In this document: one piece after another, positions 1-64,000 of the stretch
How the letters are laid out: every line of letters starts with the position of its first letter
How positions within the stretch are numbered: the stretch's first letter is position 1
Origin: an uncultured Gemmatimonadales bacterium
GTDB lineage: Bacteria > Gemmatimonadota > Gemmatimonadetes > Longimicrobiales > RSA9
Direction: 5' to 3'
DNA length: 64,000 nt
Assembly: GCA_963798085.1 (NCBI GenBank)
Contig: CAWCRS010000007.1
Coordinates: forward strand, 1-64,000
Translations under genes and position numbers: made by a program
Notes under the pieces: model-generated
What the model was told of the DNA's origin: nothing
Databases searched by the model: none
The model's input: the letters and a program-made list of their open reading frames with translations, nothing else

Positions 1-790
1 TTCCCACACCGGCGAGTAGAGCAATCAGGCCGCTGCGGGAAGCGCTCGCTTCATTCACTGCTGGCGAGGTGAAGCCCATGGCCGGCCGCGAGATCCGGGC
101 TCACCCGGCTGCACAGCCACATGGCTAAGGATACAGACCCGAGGTGTCGAGCTCCGGGTGACTCCCATGACCCTGGACCTCGCCAGCAAGCTGCCGGAGG
201 TCGCGTGGTGAACCTCGGCGAGCGGGCTTCAAGGTGGGGCGCATGCCGGGGGAGCCCTTGGGTGCGGCCTCGCCCCGGCGTGGAGTACACGTGCGGCAGG
301 AGCTCCTACGCCTTCCGGGACCGCGACAGCCACCCTGGTCTGGAGATCGAGCCCGCACGTACCTCGTCGCCGACTCCCCGGCTCCGTGGTCACCTCGTGG
401 ACGTGGTGGACACGGGTCCCGACGGCTACCTCTTCGCCAAGCTGGACACGGGGATGCCGGAGGTGGCTGCACCGTGCTGGCTCCCGCGAGAAGCCAGCCC
501 CCGCTGCGGGTGCTCGCCGAGGGCCGGGAGGAGGCGGGCGTCGTCTTCGTCGGCCCGTGCTGCGAGTGGGGACATCCTCACCCCGGCCCCCGGCGATCCC
601 GAGGCCCTGGCCCTCCGCCGGGTGGCCCAGGCCGCGCATCGGCAACCTGGTGCGCTGGCCATGGGCTCCGGCGCCTACTGTGCGGCCATGTCCACCATCA
701 ACTACAACTCCTATCCCCAGGCTCCCAGAGGTGATGCTGAGCCCGACGGCGCCTGCCCTCCTCGCCGAGCGGGCCGGCCCTGAGGCGGAT
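1..790 (+). CDS. lysA: Diaminopimelate decarboxylase, C-terminal part (multiple frameshifts, 5' truncated)
   Basis: Motifs spread across frames: VVNLG(G)GF, LEIEP..TYLVADS, LDTGMPE, VVFVGPCCE/SGDILTP, GAYCAAMSTINYNSYPQAPEV. All are typical of LysA. Indels are probably read errors. Confidence 0.8.
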
Positions 791-1028
791 TCTGAGAGAG
801 CGAGGCCTGATCTCCGCCCGGTGGGGGCCGGGCTGCGAGCTGGAGCCCCGGCGGCGTGGCCACCCGCGGCCGCCCCGTGGGGCAGCCCCGCGCTCCGCCC
901 TCCGGTACGGTTCTGGCCCCTGATTTCAGCGGTTTCCTCCAGATTCCTTCCGACCGCAATGGGCATGACCGTTGACTCCTACGTGGCAGACCAACCCGAC
1001 GTGACGCGGTGAGACGATCGGCCCGCGA

Positions 1029-2287
1029 ATGCGGGCGAGGGGTGGCGGGCAGGCCGGAGCCCGCGAGCGCAAGCCCATCACAGGAGGAGCTGGCCCGTCG
1101 GCACGCAGACTGCCCGCCGTCATCCTGGCCCTGTTCGTCGTCGGCGTCCTCGCCGGCGCCGCGCAGGCCGCGGACACCGTGAAGTGGTCTGCATCGATCC
1201 CCTGGGCGTTGCGGCGACGGCGGGGAGGGAGAACGGCGGCGGACTCTGAGGCCGAGCACCTGAACGGGGCGGGGGGTCCTGGGACGGAAGTTCGAGGTCA
1301 TCGGCTACGACGACGGGTGAACCCCGGAGTGCTGATCCGCTGCGAGGGTCGTCGCCGGCCTGCGCTCGTCGTGCGGGCGACGAGCCGAGCCGTGGCCCAC
1401 GCCATATCCAGACGCCGTCCTCAAGCACAACGGCGGAACCCCGCAAGCGGTACGCTGCCTCCGATTGCTCCGCCATCGATCCCGCCCTGTTTCGAGCCAA
1501 ACAGGAAGATGCAGGTCTGGCACTCCGGTCAACGCCGAACTTGGACGATGAAGATGGCGGCGCGACTGAGGCCACCCCGATCAAGAAGATGCTCATCATC
1601 ACCAGGACTCCTTCGGGAAGGCCGTGGCCGAGGCCGCCGGTGAGCATGCTCAAGCAGAAGCGGCCGGACATCCAGATGGTCGGGGGAACGGGCTCCACCC
1701 CAGTGGAGAGGGAGAGGTAAGAACTTGCTGCAGTCCAGAAGATCACTCGCCCTCGGGGCCGACGCCGTCATCACCGGCAACTGGGGCGCGGACATGGTGA
1801 ACCTGGCCAAGGCCGCCAACGACGGCGGACTCGAGGTCCCGTCTACACCTACTCCAGCACTCAACAACTACATCGCCGCGGCCATCGGGGCGGCGAGATG
1901 ACGCATCCGGCTGGTGCACAACGCCCGCCCGGAAACCCAACGCCCCCAAGCCCCTGGCCGACTACATCCGGAAAATATCAAAGCTCTATCCCAAACAACG
2001 ACATCAACCCGTGCGCGTCGACCTCATCGAACATGCTCGGCGGGCCATCAAGCGGGCGGGCACGGTGAACGCGGACAAGGTGGCGGCGGCCCTGGAAGGG
2101 ATGGAGTCGACGAACTCCAGCGGTGACCGGGTGGTGCTGCGGCCAAGACCACCAAGCTCCTAATCCCATCTACATCTCCGTGCACACCAACAAGAACATT
2201 ACCGCCTTCGACTCCGACAACTCGGACTCGGCCTCCTGCTGGAGCACAAGATCGAGATGGACAAGGCCACGCTGCCGACCACGTGAG
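1029..2287 (+). CDS. Branched-chain amino acid ABC transporter substrate-binding protein (frameshifted)
   Basis: Signal peptide (VILALFVVGVLAGAAQAADTVK), HLNGAGG.LGRKFEVIGYDD and GADAVITGNWGADMVNL in shifting frames; lies upstream of LivH/LivM-like permeases. Boundaries approximate. Confidence 0.65.
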
Positions 2288-2349
2288 GGACTGAGGGCGC
2301 CGGGGGCCTAGCGGCGGCGGGCGCGCCGGCGCGCTGCCGCCCCCCATCC

Positions 2350-3285
2350 CCCGGCGCCCGCTGCTCAAGCTGGTCCTCTTCTCCCGCTCCTGGAACGGGC
2401 TACATCTCGGCCTGCTGCTGTTCATGCTGACCACGCGGGCTGACCCTGATCTTTTGGGATGATGGGGGTGCTGAACTCGCCCACGCCGCCTTCTACATGC
2501 TAGGGTGATCTTTTGGCCTCCATCTCCCTCTACACCGGCTTCTGGGCGGGGCTGGTGGGGCGCCTGGTGGTCAGGGGCTCCTGGGGGCCCTGACGGCGTC
2601 GGCTTCGCCGGTGCACCGCTGGCGTCGCCGCTGATCTTCACCTTCGGGGTGGCCATCGTCATCACCGGGCTGCGGCGCCGTCCGCTGGTCTGGGGGCGCC
2701 CCGCCGCAAGAGCTACGAGGGCCCCGCGGCCCTGGACTTCCCGCTCTTCCACCTGCTGACAGCTCCACGTACAAGGCCTTCATGCTGATCATCTCCGCGG
2801 CCATCTTCCTGTTCCTGCTGGTGGTCCTCGCCCGGACCCGGGCCGGCCTCGTCGTCGGCCTCGCGCCCGTCCGGGGATGGTGGCCATGCTCGGGCACAAC
2901 GTGCCGCGGGCTTCCATGATCGTCTTCAGCGTCGGCTCGGCCCTGGCCGGGCTGGCCGGGGTGATCCGCCAGTACCGTCCTCGGCGCCCTTCCCGGCATG
3001 GCCCAGGTCCTGGGCGGCGTCGTGTTCGTGGTCGTGGTGATCGGGGGTCTCGGCTCGCTGACCAGTCCTTGGCTGCCCTCCTCATCGGGATGGTGGAGAA
3101 CCTTGCGCTGGCCCTGGACGTCTCGGTGGGCAACGTCGTCCAGGGGCTCTCGGGGTCCCCCGTCGAGGGTCTGCCCGGCCTCCAGACCTCTGGCAGCGCC
3201 CGTGGCCGGGTCGCCCATCCTCCATCTGCTGCTCCTGCTGGTCCTGATCGTGCGGCCCGCGGGCTGTTGGAGCCGGGAGACGTGA
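2350..3285 (+). CDS. Branched-chain amino acid ABC permease, LivH-like (frameshifted)
   Basis: NGLHLGLLLFML..LTLIFGMMGVLN.AHAAFYML, GSALAGLAG and VFVVVVIGGLGSL motifs. Start approximate. Confidence 0.75.
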
Positions 3286-4432
3286 GCACGCCCGCCTCCG
3301 CCGCCCGCGACCAGGATCGAGCCACCGGGATCCCGGTGGTCGGCTCGCTCCACCGCCGGGTCGGGGTGTGGGCGGTGGCGGCGGTGGGCTGGCCATGTGC
3401 TGCCCTGGTCCATGCTGGGCCCCGTCGGCGGTGCCGGTGATAAACCAGATGGGCGTCGCCGTGGTGTTCGCGCTCGCTCCAACATGCTCCTCGGCCAGGG
3501 AGGTGTTCTCCTCGGCCACGCCGTCTGCTGCGTCGGAGTTCATCGCCGCCCACGCCCTGAACCTCCATGCCAGCAGGGGCTGTGGCTGCCCGCGCCGCTG
3601 CTGCCGGTGGTGGGCGGGGTGGGGGGCCTGCTGTTCCGCGGCGGTGTGGTGCGGACTCCGCGAACCGGGCCCGGCGCGGGTGCTCGCCATGATCTCCCTG
3701 GGCGGTCCGCAGGTCGTCGCGGCCTCGCCCTGATCCTGTCGATCAATTCTCCGAGCTGGCGGGCATCGCCCTCTGAGAACCGGGCGAAGGCCGTGCCCTC
3801 GGGCTCTGCCACTCGCCGCAGGACCGTGGTGCCTACCTCATCGCCTTCTGGGTCCTGGTCAGCGCGATGGCGGTGCCCCTTTCTGCCCGGACCCCGGTGG
3901 GCGCATGGCCAACGCCGTCCGCGACAACCCGGAGCGCGCGGAGTTCGTGGGGTGCGGCCGGCGCTGGGCTCGCTACATCTCCTTCTGCGCCGCGCCTGTT
4001 GGCGAGCCGTGGGCGGGGCTCTTCGCCGTGAACTACGAGATCCTCACCGCGGAGAACATGGGGCTGGGGCCTGCAAGCTGGGTCCTGCTCATGGCGCCCA
4101 TGGGAGATGAGCACTTCGTCGGCCCGTCCTCTCAGGGGCCATCGTGTTCACCTTCCTCCGGTGGATGCTCAGCGACTACACCTGGGTGTCACTCTCTACC
4201 TCGCTGGTGCTGCTGGCCACCGTGCTCTTCGTGCCTCGGCTGGCGCGGTACTGGCCCTGCCGGTCTGGGCCAGCTGGTGGCGGAACGGCCCGGCTCGCTG
4301 GTCGGCCCGTACCTGGCGGCGGCGGTGATGGCAGCCCTGGCCGTGGTGGTCGGACTCATCGGCTATCTGGAGATGATTTACTTCCTGGTCTCGGCACAGC
4401 AGGACCGGCGCAGGGCAGCTACCGGCGATTGA
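3282..4432 (+). CDS. Branched-chain amino acid ABC permease, LivM-like (frameshifted, cut at chimeric junction)
   Basis: NQMGVAVVFAL..NMLLGQGG, ANAVRDNPERAEFVG and hydrophobic TM segments. Confidence 0.7.
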
Positions 4433-4445
4433 CCGTTGCCGCAAC

Positions 4446-4470
4446 TCGTTCAGTTGCGCACCGTATTGCT
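4446..4470 (+). other. Degraded Oxford Nanopore ligation adapter / chimeric junction
   Basis: tcgttcagtt-gcgcac-cgtattgct matches both halves of the adapter ...TTCGTTCAGTTACGTATTGCT. Gene content switches abruptly here. Confidence 0.75.
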
Positions 4471-5609
4471 CAATGCGCGCTTCGAGGGACGCAGTCGCTA
4501 CTTCCAGAATCGCATCCTGGAGCGGCAGTCGCCCGGAAGGCTGGTACGATGAGTACGGCGTCGCCCACCCCGGCTATCAGTCGCACGGCAGCTTCTACCT
4601 CGTGCGACTCTGGCAGCTTTCGGGCGATGATGAGCTCGCCGCCTCGCTTGGACCGCGATCAATGACTCTTCATGGCCTCACTTCGTCCACCCGGATGGCA
4701 GCATGGGCGGCGAGTACGCGAGCCGTAATACTCAGACGTATTATCCGGCGGCCTTCGAGATGTTCGCATTGCGGAGTCGCGCCTCGTCATGGATCGCCGA
4801 GCGCATGCGTGGCTCCGTGGTGGCGATGCCGCGGCAGGCATGAAGGCGGTCGACGCGTACAACTTCTTCCCGATGCTCAACAACCTCGTCTTTGCATACC
4901 GCGCCGTTTCCTCCGGCGATGTACGGGTACCGTGCGATCGAGCCCGAGCGTGGTCTCGGCCTCGTCTGGTTCCCGAAGGCCGGCATCGCCCGCATCCGGC
5001 GCGAAGCGGTACGAGGCCTTCGTGGGCGCGGCCAAGGGCGGTGTCATCAAGGACGTGGAGTCGCGAATGGCCGGCTGCTCCTGAGCGATTGCGGCTGGCT
5101 CGGCCGCACGTTCGACGGGCGGCTGGCCTCGACCCAGTACCAGGATACGACGCGGCACGATGCGCGGGCTTCGACCAGGTCGAAGTCGAGGGGAACCTGT
5201 ATAAGTCCTCGAGGCCGGTCATGAGTCCGGTCCGGTTTCTGGCATTCCGCATCTTCACGTTGACGCTCGGCCGCTGGGCATTGGTCGGGCGCTGGCTGAA
5301 GCAGCAGCTGGTCCGCGTCCTGATCTACCGGCGCAGGAAGCTGCTCCGTGAGTTCCGCCGGACCATTGACTTCGCCGATGACCGATCACGATCGCGGGAC
5401 GAACTGGCCGGCGATCACGAGGGCCGGCTGGAGACGCTGGAACGAAGACCGCTGTTCACGACGATCCACATGGGATCCTCGCGCTACTTCGTGCCGAGCG
5501 GCCTCGAGGCGATGCGGCCGGAGCGGGATGCGGAATCAGCCGTCGAACGGCAGGATCCGGCCCGCACTGGGTAGGGGTCTGCACGTCGTCCGTGACTGTC
5601 GAGGTCTGA
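4471..5609 (+). CDS. Hypothetical protein linked to a glycan-modification locus (5' truncated, frameshifted)
   Basis: Protein-like segments EGWYDEYGVAHPGYQSHGSFYLVRLWQL, AGMKAVDAYNFFPMLNN and LFTTIHMGSSRYF; ends just before asnB. Confidence 0.55.
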
Positions 5610-5612
5610 GCC

Positions 5613-7510
5613 ATGTGCGGCATCTGCGGCCTCACCGGATTCCGCGACGACGCGCTGCTCGAACGCCATGACGACCTCGCTCTGTCATCGCGGGCCGGAC
5701 AGTGCCGGCGATCTGCGCACGGCCAGCAGCCAGCCTCGGCCACCGCCGACTCAGCATCATCGATCTGAGGGTGGCCAGCAGCCGATCGCGAACGAGGAAG
5801 AAACGCTAGCACGTCATTTGCAACGGCGAGATCTCAACTACCGCGAGCTTCGTGCCGGCCTGCTTGAGCGGGGCCACTCGGTTCCGCACTGCATCCGATA
5901 CGGAGGTCATCCTTCACCTCTACGAGGACGAGGGCCCCGCTTCCGTCAGCCGCCTGATCGGCATGTTCGCCTTCGCACTTTGGGATTACGGCGGCAGCAG
6001 CTGCTGGTCGCACGTACCGGGTCGGCATTAAGCCGCTCTACTACGTCGAGCACGCCGGGCGATTCCTCTTCCGTCGGAGATGAAGTCACTGCTCCCACTA
6101 CCGCGGCATTGAGCCGACTCTCGATCCGGCCGCCATCCACACGCTACATGGCCCTGCGCTATGTGCCCGGACCCGGCACGCTGCTGCGCGGGATCTCGAA
6201 GTCCCGGCGGCGCACTACGCCGTCGTGAGGGACGGTCATGCGAGCCTCACGCGTACTGGGAGCCCCGGCTCTTCGGCGGCCGTTCGACCGTAGCGAAGAC
6301 GAGTATCTTGAGGAGTTCGGCGAGCGCTTCGAACGCAGCATGGAACGGCGCCTGATTTCGGATGTCCCACTCGGCGCCTACCTGACGGAGGTCTCGACTC
6401 GAGTGTCATTGTTGCGGCCATGTCGAAGCTGACGAACCAGCCGGTCCGCACGTTCACGGTCGGCTTCGACTACGAGCACGACGAGCTGCCCGAGGCGGCC
6501 GCGACCGCGAAGCACCTCGGCTGCATTCACACCGAGATCGCGTGCGGCATCGAGGAATCGCACTGCTGCCACGCATCGTCTGGCACCTGGACGAGCCGAT
6601 CGGCGATGCCATTGTCATCCCGATGTACATGCTCGCCCGCGAGGCAAAGAAACACGTGACGGTCGTGCTCACGGGCGAGGGTGCCAATGAAACGCTGGGC
6701 GGGTATCTTTTCCATCGCGCGTTGCTCATGGGCCAGTGCCTCGCGCGCACCGTGCCTTCCGCGATCCGGCGCAACGTTCTGTCTCCGGTCCTCGAGCACT
6801 CTCGACGTCGTGGCTGAACGCGGTGTTCGATTATCCGGCGAGCCTGGGCGAGCGCGGAAAACTCAAAGTGCTCGACTTCCTGGCCTCGTCGGGCCCGAGC
6901 ACCTGCCCGAGGCATACCTGCACCTGATCTCGCTGTTCGACGCCGTGATACGGCGGGCCTCTATCGACGAGTTCCGGCGAACCTGAACGGCCGCGGCCTG
7001 CAGGTGGAACGTCGGCGGCGACAGCCGGCCGCGCCGTTCCTGAATCGGGCGCTGCACCTGCAGTTCGATCACTGGCTGCCCGACGACATCCTGATGAAGC
7101 AGGACAAGATGACCATGGCGAGCGCGATCGAGGGCCGTGTCCCGTTCCTCGATCACGAACTGGTCGAGTACTCGCTGACGCTGCCGCCGCAATCAAGATC
7201 CGACGCAGCCGCCGAAATACATCCTGCGAAGGTACGCGGAGCGTCTGCTGCCGAGCGACACGACGTCACGCGGGAAGAAACCATTCTATGCTCCATTCGA
7301 GCAAATACCTGGAGCACCCGGTGTTCCGCGACATCGTCGAGGACACACTGTCGGCGGAGACGGTGAGTCGCCGCGGTTTCTTCCGCCCGGAGGCGATTGC
7401 CCGCCTGCGCAAGGCGACGACTGCCGGCGAGTTCGTGCACGCTGAAGCAGGTGTTCAGCCTGGTCGTGCTCGAGCTGTGGCTGCGCATGGCGTGTGGATG
7501 GAAGCGGCAC
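5613..7510 (+). CDS. asnB: Asparagine synthase (glutamine-hydrolyzing), amidotransferase family (frameshifted)
   Basis: N-terminal MCGICG, HRGPD, SDVPLGAYL, VVLTGEGA(N)E and DKMTMASAIEGRVPFLDH motifs. End approximate. Confidence 0.85.
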
Positions 7511-8612
7511 TCACACGGAGTCGGGGTCGTGGCAACGGGACGGAGAGTCGCTGTCTCGGTCGTCTGCCCGTTCTACAACGAAGCGAGCATCCTCGAGCAG
7601 GCATCCGGACGCTGCTTGGGCGGCTGTCCACGCTGGATCGCCGTGGGAGCTGATCATCGTCAACGACGGCTCGCTGGATGGCTCGGGCACCATTGCAAGG
7701 CGACTGTTGGCGAATATCCCGACCTGCGCGTGCTGGAGTACCGCGTGAACCGCGGTCGAGGCCATGCGCTGCGCACGGGAATTGCCGCGGCGCGAGGCGA
7801 CGTGATCGTAACCACGGAGATCGATCTGTCGTGGGGCGAGGACATTGTTCACCGCCTCGTCGACGCGATGGATCGCTGGCCGGAGGCCGATCTCGTTGTG
7901 GCAAGCCCGAACCTGCCCGGCGGCGCGCTACCGCAATGTTCCCGCGCGGCGGGTCCTTGTCTCGAAGCTCGGCAATCGCATCATCCGTGCGTTCATTGGC
8001 GACCACGTCAGCATGAATACAGGCATGACGCGCGCCTATCGGCGTGAGGTGATCCAGTCGCTGCCCGTCACCGAAGATGGCAAGGAGTTCCATCTCGAGG
8101 TGATCCTCAAGGCGACGGCGTTCGGCTATCGCCTGCGCGAGATTCCGTCCGTGCTCGAGTGGAAGGAATACAAGCTGCGGGGTCAGCGCGTGCAGCGGAA
8201 AAGCAGCTCACGCGTCGGCAAACTCGTCATTTCACACAGCCTGTTCAGCATTTTCGCCAACCCCGTCCAGTACGTCTGGGCGCTGGCGTTCCTCAGCCTG
8301 TTCCTCGGTATTGTCGCGTTCATCTGGGCTGTCGTGCTGCTGGTGCTGCACCTGGTGGCCGCGTACATGGCGCTGATGAGCGTGTCCCTGGTGCTGCTCT
8401 CCATCGTGCTGTTCGTCATGGGAGTGATCCTGCGGCAGGGCAACATGGTGCAGCGCGAGCTGTGGATCCTGCAGCGCGCGCAGCTCACGGGCGGCGGCAT
8501 GCTGACGGCGGAGCAGCGCTCGGCGCTGCGCGACGAACGCGACGCGGGCAGGTCGTCTGGCACAGGAACTCGGCCCGAGCCGGTAACAGGCGGCGGGCGA
8601 CGAAGTCCGTAG
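7498..8612 (+). CDS. Glycosyltransferase family 2 with C-terminal TM helices (frameshifted)
   Basis: VSVVCPFYNE, ELIIVNDGSLDG, NRGRGHALRTG..ARGDVIVTTEIDLS; two C-terminal hydrophobic helices. Confidence 0.85.
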
Positions 8613-8638
8613 CGGCGGCGTCGCCTCGAATCCGCTGA

Positions 8639-9148
8639 TCAGCTGTGGGCTGCCCGCTTGCGGCGCAGCACCAGAACGAACAAGGCGAGGCTGGCCAGCA
8701 TGCCGAGCGCCGGCTCGGCGGCGGCCGAGGGCTCGACCGCCAGTGACCCCACCACACGCAGGGAAACCCAGCGCCATGTGATGCGCAAGATTTCGCCGCC
8801 ATCGCGGCGGCGCACGGCAATGGCGCGTGGCAGGAAACCGAGGCGCGAGAGCTCGAACTCGCGGCCATCCGCCAGTCGGATCGCCCCGCGCATCACACCA
8901 CCCGTGTACTCGGCGGCATCGCGGCCATTGGTCCAGTCGGTGACCAGCACGCGGCGCGAGAAGGGGCCCGCCTTGCGCATCCGCCATGCATCACTGGCCG
9001 CGGCAGCCCGGACCTGGGCGCGGAATGGGTTGAGCCACTCCACGGTTGCCAGCGGCTCGGCGTCGGCGCGCAGCTCGTAGCGGACGGGGATCATGCGGGT
9101 GCGGTGCCAGAGCAGTTCCCGCCCGATGACGTCGCGAATGGGTTTCAT
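8639..9148 (-). CDS. Hypothetical protein (possibly LURP/tubby-like beta fold)
   Basis: Clean 169-aa ORF with ATG start and repeated beta-strand pattern. Confidence 0.6.
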   Translation of the reverse strand: MKPIRDVIGRELLWHRTRMIPVRYELRADAEPLATVEWLNPFRAQVRAAAASDAWRMRKAGPFSRRVLVTDWTNGRDAAEYTGGVMRGAIRLADGREFELSRLGFLPRAIAVRRRDGGEILRITWRWVSLRVVGSLAVEPSAAAEPALGMLASLALFVLVLRRKRAAHS

Positions 9149-9304
9149 GAATGACCCTGCCGGCTGGCGGCAATGGGAGCAAGGGGACAGGCATCAACGA
9201 AATGACAGCACGCGGCGTCAATCCATGGCGCCCGCACGCGGGCAGCAGCAGTTTGCTGGCACCCCCGGCTCATGCGGGCAGCGCCCCACCATCCCGGAGA
9301 TACC

Positions 9305-9988
9305 ATGAGTCGAACCGTAGCAGTCGGTGTGGCGCTCGCGGCAATGTTCGCGGGCGCGCGCGGCCTCGCCGCGCAGAAGAAGGAGGCGACGACGCAGCCC
9401 ACGTTTGTCGGCACGTGGGCGTTCAACGCCTCGAAAAGTGACGATCCGCGCGAGAAGATGGCCGAGGCCATGCGCCCGCGCGTGTCCGGCGCCGAGCCAC
9501 CGCCGGGAGGCAGTGTGGCGCGCGGTGGACGCGGCGGCGCGAGTGGCCGGCGTCCGACCACAGGCGCGGGGGCCGGCAGTGGTGCCAATGGCGGCGGTAC
9601 CGGTGGTGGCGGCGGTGAGGGTCGCGGCGGGCCGGGCGGCATGCGCGCCATGCAGTCGTTCATGCGCAACCCGCAGAAGCTCGTGATCCAGAAGACGGAC
9701 TCTTCGTTCATCATCCAGCGCGATGAACTGCCCGCACTGGAGCTGCCGCTCGATGGCCACGAACTGAAGTTCGGCTCCAATGACGAAGCAGGAAACACCG
9801 AGGTCAAGTACAAGGCTCAATGGAAGGGTGACAAGCTCACCGTGGAGACGCACATCGGTGATGGCACCCACGCGGACGAGACCTACGAAGTGAAGAACAA
9901 CGTCCTTCAGGTGGAGACGCGGCTGACCGGCAGCCGGCTGCCGGCCCCGGTCAAGTTCAAGCGGGTGTTCGATCCGGCCGCAGGCTGA
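9305..9988 (+). CDS. Secreted hypothetical protein with Gly-rich insert
   Basis: GGAG SD, signal peptide MSRTVAVGVALAAMFAGARGLAA, FVGTWAFNASKSD lipocalin-like start, Gly-rich linker. Confidence 0.75.
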   Translation: MSRTVAVGVALAAMFAGARGLAAQKKEATTQPTFVGTWAFNASKSDDPREKMAEAMRPRVSGAEPPPGGSVARGGRGGASGRRPTTGAGAGSGANGGGTGGGGGEGRGGPGGMRAMQSFMRNPQKLVIQKTDSSFIIQRDELPALELPLDGHELKFGSNDEAGNTEVKYKAQWKGDKLTVETHIGDGTHADETYEVKNNVLQVETRLTGSRLPAPVKFKRVFDPAAG

Positions 9989-10243
9989 TGAGTGCGGTGC
10001 AGCGTCGCAGACGTCCAGCGAAGGCTCGCTGCGTCCGCGACGCTGCCGGCCTGTCACATCGTGCGCAGCCGCGAGCGCACCCGGTCGCAGTGCCGCGACC
10101 ATGCGCCTCGCCGCCGCGCTGCCATAACTCGTCACTACACTCGCCGGCACGGCGTGGCGGGCGTCCGTCGAGCGCGTCGGGATCGACGTGTCGGTTCCGG
10201 CGCTCGAGGTTCCCGGGGCCACGGCGCCTGCCGGGCCTACCGG

Positions 10244-12844
10244 TCATTCCGCGCGCATCGCGGTGAGCGGGTCCACCCGGCTCGAGCGCCTCGCCGGCAG
10301 CCATGCCGCCAGCAGCGCTGTACCGAGGAGGACCGCCGCGGCGGCGGCGAAGCTCAACCCATCCAGCCGCTGCACACCGTACAGCAGCGTCTGCAGTGCG
10401 CGCGTCGCCACGGTCCCCGACAGAAGACCCAGCGCAATACCCGCGACCGCAACCCACGTCGCACCGCGCACGATGCCGCGCTGCACACGCGCCGGTGAGG
10501 CGCCCAGCGCGACGCGAATGCCGATCTCACGGCGTCGCACCTCCACCGAATACGACAGCACGCCATAGATCCCCGCAGCCGCCAGCAGCAGCGCGATCAG
10601 ACCGAACGCGCTGAGCACGATCATGGCGAAACGCCGGTCCGATGCAGAGCGCACCACCCGCTCTTCCATGGTGCCGAAGTCCACGGGAATGCCGGGCGCG
10701 GTGGTGTGCAGGTGCGTGCGCAGCGCGTCGAACACGCTGCGCGGCGAGGCGGTGGTGCGGACCAGCATGTAGAGCGCGTAGGCCTTGTCGCCCGCCTGTG
10801 CCCAGGGCACGTAGATCTCGTGCTGCGGCCCGTCGTCCGCCCAGTTGCTGGCTTCCGGTACGACGCCGACGACGGTCAGCCACTCCTCTGACAGGTAGTT
10901 AGTGCGCACCCGCTGGCCGATCGCGTCCTGTCCCGGCCAGAGCCGCTCCGCCAGCGGCTGCGTGATCACCGCCACCGGCGGCGTGCCCGCGCGATCCGCG
11001 GGCGTGAACGTGCGACCGCGCAGCACCGTCTGCCGCAGCGTGCTGAAGTAATCCGGTGTTATGACACGGAAACCGGCCAGCGCGGGCCAGTGGTCGCGCG
11101 CGTCCCCGGGCCGCAGCACCGGCCCCGCGACACTGCCCCAGTTCATGGGCAGCATGCTGCCCGAGCCGACTGCCGTCACGCCCGGAATCGCGCGCAGGTC
11201 CGTTTCCATGCGCTCCAGCTGCGCCGGCTCGATGGTCGCGCCCAGTGCGACCGTCACGACATTGTGCGGGTCGAAGCCCGGATCGCGCGACACGATGGAC
11301 TGCATGGTGCGCAGCAGCAACCCCGAGCCGATCACCAGCAGCACGGCCAGCGCGATCTCGAAGCCGATCAGGAAGCGCCACACGGGCGAGCGTCCCTCGA
11401 AGCCGGACGCGTTCGTGCGCGAGCGCAGCGCCCGCAGCGCGCGGGCACTGCCACGCACCGCCGGGTACGCACCTGTCAGAAGCACCGTCAGCGCCAGAAG
11501 CAGCAGCGCGAAGAGGAACACACGCCCGTCCGGCTGCACTTCCTGCAGCCGCGGGATCATGCCCTTACCGACCGTGCGGATCGCGCGCAGCAGCGCGAAC
11601 GCCAGCCCCAGACCGAGCAGCAGCCCGGCGCCGCCCAGCACGCTCGATTCCACCAGCAACTGGCGCACCAGTCGCCAGCGGCGCGCACCCAGCGCCACGC
11701 GCACGGCCAGCTCCCGCGTCCTCGCCGTGCCATGCGCCAGCTGCATGGTGGTCACGTTCGTGCACGCCACCAGCAGCACCAGCACGGATGCGCCTAACAG
11801 CAGGTATAGCAGGCGACGCTGTCGCCCGACCACGTACTCGCGCAGCGGCATCACATCCGCGTCCACCGCCTGCGTTTCCGTGCCGTACTCGCGACGCAGC
11901 ACCTGCGAAATGCGCGTCATGTCCGTGCGCGCATCCGCCAGCGTGCGCCCCGGCGCGAGGCGGCCGATCACTTCGAAGTTGTGCGAGCTGCGGACGGTGC
12001 CCGGCCAGACCTCGTGCGGGAAGTAGATGGACGCGTCCTGCAGGAAGCGGAACCCCGGCGGCATCACCCCGATCACCTGCACCGGATGGCCCCATGCGCG
12101 CAGCGAAATGCTCGCCAGATCGCGGTTCCCGCCCAGCTGCGACTGCCAGAACTCGTACGACACCACCACACTCGTGAACGTCTCCGCGCGGCTCTCCTCC
12201 GGCCGGAACGTCCGCCCCAGCACCGGCCGCACGCCCAGCGTCTCGAAGAAGTCGCGTGACACGCCCATGGTGGTGGCGCGCAACGGCTCACCCGCGCCCT
12301 GCACCGTCTGCGCATAGGGATACTGCACGGACGCCACCGCACTGAATGCACGCGACTGCGCGCGCCAGTCCGTGAAGTTGGGGAACGACGGCGGCAGCAG
12401 CCCGCCATCCTCCGTGCGCTCGCGGATGAACATCAGCGCATCCGCATCGTGATAGGGCAGCGGCTGCAGCAGCACGCGGTCCACCAGCGTGAACGCGACC
12501 GTGGTCGCGCCCAACCCCAGCGCCAGTGTGATGAGCGCGACCTGCGTGTATGCGCGGGTGCGCAGCAGTCCACGAATGGCATGTCGCAGATCCTGCATGA
12601 TGCCCTCGGTTGGGTGTAAGCCTCTCGCCTCGCGGGTCGCGTCGCGTACCCGGTCGATATCGCCGAAACGCACTGCCGTCAGCCGCTCCGCTTCCCGCGG
12701 CGAGGCGCCGCGGCGCAGCTGCCACTCCCGTTCCTGCTCCAGGTGGAACGCGATCTCCTCCCGCAGCGCCCGCTCCTCCGCGCCCCGGCGGAACAGCGCG
12801 CTCAGCCACGCGTGCAGCCGATACCAAACCCGCGCCTCAGGCAT
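10244..12844 (-). CDS. ADOP-family (duplicated MacB/FtsX) ABC permease
   Basis: QDLRHAIRGL, LLVACTNV, RTRELAVRVALGA, RRREIGIRVALGA and PARRSSRVDPLTAMRAE; coupled to padR. Confidence 0.92.
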   Translation of the reverse strand: MPEARVWYRLHAWLSALFRRGAEERALREEIAFHLEQEREWQLRRGASPREAERLTAVRFGDIDRVRDATREARGLHPTEGIMQDLRHAIRGLLRTRAYTQVALITLALGLGATTVAFTLVDRVLLQPLPYHDADALMFIRERTEDGGLLPPSFPNFTDWRAQSRAFSAVASVQYPYAQTVQGAGEPLRATTMGVSRDFFETLGVRPVLGRTFRPEESRAETFTSVVVSYEFWQSQLGGNRDLASISLRAWGHPVQVIGVMPPGFRFLQDASIYFPHEVWPGTVRSSHNFEVIGRLAPGRTLADARTDMTRISQVLRREYGTETQAVDADVMPLREYVVGRQRRLLYLLLGASVLVLLVACTNVTTMQLAHGTARTRELAVRVALGARRWRLVRQLLVESSVLGGAGLLLGLGLAFALLRAIRTVGKGMIPRLQEVQPDGRVFLFALLLLALTVLLTGAYPAVRGSARALRALRSRTNASGFEGRSPVWRFLIGFEIALAVLLVIGSGLLLRTMQSIVSRDPGFDPHNVVTVALGATIEPAQLERMETDLRAIPGVTAVGSGSMLPMNWGSVAGPVLRPGDARDHWPALAGFRVITPDYFSTLRQTVLRGRTFTPADRAGTPPVAVITQPLAERLWPGQDAIGQRVRTNYLSEEWLTVVGVVPEASNWADDGPQHEIYVPWAQAGDKAYALYMLVRTTASPRSVFDALRTHLHTTAPGIPVDFGTMEERVVRSASDRRFAMIVLSAFGLIALLLAAAGIYGVLSYSVEVRRREIGIRVALGASPARVQRGIVRGATWVAVAGIALGLLSGTVATRALQTLLYGVQRLDGLSFAAAAAVLLGTALLAAWLPARRSSRVDPLTAMRAE

Positions 12845-13178
12845 CCTGCAGGCCCTCTAACACATTGTTTACGCCGCGCGAGACCCGCTGCCACCACTCC
12901 ACCTCCCGCTTCAGCTGCTGCCGTCCCGTCGCCGTCAGCGCGTAGTAGCGCGCCCGTCGCCCCTGCTCCGTTCGCTGCCATTTCGCCCCGATCAGCCCCT
13001 GCCGGCGCAGGCGCTGCAGCGCAGGGTAGATCGCACCCTGGTTCACCGCGAACACCTCGCCGGACAACTGCTCAATGCGCTGCGACAGGCCCCAGCCGTG
13101 TTCGGGACCCACCGTCAGCACCTTGAGCACGAGCAGTTCGAGCGTGCCCTGCAGCAGGATTTCGCGCCGTTTCCCCAC
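12837..13178 (-). CDS. PadR-family transcriptional regulator
   Basis: LLQGTLELLVLKVL, HGWGL..I, GAIYPALQRL and RRARYYALT motifs. Confidence 0.95.
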   Translation of the reverse strand: MGKRREILLQGTLELLVLKVLTVGPEHGWGLSQRIEQLSGEVFAVNQGAIYPALQRLRRQGLIGAKWQRTEQGRRARYYALTATGRQQLKREVEWWQRVSRGVNNVLEGLQDA

Positions 13179-13190
13179 CTTGCCTCCGGG

Positions 13191-13213
13191 CTTCTGTCAA
13201 CTGTTGACACAAG
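13191..13213. promoter_or_regulatory. Palindromic operator upstream of padR
   Basis: CTT-C-TGTCAAC-T-GTTGACA-C-AAG inverted repeat, 13 nt upstream of the padR start codon. Confidence 0.7.
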
Positions 13214-13329
13214 TAGGCGGGAAACGGTTGCTTCGCGCAATTGCCTGTGGACGGCAGACGGATAAACGGGGGCGGACTCATGGTTTCTTGGTTTCTGACG
13301 CGATTGACGAGTTCGGGTTGCGTGCACCG

Positions 13330-13735
13330 GTACGTTCGCGCTCCGGGGAAGGCCTACGCGCGTGCGGCGCCCGCGATTGTCAGCGCCATGCAACGCGCTG
13401 GCGTGCGCCGCCTCGTCTTCACTTCCGCGTTCGGCGTGGGTTCCACCTGGCCGGACGCGCCCATGATTCCGCGGGTGCTCATGCGAACCCTCTTGCGGCG
13501 GGTCTACGCGGATAAGGCCGCAGGCGAAGCCGCGATTTTCGCATCGCCTCTCGCCTGGACGGTCGTGTACCCGGCGGGCCTTACCAACGGGCCCCGCACC
13601 GACCGCGCCCGCGTGGGTGAACATCTTCGGCTGAAGGGTTTCCCGCGAGTGTCGCGCGCGGACCTCGCGGCCGTGATGCTACGCCTGCTCGATGATGCGA
13701 GTGTGATCCGCAAGGCACTGCTGGTTGCGAGCTGA
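13330..13735 (+). pseudogene. NAD(P)H-binding oxidoreductase fragment lacking the N-terminal Rossmann motif
   Basis: AMQRAGVRRLVFTSAFG, YADK...E, WTVVYP.GLTNGP and VSRADLA are present; no upstream GxxGxxG. Confidence 0.6.
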
Positions 13736-13782
13736 TTGAGCGGTTCCCGGACCATAACAGACTGACTGGCTGCAGGCGTCGC

Positions 13783-15000
13783 TCATCGTGATTCGCTCAG
13801 GCGGAGCAGTTCGACGGTCTCCAGATCGAGAGAATCGCGCGTCAGCCCCAGCAGAAAATCCGACCCGACCTGCAGCACGTGCAAGGAGCGGGGCAGTGCG
13901 ACATCGGCGATCCAGCGACCCTGCAGGGAGAACACCGTCCACGTGACGTCCGGCCGACCGGGCAGATCGTATTCGGCCACCCACAGGTTCGCGGCGGGGT
14001 CCAGTTCGAACTGACGGTAGGCGGGTGCCCAGGCGGGGAACTGCATCTTCTGAAAGGCCTGCTCCCAGGCTTTGCGCGTCTGCGGATTCGTGGCTGCCTC
14101 GAGTCGCTCCGCAATCGAGGCATCACGAATCGCCGGGGTAACAGCCTGTTTGCGCTCGATCCGCTCGATGACGCGGAGCAGTTGACCGGCAGGCGAGAAG
14201 ACGAGGATGCGGAAGGTCTCGCTGTCGCCGTAGTAGAAACTGCCCGGTCCCGCAGCCGTGATCGCATCGATGACCGAGCCTGCGCTCGGCTTTCAGCATC
14301 TGACCGCGCCACTCGGACGCGTAATACTCGAGACCCGGGAACGTGCCGATCTCGTCCTGTACCGATCCGTCAGCGCCGTAATGATGGAAGTGGTAGGGCA
14401 TGCGCAGGCATCGCCGATCTGCCTCTGCGCCTGATCCACCATTCCAGACCACCCCTCGAACGAGCCATCGGGAAACCGCTTCAGCTCGTTGGCGTCCGGG
14501 TCGACCGGGATCATGCGTGCGAATGTCCGGAGGAATCGAACACGAGCACGCGAGCATGATCGGTGTCCCAGGCGGCGATGGAATCATGAGCCAGCAACCA
14601 GAGACCATAGATGGCGGCCGCGAACTCACCCGGCCCCGATCCGCGCCGGCCGATGCGGCGCACCAACTGTCCGCGCGCATCGTAGAGTCGCAGGTCGCTG
14701 CTTCCCCCATTCGCGATCACGATCATGGTCAGAAAGGCGAGCCGCGCCCTGCACGCGAAACAGCTGCTGCGTGGAGTCCTGGCTGTTTCCGCCAATTACG
14801 ATGGCGGGCATTGAGTCGACGACCCAGTATCCCGCCCGCGCCGGGCGGAGGTTCATGGTGACCTGCACGCCAGCGCTGTCGCGGACGAGTACGGCCGCGC
14901 TCTCCGAACCGCGCGCACAGGCCGCCAGCACCACGATTGCCGCGAGTACCGGCAGCACACGCCAGTTGGGCGGCGGGCTGGAAGACGTCTTGCTAACCAA
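13783..15000 (-). CDS. 6-bladed beta-propeller lipoprotein (frameshifted)
   Basis: Lipobox VVLAAC, VRDSAGV, LYDARGQLVRRIGRRGSGPGEF and C-terminal DPAANLWVAEY..WTVFS, split over several frames. Confidence 0.7.
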
Positions 15001-15269
15001 GTGTCAGACCCGTTACTCGAACACCCCGTGCCGCGACACGATAGTGCGTTCGTTCTGCATGGTATGGCAACCGGCGATGGGACGCGCAACGACCCGCAAG
15101 TTCCTGGAAGACCACGGCGAAAATGCCAACATCATTCTGGCGTCCGCCAGAGCTCCCGGCCCGGAACCATCCACCTCCGCACTCCCGTCCACGGGCACGT
15201 TCCCGTTTCCGCGTCCGCTGAACGTGCGCCCCCCAATGAGCGCGAACATACCCGTACCCGCAACCCCCT

Positions 15270-16187
15270 CTACGCCACACGCGACTGCCCCGCGATATTC
15301 GCCAGCGCCGTGATTTCCGCCGTACTCAACTCGTATCGCTGCGTGCAGAACTCGCACGTGACTTCCGTGAAGCCCTGCTCCCTGTCCGTGTCCAGAATCG
15401 CGCGCAGCTCCTGCTCGCCCAGCAGCATCAGGGCGCGCTCGACGCGCTCAATGGAGCACGGGCAGTAGAAGCGCACGGGCAGGCGGTCGAGCACGGCGAC
15501 GCGGTCACCGAAGATGCGGCGCAGGATCTCCTCGGGCGTGTCGCCACCGCGCAGCATGGAGGTGGGATGCGGCAGGCCGCGGATCGCGTCCTCGATCTCC
15601 GAGGCTGTGCGTTCCGCCACGCCCGGCAGCCGCTGCACAATGTAGCCGCCTGCCGCCACCACTTCACCCGTGCGATTGACGAACACGCCCAGGCCCACGG
15701 CGGAGGGTGTCTGTTCGCTGGTGGTCAGGTAGTGCGCCAGGTCTTCGCCGATCTCGCCGCTGATCAGCTCGACCACGCCCACGTACGGGTGACGCATGCC
15801 CATCTCGCGTGACACCGTGAGCCGGCCGCTGGTGCCCACCACGCCGCTGACATTGAGTTTGCCATTCTCCTTGACCTGCTCGATGCCGGTTTGTGCATTG
15901 CCCACCAGTCCGCGCACGTGGCCGCTGCCGCTGGCCGTGGCCAGCAGGGTGCCCGCCGGTCCATCGCCCAGCACGCGCACACTAACCGCGTGTTCGGCAT
16001 GCTTCAGCATGGCGCCGAAGAGCAGGGCGCCCGTGGCCAGACGGCCCAGGGCCGCCGTGACGGCGGGCTCGGTGTCGTGAATGCGACGCAGCTCGGCCAC
16101 CACGCCGGTGGCATCAATGGCGAACGCGCGCACCAGCCCGTCATGGGCTGTGGCGCGTACCAGGTAGTCTCCGTTCTGTCTGGTCAT
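15270..16187 (-). CDS. hslO: Hsp33 redox-regulated chaperone
   Basis: DYLVRAT, SGEIGEDLAHYLTTSEQTPSAVGLGV and the zinc motif CPCS...CEFC. Confidence 0.95.
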   Translation of the reverse strand: MTRQNGDYLVRATAHDGLVRAFAIDATGVVAELRRIHDTEPAVTAALGRLATGALLFGAMLKHAEHAVSVRVLGDGPAGTLLATASGSGHVRGLVGNAQTGIEQVKENGKLNVSGVVGTSGRLTVSREMGMRHPYVGVVELISGEIGEDLAHYLTTSEQTPSAVGLGVFVNRTGEVVAAGGYIVQRLPGVAERTASEIEDAIRGLPHPTSMLRGGDTPEEILRRIFGDRVAVLDRLPVRFYCPCSIERVERALMLLGEQELRAILDTDREQGFTEVTCEFCTQRYELSTAEITALANIAGQSRVA

Positions 16188-16292
16188 TGCCGCCTCCTGC
16201 TTGCGGGCGGGTGGTGTCACGTCCGGGAACGAAAGCGGCCCCGATCCGCGGGGCCGCAGGGCAGGCGCATGCGCAGCGCGCGCGCTACGCGT

Positions 16293-16673
16293 TCAGATCT
16301 CGTCTTCCGGCGATAGCGGTACGCGCACCAGCGCCAGGATTGCCGCCTGGGGCACGACGAGGTACTTCTCGCCTTCGAAGGTGATCTCGACCGCCGCGCG
16401 CCGGAAGAAAATGGCGTAATCACCAACTCTTGCCTGCACCGGCATGTACTTCGCCTCGCCGCTCGTGATCTTCCACGGCTCCTGGTCCAGCTCGGTGGGT
16501 GCGGAAATCGGGGTGCCCGGTCCTGTCGCCAGGACCTTCCCGCCCTGAACCGCCTGATTGTCCACCGCACTGGGCGGCAGGTACAGGCCGACGTGGCTCC
16601 GATCCTCGCCTTCACCCGGCTGGATCAGAACGCGGTCGCCTACGACGATGAGTTGCTTCTTCTCGAATTCCAT
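16293..16673 (-). CDS. Co-chaperonin GroES-family protein (orphan)
   Basis: VGDRVLI, GLYLP, GKVLATGPG and VGD..EITFEGEKYLVV; start taken at MEFEKK. Confidence 0.85.
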   Translation of the reverse strand: MEFEKKQLIVVGDRVLIQPGEGEDRSHVGLYLPPSAVDNQAVQGGKVLATGPGTPISAPTELDQEPWKITSGEAKYMPVQARVGDYAIFFRRAAVEITFEGEKYLVVPQAAILALVRVPLSPEDEI

Positions 16674-16791
16674 TGCGGTGCCCCGAATATCTTGCAGGCG
16701 ACGATACCGGGCAAGGATCCGTCCCGTTCCACCATTGCAGCGCACCGCCCGCGCACGCACCGTGGCGCAACCTTGTACCACGGGAGGTTCC

Positions 16792-17019
16792 ATGTCCGAG
16801 GAGCAGCAGCGCACGCCCGATCACTACGGCCGCCGCCGCCTTCCATCCGTTCGCGGACCCTACACGTTCCACCTCGACACTGCACTGGTGGAACGCGCTC
16901 GCCGCGAAGTCGGCGAAGGCAATGTCATACGCAGCATCGAAGCCGCCCTCGCCGCCGCCGTCGACTACCAGTTGTGGATCCGCGAAATCTCCTCCGGCCA
17001 CCGCGATCCCACTTCGTAG
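16792..17019 (+). CDS. Small hypothetical protein, possibly ribbon-helix-helix
   Basis: GGGAGG SD, 75 aa, YTFHLDTALVERARR strand-helix pattern. Confidence 0.6.
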   Translation: MSEEQQRTPDHYGRRRLPSVRGPYTFHLDTALVERARREVGEGNVIRSIEAALAAAVDYQLWIREISSGHRDPTS

Positions 17020-17029
17020 GCATCACTCT

Positions 17030-17428
17030 TCACCGCGGCGAGCGCGGAAGGTGCGGAGGTTCGTGCACGTTCATCGTCCACGCGCTCACGAACGAGACGC
17101 GAGTAACATCGTGGGCGGCGCGGGCGGCGCGGGCGGCGCGGGCGGCCGCGAATCACATCCTGCCCCGCCCACGCACGACTCCGATTCCTCTCCGCAGGAT
17201 GATTTTCGAATGAACGGAGAAGAACATGATTTGGACGGATCAAGGGATCACTCGCTCAGCGGCGTCTCCCTGGAAATGCAATGCACGTTGTGACAATGAT
17301 CCGTGATCCGTCCCCCGCGTCCTCAGCCCCTCCTGCAACCTCCGTGTGAAAACAATCCGTTAGTCCGTTCCCTGCGCCCTCCCCGCCCTCCGCGCCCTCC
17401 GCGCCCTCCCCGCCCTCCGCGGTGAGAG
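17030..17428. repeat. REP-like inverted elements built from 9-bp units
   Basis: Left arm caccgcggcgagcgcggaaggtgcggagg is inverted relative to right arm (cgcgccctc/ccgccctcc)n-ccgcggtg; (ggcggcgcg)x3 near 17114. Confidence 0.55.
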
Positions 17429-17448
17429 CGGTGGACCAGGGGTTGAGC

Positions 17449-18441
17449 CTACCTCCGTGACCACCGGATCCCCACGCAATGCAGCACCCCGAACAGCTCG
17501 TAGTTCTGGTACGCGTAGTCGACGGCAATGGGCCCGAGGGTGACACCGCCACCGAACAGGATGGCGCCCTGGCCACCCGAGCCGGCGGCGCCGTTGTAGC
17601 CGACGCGCGCGACCGCGCCCACGCGGGAGCTGGCGCCCGGCAGGAGCCCGGCCTCCACGCCCGCGAGCAGGCCGGCGCCGCCGCCCGAGAACGGCGCGAC
17701 CAGATCGGCGGACAGAATGGCGCCCATGCCGGTGGGTCGCGCCAGTTGCAGCATGCCGCCGACTCTCGCTTCCTTTGGCAGTGCCGCATCGGCAATGCCA
17801 TCGCCGCTCAGCGAGCCCCCAATGTTGCGCAGGGCGGCACCCAGCGTGAGGCTGGACAGCGCGTATTGTGCGCCCACGTCGAGGAACGGCGTGCCGCGGC
17901 CCGTGCCGGCCAGATCGGTCGATACCCAGCCGGCGCTGGCGCCCAGATGGAAGCGGCCGTCGTTGAAGGGCAGTGCGGCGCTGAGCCGGGCCGCGACTTC
18001 CGATGCGCTCACAGTGTTCCCGGTCGGAACCCCTGTCTGGCCGCCAAAATCAGGATCGGGCACGAGCTCCTGGACGCTGCCGTAGTCGAGGTAGATGGCG
18101 CTCGCGCCCACCACCAGCCGGCCGACGCGCACCGCGCCGGCGCCACTGGCAACACCAATGTTTTCGACGTGCTGCTGGTAGCTGAACGAGAATGCGCCCA
18201 GCAGACTCGCCGCGCCCGCCGGATTGTAGAACAGAACGTCGGCGTCGCCGGTCGCCCCGACATAGGCGCCGGACAGCGCTGCTGCACGGCCGCCCGCCAG
18301 CAGCTGCAGCACCGTGGCGCCCGTGGTGCCCGCGCCCTGCGCGGCCACCCGGCTCACGGGTATCAAACACGCTGTCAGTGCGGCCAGCGCCGCCGCCCGC
18401 CCGCGCAGGATGCTGCGCGCGATGCCTCTGCTGCGATTCAT
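17449..18441 (-). CDS. PorV/PorQ-family outer-membrane beta-barrel
   Basis: Own GGAG SD, ATG and signal peptide; GGRAAALSGAY..A.GDA..LFYNPAG motif; amphipathic strands ending DYAYQNY.LFG.LH..GIRW. Confidence 0.75.
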   Translation of the reverse strand: MNRSRGIARSILRGRAAALAALTACLIPVSRVAAQGAGTTGATVLQLLAGGRAAALSGAYVGATGDADVLFYNPAGAASLLGAFSFSYQQHVENIGVASGAGAVRVGRLVVGASAIYLDYGSVQELVPDPDFGGQTGVPTGNTVSASEVAARLSAALPFNDGRFHLGASAGWVSTDLAGTGRGTPFLDVGAQYALSSLTLGAALRNIGGSLSGDGIADAALPKEARVGGMLQLARPTGMGAILSADLVAPFSGGGAGLLAGVEAGLLPGASSRVGAVARVGYNGAAGSGGQGAILFGGGVTLGPIAVDYAYQNYELFGVLHCVGIRWSRR

Positions 18442-21285
18442 GACTGCGGCTCCGGTCGTGCCGGTGAAGAGCGCTGCCGGCGTGAGAACAATGAGTTTCT
18501 GGCGGAACGTCTGCCCGTTGACCGTGAAGATGAGCAGGTAGACGCCCGGTGCCACCAGTTCGGAATGGTCGTTCCTGAGATCCCAGCGGGTGTACGTGGC
18601 ACCCAGCGTCGCGCCGCACTGCACGGCCTGTGTGGCGCACAGGTCGATTACCCGCCGCCCCGTGACCGTGTACACCGCGGCCGTGCCGGGTGACTCGGCG
18701 AAATTGAAGACCACGAACGCGTGGCGCACGGGATTCTCGCTCAGCGACAGCAACTCCTGGCTGCGCAGCACCGTAGTGCTGGCCGGGCCGGACGCAACCA
18801 CCGCGACGGGTGAAGACAGCAGGTCGATTGCACCCGAATTGACGCCACGCGAGTGCAGCTCCGCCGGCACGAGTGTCGCCTCGAAGGTGGCGCCGTTGAC
18901 GGCCTGGCCGGACAGCTCCACCTCGAGGAACACTGGTGTTACCAGGAAGGGCGAGGCACGCAGCGAGTCGGGATGAAAGACGGCGCGTTGCGTGCCGCCT
19001 GTCAGCGGGAGCAGCAGCGAATCCACAGCAATGTCGCCCGTGCCGGGCTTGCCATCACCATTGTCGCGCACCAGCAGCAGCCTGGCACCAGGATCCGTGC
19101 CTTTCACATCGAAGCCTATGGCGGTGAGCGCGATCGGCTCGAAACCCTGTGATTCGAGATTCAATTGCAGTAGCGGCAGGCGGGCGCCGCGGCCACCCAG
19201 CGTGGGCTGTGAGGGTACGGCGGCAGCCGCGGTGACCGCGAGCGGCGAGGGCTGTCCATCGGAGAGCGCGAGCAGCGCCGCCTGCACGTCGAGTTTGCCC
19301 CAGCCCCACCAGTCGCCGGCCTTGCCGCCGGGCACCACGTCGTACGTGTTCGACGTGAACGCATCATGCGCTGCGCTGCCCGCCAGCGCGCCCTTCACAT
19401 CTTCCGGCGTCAGTTCGTGATTGGCGGAGAGCAGCACCGCGACCGCGCCCGTGACCTGCGGTGCGGACATGCTGGTGCCTTCCCGCGCCGCGTGCGCACC
19501 GTCCGGCGCGATGCGCGTGGCTGCCAGCGACGCATCGTGCGAATGCGACGAGATCACACCCAGTCCCGGCGCCGTGATCTCCGGCTTCATGCGTCCATCG
19601 CGCGTGGGGCCGGCGGCAGAAAACCGCGCGAGATCGCCCAGCGCCTCCCGCTGCGTGTAGCAGACCTGTCCGGTGGTGGCAACGCTGGGCCAGCAGAGTC
19701 GGGTCACGAATGCGCCCACTGTAATGGCGCGTTTGGCTGTGCCCGGTGAGCCCACCACGAAGCGATTGTCGAATCCCTGGCCGCCCTCCACCACCAGACC
19801 CGCCGAACCGTAGAGCCACATGTCGTAGGGACGACCGGAGCCGCCGTGCGCGGGCGTCACACGCAGCGTCCAGGTGCCGGCCTCGGGCACACCGCTGGTG
19901 TCGCAGCCACTGACATCGACGGCACCTTCGACATCGCCATTCTCCGGGTTCGTCCCGCCTGAGCCATTGTCAATGCGAATGCGACCCGCTGCGTTCTGAT
20001 CCGTCGTCAGCCCGCCTCGCACCGCCGTCGCCGTGCTGCCGCTCGGCCGCTGCAATGTGAGGGTCAGTGAATCCAGGGCGTCGTACCAGAAGCTCAGTTC
20101 GAAATAGGTGCCGTCGCAGTGACTGGCACCCGCCGTGTAGGGCGAGATGATGATCTGGAACTGCAATGTCGCCGTGCCCGTGGGTGTGCCGCGTGCGTGG
20201 ATCAGCTGACCCGGGAGCAGCGGTGTGGTGTTGTTGTTGACGCCGTTGTTCCCCGCGGAAATGACGACAATGAAGCCCGGGCCCGAGAGTGCATCGATGA
20301 TCCTCTCGTAGGTGCGGCTGCCATCGTGCGCGCCGAACTCGCCGCCCAGCGAGAGATTTGCCACCACCGGCCGGTTCAGGCGCAGCCCTTCCTGGCGCAG
20401 CCAGGTCAGGCCATCCACGATCTTGTCCTCGAAGAAGACGCCGGGTCCGCCATTGACCACGAGCAGATCGGCGCGCGGCGCCACACCGGCGTAGCGGAAC
20501 TGGTCGGGATTGGGACCAGGCGCCGAGCCATCGCCCGCCGCAATGCCGGCCACGTGCGTGCCATGACCGATGGTGTCCTTCTCGCGACAGCCTGCGGTGC
20601 CGTTGCTGTCCACCGCCTGCTGCACGCTCTCAGGCGTGCAGTAACTGCCACCCACGAAGCCTTCGGGCGGTGTGCCACCCGTGGTCTGGTCCCAGACCCC
20701 GAGCACGCGCGTCTTGCCCGACGCATCGATGAAGTCCTGGTGTTGCAGGTCGAGGCCGGTGTCGTAGAGCCCGACGATCGCGCCCTGTCCGGCCGCACCC
20801 TGCCACTCACCGTTGACCAGGGTGCGCAGTCCATCGACGTGAATCGCGCGACCGCTGGAATCGTCTTCCAGCCGCAGTGCGTGGGCTGCCTCGATGCGCG
20901 TGATGGCAGGCGAACGCGCCAGCGCGTCCAGCGCGCTCAGCGGCACGCGCGCGGTCGCGTAGCGATCCACCACCGAGCCCACTTCGCCGCCCAGCGCCCG
21001 CACTTCCGCCAGCGCGGCCGGTCCCGTGATCGTGAGGAAGACACCCAGCACCGGCTCGGCCAGTGCGCTGCTGCGCTGCAAGGCCAGCGATCCGCCGAAC
21101 GGCTGCGTCCCGGGTGGCGACAGCGGGTTGACCACGGCGCGCGCCAGGATGCGCGCGCGCGTGGCCGGTCGCATGACCTCGCGCAGCACCGGGTCCAGCT
21201 TCTCCACCTGCTGCGCCGCCGCGGGCGAAACGGCGCACAGGATGAACAGCAGCAGAAACAAGGGCCGGCTGCGACGCCCGAACAG
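18438..21285 (-). CDS. S8 (subtilisin-like) serine peptidase with T9SS type-A-like C-terminal domain
   Basis: Catalytic motifs GLYDTG, GHGTHVAGIAAG and GTSMSAP; signal peptide; CTD ENPV..VYTVTGRRV..WDLRN..VAPGVYL..KLIVL. Reads in frame into the PorV gene in this assembly. Start codon uncertain. Confidence 0.88.
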
Positions 21286-21305
21286 TTTGTTAGAAGGCGC
21301 CGGCG

Positions 21306-23157
21306 CTAGATCTTTTCCAGCCAGACGTGCCTGCCTTTCAGCGTATCCTGTGCCAGACGGTAGGTCGCGAGGTCCTCGTTGTGGAAGACGTCGTGGAAGG
21401 AACGCGCGACCCGGCGCCTCGCCTGACGGCAGAACACGTCGGCCAGCTGGACCGGGCTCCGGTCTTCGGGATGCTGCCGCAGCATCTGCTTCGCCTTCAC
21501 GCAGGCGGCCGACATGGCAAACAGCTCCGCACCGGCGTCCACCAGGCGGAACAGCACCGCCTGGCGCCGCTCCAGCCGGCCGCCGAAACGGCTCATCGCG
21601 TAGAACAGCATGCGGCCCAGCTTGCGCGACTTGCGCTCGATGAAGCGCATGTGTGAGGCCAGCGGTCCGAACGCACCGAAGCGCGGCCACCAGCCCCAGC
21701 CCAGCACCAGGCCCGGGAACCACGTGGCCATGTGTGCGCTCAGGCTGGTGAGTCCGCTGAGCTTTGCGCCCACACTGGCGTGCGGGTCCAGCATGGCACC
21801 CGCTTTCTGCAGATGCGGGTCCACCGCTTCACGCGCGATGAACAGCCGCATGATCTCGCTGGAGCCCTCGAAGATCGTGTTGATGCGCAGGTCGCGCATG
21901 ACCCGCTCGACCGGAATGCCTTCCTCGCCTCGCGAGATCAGCGACTCCGCCGTCTCGTACCCGCGGCCGCCGCGGATCTGCATCGTTTCATCCACGATGC
22001 GCCACGCCGCTTCCGAGTTGTACATCTTGGCGATCGCGGCTTCCAGCCGGATGTCGGACCGGCCCGCATCGGCCAGCCCCGCCGCCAGCTCGGTGACGGC
22101 TTCCATGGCGAACGTCGTCGCCGCCATCCAGCCGATCTTCTGCGCGATAGCATCGTGTTTGCCCACTGGCTGGCCCCACTGCACCCGCTGCCCGCTCCAC
22201 TCCCTCGCCACATGGAGGCACCACTTGGCGGCTGCCGCCGATGTCGCGGGAATCGTCAGGCGACCGGTGTTGAGTGTGATCAGCGCCAGCTTCAGACCCT
22301 TGCCCTCGCCCCAGATGATGTTCTCCCGGGGCACGTGCACATTGGTGAAGCGGATCACGCCGTTCTCGATGCCGCGCAGACCCATGAATTCGAGCCGGTG
22401 TGCGACCTCCACGCCCGCTGCACTGGCTTCCACGATGAACGCCGTGATGCCCGGGACGCCGTCCGTCCCTCGCCGGCGTGCGCGCCATCACCACCATCAC
22501 GTCGGCTATCGGACCGTTCGTGCACCACAGTTTCTCGCCGTTCAGCACGAAGGCGCTGCCGTCTTCCGTGGGCGTCGCCGTCGCGCCCATGCGCGCAGGA
22601 TCCGAACCCACATCCGGTTCCGTCAGTGCGAACGCAGAAATGTCGCCCTGCGCCAGCCGCGGCAGGTACTTCTTCTTCTGCTCCTCCGAGCCGAACATCT
22701 TGAGCGGCTGCGGTACGCCGATCGACTGGTGCGCCGACAGCAGCACGCCAATCGCGCCGCAGCACGTGCTGATCTGCGCCATGGCGCGGTTGTAGCTCGT
22801 CTGCGAGAGCCCCAGTCCGCCGTACTCGCGCGGGATCTTGATGCCGAACGCGCCAATGTGGCGCAGCCCATCGATCACCGCTTCCGGCACCTTGCCCGTG
22901 CGCTCGATCTCCGCGGAATCCACGGTCGCCGCGAATGTGTTCAGCTTGTCGAAGAAGACCTGCGCTCTCGCCTGCTCGTCCGCATCGGGCTGCGGCGGCG
23001 GATCGATCAGGTCCAGCCGGAGCCGTCCCAGAAACAGCTCGCGCACGAAGCTCGGCTGCAGCCACTCCGTCTCTCGCGCCGCCTCCGCAACCTGCCTCGC
23101 CTCCTGCTCGCTCACGCCCGCGCGCTGCGCCGGCGCCTTCTCAGCCGTTGTACTCAT
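21306..23157 (-). CDS. Long acyl-CoA dehydrogenase (one frameshift at ~22460)
   Basis: SAHQSIG, AFALTEPDVGSD, LNGEKLWCTNG, QIRGGRGY and RDLRINTIFEGSSEI. Confidence 0.92.
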
Positions 23158-23265
23158 GCCCCACCATCCAGCCCAGTGTGTCGAAACCCACCCCAGTCAT
23201 TCCCACCATCCAGCCGCTCCATCCGTTTCGTCCAAACACCGCGTTGCCCATGGCCCATTCCGTTT

Positions 23266-23311
23266 CCGTTCCCCAGCAGCCAGCCCGAGCCCCAGCCCCA
23301 GCAACGCCGTT
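23266..23311 (+). repeat. Dispersed intergenic repeat copy
   Basis: ccgttccccagcagccagcccgagccccagccccagcaacgccgtt; same family as the copies at 31127-31512, 49820-49919 and 51483-51509. Confidence 0.75.
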
Positions 23312-23313
23312 AC

Positions 23314-24483
23314 TCAGTCAAGGATGTACTTCGCAATCGTCTGCATCTGCATGTTGCTCGTGCCTTCGTAGATGGTTCCGATCTTGGCATCGCGGTACAG
23401 CTTCTCGATCGGGTATTCGCGGGTGAAGCCGTTGCCGCCATAGAGGTCGATGCAGCGCGATGCCACCTGTTGCGCCATTTCGGAGGAGAAGAGCTTGGCC
23501 ATGGCGGCCTCGACCACAAAGGGGTGGCCGGCGTCCTTCAGGCGGGCCGCGTTGTAGACCATCAGGCGGGCGGCCTCGAGCTGTGTGCGCAGCTCGGCCA
23601 GCTGGAACTGCACACCCTGGAACTGCGCGATCGAGCGGCCGAACTGTTCGCGCTCCTTCACATAACGCAGTGTCTGGTCGAGCGCGCCCTGCGCCAGCCC
23701 GATCATCTGCGCGCCAATGCCGATGCGCCCTTCGTTCAGCGTCTCGATGGCGATCTTGTAGCCCTTGCCCACATCGCCCAGCACATTGTCCACAGGCACC
23801 AGGCAGTCGTCGAGGATCAGCTCGACCGTCGAGGACGCGCGGATGCCCAGCTTGTCTTCCTTCTTGCCCACACCGAAGCCGGGGAACTCGCGCTCCACGA
23901 CGAAGGCCGTGATGCCGCGGTAGCCGGCGCTCGGATCCACCGTCGCGAACACAATGAAGAGGCCCGCCTCGGCGCCATTGGTGATCCAGAGTTTGCGGCC
24001 CGTGAGGCGCCAGCCGTCGTCGGTACGCGTGGCGCGCGTCTGCAGTGCGAACGCATCGGAGCCGGACCCCGCCTCGGAAAGCGCGTACGAGCCCACTGTG
24101 TCCGATGCCAGGCGAGGCAGGTACGCAGCCTTGAGCGGGTCGGCGGCGTAGCGCAGAAGGCAGTTGTTGACCAGCGTGTTCTGCACGTCCACGAACACGC
24201 CCACGCTGGGATCCACGCGCGACAGCTCTTCCACGATCAGCACGGCGGTGAAGAACGAGGCCCCGGCGCCGCCCATGCTGTCCGGGATCTCGACGCCCAT
24301 GAGGCCCAGCTCGAAGAACTGCGGGACCAGGTCGGGATCCATGGTCGCGTGCTCGTCCATGCGCGACACGCGAGGGGTGATCGTCTCCTCCGCGAACTGC
24401 CGGACCGTGTCACGGAACATCTGCTCTTCTTCGCTCAGCATCGTGAGTGGCGGACGGGCGGTATCCGGCAGTATCACCGGCAT
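23314..24483 (-). CDS. Short/branched-chain acyl-CoA dehydrogenase
   Basis: SYALSEAGSGSDAF, KLWITNG, KEDKLGIRAS, LNEGRIGIGAQ and YRDAKIGTIYEGTSN. Confidence 0.95.
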   Translation of the reverse strand: MPVILPDTARPPLTMLSEEEQMFRDTVRQFAEETITPRVSRMDEHATMDPDLVPQFFELGLMGVEIPDSMGGAGASFFTAVLIVEELSRVDPSVGVFVDVQNTLVNNCLLRYAADPLKAAYLPRLASDTVGSYALSEAGSGSDAFALQTRATRTDDGWRLTGRKLWITNGAEAGLFIVFATVDPSAGYRGITAFVVEREFPGFGVGKKEDKLGIRASSTVELILDDCLVPVDNVLGDVGKGYKIAIETLNEGRIGIGAQMIGLAQGALDQTLRYVKEREQFGRSIAQFQGVQFQLAELRTQLEAARLMVYNAARLKDAGHPFVVEAAMAKLFSSEMAQQVASRCIDLYGGNGFTREYPIEKLYRDAKIGTIYEGTSNMQMQTIAKYILD

Positions 24484-24599
24484 GCGGACTCCTTGCGTTT
24501 TCAGGGCGGCGGAAATGCTGGAGGCGGATGCCGAATTGTAGTTTCGACTGTGTTACCCGGCCAGAGGCCACGGCTTCCCGGCGTGCGGGGAAAAGCCTG

Positions 24600-24640
24600 A
24601 TAAACAGGAGCGCCGCACGAGCCAGGCCCGGCGGCGCTCC
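24600..24640 (-). terminator. Intrinsic terminator-like hairpin
   Basis: Perfect 10-bp stem GGAGCGCCGC/GCGGCGCTCC, extendable with a G.U pair on the minus strand, followed by TGTTTA. Confidence 0.65.
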
Positions 24641-24716
24641 CTTCTCCCGCAACCCGACGCGAAGCCGTTCACGCGGCGTGGTAGCGGACAGGCTTACGTA
24701 TTCTCGCTGCTCTCGG

Positions 24717-24779
24717 CTACCTGCCGATTCGGCGATCGCTTGCCCGTGTCGGGTTACGAGAAGTACTCGAACTGGCCAA
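24717..24779 (-). CDS. Putative 20-aa small ORF MASSSTSRNPTRASDRRIGR
   Basis: AAGGAGGTGATCC (13-nt complement of the 16S 3' end) with GGAGG 7 nt before a TTG start; TAG stop. Confidence 0.5.
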   Translation of the reverse strand: MASSSTSRNPTRASDRRIGR

Positions 24780-24916
24780 GGGATCACCTCCTTCGTTCAG
24801 TGGATGTATGGGCTCAACGCCAGCGGGCTCGCTATCGCGTCCCGCGGTCCGCCGCCGCTTCGCTCCTGGCGCCCCGGCGACGGCCCATGCCCGCGTTGCC
24901 GCGAGCAACCGCCAGA

Positions 24917-24945
24917 ACACTAAACGACGGCTGTGCACATGGCAA
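24917..24945 (-). promoter_or_regulatory. Sigma70-type promoter
   Basis: TTGCCA-17 nt-TAGTGT on the minus strand. Confidence 0.55.
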
Positions 24946-25035
24946 GCCACACTTGCCGGAGGCGTGCACCCCGGTTCAACTTGCGGCCCGCTCGCGAGGC
25001 TGCACGAGAACACGACCGCAGAGGAACCCGCTGCA

Positions 25036-25269
25036 ATGGACGCAGACCGGCTCGACTCGCTGACCGACCTCGTGCGCCGAGTCCGTCATGACGCCAGCGG
25101 TTCGCTCACCGTTGCGCTCGGCCACATTCGCCTGCTCCTCAATGGACCCGCCGCGCTGAACGAAGACGCACAGCGCAGTCTGCGCGTGGTCGAGGAAGAG
25201 CTGCGCCGCATCGTCGCCACCCTGCGCCGTCTCGACGCACCGCGCGCCGTACCGCCGCGCGAGGGCTGA
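25036..25269 (+). CDS. Stand-alone HisKA (dimerization/phospho-acceptor)-like protein
   Basis: 77 aa, RVRHDASGSLTVALGHIRLLL H-box-like helix plus a second helix; GAGGA SD. Confidence 0.65.
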   Translation: MDADRLDSLTDLVRRVRHDASGSLTVALGHIRLLLNGPAALNEDAQRSLRVVEEELRRIVATLRRLDAPRAVPPREG

Positions 25270-25295
25270 AGCCGGCCCGCGACCCGCCCTCGCGC

Positions 25296-25325
25296 TTGAC
25301 GCTGTCTTCGCGCGTCGCCTATTCT
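25296..25325 (+). promoter_or_regulatory. Sigma70-type promoter of the gcvH operon
   Basis: TTGACG-18 nt-TATTCT. Confidence 0.5.
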
Positions 25326-25367
25326 CAGCCCGACCCGCAGTTCAACGACATGCGCACGGGAGGCCGA

Positions 25368-25760
25368 ATGTCCGACATCCCAGCCGACCTTCTTTACACG
25401 GAAGAACACGAGTACCTGAAACCGACCGGCGAAAATGATGTGTATTTCGTCGGCATTACCGATTACGCGCAGGGTGAGCTGGGCGACATCGTGTTCGTCG
25501 AGCTGCCTGCAGCCGGTACGAGCTTCGGCCGCATGGACACGTTCGGCACGGTCGAGGCCGTGAAGGCAGTGAGCGATCTCTACCTGCCCGTGGCTGGTGA
25601 GGTCGTCGGCGTCAATGCCGCCCTCGCCGACAACCCCGCGCTCGTCAACACCGATCCCTACGGTGAAGGCTGGATGATCCGCCTGCGCATCAGCAGCGCG
25701 ACCGATCTCGATCAGCTGCTGGGCGCCGACGAGTATCGCAGTCACGTGGGAGAAAGCTGA
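25368..25760 (+). CDS. gcvH: Glycine cleavage system H protein
   Basis: YTEEHEY, VGITDYAQGELGDIVFVELP, EAVKAVSD (lipoyl Lys) and VNTDPYGEGW. Confidence 0.97.
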   Translation: MSDIPADLLYTEEHEYLKPTGENDVYFVGITDYAQGELGDIVFVELPAAGTSFGRMDTFGTVEAVKAVSDLYLPVAGEVVGVNAALADNPALVNTDPYGEGWMIRLRISSATDLDQLLGADEYRSHVGES

Positions 25761-25767
25761 GGCGCAA

Positions 25768-26454
25768 ATGGCGAAGTTGACGTGGCACGGCCATTCCTGC
25801 TTCGAGCTGGCCACGGACAACGGCGAAACCATCGTCTTCGATCCGTTCCTCGATGACAACCCCGCCGCCGACATCAAACGCGCCGCCCTGCGCAAGGTCG
25901 ATTACGTACTCTGCAGTCACGGCCACTGGGATCATTTCGCCAATGCCATTCCGCTGGCGCAGCAGACCGGCGCCATGATGATCGGCACCTTCGAGCTGAT
26001 CAGCTTCGTGCAGTCGAAAGGCGTCAAGAACACGCACGCGCTGCACATCGGCGGCGGCGCGCACTTTTCCTTCGGCTACGCGCGCATGACACCCGCCATG
26101 CACGGCGGCGCGATTGACGGCGATGACGGCACCCACACCACGCACGCCGGCGGCTTCTGGCTCGACCTGAAGAGCGGCAAACGCGTCTACTTCGCGGGCG
26201 ACACTGCACTGCTCATGGACATGCAGCTGCTGCAGGGTCGCGTCGACGTCGCGCTGCTGCCCATTGGCGACAACTTCACCATGGGCCCGGACGAAGCCGC
26301 GCGCGCTGTGGATCTGATCCGCCCGCGCGTCGTCATTCCCATGCACTACAACACCTGGGACATCATCAGGCAGGATCCCGACGACTTCGCTCGCAGGGTG
26401 GGCGCGCTCGCGGAAGTGCGCGTGCTGAAGGTCGGCGGCGCGTACGAATTCTGA
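25768..26454 (+). CDS. Metal-dependent hydrolase, MBL fold (UPF0173-like)
   Basis: WHGHSCF, DPFL, SHGHWDH, YFAGDT, LLPIGDNFTMGP and IPMHYNT. Confidence 0.92.
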   Translation: MAKLTWHGHSCFELATDNGETIVFDPFLDDNPAADIKRAALRKVDYVLCSHGHWDHFANAIPLAQQTGAMMIGTFELISFVQSKGVKNTHALHIGGGAHFSFGYARMTPAMHGGAIDGDDGTHTTHAGGFWLDLKSGKRVYFAGDTALLMDMQLLQGRVDVALLPIGDNFTMGPDEAARAVDLIRPRVVIPMHYNTWDIIRQDPDDFARRVGALAEVRVLKVGGAYEF

Positions 26455-26494
26455 GCGTGGCGCTGCACCGCAGCGGCGCGCGCATGGAGCAACG

Positions 26495-27364
26495 GTGCAG
26501 CACTGGCGGCTGATCGTGGATGCGCCGGCCAGCGGCGCAGCGAACATGGCGAGGGATGTGTCGCTCTTCGAGGGCGTGCAGGCGGGGGGCCGACCGGTCC
26601 TTCGCCTGTATCGCTGGCAGCCCGCGTGTCTCTCGTTCGGTCGCAACCAGCACGCAGCCGGCCTGTGCGATGTGCCACTCGCTGCGGCACAGGGGATCGA
26701 CATCGTGCGCCGGCCGACGGGCGGCCAGGCCGTTTTTCATCATCACGAGCTGACGTACGCGGTCGCGCTACCCGTCGCCGCACTGGGTGGACCGCGCGCC
26801 ACCTACGCCGCCATCAATCGCGCTCTCGCCCGCGGTCTGCGCCGGCTGGGCATCGCCGCGGTCACACAGGACAGCGAAGTACCGCTCAGCGGATTGCAGG
26901 CGACGATGGGTGTGCCGGCCGCCGCACGTTCCCCCGGGCGCCCGAGCGCTCCGCGCTTCGCGGCACTTGCTGACACGCGTGTCAGCATCGCCACACTGCC
27001 GCACCCCTGCTTCCAGCAAGCCGCGCCCGGCGAAGTCACCGTGGCCGGACGCAAGCTGGTGGGCAGCGCCCAGCGCTGCGAGCGCCACACCATCCTTCAG
27101 CACGGCTCCATACTGCTGCGCGACGATCAGGCTGTCGTACTCCACCTGATGGGTGGCAGTGCGGATGCGCCGGCCGCTGTCGGTATTGGCGATCTGCTCG
27201 CGCACGAGCCCACGCCGCAAACACTCAGGCAGGCGATCGTCGCCGGCTTCAGGGAAGAGCTGGAATGCGACGTCACGGCGGACGGACTCACACGCGTCGA
27301 GCGGGCGAGAGCGTTGCAGCTGGAATCACATTTTGCAGGCAGGGCGTGGACGTGGCGGCGGTGA
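26495..27364 (+). CDS. Lipoate-protein ligase / octanoyltransferase (LipM-like)
   Basis: NMARD, LRLYRW, VRRPTGGQAVFH, GRKLVGSAQ and LQHGSI. Confidence 0.9.
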   Translation: MQHWRLIVDAPASGAANMARDVSLFEGVQAGGRPVLRLYRWQPACLSFGRNQHAAGLCDVPLAAAQGIDIVRRPTGGQAVFHHHELTYAVALPVAALGGPRATYAAINRALARGLRRLGIAAVTQDSEVPLSGLQATMGVPAAARSPGRPSAPRFAALADTRVSIATLPHPCFQQAAPGEVTVAGRKLVGSAQRCERHTILQHGSILLRDDQAVVLHLMGGSADAPAAVGIGDLLAHEPTPQTLRQAIVAGFREELECDVTADGLTRVERARALQLESHFAGRAWTWRR

Positions 27365-28968
27365 AGCGATCGATCGCGCTGGCGCTGCTCCTGGCCATGA
27401 CGGGATGCGGCGGCGGCGACCACAGTGGTGCGGGTGCCGGTGGTGGCACCGCCGTCGTGGGCATGCGCTCCGATTTCAGCGTCTTCAATCCCATCGTCAA
27501 TTCCGATCTGTACACGGGCGAGCTGATCGACTACGCACTGTTCACGCCGCTCGTGCAGTATGATTCCGCGCTCCATGTGGTGCCCTGGCTGGCGCAGTCC
27601 TGGGATCTCGAGGGCGACAGCGCGATCGTCTTTCACCTGCGTCATGATGTACGCTGGCACGATGGCCGGCCGGTCACTGCGGAGGATGTGACCTTCACGT
27701 TCGACCGCGCGCGGGATCCTGCCGCCGCATCGCTGCTCGCATCGGCGTTCCTTCAGCACGTCGCGTCCGCACAGGCGCTGGACAGCTTCACCGTGCGCTT
27801 CCGGTACACGCAGCCGCATGCGCAGGCGCTCGAGGATTTCTGGTGGGCGCCGGCGCCGAAGCACCTGCTCGAGAACATTGCCGCATCGGACATGCGCAAT
27901 GCGCCGTTCAACCGGCAGCCTGTGGGCAGCGGTCCCTTCCGCTTTGTGGAATGGAAAGCCAATGAGCGGCTGGTGCTGGAACGTAATCCGGACTTTCCGG
28001 CCGGCCTGGGCGGTCCGCCCCCGCTGCAGCGCGTGGCGCTGCGCATCATTCCGGACCCCACGACGATGCTCACGGAGCTGATCACGGGTGGCGTGCACGT
28101 GGACATTCCCGTCGAGCCGGATCAGGTCGATCGCATCCGCGCGCAGTCGTCGCTGCGCCTGTTTGCGTTTCCCGGCCGCACCGTCTACTACATCGGCTGG
28201 AACAATGCGCGGCCGCCTTTCACGGACGCGCGGGTTCGTCGGGCCCTGGCCCTCGCCCTCGACCGGCAGGAGATCATCGATGCGCTGCTGCACGGCCAGG
28301 GTGTCATTGCGACCAGCCCCGTTCCGCCCTGGTCGCCGGTCTATCCGTCCGACGTGACGCCACTCGCGCCGTCGCCCGAGAACGCGAAGCAGCTGCTCGA
28401 GCAGGCCGGCTGGCGCGACCGCAACGGCGACGGCATTCGCGAAGACGCGCAGGGCCACACGCTGCGCTTCAACCTGCTCATCAGTGACGACCAGCTGCGG
28501 CGCTCCGTCACGGAGGTGATCCAGAGTCAGCTGCGCGCCGTGGGCGCCGATGCGAAGGTACAGACAGTCGAATTCCAGACCATGCTGGCCGCGCACCGCA
28601 AGCGGGATTTCGACGCCATCTTCACCAATTGGGTGCTGGACAACTTCCAGGTCGCATCATCGCCCTATGCGCTGTTCCATTCGACGGAGGCCGCCAGGCA
28701 GGGTTCCGCCAATCGCAGCACAGTCCGGGACAGCGTTCTGGACCGCCTGACGGTGCAGGGTGGCGCCGCGACGGATCCTGCGCAGCAGCGCCGCATTTGG
28801 CACGACCTCATCGAGCGCCTGCAGCAGCAGCAGCCGGTCACCTTCATGTTCTGGCTGAACGAGCTGGGCGCCGTCAACAACACCGTGGGCGGCGTGACCA
28901 TGGATCCGCGTGGCGAGCTGCTGACCATGCGACAGTGGACGCTGTCGCCCGGCGCTGTGGCCCGCTAG
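27361..28968 (+). CDS. Peptide ABC transporter substrate-binding lipoprotein
   Basis: Lipobox AMTGC, LRHDVRWHDGRPVTAEDV, PVGSGPF and DARVRRAL. Confidence 0.93.
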   Translation: MKRSIALALLLAMTGCGGGDHSGAGAGGGTAVVGMRSDFSVFNPIVNSDLYTGELIDYALFTPLVQYDSALHVVPWLAQSWDLEGDSAIVFHLRHDVRWHDGRPVTAEDVTFTFDRARDPAAASLLASAFLQHVASAQALDSFTVRFRYTQPHAQALEDFWWAPAPKHLLENIAASDMRNAPFNRQPVGSGPFRFVEWKANERLVLERNPDFPAGLGGPPPLQRVALRIIPDPTTMLTELITGGVHVDIPVEPDQVDRIRAQSSLRLFAFPGRTVYYIGWNNARPPFTDARVRRALALALDRQEIIDALLHGQGVIATSPVPPWSPVYPSDVTPLAPSPENAKQLLEQAGWRDRNGDGIREDAQGHTLRFNLLISDDQLRRSVTEVIQSQLRAVGADAKVQTVEFQTMLAAHRKRDFDAIFTNWVLDNFQVASSPYALFHSTEAARQGSANRSTVRDSVLDRLTVQGGAATDPAQQRRIWHDLIERLQQQQPVTFMFWLNELGAVNNTVGGVTMDPRGELLTMRQWTLSPGAVAR

Positions 28969-28980
28969 CAGCGCATTTGC

Positions 28981-29964
28981 ATGGGCAAGTTCGTTCTGCG
29001 GCGGCTGCTGGGCGCGATTCCTCTGCTGCTCGGCATTGCCACGCTCATCTTCTTCGTGCTCAACCTGGCGCCCGGCGATCCCGCATCGTTCCTGTTCGGC
29101 CCGGGCATCCCGCCCGAGGTCATCGAGCAGACCCGCCGCAATCTCGGCCTGGATCAGCCCATCTACATCCAGTACATCCGCTGGCTGGGCGCTTTCCTGA
29201 CAGGGCATTTCGGCTGGTCGCTGACGCAGGGCCGGCCCGTCGCCACCATCCTCCTCGAGGCGCTTCCTAACACGCTGCTGCTCACGCTCACGACACTCGT
29301 GCTGGTCTTCATCGTGGGCGTGCTGATCGGCGTCTACCAGGCTGTGCGCCAGTACACGGTGGGAGACACCGTGCTCAGCGTCACCGCGCTGTTCTTCTAC
29401 TCCATGCCTTCGTTCTGGCTGGCGCTCATGATGGTGCTGCTGTTCGCGCTGAAGGCGCACCAGTGGGGCTGGCCCATCGCCTTTCCGGCCACCGGCATGA
29501 CCAGCATCGATCACGACCAGCTGTCGTTCCCGGGCCGCATCGCGGATCGCCTGCGCTATCTCGTGCTGCCCGTGAGCACGCTCACGCTGGCGCTGGCCGC
29601 CGGCGTGGCCCGCTACACGCGCGGCCAGATGCTCGAGGTCATCCGCCAGGACTATATCCGCACCGCGCGCGCCAAGGGGCTGCCGGAACGCAGTGTTGTG
29701 CTGCGCCACGCGCTGCGCAATTCGCTGATTCCCGTGATCACGCTGCTGGGACTGTATCTGCCGTTCCTGTTCAGTGGCGCGGTCTTCGTCGAATCCATTT
29801 TCGCCTGGCCGGGCATGGGCCGCGTGATCGTGAGCGCCATCGCGCAGCGCGACTATCCCGTGATCATGGCCACCACGTTCATCTTCTCTGCGCTCACTGT
29901 ATCCGGGAACCTGCTGGCCGACGTGCTCTACGCCTGGGCCGACCCCCGCATCCGCTATGACTGA
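28981..29964 (+). CDS. Peptide ABC permease (DppB/OppB-like)
   Basis: LAPGDP, DYIRTARAKGL, HALRNSLIP and DPRIR. Confidence 0.95.
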   Translation: MGKFVLRRLLGAIPLLLGIATLIFFVLNLAPGDPASFLFGPGIPPEVIEQTRRNLGLDQPIYIQYIRWLGAFLTGHFGWSLTQGRPVATILLEALPNTLLLTLTTLVLVFIVGVLIGVYQAVRQYTVGDTVLSVTALFFYSMPSFWLALMMVLLFALKAHQWGWPIAFPATGMTSIDHDQLSFPGRIADRLRYLVLPVSTLTLALAAGVARYTRGQMLEVIRQDYIRTARAKGLPERSVVLRHALRNSLIPVITLLGLYLPFLFSGAVFVESIFAWPGMGRVIVSAIAQRDYPVIMATTFIFSALTVSGNLLADVLYAWADPRIRYD

Positions 29965-31120
29965 CGCGTCGCAGGCCACACCGGGGAGCGGCTCAGGCGG
30001 GCGGGCCGGCGCAGGTCCGCGCATCGCGTCGGCGATCGTGCCGGGGCTGGGGCAGCTGTTCGCTGGCCGCTCCGCGCAAGGTGCGCAGCTGCTCACCGGC
30101 TGGTTCGCGCTCGCTGTCATCGTGATTGCCGCTCGCCATCGCCTGGCTGCGGTACCACGCACCGGCTCGCTCGATGGCTGGGTCGCCGTCGCAACGCTGG
30201 TCGTCATTGCGCTGGCGCTCTGGGTGCTCGCGTTCCGCGATCTCGCACCGCGCGCCCGGCCCGCCAATGCCCCCGTTTCGCAGTGGCGCATCGCATGGCG
30301 CCAGTTCCGGCGCAATCGCCCGGCACTGCTGTCCGCATGGTTGATCCTGCTGCTCTACATCGCCATGCTGCTGGCGCCCCTGCTTTCGCCCTACGACCCC
30401 ATCGCCCAGGCCGACATCGCGCACACGGCGTACCTGTCGCCATCGCTGGCGCACTGGTTCGGTACCGACCGCTTCGGCCGCGACATCCTGAGCCGCATCC
30501 TGTACGGCGCACGCATCTCGCTGTCCATCGGTTTCCTCGCGACCCTCATCAGCATCACCATCGGGACACTGCTGGGCGCCATTGCCGGCTACGCGGGCGG
30601 CCGTCTGGATGGCCTGCTCATGCGCTTCACCGATATGGTGCTGGCGTTTCCCCGACTGGTGCTGCTCATCCTCATTGTGGCATTGTTCGGCCAGACGCTG
30701 ACCGTGCTCATTCTCGTGCTCGGTCTCACGCAATGGCCCTCGACCACGCGTATCGTGCGCGGCAATGTGCTGAGTCTGCGCGAACGCGAGTACATCCAGG
30801 CCGCGCGCGCGCTCGGCTTCGGCCGCTCCCGCATCGTGCTGCGCCACATCATCCCCAACGTGCTGGCGCCCGTCATCGTCTCCGCCACGCTGGGCGTGGG
30901 CAACACCATCGTGCTGGAAGCCGGCCTCGCCTTCCTCGGCCTCGGCCCGCCCCAGCCGCTCCCCTCATGGGGCGACATGGTGAACGCCGGCCGTGACAGC
31001 CTGCTCGATTCCTGGTGGGTCGCTACTTTCCCCGGCCTCACCATCGTCCTCGTCGTCCTCGCCTTCAACCTCGTCGGGGACGGACTCAGGGATGCCTTGG
31101 ATCCACGTTTGCGGACGTGA
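29957..31120 (+). CDS. Peptide ABC permease (DppC/OppC-like) with N-terminal TM extension
   Basis: HWFGTDRFGRD, EYIQAARALG and NLVGDGLRDALDPR; extra SAIVPGLGQL segment. Confidence 0.93.
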   Translation: MTDASQATPGSGSGGRAGAGPRIASAIVPGLGQLFAGRSAQGAQLLTGWFALAVIVIAARHRLAAVPRTGSLDGWVAVATLVVIALALWVLAFRDLAPRARPANAPVSQWRIAWRQFRRNRPALLSAWLILLLYIAMLLAPLLSPYDPIAQADIAHTAYLSPSLAHWFGTDRFGRDILSRILYGARISLSIGFLATLISITIGTLLGAIAGYAGGRLDGLLMRFTDMVLAFPRLVLLILIVALFGQTLTVLILVLGLTQWPSTTRIVRGNVLSLREREYIQAARALGFGRSRIVLRHIIPNVLAPVIVSATLGVGNTIVLEAGLAFLGLGPPQPLPSWGDMVNAGRDSLLDSWWVATFPGLTIVLVVLAFNLVGDGLRDALDPRLRT

Positions 31121-31126
31121 TGCATG

Positions 31127-31512
31127 GAACGGCGTTGCTGGGGCTTGGGGCTCGGGCTGGTTGCTCGGGAACGGATGCTAACGGATGGAACTGCGTTTCT
31201 GGGGATGGGGCGCGTTGCTCGGGAACGGATGCTAACGGAGTGTTCAACGCACAATGAGTAGAACGATAGGATCGCACCCGGAAGCCACTCACGCATCGGC
31301 GCACGCCCTGCACGGTATTCCCAATGTGCATGTCATGCGTTTCTGTTCCCCAGCAACCAGCCCCAGCAACCAGCGCCAGCAACGCCGTTCAATCCGTGCA
31401 ATCCGTTCCCCAGCAACCAGCGCCAGCAACCAGCCCCAGCAACGCCGTTCAATCCGTTCCATCCGCGCAATCCGTTCCCGAGCCCCAGCCCGAGCCCCAG
31501 CAACGCCGTTCC
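31127..31512. repeat. Composite repeat: two reverse and three forward ~55-65 bp units around a ~100-bp core
   Basis: Unit ~ccgttccccagcaaccagccccagcaaccagcgccagcaacgccgttcaat, three times at 31343-31512; reverse-complement variants at 31127-31239. Confidence 0.8.
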
Positions 31513-31516
31513 AGCG

Positions 31517-32563
31517 ATGAGTCTCCTCACCGTCACCGATCTCTCCACGTATTTCCATACCGACCACGGCGTGGCACGCGCCGTAGACGGTGTCTCCTTC
31601 AGCATTGCTGCCGGTGAGACGCTGGGGATCGTGGGGGAGAGCGGCAGCGGCAAGTCGGTGACGTCGCTGTCCATTATGCGGCTGGTGCCTTCACCGCCCG
31701 GCGAGATCGTGGCGGGCAGTTCCGTGCGTTTCCGCGACCGCGAGCTGCTCACCCTCCCGGAGCGCGAGATGCAGCGCGTGCGGGGGAATGACATCGCCAT
31801 GATCTTCCAGGAGCCCATGACATCGCTCAATCCGGTGTATCCGGTGGGCGAGCAGATTGCCGAGGCGATCCGGCTGCACCGCAGGGCCCCGCGGCGCGCG
31901 GCGTGGGAGCGCGCCGTTGAAATGCTGCAGCTGGTGGGCATGCCCGCGCCGGCGCAGCGCGCACACGACTATCCGCACCAGCTGTCAGGCGGGCAGCGGC
32001 AGCGCGTGATGATCGCCATGGCGCTCTCCTGTGATCCGGACCTGCTCATCGCGGATGAGCCCACCACTGCGCTCAATGTCACGATCCAGGCGCAGATCCT
32101 CGAGCTGCTGGGCGGGCTGCAGCAGCGCCTGGGCATGGCGCTGATGCTCATCACCCACGACCTGGGCGTGGTGGCCGGCGTATGCGATCGCGTGCTCGTG
32201 ATGTATGCGGGCCGCATCGTCGAGGAAGGCCCGGTTGCGCAGATCTTCGCCGATCCGCGGCACCCGTACACGCAGGGATTGCTGCGCGCGATTCCGCGAC
32301 TGGACCACGCGGCGCGCCGGCTCGAAGTGATTCCCGGCCAGGTGCCCAGCCCCGCGTCCTGGCCCACGGGCTGCCGCTTCCATCCGCGCTGTCCCTTCGC
32401 CTGGGAACAGTGCGCGGCTCAGGAGCCGGACCTGCTCGCGCTGACACCCGATCACCGTTCGCGCTGCTGGCTCGAAACCCATCCGGAACGGCGGCAGACA
32501 CGGCCGATGGACGGCGCTTCCGCTGCGCGGGTCAACACGCCTGACGCACGCGGCGAGGCGTGA
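31517..32563 (+). CDS. Peptide ABC ATP-binding protein (DppD-like)
   Basis: [29 protein letters not shown] and GCRFHPRC. Confidence 0.95.
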
Positions 32564-33684
32564 TGGACACTGCGAACACGCCTGTTGACGCGGTTGCGGA
32601 TACGACCGGCCTGTCCGCGGCGCTGCCGCCGGCGCGCGGCAACAGCGACACGGGTGGCCGGCTGCTCGAAGATCTGCGCCGACCTGATGACACGCTGTTA
32701 GAGGTGCGCGGCCTGGTGAAATACTTCCCGGTGCGCAGCGGCCTGTTCGGTCGCGCGGCGGGCGCGGTGCGTGCGGTGGATGGGGTGACGTTCCACGTGC
32801 GCCGCGGAGAAACGCTCGGACTGGTGGGCGAGTCGGGGTCGGGCAAGACCACCGCGGGCCGGGCACTGCTCCGGCTCATCGAGCCGGGCGCTGGCGAAGT
32901 GTGGTTCGACGGTGAAGATGTGCGTGCGCTGGACCGTGAAGGGCTGCGTCGCCTGCGCCGCCGCGCACAGATCGTGTTCCAGGACCCGTTCGGTTCGCTG
33001 GATCCGCGACTCACGGTCGGTGATGCGCTGCGTGAAGTGCTGCACGTGCACGGCCTGGCGCGGAGTCACAGGGAAGCGCGCGTACGCGAGCTGCTCAGCC
33101 TCGTCGGTCTGGCACCGGAGCACGCCGCGCGTTATCCGCACGAGTTCAGCGGCGGCCAGCGGCAGCGTATCGGCATTGCCCGGGCGTTGTCGGTGGAGCC
33201 CGAATTCCTGGTCTGCGACGAGCCGGTTTCCGCGCTCGACGTTTCCGTGCAGGCCCAGGTGCTCAATCTGCTCGTGGATCTGCAGCGCCAGCTCGGTCTC
33301 GCGTACCTGTTCATTGCGCATGACCTGGCCGTGGTGCGTCACGTGAGCGATCGCATCGCCGTGATGTACCTGGGCCGCATTGTCGAGCTGGCAACCGCGG
33401 ATGCCCTGGTGTCGTCGCCTCGCCACCCGTACACGCAGGCGCTGCTGTCTGCAGTGCCCGAAGCCAGGCCGGGCGGGCACACCAGCCAGCGCGTGATTCT
33501 GCGTGGCGACATCCCCAACCCCGCTGCGCCGCCACCGGGGTGTCCATTCCACCCGCGCTGCCAGCACCCTCTGCGTGACGCCGATTGCGCAAGCATCCGC
33601 CCGCCGCTCGCGGAGAAGGCCAGCGGTCATTTTGCGGCGTGCATCAAGGAGCGCTCGCTGCCGTTGGCACCCGGGAGCGACTGA
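32560..33684 (+). CDS. Peptide ABC ATP-binding protein (DppF-like)
   Basis: [29 protein letters not shown] and GCPFHPRC. Confidence 0.95.
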
Positions 33685-33852
33685 AACGGGCACCCGCACA
33701 CGCATTCCGGGTAACGCACTGGAGACTACCCACCGCGGTTCAACAGCAGTCGAGCGCAGCCGCAAATGACCCCGAGCCGTACCCATGAAGCAGGGCAGGG
33801 ACTGCCTGCACGGTCCCCTTCCGTTGCCGGGGCCCGCGCCAAGCAGTCTGTT

Positions 33853-35253
33853 ATGCGGCACGCCCTCCCGCTGGTCGTCGCGATCCTGACGGCAGCGGCC
33901 TGCTCGCACCGCGGCCGGCAGGGTGCACGCGGCCCCGAGCCGCGCACCGATGGGCCGGTGTCGGCACCGCTCCAGACCTACCAGCAGCTGGGCTTCGTGG
34001 CCGGGCCGGGCTTCTTTCCGGCGGTCGCGGATTTCGCCACCATCGCCGGCCCCGGCGATTCCACATACGTGCTGTTCGGCCTGTCACTGCCCAACAGCGC
34101 ATTACGCTTCCAGCGCGACCCCGACGGCTTCGTCGCCGACTACAACGTCACGCTCAACTTCGCCACCCGCGATTCGCAGGTGGTCAAACGCGTGACGCGT
34201 GCTGAGTCCGTTCGCATTCCCTCGTTCCAGGAAACCGGCCGCATTGATGAGAGCATCGTGTTCCAGCAGCTGGTGTCGCTGCCACCGGGCGAGTACGTGG
34301 TCACACTGCAGGCTGGCGATGCCAACAGCTCGCGCGGCTTTCGTGCGACGGACACGATTTCCGTGCCCTCGTACACGGGGGACGGACTGCGGCTGGCACA
34401 ACCCGTCGTCGTCTACGAGGGCAAAGGCCGCGCCGCCACTGACTCCGCGCCCGACCTGATCCTGAATCCGCGGCACACCATCGCGTACGGCGGCGAGGCA
34501 CCGCGTGTCTACCTCGAAGCGTATCACGCGGAGCAGCCGGCGCCCGTGACGCTCAGCGTCGTGGACGAAAGCGGCAATCACGTCTGGAGCGCTCGCACGA
34601 CAATCACGGAAGGAAACACCGCGTTGCGCCGCGCGCTCGTGGATCTGCCCGAAGGTGTGCTGCCGCTGGGCAAGCTCTTTGTCGAAGTCCGCTCCGCCGA
34701 CGGCGGTATTGCACAGCGCTCGCCACTCGTGATCAGCATATCCGATCAGTGGATGGTCTCCAACTTCGAGGAAGTGCTGCGCTTCCTCGAGTTCATCGGG
34801 ACGCGCGAGGAAATCGATTCGCTGCGCAACGGCTCGCCCCAGGATCGACGGCGGCTCTGGGAAGACTTCTGGGCGAGGCGTGATCCGCTGCCGGCCACGC
34901 CGGCCAATGAGTTCCGGGACGAGTTCTTCGAGCGCGTCCGCTACGCTGTCGAGCAGTTTTCCGAAGCCGGTGGTCAGCCCGGCTGGAACACCGACCGCGG
35001 CCGTGTCTACATCGTGCTCGGGCCGCCTTCCTTCGCGGAGGAGCGCTACATCGGGCGAACTGAATACGTCGGCCGCCCCAACGGCTGGGAATGGATGTAC
35101 GAAAACGCGCCCGGCGGCCGCCTGGTCCTGCTGTTCCTGGACCGCGGTGGCTTCGGCCGCTACGAACTCACTGCTTCCTCGGAATCCGCGTTCCGCGCCA
35201 TTGCGGATCGATTGAAGGTCAGGACGGAGAAGAAGTCAGAGTCGGGTTCCTGA
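33853..35253 (+). CDS. GWxTD domain-containing lipoprotein
   Basis: Lipobox AAAC; FWARRDP.PATPANEF and GWNTDRGRVYIVLGPP. Confidence 0.9.
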   Translation: MRHALPLVVAILTAAACSHRGRQGARGPEPRTDGPVSAPLQTYQQLGFVAGPGFFPAVADFATIAGPGDSTYVLFGLSLPNSALRFQRDPDGFVADYNVTLNFATRDSQVVKRVTRAESVRIPSFQETGRIDESIVFQQLVSLPPGEYVVTLQAGDANSSRGFRATDTISVPSYTGDGLRLAQPVVVYEGKGRAATDSAPDLILNPRHTIAYGGEAPRVYLEAYHAEQPAPVTLSVVDESGNHVWSARTTITEGNTALRRALVDLPEGVLPLGKLFVEVRSADGGIAQRSPLVISISDQWMVSNFEEVLRFLEFIGTREEIDSLRNGSPQDRRRLWEDFWARRDPLPATPANEFRDEFFERVRYAVEQFSEAGGQPGWNTDRGRVYIVLGPPSFAEERYIGRTEYVGRPNGWEWMYENAPGGRLVLLFLDRGGFGRYELTASSESAFRAIADRLKVRTEKKSESGS

Positions 35254-35382
35254 CCCGTGGCGAAAGGCCTGCCCGCCTGTCACAAGGCGACCTCTGGGAT
35301 AGTTGATTCTCGTTGAGGCACCTGCGGCAGGCCGGCGAGGCTGCCTTCGCCTGCCGAACTTCCCCGCCTCACGGAGCCACGC

Positions 35383-36222
35383 ATGCGTCACCTCCGGCTG
35401 CTGGCGCTGGCGGCAAACGGGCTGCTGCTGCCAGTCGCTTTGTCAGCGCAGACAATCGTGGGCCGAATCGTCGACGAAGCGACCCGGGCTCCCGTCAATC
35501 AGGCCGACATCGCTCTCCTCGACGGCAGTGGCCTGCGCCGCGCCAACGCCCTCGCGGACAGCCTCGGCAACTTCCGCCTCGCGCCACCCGTCGCCGGCGC
35601 CTACACGCTGCGCGTTCAGCACATCGCATACACGCCGTGGACCTCCGCGAAGATCGAGGTGGGCAACAGCGAGGTGGTCGAGATCGAGATCCGGCTCGGT
35701 CGCACCGTAATTCCGCTGCAGCCGCTTGTAGTGACAGCGCGCACGCGCGACAACAGCCGCCTGGCCGGTTTCAACCAGCGGCGCCGCAGCTCGAGCTTCG
35801 GGCGTTTCCTCACGCGTGCCGACATCGAGACTCGATCCGCCAGTCGCACCAGCGATCTGCTGCGTGTGATGCCCGGCGTCGCCGTCACGCCGGTCAACCT
35901 GCGCGGCCGTGCCGGACCGGAGCGCAGTCTCATCGGCATGCGCAGTTCCGCAGGCCTCTGTGATCCCGCCTTCTTCATCGACGGCGTTCGCGTGCACCAG
36001 AGCGCGGAAAGCACCCTTGACGACGTGCTGACGCCGGAAATGCTCAATGGCGTGGAAGTCTACACGGTCTCCGGCGCCGCGCCGGCGCAGTTCGCGGTGC
36101 CCGGCAGCTGCGGTGTGGTGCTCTTCTGGACCCGCCAGGGAGAGGGCAACGCGAAGTGGAGCTGGAAGCGCTTCGTCGTCGCCGCCACGGGAATCGCACT
36201 GCTCATCGTGTTGTTGCGCTGA
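35383..36222 (+). CDS. Carboxypeptidase-regulatory-like domain + TonB plug-like domain protein
   Basis: Signal peptide, GRIVDEAT..PV, SDLLRVMPGV, FFIDGV, GVEVY and CGVVLFWT; C-terminal TM helix. Confidence 0.8.
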   Translation: MRHLRLLALAANGLLLPVALSAQTIVGRIVDEATRAPVNQADIALLDGSGLRRANALADSLGNFRLAPPVAGAYTLRVQHIAYTPWTSAKIEVGNSEVVEIEIRLGRTVIPLQPLVVTARTRDNSRLAGFNQRRRSSSFGRFLTRADIETRSASRTSDLLRVMPGVAVTPVNLRGRAGPERSLIGMRSSAGLCDPAFFIDGVRVHQSAESTLDDVLTPEMLNGVEVYTVSGAAPAQFAVPGSCGVVLFWTRQGEGNAKWSWKRFVVAATGIALLIVLLR

Positions 36223-36282
36223 TTCGCGGCAGCGCCTGCGTCGCGCATTTGCACCACGCCCATCGCATGGGTGCGCCTCGAC

Positions 36283-36311
36283 TTGGAACCACTGGCTTCC
36301 GAAACTATATT
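36283..36311 (+). promoter_or_regulatory. Putative promoter of the slt gene
   Basis: TTGGAA-17 nt-TATATT. Confidence 0.4.
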
Positions 36312-36404
36312 AGGATCGTCAATGTCCAACCTCGCCCCTTCCCCGGGGTGGGATCGCGTTCGATCCAGTAGTAGGGGATCGTACCTTCTACACAAGCCTC
36401 GAGG

Positions 36405-38840
36405 ATGATAATGGGCTCGCGATCCGCCTCGCTCTTCCTGCTCAGCGCGAGCTGCGTGTTGCTGTCACCCGTGCACACCAGAGCTGCAGAGAGAAGATCC
36501 GCCGATTCACCATTCAGCCTCAGCCGCGTCGCATGGTTGAACGCTAACACCTGGCGAGGCACGCCGCGCGGCAATCGCGTGCCGGAAGCCGCACTGCGCG
36601 CGCTCGAGGAGAAGCGGTTCTTCCACGCGAGTCTGCTGCTGCGCGATTACCTGGCGACGCTCAATGACACCACGCCGGCGGATCGATTGCTCGCGGGCAG
36701 GGCGGAAGCGGGCTGGGGTGACTGGGAGCGCGTCGCCGCGCTGCTGGCGGGGCAGAACTGGCTCGACTCCGTGAGCGACGGCCTCGGCTGGTGGCTGCTC
36801 GGTCGCAGCTACTACGACAGCGGGCAGTGGGATCAGAGTCGCAGCGCGCTCGCGCGCTACCTGGAGGTCACTCCGGCGAGCAACGCCCGACAGCGTGGCC
36901 TGGCCGAGCTGTACCGTGGCCACGCCGCGCGCGAGGCCGGCGCCGAGTCCGATGCGGTTGCCGCCTACGACCGGGCGGCCGCCCTGCTGCCTGATGCCGC
37001 CGACTGGATCGGACTCCAGAGCGTCGCTGCCCTCGCTTCGACCGGCGATACGGCGCAGGTCAACGCCCGACTTGCCAGCATGGACGGTGAGCTGGCCCGG
37101 GAATGGGGTTGGCGCCACCGCGTGCGCGCGTTCCGTGCGGCCGCGGATCTGAAGGGCGCGGCCGGTGTGGCATTGAAGGCGACGACGCAGCTCGTCGCGT
37201 CCGGTCGTCGCGCCGAAGCCTGGGTCGAGCTGGGCTCGTTGCGCTCCGAACTGGGCGATCCCGCTGGTGCCCGCGAGGCGTTCCGCAACGCCATCAGCAC
37301 TGCACCCGGGAGCAGCGGCGCCGTGGATGGCGCCCGGCTGCTGGGCGACATGAAGGGGCTCACGGCCGATGATCGGCTGCTCATCGGCCAGCTCTACCTG
37401 CGGGTCGGCAACCTGCAGCGCGGCACTGCCGGCATTCAGGCGTACCTGAACGCGGGCAAGGGCAGCGCCGGCGAGCGCGAACATTTGCGTTATCAGATCG
37501 CCAATGCGTGGTTCCGGAGCGGTCGCTACGACGATTCCGAGCGCGTGTTGCTGGGCATCGCACGCCGCAACATCGTGCCCTCGCTGGGCGCCGACGCACT
37601 CTTCCTCGCCGGTCGCGCGCAGTATCGCGACGGGCGCACCACACAGGCTCGAAAGACATTTCTCGAGGTCGCGTCCCGCTACCCGAAGCAGGATGCGGCC
37701 GCCGAAGCAATGTACCTTTCGGCGGACCTCGATCACGATGACGGCAACCTCGAACTCGCCGAGGAGCGCTACCGTCGCACGATCCGGTATCCGGGCGATG
37801 TCGATGAGGTCGGCCTCGCGCACATGCGCCTCGGCGGCATTGCCTATCAGCAGGAAGACTGGACAGGCGCGCGCAAGGCGTTCGAGACCTACCGCTCCGC
37901 CTACCCGAACGGGCGGCGTTACGTGCAGGCCAGCTACTGGTCAGCCCTGAGCAGTCGGAAGCTGGGCGACGACTCGCTCGCCAACGCCCGTCTCGAGGAA
38001 GTGCTTCGGCTGGATCCGTTCTCCTACTACGGCGGCCATGCCGCGAGTCTCCTGGGAAGGTCGTTCTGGGATGTGCCGCTTCGCCTCTCGCCGCCGCCTG
38101 ACTCCGCAGCCACTGCCAGCGTCAGGGACGCCATGCGCCGCGTCGATCTCCTTCGTGACATGGACTGGAAGGACGCCGCGGATTACGAGGTGGATCGCGT
38201 GCGCCGGCGCTTCGCGGGTTCGAAGAGCGCGCAGTACGAATTGGCCGAGGCGCTCGACCAGCGTGGCTACACGACCATTGCGATCGGCATAGGCTGGGAA
38301 CTGTTCCGCAGGGAAGGCGGCTGGAGCGACCGGTTGCTCCGGATCATCTACCCGTTTCCCTGGCAGGACATCGTCGTCGCCGAGGCGGATGAGGCCGGTG
38401 TCGATCCCTTCATAGCGGCTGCGCTGATCCGACAGGAGTCGATGTTCAACGCGAATGCGGTAAGCCCGAAGGGCGCCGTGGGCCTCATGCAGGTCCTGCC
38501 CGCAACCGGATCGGTGCTGGCGCGACAGCTGGGCATGAAGCACTTCCGCGCCGACCTGCTCACCCATCCCGAGCTGAATGCCCACCTGGGCACCCGCTTC
38601 CTGGCCGACCAGTTGCAGAGCTTCGGCGGCCGGCTACCGGTTGTGCTGGCGGCATACAACGCCGGGCCCAACCGGATCGACCGCTGGCAGGAATTCCCCG
38701 AGTTCGCGGACGACGAGCAGTTCGCCGAGCGCATTCCGTTCGCCGAGACGCGGGACTACGTCAAGATCGTCCAGAACAACGCCCGCATTTACGAGGCCCT
38801 GTACAAGCCGGCCATCGAGGCACGCAAGATCGACCGTTGA
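36405..38840 (+). CDS. TPR-repeat soluble lytic transglycosylase (Slt-like)
   Basis: ALIRQESMF, GAVGLMQV, AAYNAGP and IPFAETRDYV; helical repeats upstream. Confidence 0.92.
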   Translation: MIMGSRSASLFLLSASCVLLSPVHTRAAERRSADSPFSLSRVAWLNANTWRGTPRGNRVPEAALRALEEKRFFHASLLLRDYLATLNDTTPADRLLAGRAEAGWGDWERVAALLAGQNWLDSVSDGLGWWLLGRSYYDSGQWDQSRSALARYLEVTPASNARQRGLAELYRGHAAREAGAESDAVAAYDRAAALLPDAADWIGLQSVAALASTGDTAQVNARLASMDGELAREWGWRHRVRAFRAAADLKGAAGVALKATTQLVASGRRAEAWVELGSLRSELGDPAGAREAFRNAISTAPGSSGAVDGARLLGDMKGLTADDRLLIGQLYLRVGNLQRGTAGIQAYLNAGKGSAGEREHLRYQIANAWFRSGRYDDSERVLLGIARRNIVPSLGADALFLAGRAQYRDGRTTQARKTFLEVASRYPKQDAAAEAMYLSADLDHDDGNLELAEERYRRTIRYPGDVDEVGLAHMRLGGIAYQQEDWTGARKAFETYRSAYPNGRRYVQASYWSALSSRKLGDDSLANARLEEVLRLDPFSYYGGHAASLLGRSFWDVPLRLSPPPDSAATASVRDAMRRVDLLRDMDWKDAADYEVDRVRRRFAGSKSAQYELAEALDQRGYTTIAIGIGWELFRREGGWSDRLLRIIYPFPWQDIVVAEADEAGVDPFIAAALIRQESMFNANAVSPKGAVGLMQVLPATGSVLARQLGMKHFRADLLTHPELNAHLGTRFLADQLQSFGGRLPVVLAAYNAGPNRIDRWQEFPEFADDEQFAERIPFAETRDYVKIVQNNARIYEALYKPAIEARKIDR

Positions 38841-38984
38841 CCGCAGGACCAACCCGGCGTGGGTGGCCCAGGTCAAACCGCGTCGGGTCGCCATTTTAGC
38901 TGCAGCAGACTCAAGGCCAAATGCGTCGCCTGCCGACACTCATGTCATGCAGACAGGGGACGATTTTCCAGCTACCCCCGGCTC

Positions 38985-41067
38985 ATGGACGAAATCAGCC
39001 GCGAGAGGGCGGCCACATTGGAAAGCCGAAGCGAAACCACCGGCTCTGAAGCGTCCGCCGACAGGCGAGCGCTTACACCGGAGGTGTCGCACTTTCTCGT
39101 CCAGCTCTCCATAGCGCTGCACAAGACGGTTACCTATCCCGCCGGCCATCCTGCCCTCGAATCCGCAGTCCGCGGCCTGACACTTCGACTGAACGCCGTG
39201 CTCACTGACCGGCAGAGCGTGGGCATTGGCGTGGCTCGCGACAAACTGGTCATTGAAGGGGGCACGACAGATCCGGGAAACGCGGTGCTGCGAGGCCTCG
39301 CCGAAGCACTCCACCGTCACCAGATCGGCGCACTGCGTTTCGAGCGCGGTGTCTCGCCCGCTGAAGTATCGGGCCTGCTCACGGCACTCGCCGTGGACAC
39401 GCGGCAGAACCCGCCCATGGGTACGGACGAAGAAGCGCTGCGACGCTGGTCCTCGATCAAGCTCCTGCCGATCGCGCTGGACGAGCTGGAACTGGCCAAC
39501 GGCGAGCGCAGGGCGTCGCGGGCCGAGCAGCTCTGGCTCTCGCTGGCCGCCGCCACGCTGCACCGCGATCCGACGGATGAAATGAGCGGAGATGCGGTTT
39601 CTGCGCAGCTCGCGCGCGCCATCCGCGGCAACGTGCAGGACGCCAGCTATGACCGCGTCATTGCCGAGTACATGCTGCAGGTGGGTAAGGAGCTGGTAGA
39701 CAAGGGCGGGACCGCGACGCAGGTGGCCGATCAGTTCGGCGAGCTCGTCGCTGAGCTGGGTGACGACACACTGCGCATGCTGCTGGAGCTGGGCGCCGAC
39801 CTCGCCTCCCGCAAACAGCTCATTCTCGACCTCAGTCGTGCGCTTCCCGCGCGCTCCGTCGTGACGCTCACGCGCGCCGCGGCCAATGCATCCAAACAGG
39901 GCATTTCGGATGCTCTGCTGCGTCTCTTCGGCAAGATGGCTGCGAACGCGGAAACGCATTCCGGTCCGGTCTCGGCTGCTTCCGATGTGGTCCTGCGCGA
40001 TGCGATAGGCCAGCTGGTCGAGGGCTGGACGCTGGCCGATCCCAATCCTGAACGCTACCGCGAACTGCTGCGCTATCTCTCCGTCACGGGTCGGAAAACA
40101 GAAGCGACGGCGGAAACAGCCTCGCACGTGGACGCCCTGATGATCGTGCACGTGGCGCTCGAAACCGGCGCTACGGGGCAGTCCGTCTGGCGGGCACTCG
40201 ACGAGCTCATCACCTACGGTCGCCTTACAGAATGTCATGGCAGCACTGACCTTGGCCGACGAGGGCAAGGCCACCGCCGCGTTCCGTGACTACCTCGTGA
40301 ATCCTGCCCGCATCAAGGCCGTGCTCGCCGTGCAGCAGGATCGCCAGGCGGTCGACCAGCTGCTCGACTGGACCGGGCTGACCGCGGCCGCCGCCATGCT
40401 CGACGCACTGGAGACAGCCGATTCGCGCGCCACGCGTCGCCAGATCATGGGCCGCCTTGCCTCCATGGGCGCCGAAATCGGACCGCTCATCCTCGAACGA
40501 CTCGAGCGCGGCCCCTGGTTTGTGCAGCGCAACATGCTCTATCTGCTGGGCGAAATGGAGCGCATTCCGTCCGGCTTCTCGCCGCAGTCGTTCCTCGAGC
40601 ACGAGGATCCGCGCGTGCGGCGCGAGGCGATCAAGGTGGCGCTGCGCGTGCCCGGCTGGCGTGAGGAGGCCATCATCGCAGGCCTCGCGGATGGCGACAC
40701 GCGCATGCTGAACCTCGTACTAGGCGCCGCGCTCGAAGGCTCCCCACCGGGCATAGCCCGCCCGCTGATCCGCCTTCTGGAGACAACGCCACTCGAGACC
40801 GGACTGCGCACGCTGGCGATACGCGTGCTTTCACACACCCGCGCCTCCGACGCTCGTGACTGGCTGATCGACCGGGTGCTGCGACGGCGGCGTCTGTTCA
40901 GCCGCGGCGCGCTGGCGCCCAAATCGCCCGAGATGATCGTGGCACTGCGCGCCCTCAACCTTTACTGGCCCACGCACCCGCGCGCGTCACGTGTCCTGCG
41001 CATCGCGGCGCGCAGCGAAGACCGTGAGATCCGCGAAGTCACAGAATCGCTGGAGCCCCACCTGTGA
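38985..41067 (+). CDS. HEAT-repeat protein (one frameshift at ~40235)
   Basis: N-domain YPAGHP; C-terminal PWFVQRNMLYLL and HEDPRVRREA HEAT repeats. Confidence 0.8.
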
Positions 41068-42293
41068 GCGAGCCGTCACACGTTCTCGCCACACTGGGCC
41101 AGGCGCTGTCCGCAATGCGCTTCTACAACGAGGGCCATCCGGCTCGCGAGCGCGCCATCAGCGCCGCATTCGAGGAAGTCGAGCTGCTGCTGGAGGAGGA
41201 TCGGAGTCCGCGCTTCACGTTCGTCGAAGGCGAAGCCGTCTATCACCGCCGCTTGCTGCGCGAGCTGCGTGACTGGGACTGGGCCAGCAAGCTGGAGGCG
41301 GCCGGCGTGCAGCGCATCGAGTTCACGCCCGCCGTGACGATCGAAGACTATCAGAGGTTCCTGCGCGATCTCGTCGACCGCATGAATGGCGGTGGCGGCT
41401 GGAACGCGGTGGCTCAGCCAGATCGCACCCACGGGCATCCGCTACGGCGCGGTGGGCTTCCGCGATGATGAATCCGGCCAGCCCACCACAGACCTGACCG
41501 GCCGCAAGATGTCACTCTCGCTCGACAACGAGATCGCCGCCGTCGAGTGGATCCACAGTGAAGTGCGCGACCGCCACCAGCTCCCGCTTCTGGAGGCCGA
41601 AGTGGTGGTGCGCTCGCTGGCCCTCGCCATCCACCAGGAAAGCCAGGTCGTGCTGCCGTTGCTCCAGCTCAAGGAGTTCGATCAGTACACTACCACGCAC
41701 TCCTGCAATGTCGCGGTGCTCGCTACCGCGTTCTCCGAACATCTCGGCTTCGAGCCCGCGCACGCGCGCGATCTCTCGGCGTTTGCGGGCTGCTGCACGA
41801 CATCGGCAAGGTCTACATCCCGCGCGATGTGCTGATCAAGCCAGGTCGTCTCACTGAATCGGAGCGCCGCGTCATCGAGCGCCATCCCACGGAAGGTGCG
41901 CGCATCCTGATCGAACGCGAGCGCAACCTCGACCTCGCGGCGGTGGTTTCGTACGAGCACCACCGCTGGATGGATGGCCAAGGCTACCCCGCCGTACGCT
42001 TCGACCGCTCCTGTCACCTCGCCAGCCGCCTGGTCCAGATCTGCGACGTCTTCGATGCACTCTGCACGGATCGTCCGTATCGACCCGGCCTCCACCCGGA
42101 GTCTGCACTCGAGACCATTGAGTCGGAGGCCGGCAGCCACTTCGACCCGAACCTGGTTAGCGCTTTCACTAGTATGGTGCGCAACTCGTTCCTGCAGTTC
42201 ACACCCATCACTTCCGAGGCTGCCGATCACCTGATCGATCCGCTGCCGAAGGGCCCGGCCGAAGCCGCAACCCCATCGGACCCGATAGCGTAA
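41064..42293 (+). CDS. HD-GYP phosphodiesterase (two frameshifts)
   Basis: [34 protein letters not shown] and [13 protein letters not shown]. Confidence 0.88.
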
Positions 42294-42448
42294 ATCATTC
42301 TTTCATAATTCTTTACAAGTTTCGACAACGGCTGTTTCAAGCGCGGCGGCGAGGGTCCGGACCGTGACCTCCCCCACGTCTCGCCGAGGGTCGATCCGTG
42401 GCCCGGAAATGGCGATTCATGGCCGATTTAACGGAGGTAACGTTTTTC

Positions 42449-42478
42449 TTGACACTTGCACACAATCGCGCATACCTT
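42449..42478 (+). promoter_or_regulatory. Sigma70 promoter of the cold-shock gene
   Basis: TTGACA-18 nt-TACCTT. Confidence 0.55.
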
Positions 42479-42531
42479 CGTCCACCGCAGCACTGTTGCT
42501 GCCGGTGGCAACCCTTCGTAGGAGGCAGGTA

Positions 42532-42738
42532 ATGGCCAGAGGGAAGGTGAAGTGGTTCAATGACGCCAAGGGGTACGGCTTCATTGAGCAGCCGGGTGGC
42601 GAGGATGTGTTCGTCCACTTCTCAGCCATCACGATGGAGGGTTTCAAAACTCTCGCCGAAGGTGAGGAAGTCGAGTTCGAGGTTCGCCAGACAGACAAAG
42701 GCCTTCAGGCCGCGAATGTCAGCCGGCTGAGCACGTAA
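42532..42738 (+). CDS. Cold-shock protein (CspA family)
   Basis: [15 protein letters not shown] and [17 protein letters not shown]. Confidence 0.97.
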
Positions 42739-42772
42739 CTCGATCCCTCTGGGCCGCGTCCGCGTAACGGGG

Positions 42773-42800
42773 GCCCCGCCGACCCGCCGGCGGGGCGTTT
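42773..42800 (+). terminator. Intrinsic terminator after csp
   Basis: GCCCCGCCG/CGGCGGGGC stem followed by GTTT. Confidence 0.65.
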
Positions 42801-42830
42801 CGTGTTCCAACGGGGTAATCAAGCGACCGC

Positions 42831-45583
42831 ATGATCCGAGGTTCCCGCGAAGACCCGGCCTCGGCTGTTTCTCATTGACGGCTACGCGCTCATCTACCGT
42901 GCATTCTTCGCGCTCATCAGTCGTCCGCTGACAACGACGAAGGGCGAAAACACTTCGGCCGCGTACGGCTTCGCGCGCTTCCTGCTGAAGGTACTGCGCG
43001 AGCACGAGCCGGATTACCTCGTGATCGTGCTGGATGCCGGTTCCAGCCAGCGCAGTACGGTGTACCCGGCGTACAAGGCGACGCGCGAGAAGATGCCGAC
43101 CGATCTGCGGGCATCGCTGCCGCGCATTCGCCAGCTGATGGACGCGTTCCGCTTCCCCATCATCGAGCTGAAGGACCATGAAGCCGACGACGTGATCGGC
43201 ACGCTGGCGAAGAAGGCGGCGGCCGCCGGCGTAGAGGCCGTGATCGTCTCGGGCGACAAGGACTTCTACCAGCTGATCGGCCCAAACATTGCATTACTCA
43301 ATCCGGGTCGTGGCGGTCAGGCCAATGTCGAGGAGGAGTGGGTCGACACCTCCAACGCGGCCGAGCGCCTGGGCGTTCCACCGGAGCGCGTCGTCGACTA
43401 CCTCGCATTGATCGGCGATTCGTCGGACAACATTCCGGGCGCGCGCGGCGTCGGGCCCAAGACCGCGCTCCAGCTGCTCGACCAGTTCGGCAGTGTGGAT
43501 GCGGTCCTTGAGCATCGCGGCGAGATCACAGCCAAACGCGCGCGTGAGGCGCTCGAATGCTGCGGCCGACGACGTCCGGCTTTCCCGCGACCTCGTGACC
43601 ATCAAGGCCGATCTGCCCGTCGAGCTGGACCTCGATCGGCTTCGCATTCCGGAGCCCGATCGCGCCAAGCTGCGTGACATCTTCGTCGAGCTGGAGTTCC
43701 ACTCGCTCGCCAGGGAACTGGGCGAACAGGAGAAGCTGCCCGTCAGTCTGGACCGCAGCTATCGACTGGCCGATACCATGGACGCCGTGATCGAGATGGT
43801 GACAGCCGTGCGCGCCGCCGGCCGTGTTGCCATCAATGTCGAGGGCTCCGACTACGACGCCATGCGCGGCAGCATCGTGGGCATCGGCATGGTCGTGCGT
43901 CCGGGCTACGGCTTCTACCTGCCGTTTGCGCACCGCACACCGGGCGTTCTCGACCTGGATGGCGTGCAGGTCCGCAACCTGCCTGCGCTCGCATCGCCCG
44001 CGATGCGCCCGCTGATCGAAGTGCTGGAGGATCCCGCCATCGCCAAGATCGGCCATGACCTGAAACGCGACGTGCTGCTGCTGCGCGGCGCTGGCGTCAC
44101 ACTGCGCGGATTCGACTTCGACACGCAGGTCGCGTCCTATGTAATCGATGCCAGCCGCCGCGAGCACGAGAGCCAGTCGCTCGCGCTGCAGCATCTCGGT
44201 CATCATCGCAAGGGCCGCGACGAGGTGACAGGCAAGGGCAGGGAAGCACAGCCCATCGCTGAAATCGACGTGCGCACCGCGGGTGACTGGATCACCGAAG
44301 ACGCCGACATTGCACTCCGGCTTCATGCGCTGTTCGAGCCGGAGCTGAAGCGCTCCGCCCTGGAAGGTCTCTACCGCGATATCGAGATGCCGCTCATTCC
44401 CGTGCTCGCGGACATGGAGTGGGAAGGCATCCGCATCGATCTGCCGTTCTTCCAGAAACAGCACGTCAAACTGGAGCGGGACCTGGGCCTGATCGAGGAG
44501 GAGATCTACAAGGAGGCGGGCGAACAGTTCAATATCAATTCCACGCCGCAGCTCCGTGCGATCCTGTTCGACAAGCTGGAGCTTCCCGTACTGCGCAAGA
44601 CGAAGACCGGCGCATCGACAGACGCCTCGGTGCTGGAGGAGCTGGCCGCCGCCGGGCATCGTCTGCCCACACTGATCCTCGAGTTCCGCCAGCTGGACAA
44701 GCTGAAGGGCACGTACGTCGATGCGCTGCCCCTGCAGGTCAATCCACGCACGGGCCGCATCCACACCAGCTTCAGCCAGACGGTGGCGGCGACCGGACGG
44801 CTTTCCTCGAGCGATCCGAATCTGCAGAACGTCCCCATCCGCTCACAGACGGGCGCCGAGCTGCGCAAAGGCTTCGTACCGGCGGACGGCCACCTGTTCC
44901 TGGCCGCGGATTACTCGCAGATCGAGCTGCGCATCCTGGCGCACATGTCGGGTGACCCGGTGATGACAGAGGCGTTCACCAGCGGCATCGACGTGCACCG
45001 CCAGACTGCCGCGCTGATTTTTGGAACGCAGATCGACCAGGTCAGCGCGGACATGCGCGCTGCTGCCAAGACCGTCAATTTCGCGACCATCTACGGCATC
45101 GGTCCCTTCGCGCTGTCGCAGCAGTTGAACACCAGCGTCGCGGAAGCCAAGGCGTTCATCGCGCAGTATTTCGAACGGCTGCCGGGCGTGCGTCGCTACC
45201 TCGACGAGCAGATCGAGAAGGCGAAGTCGCTGGGCTACGTGGAGACGCTGTCGGGGCGCCGTCGCTACATCCCGGAACTGCGTGCGCAGAACTGGAACAT
45301 CAGACAGTTCGGCGAACGCGCCGCCACCAACGCGCCCGTGCAGGGAACGGCTGCGGACATCATCAAGATCGCAATGATCCGCATTCATCAGGCCTTCGCA
45401 CAGCGCGCGCTGACCGCGCACATGCTGCTGCAGGTGCATGACGAACTGCTGTTCGAGGTGCCGCGGGCCGCCATCGATGAGACGCGACAGCTGGTCGTCG
45501 AGCTGATGGAGGGTGCGTTCCCGCTCAATGTGCCGCTGGAAGTGGCCACCGGCGTGGGCGAAACCTGGTATGACTGCAAGTAG
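42831..45583 (+). CDS. polA: DNA polymerase I (indels near the start and at ~43560)
   Basis: LFLIDGYALIYRAFF, EADDVIGTL, GDSSDNIPG, TGRLSSSDPNLQN, ADYSQIELR and QVHDEL. Confidence 0.96.
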
Positions 45584-45968
45584 ACCCGCCTTCGGGGACG
45601 TACCCTCGAACCGTCACCTGCGCTTCCGACTGATCGAGCGATCAGAGCGGCACGGCATCGTCGCTATGGATGCGGCCCCGGAATTCGAGCAGGAAACCGG
45701 CGTAGTGCACGGCGGCATCCTCACCTCCCTCGCGGACACGGCGGCCGTCTACTGCTTCATGCCGGACCTGGGCGATGGCAATGCCATGGTGGGAGTGGAG
45801 CTGAAGATCAACTTCCTGCGGCCGGCGCTGCCGGGTAAAGGCGAAATCCTTGCGCGGGCCACCGTGCTGCGCAGGGGAAAGCGGCTTGGCGTCTGTGAAG
45901 TCGACGTCAGCCAGGGCGAATCCCATGTTGCCCGCGGTCTCTTCACCTACCTGTTCACGTCCCGCTGA
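45570..45968 (+). CDS. PaaI-family thioesterase
   Basis: GVVHGGILTSLADTA and ELKINFLRP. Confidence 0.9.
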   Translation: MTASRPAFGDVPSNRHLRFRLIERSERHGIVAMDAAPEFEQETGVVHGGILTSLADTAAVYCFMPDLGDGNAMVGVELKINFLRPALPGKGEILARATVLRRGKRLGVCEVDVSQGESHVARGLFTYLFTSR

Positions 45969-45989
45969 CAGACGGTACGAATCACACGA

Positions 45990-46283
45990 TCACACCGCAG
46001 TCGAGACGGAGTCCGTCACGGCTGCCGGCTCAGTCGGTGCCGTGGCGTCATTGCTGACTTCTACGAAACGGGCCCAGTCGGTATCGACGATGATGGTGCG
46101 GCCCGTCTCCGTTTCCAGCACGAGGATCGAGCGCGTGGCGCGACGGCAGCGCACCACGTCCCCGACTTCCAGCCCGAGGCCGTAACACAGGTCCTGCAGG
46201 GTGTGGAACAGGATGCGTTCGATGCGCACAGTTTCCGAGGGACCTACATCGGCCAGGGAACGGACGGTCACGAGGATGGACAT
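45990..46283 (-). CDS. FeoA-like SH3 domain protein
   Basis: SLADV....VRIERI..LGLEVGDVVR pattern; AGGAGG SD. Confidence 0.6.
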   Translation of the reverse strand: MSILVTVRSLADVGPSETVRIERILFHTLQDLCYGLGLEVGDVVRCRRATRSILVLETETGRTIIVDTDWARFVEVSNDATAPTEPAAVTDSVSTAV

Positions 46284-46368
46284 TGAGCCTCCTGGCAATG
46301 AAAAACGGCATCATGCAGGAACCGCACCCGGCAGGCCGTCATGCCCGCGGCCCGCGCTCGGTTCCCGC

Positions 46369-47319
46369 TTACGACTGCTGAACGAGACGCAGCATGCGTG
46401 TACGTGTGACTTCGTCGGGCAGCGGTCCGCGCAGCGCGCCCATGTTGTCCTCGAGGTGGTGGGGATCCGACGTCGCCGGGATGACGCAGGTGACGGCCGG
46501 GTGCGCGACGATCCACTTGAGGAAGAACTGCGCCCACGAGTGCGCGCCGCATTCCGCCGCCCAGTCCGGCAATGCACGTCCGGCCACTGCCCGGAAGAGT
46601 CCACCCTCGGCGAAGGGTCGGTTCACCAGAACCGCGACGCCGCGCTCCTTGGCCAGCGGCAGCAGTCGCTGATCCGCCTCCCGCTCCGCGAGCGAGTAGT
46701 TCAGCTGCACGAAGTCGAGCGGCTGTGTGGACAGGATCCGCTCGAGTTGCGTATAGGCTCCCACCGTGTAGTGCGTGACACCGACGTACCGAATGCGCTT
46801 TTCCGCTTTCCATGCGTGCAGCGTCTCCAGCTGAGTCTCGACATCCAGCAGATTGTGCACCTGCATGAGGTCGATGGGCTCCGCGTGCAGGCGGCTGAGC
46901 GAAGTGCGCATCTGCTGGATGCCACTCTCGCGTCCCTGCGTCCACACCTTGGTGGCGAGAAACAGGCGGGGCCGGAGTGAAAGCTCCGCTACCAGGTCGC
47001 CAACCACGGCTTCGGCACGGCCGTACATGGGCGACGAGTCGATGACCGCGCCACCCAGCGCCGAGAAGCGGCGCACCACATCGCGCAGCGGTGCCCTCTC
47101 GGCAGCGCCCGTGCCCACATCGAAAGTCTGCCACGTCCCCAGCCCGATCGCCGGGATGCGTTCGCCGCTCGCGTGAATCGGGCGCAGGAGCGGCGCGTCC
47201 GTCTGTGCGCCGTCGCCGCCGGCGTGCACGCGCTGCGCCAGGCTCAGTCCGACCGCGGCGGTAATTCCGCGCGCCAGCAGATCGCGTCGCGTGATGTCGC
47301 GCGCTGCGCGTGCTTCCAT
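46369..47319 (-). CDS. Aldo/keto reductase with Tat-like signal
   Basis: TRRDLL, IGLGTWQ, DSSPMYG, LATKV, DLMQVHN and VQLNYS. Confidence 0.92.
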   Translation of the reverse strand: MEARAARDITRRDLLARGITAAVGLSLAQRVHAGGDGAQTDAPLLRPIHASGERIPAIGLGTWQTFDVGTGAAERAPLRDVVRRFSALGGAVIDSSPMYGRAEAVVGDLVAELSLRPRLFLATKVWTQGRESGIQQMRTSLSRLHAEPIDLMQVHNLLDVETQLETLHAWKAEKRIRYVGVTHYTVGAYTQLERILSTQPLDFVQLNYSLAEREADQRLLPLAKERGVAVLVNRPFAEGGLFRAVAGRALPDWAAECGAHSWAQFFLKWIVAHPAVTCVIPATSDPHHLEDNMGALRGPLPDEVTRTRMLRLVQQS

Positions 47320-47570
47320 CCGTGGCTCTCCTCGAAGGTGCCGGCGCTCCGCAACGCGCGCGCGGCCAGAGCGTAGAGGCGGAGCACCGTTCTGGTATCA
47401 GGCGACACGTCCGCCTCCGCTCCCGTCGTTTCCGCCATCGTTCCTGCCAGGGCTGGCGACGCGGCGGATGGCTCTGCTGCCGACGAGCCGGCACTGGCGG
47501 GCGTGACCGGTGCGGCCGTAGCATTGGCCACGTCATTCCTCTCATACCCCAGACCGGGCACGCCCTGTTC

Positions 47571-48152
47571 ATGAGTGACGCGAAATCCCGCCGTTCGTTC
47601 ATAGAGGCCGCAGGAATAACGGGCGCCGCCTTACTCCTCGGTGACGCGGTCAGGGTGCGTGAAGCCCTCGCCTGGGCGGTGCAACGGCGGCAGGCGCCGC
47701 CGCCACACCGCTACCTCTCGCTCACGCCAGGGCAGGCCGCGGATCTCGAGGCCGTGGCGTCGCGCATCATGCCCTCCGACGACACGCCGGGCGCGAGGGA
47801 CGCGGGTGTCATTCACTTCATGGACCGCGCGTTCACGACGTTCGCGGCGCCGCAGAAGCACATCGTCGACAAGGGCCTCGCCGACCTGAACAGACGCGTG
47901 CGCAAGCGCTGGAAAGGCACATCGTCGTTTGCCGCGCTCGCTCCCGCGCAGCAGGACGAAGTGCTGCACGAAATCGAGCGGCAGGATTTCTTCCAGGGCG
48001 TGCGCCAGCTCACACTGTTCGGCATGTTCGCGGACCCGTCCTGGGGTGGCAATCAGGACGATGCCGGCTGGAAGCTGATCGGCTACGATCATCAGCCCCT
48101 CTATCGACCGCCCTTCGGCTGGTACGACGCCGAAGCCAATCGGGGAGGCTGA
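47571..48152 (+). CDS. Gluconate 2-dehydrogenase subunit 3-family protein (Tat)
   Basis: SRRSFI, PGARDAGVIHFMD and GMFADPSWGGN..GWKLIGY. Confidence 0.9.
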   Translation: MSDAKSRRSFIEAAGITGAALLLGDAVRVREALAWAVQRRQAPPPHRYLSLTPGQAADLEAVASRIMPSDDTPGARDAGVIHFMDRAFTTFAAPQKHIVDKGLADLNRRVRKRWKGTSSFAALAPAQQDEVLHEIERQDFFQGVRQLTLFGMFADPSWGGNQDDAGWKLIGYDHQPLYRPPFGWYDAEANRGG

Positions 48153-48155
48153 CCC

Positions 48156-49805
48156 ATGCGCGAACCGCATCCAGCCGTTCGCTTTCCGCTGAGCGAGACC
48201 GTCGACTTCGTGATCGTCGGGTCGGGCGCTGCGGGCGGCATCATCGCCAAGGAGCTGTCCACCGCGGGCTTTTCCGTCGTCGTACTGGAGCAGGGACCTC
48301 GCCTCACGGAGTCGCAGTTCCAGCACGACGAGCTCGGCTACTTCATCCTGTCCCAGGTGGGCTAACAGCCCGGACAAGCAGCCGCAGACGTTCCGCGCAT
48401 CACCGACCGACAAGGCCCAGCCCGCGCAGGGCGTCATATACGGCCGCATGGTGGGCGGCAGCAATGCGCACTTCACTGCGAACTTCTGGCGCATGCGGCC
48501 CGATCGACTTCCATGAGGCGAGCACATTGGGCGGCGTGCCGGGCACCGGGCTCGTGGACTGGCCCATCACCTATGAGGAACTGGAGCCTTACTACACGAA
48601 GGCGGAATGGGAGCTCGGTGTGTCCGGTGTGCCCGGACCGTTCGATCCGCCACGCTCGAAGGGCTATCCCATGCCGCCACTGCCCGTGAAATCATCCGGC
48701 GTGATCTTCGAACGCGGCGGCCAGAAAGCTGGGCTACCATCCGCAGCCCACGCCCATGGCCATCAACTCCGTCGAGTACAACGGGCGGCCCGCCTGCCAG
48801 CATTGCGGCTGGTGTCTCGGCTTCATGTGCGAGTACCGCGCCAAGTCCACATCGATGGCGGCCATGCTGCCGCTCGCCGAGGCCACCGGCCGCTGCGAGA
48901 TCCGGCCGGACAGCTATGTTCGCACGATCGAAACCGACGAGTCGGGTCGCGCCACTGGCGCGATCTATTTCGATGCCGACCGGCACGAGCAGCGGCAGCC
49001 GCGAAGGCCGTCGTGCTCTGCGCCAACGGCGCTGAAACGCCGCGCCTGCTGCTCAATTCCGCTTCCGGCCCGTTCGCGCACGGCTGGCCAATTCCAGCGG
49101 CATGGTCGGCAAGTACTTCATGTTCAACGGCAACTTCGTGCGTTCGGTGTGTTCGAGCACCCGCTCAACGAGTACAAGGCGTGCAGACGACGCGTATGAT
49201 TCTCGATTTCTACGAGACCGATCCGCATCGCGGCTTCTATGGCGGCGGCGGCATCGATGCGCGGTTCAGCAATACCCCATCATCTTCGCCATGGGCGGAT
49301 TGCCGCCGGACGCGCCGCACATGGGGCGCGCCGTACAAGAGCATGCTCGGCGACAACTACAACGCACACGTTCTTCGCCACGCACTCCACATCACTGCCG
49401 CTCGAGTCCAACAGCATCACGCTGGACCCGACGCTGAAGGATGCCTGGGGCCTGCCCGCGCTGCGCGTGACGTACCGCGACCACGAGGACGATCTCAGAC
49501 GCACAGTTCCTGTGGATCGCGCGATGGAAATCCTCGAAGCCGCGGGCGCGAGCGGCATTGGCCCGCGCCCGTCACGCCGCAGACACAGGCCGTGCATCTG
49601 CTCGGCACCTGCCGCATGGGGAACGACCCGCGCACATCGGTCGTGGACCGGTACCACCGCACGCACGACGTGCCGCAATCTCTTCATCTGCGACGGGAGC
49701 AGCATGGTCACCTCGACCCGCGGCCAGCCCACCGAGACCATCTCGGCACTCGCGTTCCGCGCCGGCGACAACATCGCTGAGTTTGCGAAGCGGGGCGAAA
49801 TCTGA
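48156..49805 (+). CDS. GMC-family oxidoreductase (many frameshifts)
   Basis: IVGSGAAGG, DWPITYEELEPYY, CQHCGWC..C and HLLGTCRMG. Confidence 0.88.
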
Positions 49806-49819
49806 TGGGACTGACCAAC

Positions 49820-49919
49820 CGCGTTGCCGGGGCTGGGGCTCGGGCTGGGGCTGGGAAAACGGACAACGGAGCAACGGCGTTGCTGGCGCTGGCTGCCCGG
49901 GCGGGTTGCCGGGGAACGA
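49820..49919 (-). repeat. Two copies of the dispersed intergenic repeat
   Basis: cgcgttgccggggctggggctcgggctggggctgggaaaacgg and aacggcgttgctggcgctggctg...ggggaacg. Confidence 0.7.
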
Positions 49920-50007
49920 CTTCACGTTCCCGAACCTCGCCGTTTCTCCGGTGCCCCTGTGTGATTCTGTTGCCTGGAACCCCGACAATGCGGACGCGGG
50001 AGCCGAA

Positions 50008-51477
50008 GTGCTAACAAGCAGTCAGGAGACCGCTCCGAATTTCATTGGCGGCCAGTGGGTTCTCTCCTCGGCCTCGGAATCCCTGGAGGTGTCGGACCCG
50101 GCCACGGGCGAGAGCCTCGGGCGGACGCCGCTTTCCTCCGCAACTGATGTGGACCGGGCGGTAGCGGCGGCACGCGCGGCGTTCCCGGCGTGGCGGGCGA
50201 CGCCGGTGGTGGAGCGCGTCCGCATTCTGTTCCGGCTGAAGGCGCTGCTCGACCGGGCGCGTGACGAACTGGCGATCACGCTCACCCGCGAGCACGGCAA
50301 GATACTGAGCGAATCGAAGGGCGAGATCCAGCGCGGCATCGAGAACGTCGAGCACGCCTGCGCCATGCCCGTGCTCATGCTGGGCGAAACACTCGAGGAC
50401 ATCGCACCCGGCATCGACTGCGAATCCGTACGCCAGCCTCTGGGCGTGTTCGCCGCGATAACACCGTACAATTTTCCGGTCATGATCCCGCTCTGGTTCT
50501 GGCCGTACGCCGTGGCCAGCGGCAACACCTTCATCCTCAAGCCCAGCGAGCAGGATCCCTTCACGCACCAGGGCATTGTCGATCTCGCAACCGAAGCCGG
50601 ACTGCCGCCGGGCGTGCTGAATGTGGTCCACGGCGCGCATGACGCGGTCAATGCGCTGCTCGATCATCCCGGCATCAACGGCATCTCCTTCGTAGGCGCG
50701 AGTCGCACGGCAAGGATGGTGTATGCGCGCGCGGCGGCCAGCGGCAAGCGCGTGCAGGCGCTGGGTGGCGCCAAGAACCACATGATCGTGCTGCCCGATG
50801 CCGACCTGGATCGCAGCACGGACGCCATGCTCAGCTCGGTGTTCGGATCAGCCGGCCAGCGCTGTCTTGCCGGCAGCGTCATTGTCGGTGTGGGCGACGC
50901 GTGGGAAGGCGTGCGCGAGCGCTTCCTCGATGGCGCGGCCGCGCTCCGCCTGGGCGGCGGTCTCGATGATGGTGTGGACATGGGCCCGCTCGTGTCCGCG
51001 CGTCACCGCGAGCGCGTGCTGGACTACGTGCAGGAAGGCGAGACCGAAGGCGCACACATGCTGCTCGATGGCCGCGCCGCGCGTGTCGACCGCTATCCCG
51101 CCGGTCATTTCCTCGGCCCGACCGTGTTCGAGAGCGTCGAGCCACGCATGCGGATCGGCAGTGAGGAGATCTTCGGACCGGTCGCCGCGCTCAGCCGCGT
51201 GCGCTCGCTCGACAATGCCATCCGCCTCATGCACGAAGTCGAGTACGGCAACGCCGCGTCCATCTTCACCCGCAGCGGCGAGGCGGCGCGCGAGTTCCGC
51301 CACCGCGCCGGCATCAGCATGATCGGCGTGAATGTGGGCGTGGCCGCGCCCATGGCCGTCTTTCCGTTCGGCGGCTCGCGCGCATCGTTCTTCGGCGACC
51401 TGAAGGCGCAGGGCAGCGATGCGGTCGCGTTCTACACGGATCGGCGCGTGGTGATTTCGAGATGGGGAACGGCTTGA
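50008..51477 (+). CDS. mmsA: CoA-acylating (methyl)malonate-semialdehyde dehydrogenase
   Basis: ITPYNFP, GNTFILKPSE, KRVQALGGAKNH, AGQRCLA, EEIFGPV and GVNVGVAAP. Confidence 0.9.
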   Translation: MLTSSQETAPNFIGGQWVLSSASESLEVSDPATGESLGRTPLSSATDVDRAVAAARAAFPAWRATPVVERVRILFRLKALLDRARDELAITLTREHGKILSESKGEIQRGIENVEHACAMPVLMLGETLEDIAPGIDCESVRQPLGVFAAITPYNFPVMIPLWFWPYAVASGNTFILKPSEQDPFTHQGIVDLATEAGLPPGVLNVVHGAHDAVNALLDHPGINGISFVGASRTARMVYARAAASGKRVQALGGAKNHMIVLPDADLDRSTDAMLSSVFGSAGQRCLAGSVIVGVGDAWEGVRERFLDGAAALRLGGGLDDGVDMGPLVSARHRERVLDYVQEGETEGAHMLLDGRAARVDRYPAGHFLGPTVFESVEPRMRIGSEEIFGPVAALSRVRSLDNAIRLMHEVEYGNAASIFTRSGEAAREFRHRAGISMIGVNVGVAAPMAVFPFGGSRASFFGDLKAQGSDAVAFYTDRRVVISRWGTA

Positions 51478-51482
51478 CGACA

Positions 51483-51509
51483 CGTTGCTGGGGCTGGGGC
51501 TGGGAAACG
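51483..51509 (-). repeat. Short copy of the dispersed repeat
   Basis: cgttgctggggctggggctgggaaacg. Confidence 0.6.
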
Positions 51510-51631
51510 ACGTCGCACGTCGCGTAAGGCGCGCTGTCTTAACATGATGTTAGAGCGCGTTGCGTGATGGCGCAGTGCACAATGCGACCGACGAACAACC
51601 CGGATTCGCAAAATCGAAAGCAGGTGATGAC

Positions 51632-52981
51632 ATGGCGACGACGACAGTACCGGTGAGCACGGCGCAGCAGGGAACGACGGCATCGCTGGGGCAGGCGGTG
51701 AAGGCGGGCAACAGACAATTCCTGTTCCCCTGCGAGACGCGGCTCTACGAAGATCCGCTCGTACTGGTGCGGGGCAGCGGCGCATGGGTCACGGACGCCG
51801 AGGGACGCGAGTACCTCGACCTGTTCAGCGGCATCCTCACCACGTCGGTGGGGCACTGCAACCCCGAAGTGGTCGAGCGTGTGTCGCAGCAGCTGGAAAC
51901 ACTGGGCCACACGTCCACGCTCTACCTCTCGGAAAATGAAGTGGAGGCGGCGCGCGCGCTGGCCGCGATCGCGCCCGGCAGGCTGAACCGCACCTTCTTC
52001 ACCAACAGCGGTACCGAAGCCATCGAGACTGCGGTGATGCTGGCGTGCGTGTACACGGGCCGGAGCGACATCATCGCGCTGCGCTACAGCTACTCCGGGC
52101 GCAGTGCGCTGGCCACCAATCTCACGGCGCAGGGCGGCTGGCGCCCGCTTACTTCCTCGCTCTTTGCGGTGAAGCACACGCTCTCACCGTACGCGTATCG
52201 CTGCCCCTTCAGGCAGCCCTGCGATGAAACCTGCACCGACGCCTTCGTGCGCGATCTCGAGGAAGTCATTCTGACGACAACCAGCGGCAAGCCCGCCGCC
52301 TTCCTGGCGGAGACGATACAGGGCGTGGCGGGCTACGTCGTGCCGCCGCCCGGCTACTTCCAGCGTGTGGCCGAGATCATCCATCGCCATGGCGGCCTGC
52401 TCATCATCGACGAAGTGCAGACCGGGTTCGGCCGCACCGGCGACCACTGGTTCGGCATCGAGCACTGGGGTGTCGAGCCCGACATCATGGTGATGGCCAA
52501 GGGCATCGCCAACGGTTTCCCGGTGGGCGCCACCATGACGCGTGACGAAATCGCGCAATCCTGGACGGCCAAGACCATTTCCACGTTCGGCGGCAATCCC
52601 GTGTCCATGGCGGCTACGCTCGCCACGCAGGAAATCATGGTGCGCGAGAATGTGCCGGCGCGCGCCGCCGAGCGCGGCCGTCAGCTGCGTGCGGGCCTCG
52701 AGGCCCTGCAGCAGCGGCACGCGTGGATCGGCGATGTGCGCGGCATGGGACTGATGCAGGCGCTCGAGCTGGTCGAGGATCGGCGCACGAAGACACCCAG
52801 CGGCGCACGCGCGAAGCGCCTGCTCGAAGCGGCCCGCGCCGAGGGCACCCTCATCGGCATCGGCGGCCTGCACGGCCATGTCCTGCGCATCGGCCCATCA
52901 CTGCTCATCACGGAAGCCGAGATGGCGGAGGGCCTCGCCCGCCTGGAACGCGCCTGCCGCCGCGTGGAAAGCGCTGCCTAG
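51632..52981 (+). CDS. Class III PLP aminotransferase (AGXT2/beta-alanine transaminase-like)
   Basis: FTNSGTEA, DEVQTGFGRTG, PDIMVMAKGIANG and TFGGNP. Confidence 0.93.
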   Translation: MATTTVPVSTAQQGTTASLGQAVKAGNRQFLFPCETRLYEDPLVLVRGSGAWVTDAEGREYLDLFSGILTTSVGHCNPEVVERVSQQLETLGHTSTLYLSENEVEAARALAAIAPGRLNRTFFTNSGTEAIETAVMLACVYTGRSDIIALRYSYSGRSALATNLTAQGGWRPLTSSLFAVKHTLSPYAYRCPFRQPCDETCTDAFVRDLEEVILTTTSGKPAAFLAETIQGVAGYVVPPPGYFQRVAEIIHRHGGLLIIDEVQTGFGRTGDHWFGIEHWGVEPDIMVMAKGIANGFPVGATMTRDEIAQSWTAKTISTFGGNPVSMAATLATQEIMVRENVPARAAERGRQLRAGLEALQQRHAWIGDVRGMGLMQALELVEDRRTKTPSGARAKRLLEAARAEGTLIGIGGLHGHVLRIGPSLLITEAEMAEGLARLERACRRVESAA

Positions 52982-53241
52982 GCCGACGTGATGCGGAGCG
53001 GCGAGCCGCCACCGCGCCGCTCCGCATCGGCAGTCCGTCCGAAGCGATTCAATGGCGCACTGCCGAGCCGGGTCGACGGCCGCCGCCCGCCGCGCCGCCA
53101 GCGGACGCGGCGTCCCGCAAGTGACCGTCATTCGCGCGCACAGGGCCGTTTCGTGCGTAAATCCGTGCCGGCCGATCCTGCCATTCTGCTGCCCCGAGTG
53201 GCTGCCGATGTTGGCGCGCACACCCACTCCATGGAGGCACC

Positions 53242-53619
53242 ATGAGTCGATCGATCAACAAAGTGATTCTGCTGGGCAACGCGGGGCGCGATCCGGACGT
53301 CCAGACCACGGGCGGCGGCACCAAGGTGGCGCATCTGTCGCTCGCGACCAGCCGGCGCGTGCCGCGCAACGGCGGCTACGAAGAGCGCACGGAATGGCAT
53401 CGCCTGACCCTCTGGGACAAGCTGGCCCAGCTGGCGGAGGAATACGTGCGCAAGGGAGACCGGCTCTACGTCGAGGGTCGCGTCGAGTACGGGTCCTTCG
53501 AGAAGAACGGGGTCACGGTGCCCACCGCGGAGGTGCGCGTCTACGAGCTGGTCATGCTCGGACAGCCGGGCGGTCGCGCCAGCGAAGAGACGGAGGCGGA
53601 GGAGGAAGCCTTCGCCTGA
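53242..53619 (+). CDS. ssb: Single-stranded DNA-binding protein (short form)
   Basis: INKVILLGN.GRDP, TEWHR and KGDRLYVEGR. Confidence 0.93.
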   Translation: MSRSINKVILLGNAGRDPDVQTTGGGTKVAHLSLATSRRVPRNGGYEERTEWHRLTLWDKLAQLAEEYVRKGDRLYVEGRVEYGSFEKNGVTVPTAEVRVYELVMLGQPGGRASEETEAEEEAFA

Positions 53620-53765
53620 CAGCGTGTTGGGCCGCGGTGGCTGTCCGCCGCCGCGGCCTGCTGTGCCCGGACGGTGCGCGCATCGCGTGCAGCCGGCTGT
53701 GCGCGAACTCACCCGGCCCGGCGCCAGCCGGACGGTGAACGACATCGTCGCCTTCTAACTGGTCG

Positions 53766-55913
53766 TTACAGGGCGGACCAGAGGCGGTGGTCCAGCGAGA
53801 GCAGCAGCTGCCACTCGCCGCCCCTGCCCAGCCCGCGCACCAGGTCGAGGCGCAGCAGGTTGTACAGCAGGCCGGCGCCCATGCCCAGACTCGTGCTCAC
53901 ACCCGGTGTGGTGCGGGTGCCCCAGGACAGCGGCACCCGCGTGGCCCGGCCCGCGCGCCCGCTGTCGTCGAGCACACCGGTCCAGCCCGCGGCTCCCAGC
54001 AGCCGCAGGCTGACAAAGGGCGCGACCAGATCACGCGTTGCTTCCACGTTGAGCAGACCGGCCGCATCGCCGGAAAAACTGCGATATGGATAACCGGGCA
54101 GTGTATTGCGCCCGCCGAGCAGGAAGAGCTGCTGCGGCGCGGGCGAGCCGAAGACCGCGCCCGCCGAGAGCGTGGCGCGTACGGAAGTGTGCCGGTCGAA
54201 GGCGCTGTGCAGCGCCTCCAGCTCGACCACCGGGCGGCCGAAACCCGCGCCCGCGAAAGCGCCCGCTTCCAGCGAAGCGCTGCCACCGAGCGACCAGCCG
54301 TCCGTCTCCTGCACGATGCGCTGCACGCCGAGTGTCGCGGAAAGCAGGGTGCCACGGTCGGCGATGCGCACTGGCCGGAACGGATCGCCCCCTAACACAG
54401 GTTTCGCCAGCTCCAGGCGCGCGCTCTCCTGGCGTTCCGCGGTCAGCTGCGCGCTCAGCTGCCAGGTCTCGCCCTGATCGCGTTCCATGCGCACCCGGCC
54501 GCCGCTCGCGAAGAAGGGGTCGAGAAAATCGTCGCCCCAGAGTGACGTGACGGTATTGAGCGCGCCCGGCATGCCGGGCCGCAGACCAATGTCGCGCGGC
54601 GCATGTGCCCAGGCGTCCGCGCGCACGCGCACATGTTCGCCGACTTCGCGACGCACCCCGAGTGCAAGCTCCGGATGCTCCGTGCCGAAGGCGAAGCCGC
54701 CCAGCAGCTCGAGGCGCAGCGCAGGACGAGGCGTAAACGACGTTCCCCAGCCCAGATACACTCCCTCGCCGCGGTTGTAGCGCAGCGCAGCGGATGCATT
54801 GGGCAGATTCAGCCGCAGACTGGGCAGGCCGCTCAGTGCGTGATCGCGCACGAGCTTCTCGGCGCGCGCCCGCAACTCCTGCAGCTCGGGCGGCGGCGCC
54901 AGTCCGGCGTCGTGCAGGTCCTGGTAAATGCCCTCGTCGAACTGGTACGTCCGGCGCTGCGCCTCCGGCACGGTCGTCACGGGATAGCCCCAGAACAGCG
55001 ACTCCGGCAGATCCTCATTGAAGCGGTAGTCCCAGACACGAAAGCGCACCTGGATCACCGAGCTGACCATGAAATCCAGCTCGGGCACCTGACGGCGGAT
55101 CTCCACCGCCTGCTCCCAGGGCAGCCAGTACTGCCCCTGCCACAGGCTGTTGTCCAGCGAAATGTTGATGGCGTCCAGACGACGATCCACGTAGGACGCC
55201 GGCGTGAACGTAAACGTCATGCGTACGATGTCGCCGCTCTCCCGGTCGACATAGAGCGAGCCCACGAACGCCGAGCGGTCCGTCCGTCGGGGTCGCACAT
55301 CGATCTGGTACGTCCTGATCTGCTTCAGCGCGCCTGGTAAACGCAGAGTTAGGGAATCCGCGAGGCGGAAGTCATAGATCGAGTCGGAGCCGGGCGCGGC
55401 CGGGTGCGGCACATCACGAACCTCGTCACCATCACCCATGCGCATCACATCGCCGAACCCATTCTGCACCACCGTCAGGTGATCGAGGTGGTAGTACATG
55501 CGGTTGGGCAGGCTGCTCTCCTTGCGCAGCCCCACGATGCGCTGCTTCAGGCGGTCGGGTTGCGCCCAGTACACCTGCAGCCCCACCTGATCCGTACGCA
55601 CCAGCACCCGATCACTGCCATCGCGCGGATCCAGATAGAAATACACCACGCCTTCCGCACGCGCCTGATAATTGTGAAGCGAAGAATCCGCGAGCGGCCG
55701 GTGCCGACGCTCGCGCGCCAGCTCCATGAGCGAGAGCACGCGCGCGCTGTTCCAGCTGAAGGAGTCCGTCGCCTGCGGCGTGGCAATCAGGGAACGCGCA
55801 CCCACCAGCAGCAGCGCCGCGCATTGCGCGAGGATCGCCAGCGGTCGCCACAGCACATGGCGCGGGCGGGCGTAACGGGAGTCAACCGCGGCTCGCCGGC
55901 GGGTCGGCGCCAT
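53766..55913 (-). CDS. Hypothetical outer-membrane protein
   Basis: Signal-like N-terminus, LRYNRGEG.YLG, LGGRNTLPGY and C-terminal amphipathic strands. Confidence 0.75.
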   Translation of the reverse strand: MAPTRRRAAVDSRYARPRHVLWRPLAILAQCAALLLVGARSLIATPQATDSFSWNSARVLSLMELARERRHRPLADSSLHNYQARAEGVVYFYLDPRDGSDRVLVRTDQVGLQVYWAQPDRLKQRIVGLRKESSLPNRMYYHLDHLTVVQNGFGDVMRMGDGDEVRDVPHPAAPGSDSIYDFRLADSLTLRLPGALKQIRTYQIDVRPRRTDRSAFVGSLYVDRESGDIVRMTFTFTPASYVDRRLDAINISLDNSLWQGQYWLPWEQAVEIRRQVPELDFMVSSVIQVRFRVWDYRFNEDLPESLFWGYPVTTVPEAQRRTYQFDEGIYQDLHDAGLAPPPELQELRARAEKLVRDHALSGLPSLRLNLPNASAALRYNRGEGVYLGWGTSFTPRPALRLELLGGFAFGTEHPELALGVRREVGEHVRVRADAWAHAPRDIGLRPGMPGALNTVTSLWGDDFLDPFFASGGRVRMERDQGETWQLSAQLTAERQESARLELAKPVLGGDPFRPVRIADRGTLLSATLGVQRIVQETDGWSLGGSASLEAGAFAGAGFGRPVVELEALHSAFDRHTSVRATLSAGAVFGSPAPQQLFLLGGRNTLPGYPYRSFSGDAAGLLNVEATRDLVAPFVSLRLLGAAGWTGVLDDSGRAGRATRVPLSWGTRTTPGVSTSLGMGAGLLYNLLRLDLVRGLGRGGEWQLLLSLDHRLWSAL

Positions 55914-56030
55914 CTCGTCCCTTTCGCGGAACAGCGCTGCACGTGCATGCCGTCACTCCGGGTGGACGGCGCGTCGTTAGTTACCGGCGAGGGTGCGCAA
56001 CGTTCCGGCTGCAAATGCGTGCGCGCACGT

Positions 56031-56684
56031 TCAACCACTGGTGCGCTGCATGGCGCGCTCGAGTGCACGCAGCTCGCGCCGCAGCATCGCGGCTTCCTGC
56101 GCCAGCGCCCTGCGCGCATCCGCATCATCATGCGTATCGTCATTGCGCACGAAAGCCAAGCGCTCTGCCAGCTGCTGCGCGGCCGTGCGATTGTGGTTCA
56201 GCGCATCCGCCTGTCCGGGTGAAGCCGCGGAATCGACGACGCTCCGCTGCAGCTGCGTGAGGCGCTGATTCAGGCCCGCCAGCCAGGCATCCATGAGCGT
56301 GTCAACGGCGGCGTTCGACTGCTTCGTGGCAATCTCCGCCAGGTCGACGCGATACTCGAGGTCGGCCACGTTCGCACGCAGTCCGGCAGCAGCTCCACGC
56401 CATTGATCATCCGGGTCCGCCGTCAGCGAATCGATGCGTGCCAGAATCTGCGCGCTGCGATCCTGCAGGCGCGCCAGTTCGATCGTGCTCTGCTGTTGCG
56501 TGGCGCGTCCCTGCAGCGCAGCCAGGCGTCCGTTCACGCTCGCCAGCGCCGCGCGCAGCTGCGTGGCTGTTGCCGCGAGATCCTCCGCATCGACTTCCGT
56601 CCGCTTGATGGTGCGCGAGCCCGTAATCGCCAGGACCGCGAGCGCACTCGTGCCCAGCCCGAAGGCCCATCGTCGACCTGTCAT
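56031..56684 (-). CDS. Hypothetical membrane-anchored coiled-coil protein
   Basis: GGAGG SD, N-terminal hydrophobic segment, heptad-rich body. Confidence 0.65.
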   Translation of the reverse strand: MTGRRWAFGLGTSALAVLAITGSRTIKRTEVDAEDLAATATQLRAALASVNGRLAALQGRATQQQSTIELARLQDRSAQILARIDSLTADPDDQWRGAAAGLRANVADLEYRVDLAEIATKQSNAAVDTLMDAWLAGLNQRLTQLQRSVVDSAASPGQADALNHNRTAAQQLAERLAFVRNDDTHDDADARRALAQEAAMLRRELRALERAMQRTSG

Positions 56685-56848
56685 GAACGAAACCTCCGCT
56701 GCGCGACAATGAGGCGAGTCCGGTCCGTGCACCCCGTCGTGGACCCGAGTCTCGCCAGCCCCCGGGGAAAAGGGGCACTTCCAGGATTGGCAAGACGTGT
56801 GCCCTGTGTGATCCGCGCGCCAACTCCATGCAACATCACAACATGGAC

Positions 56849-56863
56849 TGGCACCATGGTTGC
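56849..56863 (+). promoter_or_regulatory. Sigma54 (-24/-12) promoter
   Basis: TGGCAC-CATGG-TTGC matches the TGGCAC-N5-TTGC consensus; a weaker GG-N10-GC site lies at 56788-56802. Confidence 0.6.
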
Positions 56864-57039
56864 TGTGGAGGAACCGGATGCGCGGCCAGTCGGGCTACCG
56901 GGGGCGTATTGTTGTCGGACCAGCATGGCATTCTTTCCTTACGGCACACCGTCCCATGCACGCGTCCCCAGCCACAATGAGGGAGGTCGTTCCGACAGCG
57001 ATCCGGGTCGCGCGCATGGCTGAACCGGCCGGAAGGAAC

Positions 57040-57128
57040 GAACGCCAAGACGGTCCGATGAAGGGGAGAAGGCGAACGCCAGGACGGTCCGATGAAGGGG
57101 GGAAGGCGAGCGCCTGGACATCCGATGA
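57040..57128 (+). repeat. 34-bp tandem repeat (~2.6 copies)
   Basis: gaacgcca(a/g)gacggtccgatgaagggg(a/g)gaaggc at 57040 and 57074, degenerate copy at 57108. Confidence 0.85.
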
Positions 57129-57149
57129 GTGGCGCAGGGGCTACGATGA

Positions 57150-57188
57150 GAAGAGGGGCGGACCCTGGCGGGACCGCCCCTCTCTTCC
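57150..57188. terminator. Hairpin terminator after the sigma factor gene (possibly bidirectional)
   Basis: AGAGGGGCGG...CCGCCCCTCT stem with pyrimidine tails on both strands. Confidence 0.65.
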
Positions 57189-57208
57189 TGCTGCGTCCTA
57201 ACAGATTG

Positions 57209-58081
57209 TCAGTTGGCGCTCCAGAATGTCTCCAGCGCCTCACCGTCGGGACTCTCGCGCAGTTTTTCGAACGCCCGGTTGCGGATCTGACGGATGCGTT
57301 CGCGGGTCACGCCCAGCAGCGAGCCGATTTCCTCGAGCGTGCGTTCCTCGCCGTCATCCAGACCGTAGTAGAGATAGAGGATCTTGCGCTCGCGCTCGGT
57401 GAGGTACTTCTCGAACATGCGATCCAGGAACTCGCGCTGCGCCTGCGATTCGACCGTTTCCTCGATGTCTTCCGCTTCGGCGCCGGCGAAACGCTCGCCG
57501 AACGATGCGCTGTCCCGGTCGCCGCGGTCGATGGGAGCATCGAGCGACAGCTCGGACGCGGCGACGCGACGCAGCGCGCGCACCGTCTCGACCGGCTCTC
57601 CCATCTCGTTGGCGATTTCCTGATCCGTTGGCGTGCGCCCCAGGATCTGCGTCAGCGCGGTCTCGGTGCGCGAGAGTTTGACCAGATTCGAGTTCTGGTT
57701 CAGAGGGATGCGCACGGAACGCGTCTGCTCGGCGAGCGCCTGGAGCACCGTCTGCCGGATCCACCACACTGCGTACGAAATGAACTTGACGCCCTTGTCC
57801 GGATCGAACTTCTTGACCGCCTTGAGCAGGCCTTCGTTGCCGATGCAGACCAGCTCGGCCAGACCGAGGCCACGCCCCTGGTACTTCTTCACATACGAAA
57901 TGACGAACCGGAGATTGGCGGTCACCAACCGTTCCGCCGCCTCCTTGTCGCCAGTGCGAGCTCGGCGGGCGAGCTCGCGCTCCTCCTCAGCTTCCTCGAT
58001 GAGCGGATACTTCTCCACGTCGAAGAGGTACTGATCGAAGGAGTCCAGAGCGCGGGAATTCACGAACATGGGTGAATCCAC
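57209..58081 (-). CDS. RNA polymerase sigma factor, RpoD/SigA family, lacking region 1.1
   Basis: LVTANLRFVISY.K.Y, GNEGL.KAV.KFD, KFISYAVWWIRQ and TLEEIG..GVTRERIRQI. Alternative ATG start at 58069. Confidence 0.95.
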   Translation of the reverse strand: MDSPMFVNSRALDSFDQYLFDVEKYPLIEEAEEERELARRARTGDKEAAERLVTANLRFVISYVKKYQGRGLGLAELVCIGNEGLLKAVKKFDPDKGVKFISYAVWWIRQTVLQALAEQTRSVRIPLNQNSNLVKLSRTETALTQILGRTPTDQEIANEMGEPVETVRALRRVAASELSLDAPIDRGDRDSASFGERFAGAEAEDIEETVESQAQREFLDRMFEKYLTERERKILYLYYGLDDGEERTLEEIGSLLGVTRERIRQIRNRAFEKLRESPDGEALETFWSAN

Positions 58082-58097
58082 CGTGGGCGTTGGGGTG

Positions 58098-58256
58098 AAA
58101 AATGAAAACAGCGGCAGTCGGCATGCATCCGACCCCCGCTGTTCCTCAGGGTGCCCGGTGACCCTGCGCCGGAGCGCAAGTTTTCACCTGACCGGTCCCC
58201 GAATCGAGTCTGATCATAAGCGCGCTGAATATAAGTGAAGCGTGAACGCGATGTAA
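58098..58256 (-). promoter_or_regulatory. Promoter and structured 5' leader with terminator-like hairpin
   Basis: TTACAT-17-TATATT (58256-58228); hairpins at 58166-58178, 58147-58166 and 58107-58143, then TTTTCATTTTT. Confidence 0.5.
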
Positions 58257-58486
58257 CCCCCTTGTTGCGGTGGTGCCCTGTTAGCAGACGCGTTGTACGT
58301 TACTGCATCAGGAGTTAGCCGGCTTTCCGTATGTGTACAGTTACGTGTTCCAAGGCATCCGGGCTGAGGGCTCGCGCCGGGGCCGTGCCCGGCCTGGTCG
58401 CGACGCAGAGCAGTCGGGGGAAGCGGAGACAGCCGAGATCGCGGGACGCGTTTCCGGGCGGCACAGGGGTGGTGGCCGGGCGGGGG

Positions 58487-58864
58487 CTAGCCGGATTCAG
58501 CCGATGAGGCGTCGCCCCTCCTGACTTCATCGATCATCGCGACGGCGCGGCGGAGGTGGGGGATCACGATGGAGCCGCCGACGATGAGGCCGACGGACAT
58601 GGCTTCGAGTAGCTGTGCATCCGTGAAGCCTTCCTCGGCGCAGCGGATGATGTGGTAGGTGATGCAGTCGTCGCAGCGCAGGACGAGGGAGGCGACCAGG
58701 CCGAGCAGCTCCTTGGTGGGCGTGTCGAGGGCGCCTGGCTCGTAGACGCGGCCATCGAGCGCGAAGAAGCGGCGGATGTCGAGGTTGTCGGCGGCCAGGA
58801 TGCGCTCGTTCATGCGCTCGCGGAAGCGACGGAACTCCTCGAGGTGGTTGGATTCGGCGCTCAT
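58487..58864 (-). CDS. Carboxymuconolactone decarboxylase / AhpD-family protein
   Basis: GALDTPTKELLGLVASLVLRCDDCITYH. Confidence 0.9.
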   Translation of the reverse strand: MSAESNHLEEFRRFRERMNERILAADNLDIRRFFALDGRVYEPGALDTPTKELLGLVASLVLRCDDCITYHIIRCAEEGFTDAQLLEAMSVGLIVGGSIVIPHLRRAVAMIDEVRRGDASSAESG

Positions 58865-59817
58865 TCGATCACCAGTTGCAGCGCGCCCAGCGCGATCTCG
58901 GCGGACGGGCCGTCCTTGAGCAGATGGAGCGTGGCGCTGACGTCGCCGGTCTGCATTTCGATCACGTCCGCCAGCAGTCCATGATGTATGGTTGCGTCTT
59001 CCGGCCGGCTCAGGCGATGACGGTGCGGTCGAAGGGGCGAGCGGAACAGGAAGCACGCGCTGCCGCGATCGACGACCAGCCAGCCATTGCGATAAAGCCC
59101 GGTCGCGCGGGACGTCAGCGCGGCGCGCGCGGCGCGGGGCAGTGGCAGGCCTTCCTCAGGCGCCCGGAGCAGCTGGCGGAGGGCAGCGGGCAGCTCCTGC
59201 GGCTCGCGCCACCCGCGACCGTCGAAGAAGCCGCGCAGCCGGGAGACGATGGCGCGGGCGGCGAACGCGGTGGCACGCCAGAGGCCGGGACCAACCCACG
59301 CGAGCAGGCCCAGTGAAACGATCACGACGACGAGCGCCACGGCCGGCAGGGCGAGGGCGAGAATTGCGAGTGTCACCGCCGCCAGGTCTTCGGCGGCGCT
59401 GAAGAGAAGGCGTAATGGGCGGCTGGTGGTGAGGATCAACCTGAGGCCGACCTTGGCGGAGTGCGAAGCCAGCGCCGCGACGGCTGCCACCAGTGCGCCC
59501 AGCACCTGCACCGGCCAGGGCAGGCTCTCCAGCGCGAAGAACGCAAGTGACATGGCGGCCACGGGCCGGATCAGTGTGTGCACCGCCTCCCACGTGGTGT
59601 CGATGTAGGGAATCGCCGAGGCCACGACCTCGGCGAGCATGAGCGCCGCAGCGCCACCGATCAGAATCCACTGCTCGAGACCGACAAGGCTGGGCGGAAG
59701 CTGGATCCAGTCGAAGCGGGATGCGATGCCGAGGAGTGCGATCGTTGCGTACAGATTGAGGCCGCAGGCCAGGGATGCGCCGAGCAGTCTGCCTGTGCCA
59801 ATCAGGAATGCGGGCAT
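58861..59817 (-). CDS. DUF4126-like membrane protein
   Basis: ACGLNLYAT..LLG, IPYIDTTWEAVHT.IRP and SAAED motifs. Confidence 0.75.
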   Translation of the reverse strand: MPAFLIGTGRLLGASLACGLNLYATIALLGIASRFDWIQLPPSLVGLEQWILIGGAAALMLAEVVASAIPYIDTTWEAVHTLIRPVAAMSLAFFALESLPWPVQVLGALVAAVAALASHSAKVGLRLILTTSRPLRLLFSAAEDLAAVTLAILALALPAVALVVVIVSLGLLAWVGPGLWRATAFAARAIVSRLRGFFDGRGWREPQELPAALRQLLRAPEEGLPLPRAARAALTSRATGLYRNGWLVVDRGSACFLFRSPLRPHRHRLSRPEDATIHHGLLADVIEMQTGDVSATLHLLKDGPSAEIALGALQLVIE

Positions 59818-59870
59818 CGCGCCGCGAAGAATGAATGTGAGGTGAGACGCACGACCGGATCAGCCGCGCC

Positions 59871-59898
59871 GGGACCGGACCCTGCCGGGTCCGGTCCC
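59871..59898. terminator. GC-rich hairpin downstream of the outer-membrane protein gene
   Basis: Perfect 12-bp stem GGGACCGGACCC-TGCC-GGGTCCGGTCCC; no U tract. Confidence 0.5.
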
Positions 59899-59917
59899 AC
59901 TGGCCTGTTGCGCTGCG

Positions 59918-61315
59918 CTACTGCTCACCCTTCCGCACCTGCTCCTGCCGCTGCAGCGGCTGCACGCGCGCGCCCACCGGGTCGATGGGCACATAGATGA
60001 CTCGCACATCGTCGAACTTCTGCCGCAGCGCGTTGTTGCGTGCGAGGGCGGCGGCGAGGTCACCGTTCTGGCGGCCCAACGCGGCCTGCAGGTCGGACAG
60101 GAACGCGGCGACATCCGCAGGGCTCACGTACACAGGATAACCGTTGACTGTGCCGACGTACGCAAGGGCATCGCAGGCCATGTTCTGCGGCCGGCCATAC
60201 GTGATGAACTCTTCGCGAAACCGGCCCATCTGCATTACGAAGGGTGTGCCGCGCAGGTAGAAGTCGGCATCCACCGCCGTCCGCACGCCACCCACTGTCG
60301 AGCGCAGCGGCACCACGGATCCGCCGCTGGTCACGACCGTGTCGCCGTTCGCATGGCGGAACTGCGCCGAGACCCTGCGCACGCCGCCGCTGGCCGACGG
60401 ATCCAGCACGCACACGGAAATATCATCCACGCGCGGCGGGGGCGGCGGCTGTTGCTGCTGCTGTTGCTGCACCGGCGGAGGCGGAGGGGGTTGCTGCTGT
60501 TGTTGCTGTTGCTGCTGCGCGGGAGGCGGCGGCGCGACCACCACGGCTGGCGCCGCCTGATGGTGCGGTAGCATCACGGCGAGGTGAACGCCTACCTGTC
60601 CGCTCAGCTCGTGAACGATGCTGGCGACGTTCTTCGTGCCATCAGGCACGTCCCAGATGTTGCCGCCGATGAAGCGCGACACCGACTGCACCTGAGGCTT
60701 GAAGATACGGTCATCGACTTCCAGCCGGACCAGCCAGTGCGGCGAGAGGCGGTGATCGACGCCGAATCCGAGCAGGCCCATGGGCACGTTCCATTCAGCG
60801 AGAGCGGCGGTGGCGCCCGCGCCAGGCGCGCGATTGAACGGGAGGCAGGACCAGACCTGGACCCGCGGGCGGTCGGCGCACACGAAGTTGTTGCCCGCCG
60901 GGTTCACCCACTTGTTGCCGAAGCCGAAGGCGAGATAGGGCAGCGTTTCCCGGCCCTGCCAGGTCGCGTTCGGTGTCTTCAGCCGGATCAGCAGATCGCC
61001 GGATCCACTCCACAGATTGACGTCCGGATACAACTCCGCCGGGGCTTTGAGCGGGACATTGGAATAGTTCAGGTTGGCTCGCAGTCCGATCCGCGAAAAG
61101 GGCCAGAGCGTGAACTGGGAGCCGATGAGGAATCCCGCTCCCAGTCTCGCGGACGCCGGCGTGTTGCCCTTGTCCCTGCCGGCCAGCGGCGTGTGCAGGG
61201 AAGCCCCGGCGTTCACGCCGAGATCGAAGATGTAGCCCTGCGCACGAGCGGTGGTCGCATGCAGAGTGATGCCGAGCGCGCTGGCGATGACCACGCGCGT
61301 GAACTTCCTCATCAT
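59918..61315 (-). CDS. Outer-membrane beta-barrel protein with Pro/Gln linker and unknown C-terminal domain
   Basis: GGAGG SD, signal peptide (ARA-Q), OmpA-like barrel strands (TLPYLAFGFG), P4AQ8P6VQ6P5 linker. Confidence 0.8.
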   Translation of the reverse strand: MMRKFTRVVIASALGITLHATTARAQGYIFDLGVNAGASLHTPLAGRDKGNTPASARLGAGFLIGSQFTLWPFSRIGLRANLNYSNVPLKAPAELYPDVNLWSGSGDLLIRLKTPNATWQGRETLPYLAFGFGNKWVNPAGNNFVCADRPRVQVWSCLPFNRAPGAGATAALAEWNVPMGLLGFGVDHRLSPHWLVRLEVDDRIFKPQVQSVSRFIGGNIWDVPDGTKNVASIVHELSGQVGVHLAVMLPHHQAAPAVVVAPPPPAQQQQQQQQQPPPPPPVQQQQQQQPPPPPRVDDISVCVLDPSASGGVRRVSAQFRHANGDTVVTSGGSVVPLRSTVGGVRTAVDADFYLRGTPFVMQMGRFREEFITYGRPQNMACDALAYVGTVNGYPVYVSPADVAAFLSDLQAALGRQNGDLAAALARNNALRQKFDDVRVIYVPIDPVGARVQPLQRQEQVRKGEQ

Positions 61316-61456
61316 GCCTCCAGACGGACAGCCAGCGTCGGACACGCACGTACGGGTTGCCGAGCGATCCGCACTGCCAGGATGGGCGCGGGCCCCGAAG
61401 CACAACCACCCCGGGTTGCGCACCCGCGTTTGCGCAACGATGAAAAAACTGTGCCC

Positions 61457-62770
61457 TCAGGCGGATCGGATCAATACCAGCGAGGCGTTGATGCCGCCGA
61501 AGCCGAAGGAATTCGTGAGACAGACGGATGGCGACGTGAGTCGGCCGGAACCAGCGACATAATCGAGATCGCAGGCCTCGTCACCGCTCTCGAAGTTGAG
61601 TGTGGGCGGGATCCAGCCGCGGGTCATGGCCAGACAGCAGACGGCAGTCTCGATGGCGCCCGAGGCGCCCAGTGCGTGGGCGTGATAGGGCTTGGTGCCG
61701 CTGATGGGGATCTGGTAGGCGCGCTCACCCAGGACATCCTTGATGGCGCGACTCTCGGTTGCGTCGTTCAGTGGCGTCGACGAGCCGTGCGGGCTGATGA
61801 AGTCGACACGCTCGGCGGCAATGCCGGCACTGCGCAGGGCCAGCGTCATGGCACGCGCCGCCTGCCGCGCGTCGGGTCGCGGGGCGGTCATGTGGTACGC
61901 GTCGTTGCTGGTGCCGTATCCCGCGAGTTCCCCGTAGATGCGCGCTCCGCGCGCCACGGCCATGTCATAGCGCTCGAGCACCAGGCAGCACGCGCCCTCG
62001 CCCATGATGAAGCCGTCGCGCTGCATGTCGAAGGGACGGCAGGCGCGTTCCGGGTCGGTGTTGCGCGTGCTCATGGCGCGGATGATGGCGAAGGCGCCAA
62101 AGCAGAGCGGTGCGAGCGGCGCCTCTATGCCCCCGGCGATGGCCGCATCGACCTGGCCCTCGCGGATCAGCCGCCACGCTTCACCGACCGCGATCGTGCC
62201 GGATGCGCACGACATGGCGTTGGTCGAGTTGGGCCCCGAGAAGCCGAACTCGATGGCGACCGAGCAGCTGGCGGCGCCACCGAACGTGGTCAGTGCGACG
62301 CGTGGATCCACCGCCCGCAACCCGCCCGCGTTGAGGTTGCCGATCTGCTCTTCGGCGTAGGCAATGCCCCCCAGCGCTGTCCCCATCTGGACCGCGACGC
62401 GATCCCCGTCGAGCGTCGTCGGCTCCAATCCGGAATCCTGCAGCGCGAGCCTGGCCGAGGCGATGGCAAACTGGCCGAAGCGGTCGAGCCGGCGAATGGC
62501 CCTGGCCTCCATGAAGGCGGCGGGTTCGAAGTCATCGACCTGCGCCGCGATGCGGGAGCGCCACGGCGAAGCGTCGAAGCGCGTGATGCCACGCACGGGC
62601 GAACGCTCGCGTTTCAGGCCTTCCCAGAAACCCTCCACACCCATGCCCACCGCGGTGATCGGTCCGAGGCCCGTGATCGCCACACGGTGCGGGCCATGCC
62701 CGTTGCCGGCGGCGTCCACTTCCGCGGAGGGCGCGTGATCTCGTCCGTTCCCCATCCCGACCTTCGTCAT
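61457..62770 (-). CDS. Beta-ketoacyl-ACP synthase (FabF/KS-alpha-like)
   Basis: RVAITGLG, catalytic MSCASG, RPFD..RDGF.MGEG, HGSST, K.YHAHALGA and NSFGFGG.N. Confidence 0.93.
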   Translation of the reverse strand: MTKVGMGNGRDHAPSAEVDAAGNGHGPHRVAITGLGPITAVGMGVEGFWEGLKRERSPVRGITRFDASPWRSRIAAQVDDFEPAAFMEARAIRRLDRFGQFAIASARLALQDSGLEPTTLDGDRVAVQMGTALGGIAYAEEQIGNLNAGGLRAVDPRVALTTFGGAASCSVAIEFGFSGPNSTNAMSCASGTIAVGEAWRLIREGQVDAAIAGGIEAPLAPLCFGAFAIIRAMSTRNTDPERACRPFDMQRDGFIMGEGACCLVLERYDMAVARGARIYGELAGYGTSNDAYHMTAPRPDARQAARAMTLALRSAGIAAERVDFISPHGSSTPLNDATESRAIKDVLGERAYQIPISGTKPYHAHALGASGAIETAVCCLAMTRGWIPPTLNFESGDEACDLDYVAGSGRLTSPSVCLTNSFGFGGINASLVLIRSA

Positions 62771-63297
62771 GAATCCTCCGAGGCGGATCCGGTCTGCGGC
62801 GTGCTGAGCGTGGTCGGCGAGGATTCCACCGCGGCCGCCAGGCGTTCAGCTTCGCGGCCCACGCCGGCGAGCGTGCGCCGGGCGATGGCGCTCACGAAGT
62901 GCGGTGCAATCACGAGGCGCCAGGCGACGCCGCCAATCAGCGGCCACGCCGGCCCGGACCACGCGTGCGTGATCCGCACCAGCGTCTCTCCGGCGCGCGG
63001 CTGGAACTCCCACTTCACGACCATGCCGCGCGTGATGCCATCCACGTGGCGGAAATGGATGGCCGGCTCGCTGCTGTCGAGGCGCATGTCGGAGACCCAC
63101 CACGTCGGCCAGCGCAGCGGCAAACCGAAGTCGCGCCAGGCGGCCATCTCGACGCGGCGATTGCCGGACGCGTCGGGCGCACGAAAGCGCACCCACCGGT
63201 AATGCGAGAGGAAGGAGGGCCAGCGCTCGACATCCGCAGCGACGCGGAAACAGAGATCGGCGGGGGCGCGCATGGCGCGCTCGTCGACAATGGTCAC
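62767..63297 (-). CDS. SRPBCC / polyketide cyclase-dehydrase family protein
   Basis: APADLCFRVAADVERWP.FL.HYR and IHFRHVDG.TRGM.VKW; start uncertain. Confidence 0.85.
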   Translation of the reverse strand: MTIVDERAMRAPADLCFRVAADVERWPSFLSHYRWVRFRAPDASGNRRVEMAAWRDFGLPLRWPTWWVSDMRLDSSEPAIHFRHVDGITRGMVVKWEFQPRAGETLVRITHAWSGPAWPLIGGVAWRLVIAPHFVSAIARRTLAGVGREAERLAAAVESSPTTLSTPQTGSASEDS

Positions 63298-63304
63298 GAC
63301 GGAT

Positions 63305-64000
63305 TCATGCAGCCTCGACCGCACCCGGCGCAGCGCGGACACCCGCCAGGCTGAGCCACACGGCGGGTGAAAGAATGGAGCGCGCGGGCGCCAGATCACC
63401 GGTCGCCGCCAGCAGCGCACGACCTGCTGCGGGACTGCGGGCAAGCCGCGCAATGGCCCGGTCGGCCAGGCCGGACCGCGAGATCACTGCTTCAATGATA
63501 CGCTGGAGCCAGCGCGCTTCGCGAATCAGGGCACGCTGCAGGCTCTGGTACCGATGCATTGCGGGAACGAGGGCACGAGCGCGCGCGAGGAGCGGTGCCG
63601 CTTCGGCGGCGAGCAGCTCGGCGGAAGCGAGTGCCTGGAAGATGCCCTGGCCCGTGAACGGATCGAAGTAGCCCGCGGCATCGCCGGCCAGCGCCACGCC
63701 CGGCGCCACGATGCGCCGGGTCGGCTGATCGAACGGACCCGACGCAAGCAGTGCGGGCGCGCGGCCTCGAGCGGCGGGCTCATCCTCAAACACGATGTTA
63801 TCATACCGTCCGCGCAGTGCCGGGAACCGCCCCAGAGCGCGCTGGAAGAAGGCCAGCGGATCGCGCGCGATCTCGCGCCCGTACCGGTCGGCACCGGCTA
63901 CCACGGACAGATTGCAGGCGACGTCTCCACTCGATGTCACCGGCGCCACGCCGACGCACAACGCGTCCGCAAGGTGCATCTCGCCGAAGTCCGGAGCACA
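63305..64000 (-). CDS. FAD-dependent oxidoreductase, geranylgeranyl-reductase/monooxygenase-like (5' part outside window)
   Basis: GVALAGDAAGYFDPFTGQGIFQALAS. Confidence 0.88.
   Translation of the reverse strand, partial: CAPDFGEMHLADALCVGVAPVTSSGDVACNLSVVAGADRYGREIARDPLAFFQRALGRFPALRGRYDNIVFEDEPAARGRAPALLASGPFDQPTRRIVAPGVALAGDAAGYFDPFTGQGIFQALASAELLAAEAAPLLARARALVPAMHRYQSLQRALIREARWLQRIIEAVISRSGLADRAIARLARSPAAGRALLAATGDLAPARSILSPAVWLSLAGVRAAPGAVEAA

Follow-up and report, generated by a model that had tools for sequence, protein, structure and literature searches.

The stretch of DNA analysed here, called the window below, comprises positions 1 to 64,000 of the forward strand of contig CAWCRS010000007.1 (assembly GCA_963798085.1) from an uncultured Gemmatimonadales bacterium. 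Its minus strand carries, at 24600-24945, a compact element that lies ahead of an acyl-CoA dehydrogenase gene. Direct inspection of the sequence found every feature that had been named beforehand, in a sequence-only reading, at its place. The features of the element and its surroundings are:

24940-24945, minus strand: -35 hexamer TTGCCA, separated by a 17 nt spacer from the -10 hexamer (sequence)
24917-24922, minus strand: -10 hexamer TAGTGT, with transcription predicted to start at about 24910 (sequence)
24895-24909, minus strand: 5' hairpin, its place kept and its sequence varying among homologs (folding and homologs)
24846-24886, minus strand: optional leader stem L2, with a base GGGCC/GGACC that includes an internal G.A, and a variable upper stem (covariation)
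24823-24845, minus strand: optional leader stem L3, GCGGG/CCCGC (87.3% paired, little covariation)
24810-24813, minus strand: conserved GCCC, a possible partner of the GGGC bulge (kept in 70 of 70 loci)
24781-24793, minus strand: 13-nt extended Shine-Dalgarno sequence (SD) AAGGAGGTGATCC, complementary to the 3' end of the source genome's 16S rRNA
24717-24779, minus strand: short open reading frame (sORF) of 20 codons, with a TTG start at 24779 and a TAG stop ending at 24717 (sequence and frame conservation in homologs)
24748-24761, minus strand: 5' strand of P1, formed by ORF codons 7-11 (compensatory changes at all 12 P1 pairs)
24742-24745, minus strand: invariant GGGC bulge (homolog alignment)
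24731-24737, minus strand: internal anti-SD GATCGCC, whose partner is either the SD or, as P2, 24666-24659 (covariation and folding)
24680-24691, minus strand: segment able to pair with the 3' strand of P1 in place of the ORF strand, as alternative helix B (73% paired, one strongly covarying pair)
24644-24666, minus strand: 3' strands of P2 and P1 (covariation)
24600-24640, minus strand: terminator-like GC hairpin with a weak U tail and a 10-bp stem, 24640-24631/24616-24607 (sequence, folding and homologs)
24535-24563, minus strand: separate promoter-like site TGGCCG-17-TACAAT of the acyl-CoA dehydrogenase gene, outside the element (read from the sequence only)

The earlier reading had proposed a self-contained transcription unit with a translated sORF, built from the promoter TTGCCA-17-TAGTGT, the 5' hairpin, a perfect anti-16S SD, the TTG-to-TAG frame of 20 codons and a 10-bp GC terminator about 120 nt before the acyl-CoA dehydrogenase genes. 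All of these are present, the terminator stem lying 124 nt before the dehydrogenase start (24483), and the homologs described below support the unit as a whole. A long hairpin around the second half of the ORF, now the structure with the strongest support, was absent from that reading. The SD is an exact complement of the source genome's 16S tail; this 13-mer occurs twice in the 6.2-Mb genome, in the element and antisense to the 16S end, and of three further 13-nt matches to the 16S tail in another register none contains the full AGGAGG. The 313-nt RNA is more stable in its predicted fold than shuffled versions are (z -3.3; one of 100 equalled it). A simple promoter and terminator scan called neither the element's promoter nor its terminator, and made no call at the dehydrogenase promoter-like site.

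Several other observations were made in this genome. A short divergent ORF at about 24974-25269 (plus strand), before gcvH, looks by eye like a histidine-kinase dimerisation helix pair and had no match in Pfam or NCBIfam; several family members carry an ORF of similar size at the same place. A second acyl-CoA dehydrogenase gene (21306-23157, minus strand) is split into an N-terminal half at 21988-23157 and a C-terminal half at 21306-22433 in overlapping frames, likely through a frameshift or sequencing error. A 1424-codon frame at 17449-21723 (minus strand) joins a subtilase domain, with no stop between them, to a further domain resembling a separate outer-membrane protein gene, a possible fusion. 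Outside the window, 22 tRNA genes lie on one strand at C5:189593-193300, as is typical of mobile or phage-derived tRNA arrays, and a tRNA-SeC gene was called at C7:1567194-1567292. The genome's tmRNA is at C7:1551847, ARAGORN found neither tmRNA nor tRNA in the window, and a tmRNA identity of the element, which would call for a tRNA-like domain and a resume codon, was rejected.

With a 371-nt region as query, BLAST found matches in 55 of the 61 genomes from the same order, and in 53 the E value was 1.1e-4 or lower; across the phylum, 70 of 301 genomes had a match. When 65 copies were used to build a covariance model, it gave matches in 71 of the 150 phylum genomes scanned, which fall into seven families of the class; each had one match, apart from one marginal second match, and 18 genomes of five further families gave none. 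Inspection of 20 of these matches showed 18 to be true and two to be false matches to coding sequence. The exact 19-nt SD-start pattern was found once each in 93 of 251 phylum genomes (reversed control, 0), and among the 120 loci listed in a GTDB pattern scan 112 carry the element and 8, from outside the Gemmatimonadota, lack it and are chance matches. A record titled Gammaproteobacteria (L108) belongs to a genome within the Gemmatimonadota sample; the named records that bear the element are Gemmatimonadota. In samples of three other phyla, SD-start patterns, which in their exact form miss divergent copies, occurred in 1 of 151, 3 of 101 and 1 of 101 genomes, always before ordinary long ORFs. 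The long form had no match in IMG/VR and only short chance matches in plasmids. In divergent forms the ORF is 11 or 14 codons long and there is a single hairpin. Separately, two viral-contig loci in IMG/VR carry an extended SD, an ORF of 11-13 codons and downstream hairpins unlike either form. The homologs are mutually related, so these counts are not independent. The element is a real, class-wide RNA gene, present as a single copy in many genomes.

The sequence-only reading had recognised no named RNA family, and Rfam indeed returned only chance-level matches, none on the core of the element; the conserved homologs and covariation for which it had asked were both found. In the literature, with PMC11109978 considered apart from its supplementary genome list and alignments, no description of the element in Gemmatimonadota was found. 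The gcsH motif in the accessible part of PMC11109978 comes from Desulfobacteraceae and is unrelated.

Conservation shows that the element has a promoter and a terminator of its own and is transcribed from the one to the other. Upstream of 127 of 170 homologs there is a TTGnnn-16/18-TAnnnT pattern, against 4.7 expected from shuffles, and a terminator-like hairpin of at least 8 bp lies downstream of 143 of 172, with a T-rich tail in 101. RNA was seen in one relative, L193, whose stretch is present in 17 RNA runs, four of which (X13, X2, X18 and X16) were examined. In X13 the element forms a separate 264-nt contig (1521-1784) with a depth of 718, against 10.5 and 33.7 for the flanking contigs, a weak hint because these are contigs only, uncontrolled by a DNA run, and their depth does not allow genes to be ranked. 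A longer contig in X2 likewise ends at 1784, the metatranscriptome X18 contains a contig at 1518-1776, and in X16 the element is uncovered. The equivalent promoter of L193 predicts a start at 1785, and contigs from two studies end at 1784, with the same reservation as for the level. The element is probably an abundant RNA. The 100-nt leader of L193 (1685-1785, minus strand) is unrelated in sequence to that of the source copy and partly common to two other loci, so that there is a second leader type.

The reading frame is strongly maintained. Every one of 70 loci keeps the conserved block in frame with the start (at a distance of 34 nt in 63, 31 in three and 37 in four, that is, seven three-base indels). 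The frame is also kept in 110 of 112 pattern-scan loci, a set unfiltered on frame, and in 171 of 173 copies after removal of duplicates across overlapping sets. The frameshifted copies, L104 and L107, have lost the old-frame stop and acquired new-frame stops at codons 20 and 21, a pattern that an assembly slip would not produce. A stop in the expected place in 173 of 173 copies was left unused as evidence, being partly circular, because the set had been pre-filtered on an ORF length of 10-30. The stop codon itself varies (TAG 35, TGA 22 and TAA 13 in the 70 loci), and the 191 copies span 11-23 codons. Their start codons are TTG in 180, GTG in nine and ATG in two.

Codons 7-16 make up the 5' strand of the fold with the best support, a long hairpin that comprises P1, the GGGC bulge, P2 and a stop-codon hairpin, P3. 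In P1-P3, 91.7% of cells are paired, with 125 compensatory cells against 32 when shuffled, and the covariation of 0.254 (shuffled, 0.161) was reached by none of 500 shuffles; slid controls gave 0.02-0.07. The P2 5' strand GATCGCC also complements GGTGATC of the SD, and all seven of its bases can pair with the copy's own SD in 166 of 173 copies. Within this anti-SD all five transitions that preserve pairing occur; of the two possible that would break it, one was never seen and the other was seen once, together with a compensating change in the SD. Both segments are nearly invariant, so the evidence for their pairing rests on this one compensatory case. Folding predicts the SD/anti-SD helix in 122 of 172 truncated RNAs and in 31 of 172 full-length RNAs. 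The duplex of the source copy is no stronger than the best site of shuffled ORFs (z -0.33), and the mean z over 191 copies is -1.36. Two full-length folds of the source copy are predicted at -161.8 and -158.4 kcal/mol, a gap of 3.4. The gap between folds grew no wider when the interior of the hairpin was shuffled (median 3.8 vs 3.1 kcal/mol; the real gap was smaller in only 60 of 137), and this negative control leaves helix B without energetic support. A post-translation OFF fold is predicted in only 56 of 172 copies.

Upstream of the SD, GCCC lies 19-24 nt before AGGAGG in 70 of 70 loci. Its long-range pairing with GGGC is compatible with the alignment (99.2% paired) but nearly invariant, and remains a candidate; it appears in at most 12 of 168 predicted folds, made by folding that is unable to model pseudoknots. 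The leader of about 100 nt with three hairpins is optional, its motif occurring in 38 of 70 loci. L2 and L3 together are 77.4% paired, with a covariation of 0.189 against 0.119 shuffled (0 of 500 shuffles as high). The GCGGG/CCCGC stem noticed in the sequence-only reading corresponds to L3. Two other leader pairings in that reading exist in the source copy but do not extend to its relatives: the ATGGGC/GCCCAT closing stem has all six pairs in only 2 of 30 leader-bearing homologs, and the proposed pseudoknot is paired in homologs at the shuffle level (55.0% vs 54.0%; 154 of 500 shuffles as high).

Short RNAs of comparable design, the rre mini-mRNAs, have been described once, in Alphaproteobacteria and with no function assigned (Hahn et al., RNA Biol 2016/17, PMC5711450). 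According to the accessible text of that report, rreB is a 165-nt RNA with 14 codons, 17 nt of complementarity to 16S rRNA and an SD predicted to be mostly paired; it co-sediments with 30S subunits and is weakly translated, and its half-life rises from 10 to 37 min once the start codon is removed (PMC5711450). We lean towards the view that the element is a ribosome-docking mini-mRNA of the rre/CC2171 kind, in which translation flips the fold of the RNA, as the best overall explanation. The course of events would be as follows. Transcription would run from the element's own promoter to its own terminator. As judged from the experiments on rreB, the 13-nt SD on the 16S tail and the UUG start would give tight 30S binding and slow initiation. 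In the nascent RNA the anti-SD within the ORF is predicted to cover the SD; in the finished RNA the P1/P2 hairpin is predicted to capture the anti-SD and so to free the SD. A ribosome reading the ORF would unzip P1/P2 and stop just past the anti-SD. The 3' half would then refold on itself, the anti-SD would cover the SD again, and the RNA would be shut off and turned over, as may be suggested by the destabilisation of rreB by its start codon. Such an RNA would likely act as a self-limiting sensor of translation activity, persisting in the ribosome-bound state while initiation or elongation is slow and being cleared when they are fast. The fold switch, in just this translation-triggered form, is a plausible but tentative part of the model.

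An alternative is a sponge or storage RNA, an abundant transcript that ties up small subunits through its long SD and lowers initiation during slow growth, translation merely releasing them. The 13-nt complementarity, the non-AUG start in 189 of 191 copies and the high contig depth in L193 would all fit, as would the co-sedimentation of rreB with 30S (accessible text of PMC5711450) and the 4.4-fold, non-specific rise of the Caulobacter RNA CCNA_R0051 under mitomycin C (accessible text of PMC6237742). A fixed stop position is, however, unneeded for a sponge, and 20-fold overproduction of rreB left growth unchanged, ribosomes being judged by the authors to be far more numerous (accessible text of PMC5711450). 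We regard this role as unlikely.

The conserved anti-SD-like 7-mer and the independent transcription unit could also indicate a dual-function sRNA, in which translation decides whether the anti-SD seed is exposed for pairing in trans with the SDs of target mRNAs; CC2171-like metagenome copies have a similar internal segment. Yet the 7-mer fits the unusual 3' extension of the element's own SD rather than ordinary AGGAGG sites, and elsewhere in the 3' part of the element the homolog alignment shows no conserved stretch left unpaired. Regulation in trans seems to us quite improbable.

If the 20-aa peptide were the product, as a small ribosome- or protein-binding factor or an arrest peptide, the conservation of ORF length and frame and the recurrence of R/W-A-S-D-R among the peptides would be accounted for; ribosome footprints on the Caulobacter ORF (PMC4117421) and the clade-level peptide conservation reported by Hahn et al. 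(accessible text of PMC5711450) point the same way. Conservation nevertheless acts at the level of bases, with amino-acid changes that preserve base pairs. Wobble positions are frozen on codons rare in the source genome while the amino acids change: GCA is kept in 170 of 171 copies, codon 3 is AGT in 128 copies and AGC in nine (genome use, 7% vs 34%), and codon 2 is TCT in 119 of 173 (genome use, 1.7%), the source copy having GCC. Moreover, L104 and L107 encode a different C-terminal half, the short-form peptides share only M-S-S/T, the 11- and 14-codon forms having no motif in common with the 20-aa peptide, and RreB and RreR are described as unstructured (accessible text of PMC5711450). It appears that translation, rather than the peptide, is selected; the peptide would be a by-product, and its being the product has only a small chance of being right.

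The sequence-only reading had offered three options, of which a ribosome-binding RNA fits best; a riboswitch or leader-peptide attenuator of the acyl-CoA dehydrogenase operon, another of the three, is unsupported. A structured leader, an sORF and a terminator do resemble an attenuator. Most loci of the source's family do have the dehydrogenase gene 3' of the element and on its strand, and the Caulobacter RNA also adjoins an acyl-CoA dehydrogenase gene, though convergently. However, the element is inverted between gcvH and the dehydrogenase gene in L028, is separated from that gene by an IF-2B-family gene on the opposite strand in L008, and adjoins other genes in four further loci. Among the 40 more distant loci, Pfam names a wide variety of neighbours, several of them convergent: topoisomerase IB, EamA, AhpC/TSA (convergent), peptidases of families M16 and M50, and PQQ proteins all occur. 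Neither SmpB nor tmRNA turned up as a neighbour among 45 and 62 flanking proteins run against Pfam, the flanks having been picked by a rough heuristic and many having no match. The element thus holds no consistent same-strand position 5' of functionally related genes, no conserved antiterminator was seen, and the dehydrogenase gene has a promoter-like site of its own. Because neighbours and orientation vary, we consider an acyl-CoA dehydrogenase riboswitch or attenuator very unlikely.

A divergent 6S or Ms1-like RNA polymerase-binding RNA would suit an abundant, single-copy RNA of 170-320 nt in a genome that has no Rfam 6S match, also none beside zapA, but is scarcely credible, since the element does not fold into a long rod closed by pairing of its 5' and 3' ends around a central bubble, reaches no 6S (RF00013) score in Rfam, and has a conserved translated frame, which is not known as a 6S feature. 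A literature search likewise gave no pairing of 6S RNA with Gemmatimonads, and the 6S RNA of this class may be divergent or absent.

The proposed working of the element has parallels in two well-known kinds of RNA. In ribosome-mediated attenuators of the trpL and ilvB-II type, the translating ribosome chooses between mutually exclusive helices, and in type I toxin mRNAs with a super-SD an over-long SD limits translation, as is proposed here for both respects. The element differs from both in having no controlled downstream gene and one copy per genome, and its peptide is neither enriched in a sensed amino acid nor hydrophobic.

The sequence-only reading had ranked the locus as the window's best candidate for an undescribed system. 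This is not supported, as the same type of RNA has been published as rreB/rreR (PMC5711450, accessible text) and catalogued as Rfam CC2171. In that text, rreB is placed in Bradyrhizobiaceae and rreR in Rhodobacterales, the search by Hahn et al. found Alphaproteobacteria only, and neither Gemmatimonadetes nor CC2171 is mentioned. Term searches of the accessible parts of PMC10117765 and PMC12612679 did not turn up rreB, and the literature searched yielded no later work on rre. A possible link to alpha-r9/BjrC1505 found no support.

Judged by the accessible description of rreB and rreR, the likeness is considerable. All are short stand-alone transcripts with their own promoter and terminator and variable neighbours; the SD is extended 3' to ...GUGAUCC, with a non-AUG start one base later; and an ORF of 14-20 codons follows an SD predicted to be sequestered in a hairpin, in the element through the predicted SD/anti-SD helix. 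In two rreB-type copies (14 codons, adjoining a tRNA-Gly gene), codon 2 is likewise UCU and the sequence G(A/G)UCGCC recurs internally. The differences are equally clear. Complementarity to 16S rRNA is 13 nt in the element (12-14 in 160 of 191 copies) and 16-17 nt in rre, where it reaches the first base of the start codon; only 7 of 191 copies have 16-17 nt and 4 of 191 reach the start codon. The sORF that follows the SD has 11-23 codons in the element's copies and about 14-18 in rre. The element further differs in its UUG start in place of GUG, its phylum, the long P1/P2 hairpin with the GGGC bulge, the optional 100-nt leader and an unrelated peptide.

Rfam RF01867 (CC2171) is, by coordinates, Caulobacter CCNA_R0051 and holds the ORF CCNA_03965. 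Its model matched 7 of 12 homolog loci at the element, with 22-28 bits against a gathering cut-off of 75, and did not match the source copy. At its 5' end the CC2171 consensus has the same SD, followed by a GUG start and UCU, and at its 3' end a GC terminator, an arrangement found in the element too, the source copy itself having GCC at codon 2; the alignment covers the SD and terminator only, the middle being unaligned. A metagenome scan yielded 120 loci with a GTG/ATG-type module, of which 109 distinct copies with ORFs of 14-29 codons were analysed. These CC2171-like copies also carry the internal anti-SD, whose duplex with the copy's own SD lies below the shuffle mean in 103 of 109, and complementarity to 16S rRNA is at least 16 nt in 106 of 109. 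With codon 2 unforced, seven of nine IMG/VR matches had TCT; since this codon is not dictated by the 16S tail, it leans towards common descent, without proving it. We infer that CC2171 and rre are of one kind. Ribosome footprints on the Caulobacter ORF amount to 2049 RPKM in minimal medium and to 0 in rich medium, the RNA values being 1696 and 1334 respectively (PMC4117421), and CCNA_R0051 has been validated by northern blot with no known condition (10.1101/2022.01.24.477521) and is higher in G1 (PMC5988900).

That a class of a distant phylum has retained the gene vertically, one copy per genome, shows that the design is not a curiosity of one lineage. The Gemmatimonadota copies add natural variants that indicate selection on frame and stop position, not on peptide sequence, as well as covariation for a hairpin that competes with the internal anti-SD, and so provide, for what was an orphan RNA, a definite and testable model in which it senses ribosome activity. 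Should the model fail, an unannotated abundant RNA family deserving an Rfam entry would still stand. A bolder and unlikely reading is that rre-type RNAs form a cross-phylum class of regulatory RNAs that engage ribosomes and whose signal is translation itself, a one-pass switch counting active ribosomes with the peptide irrelevant, which the extra leader in the source's order would gate by sensing a ligand or protein; with its natural frameshift variants and its ORFs of 11, 14 or 20 codons, the Gemmatimonadota set would allow a direct test in cultured species. Because the element falls short of the 16S complementarity of rre and of the CC2171 score cut-off despite the similar working, it is best regarded as a variant, not a member, of rre/CC2171, and it very probably works as rre does.
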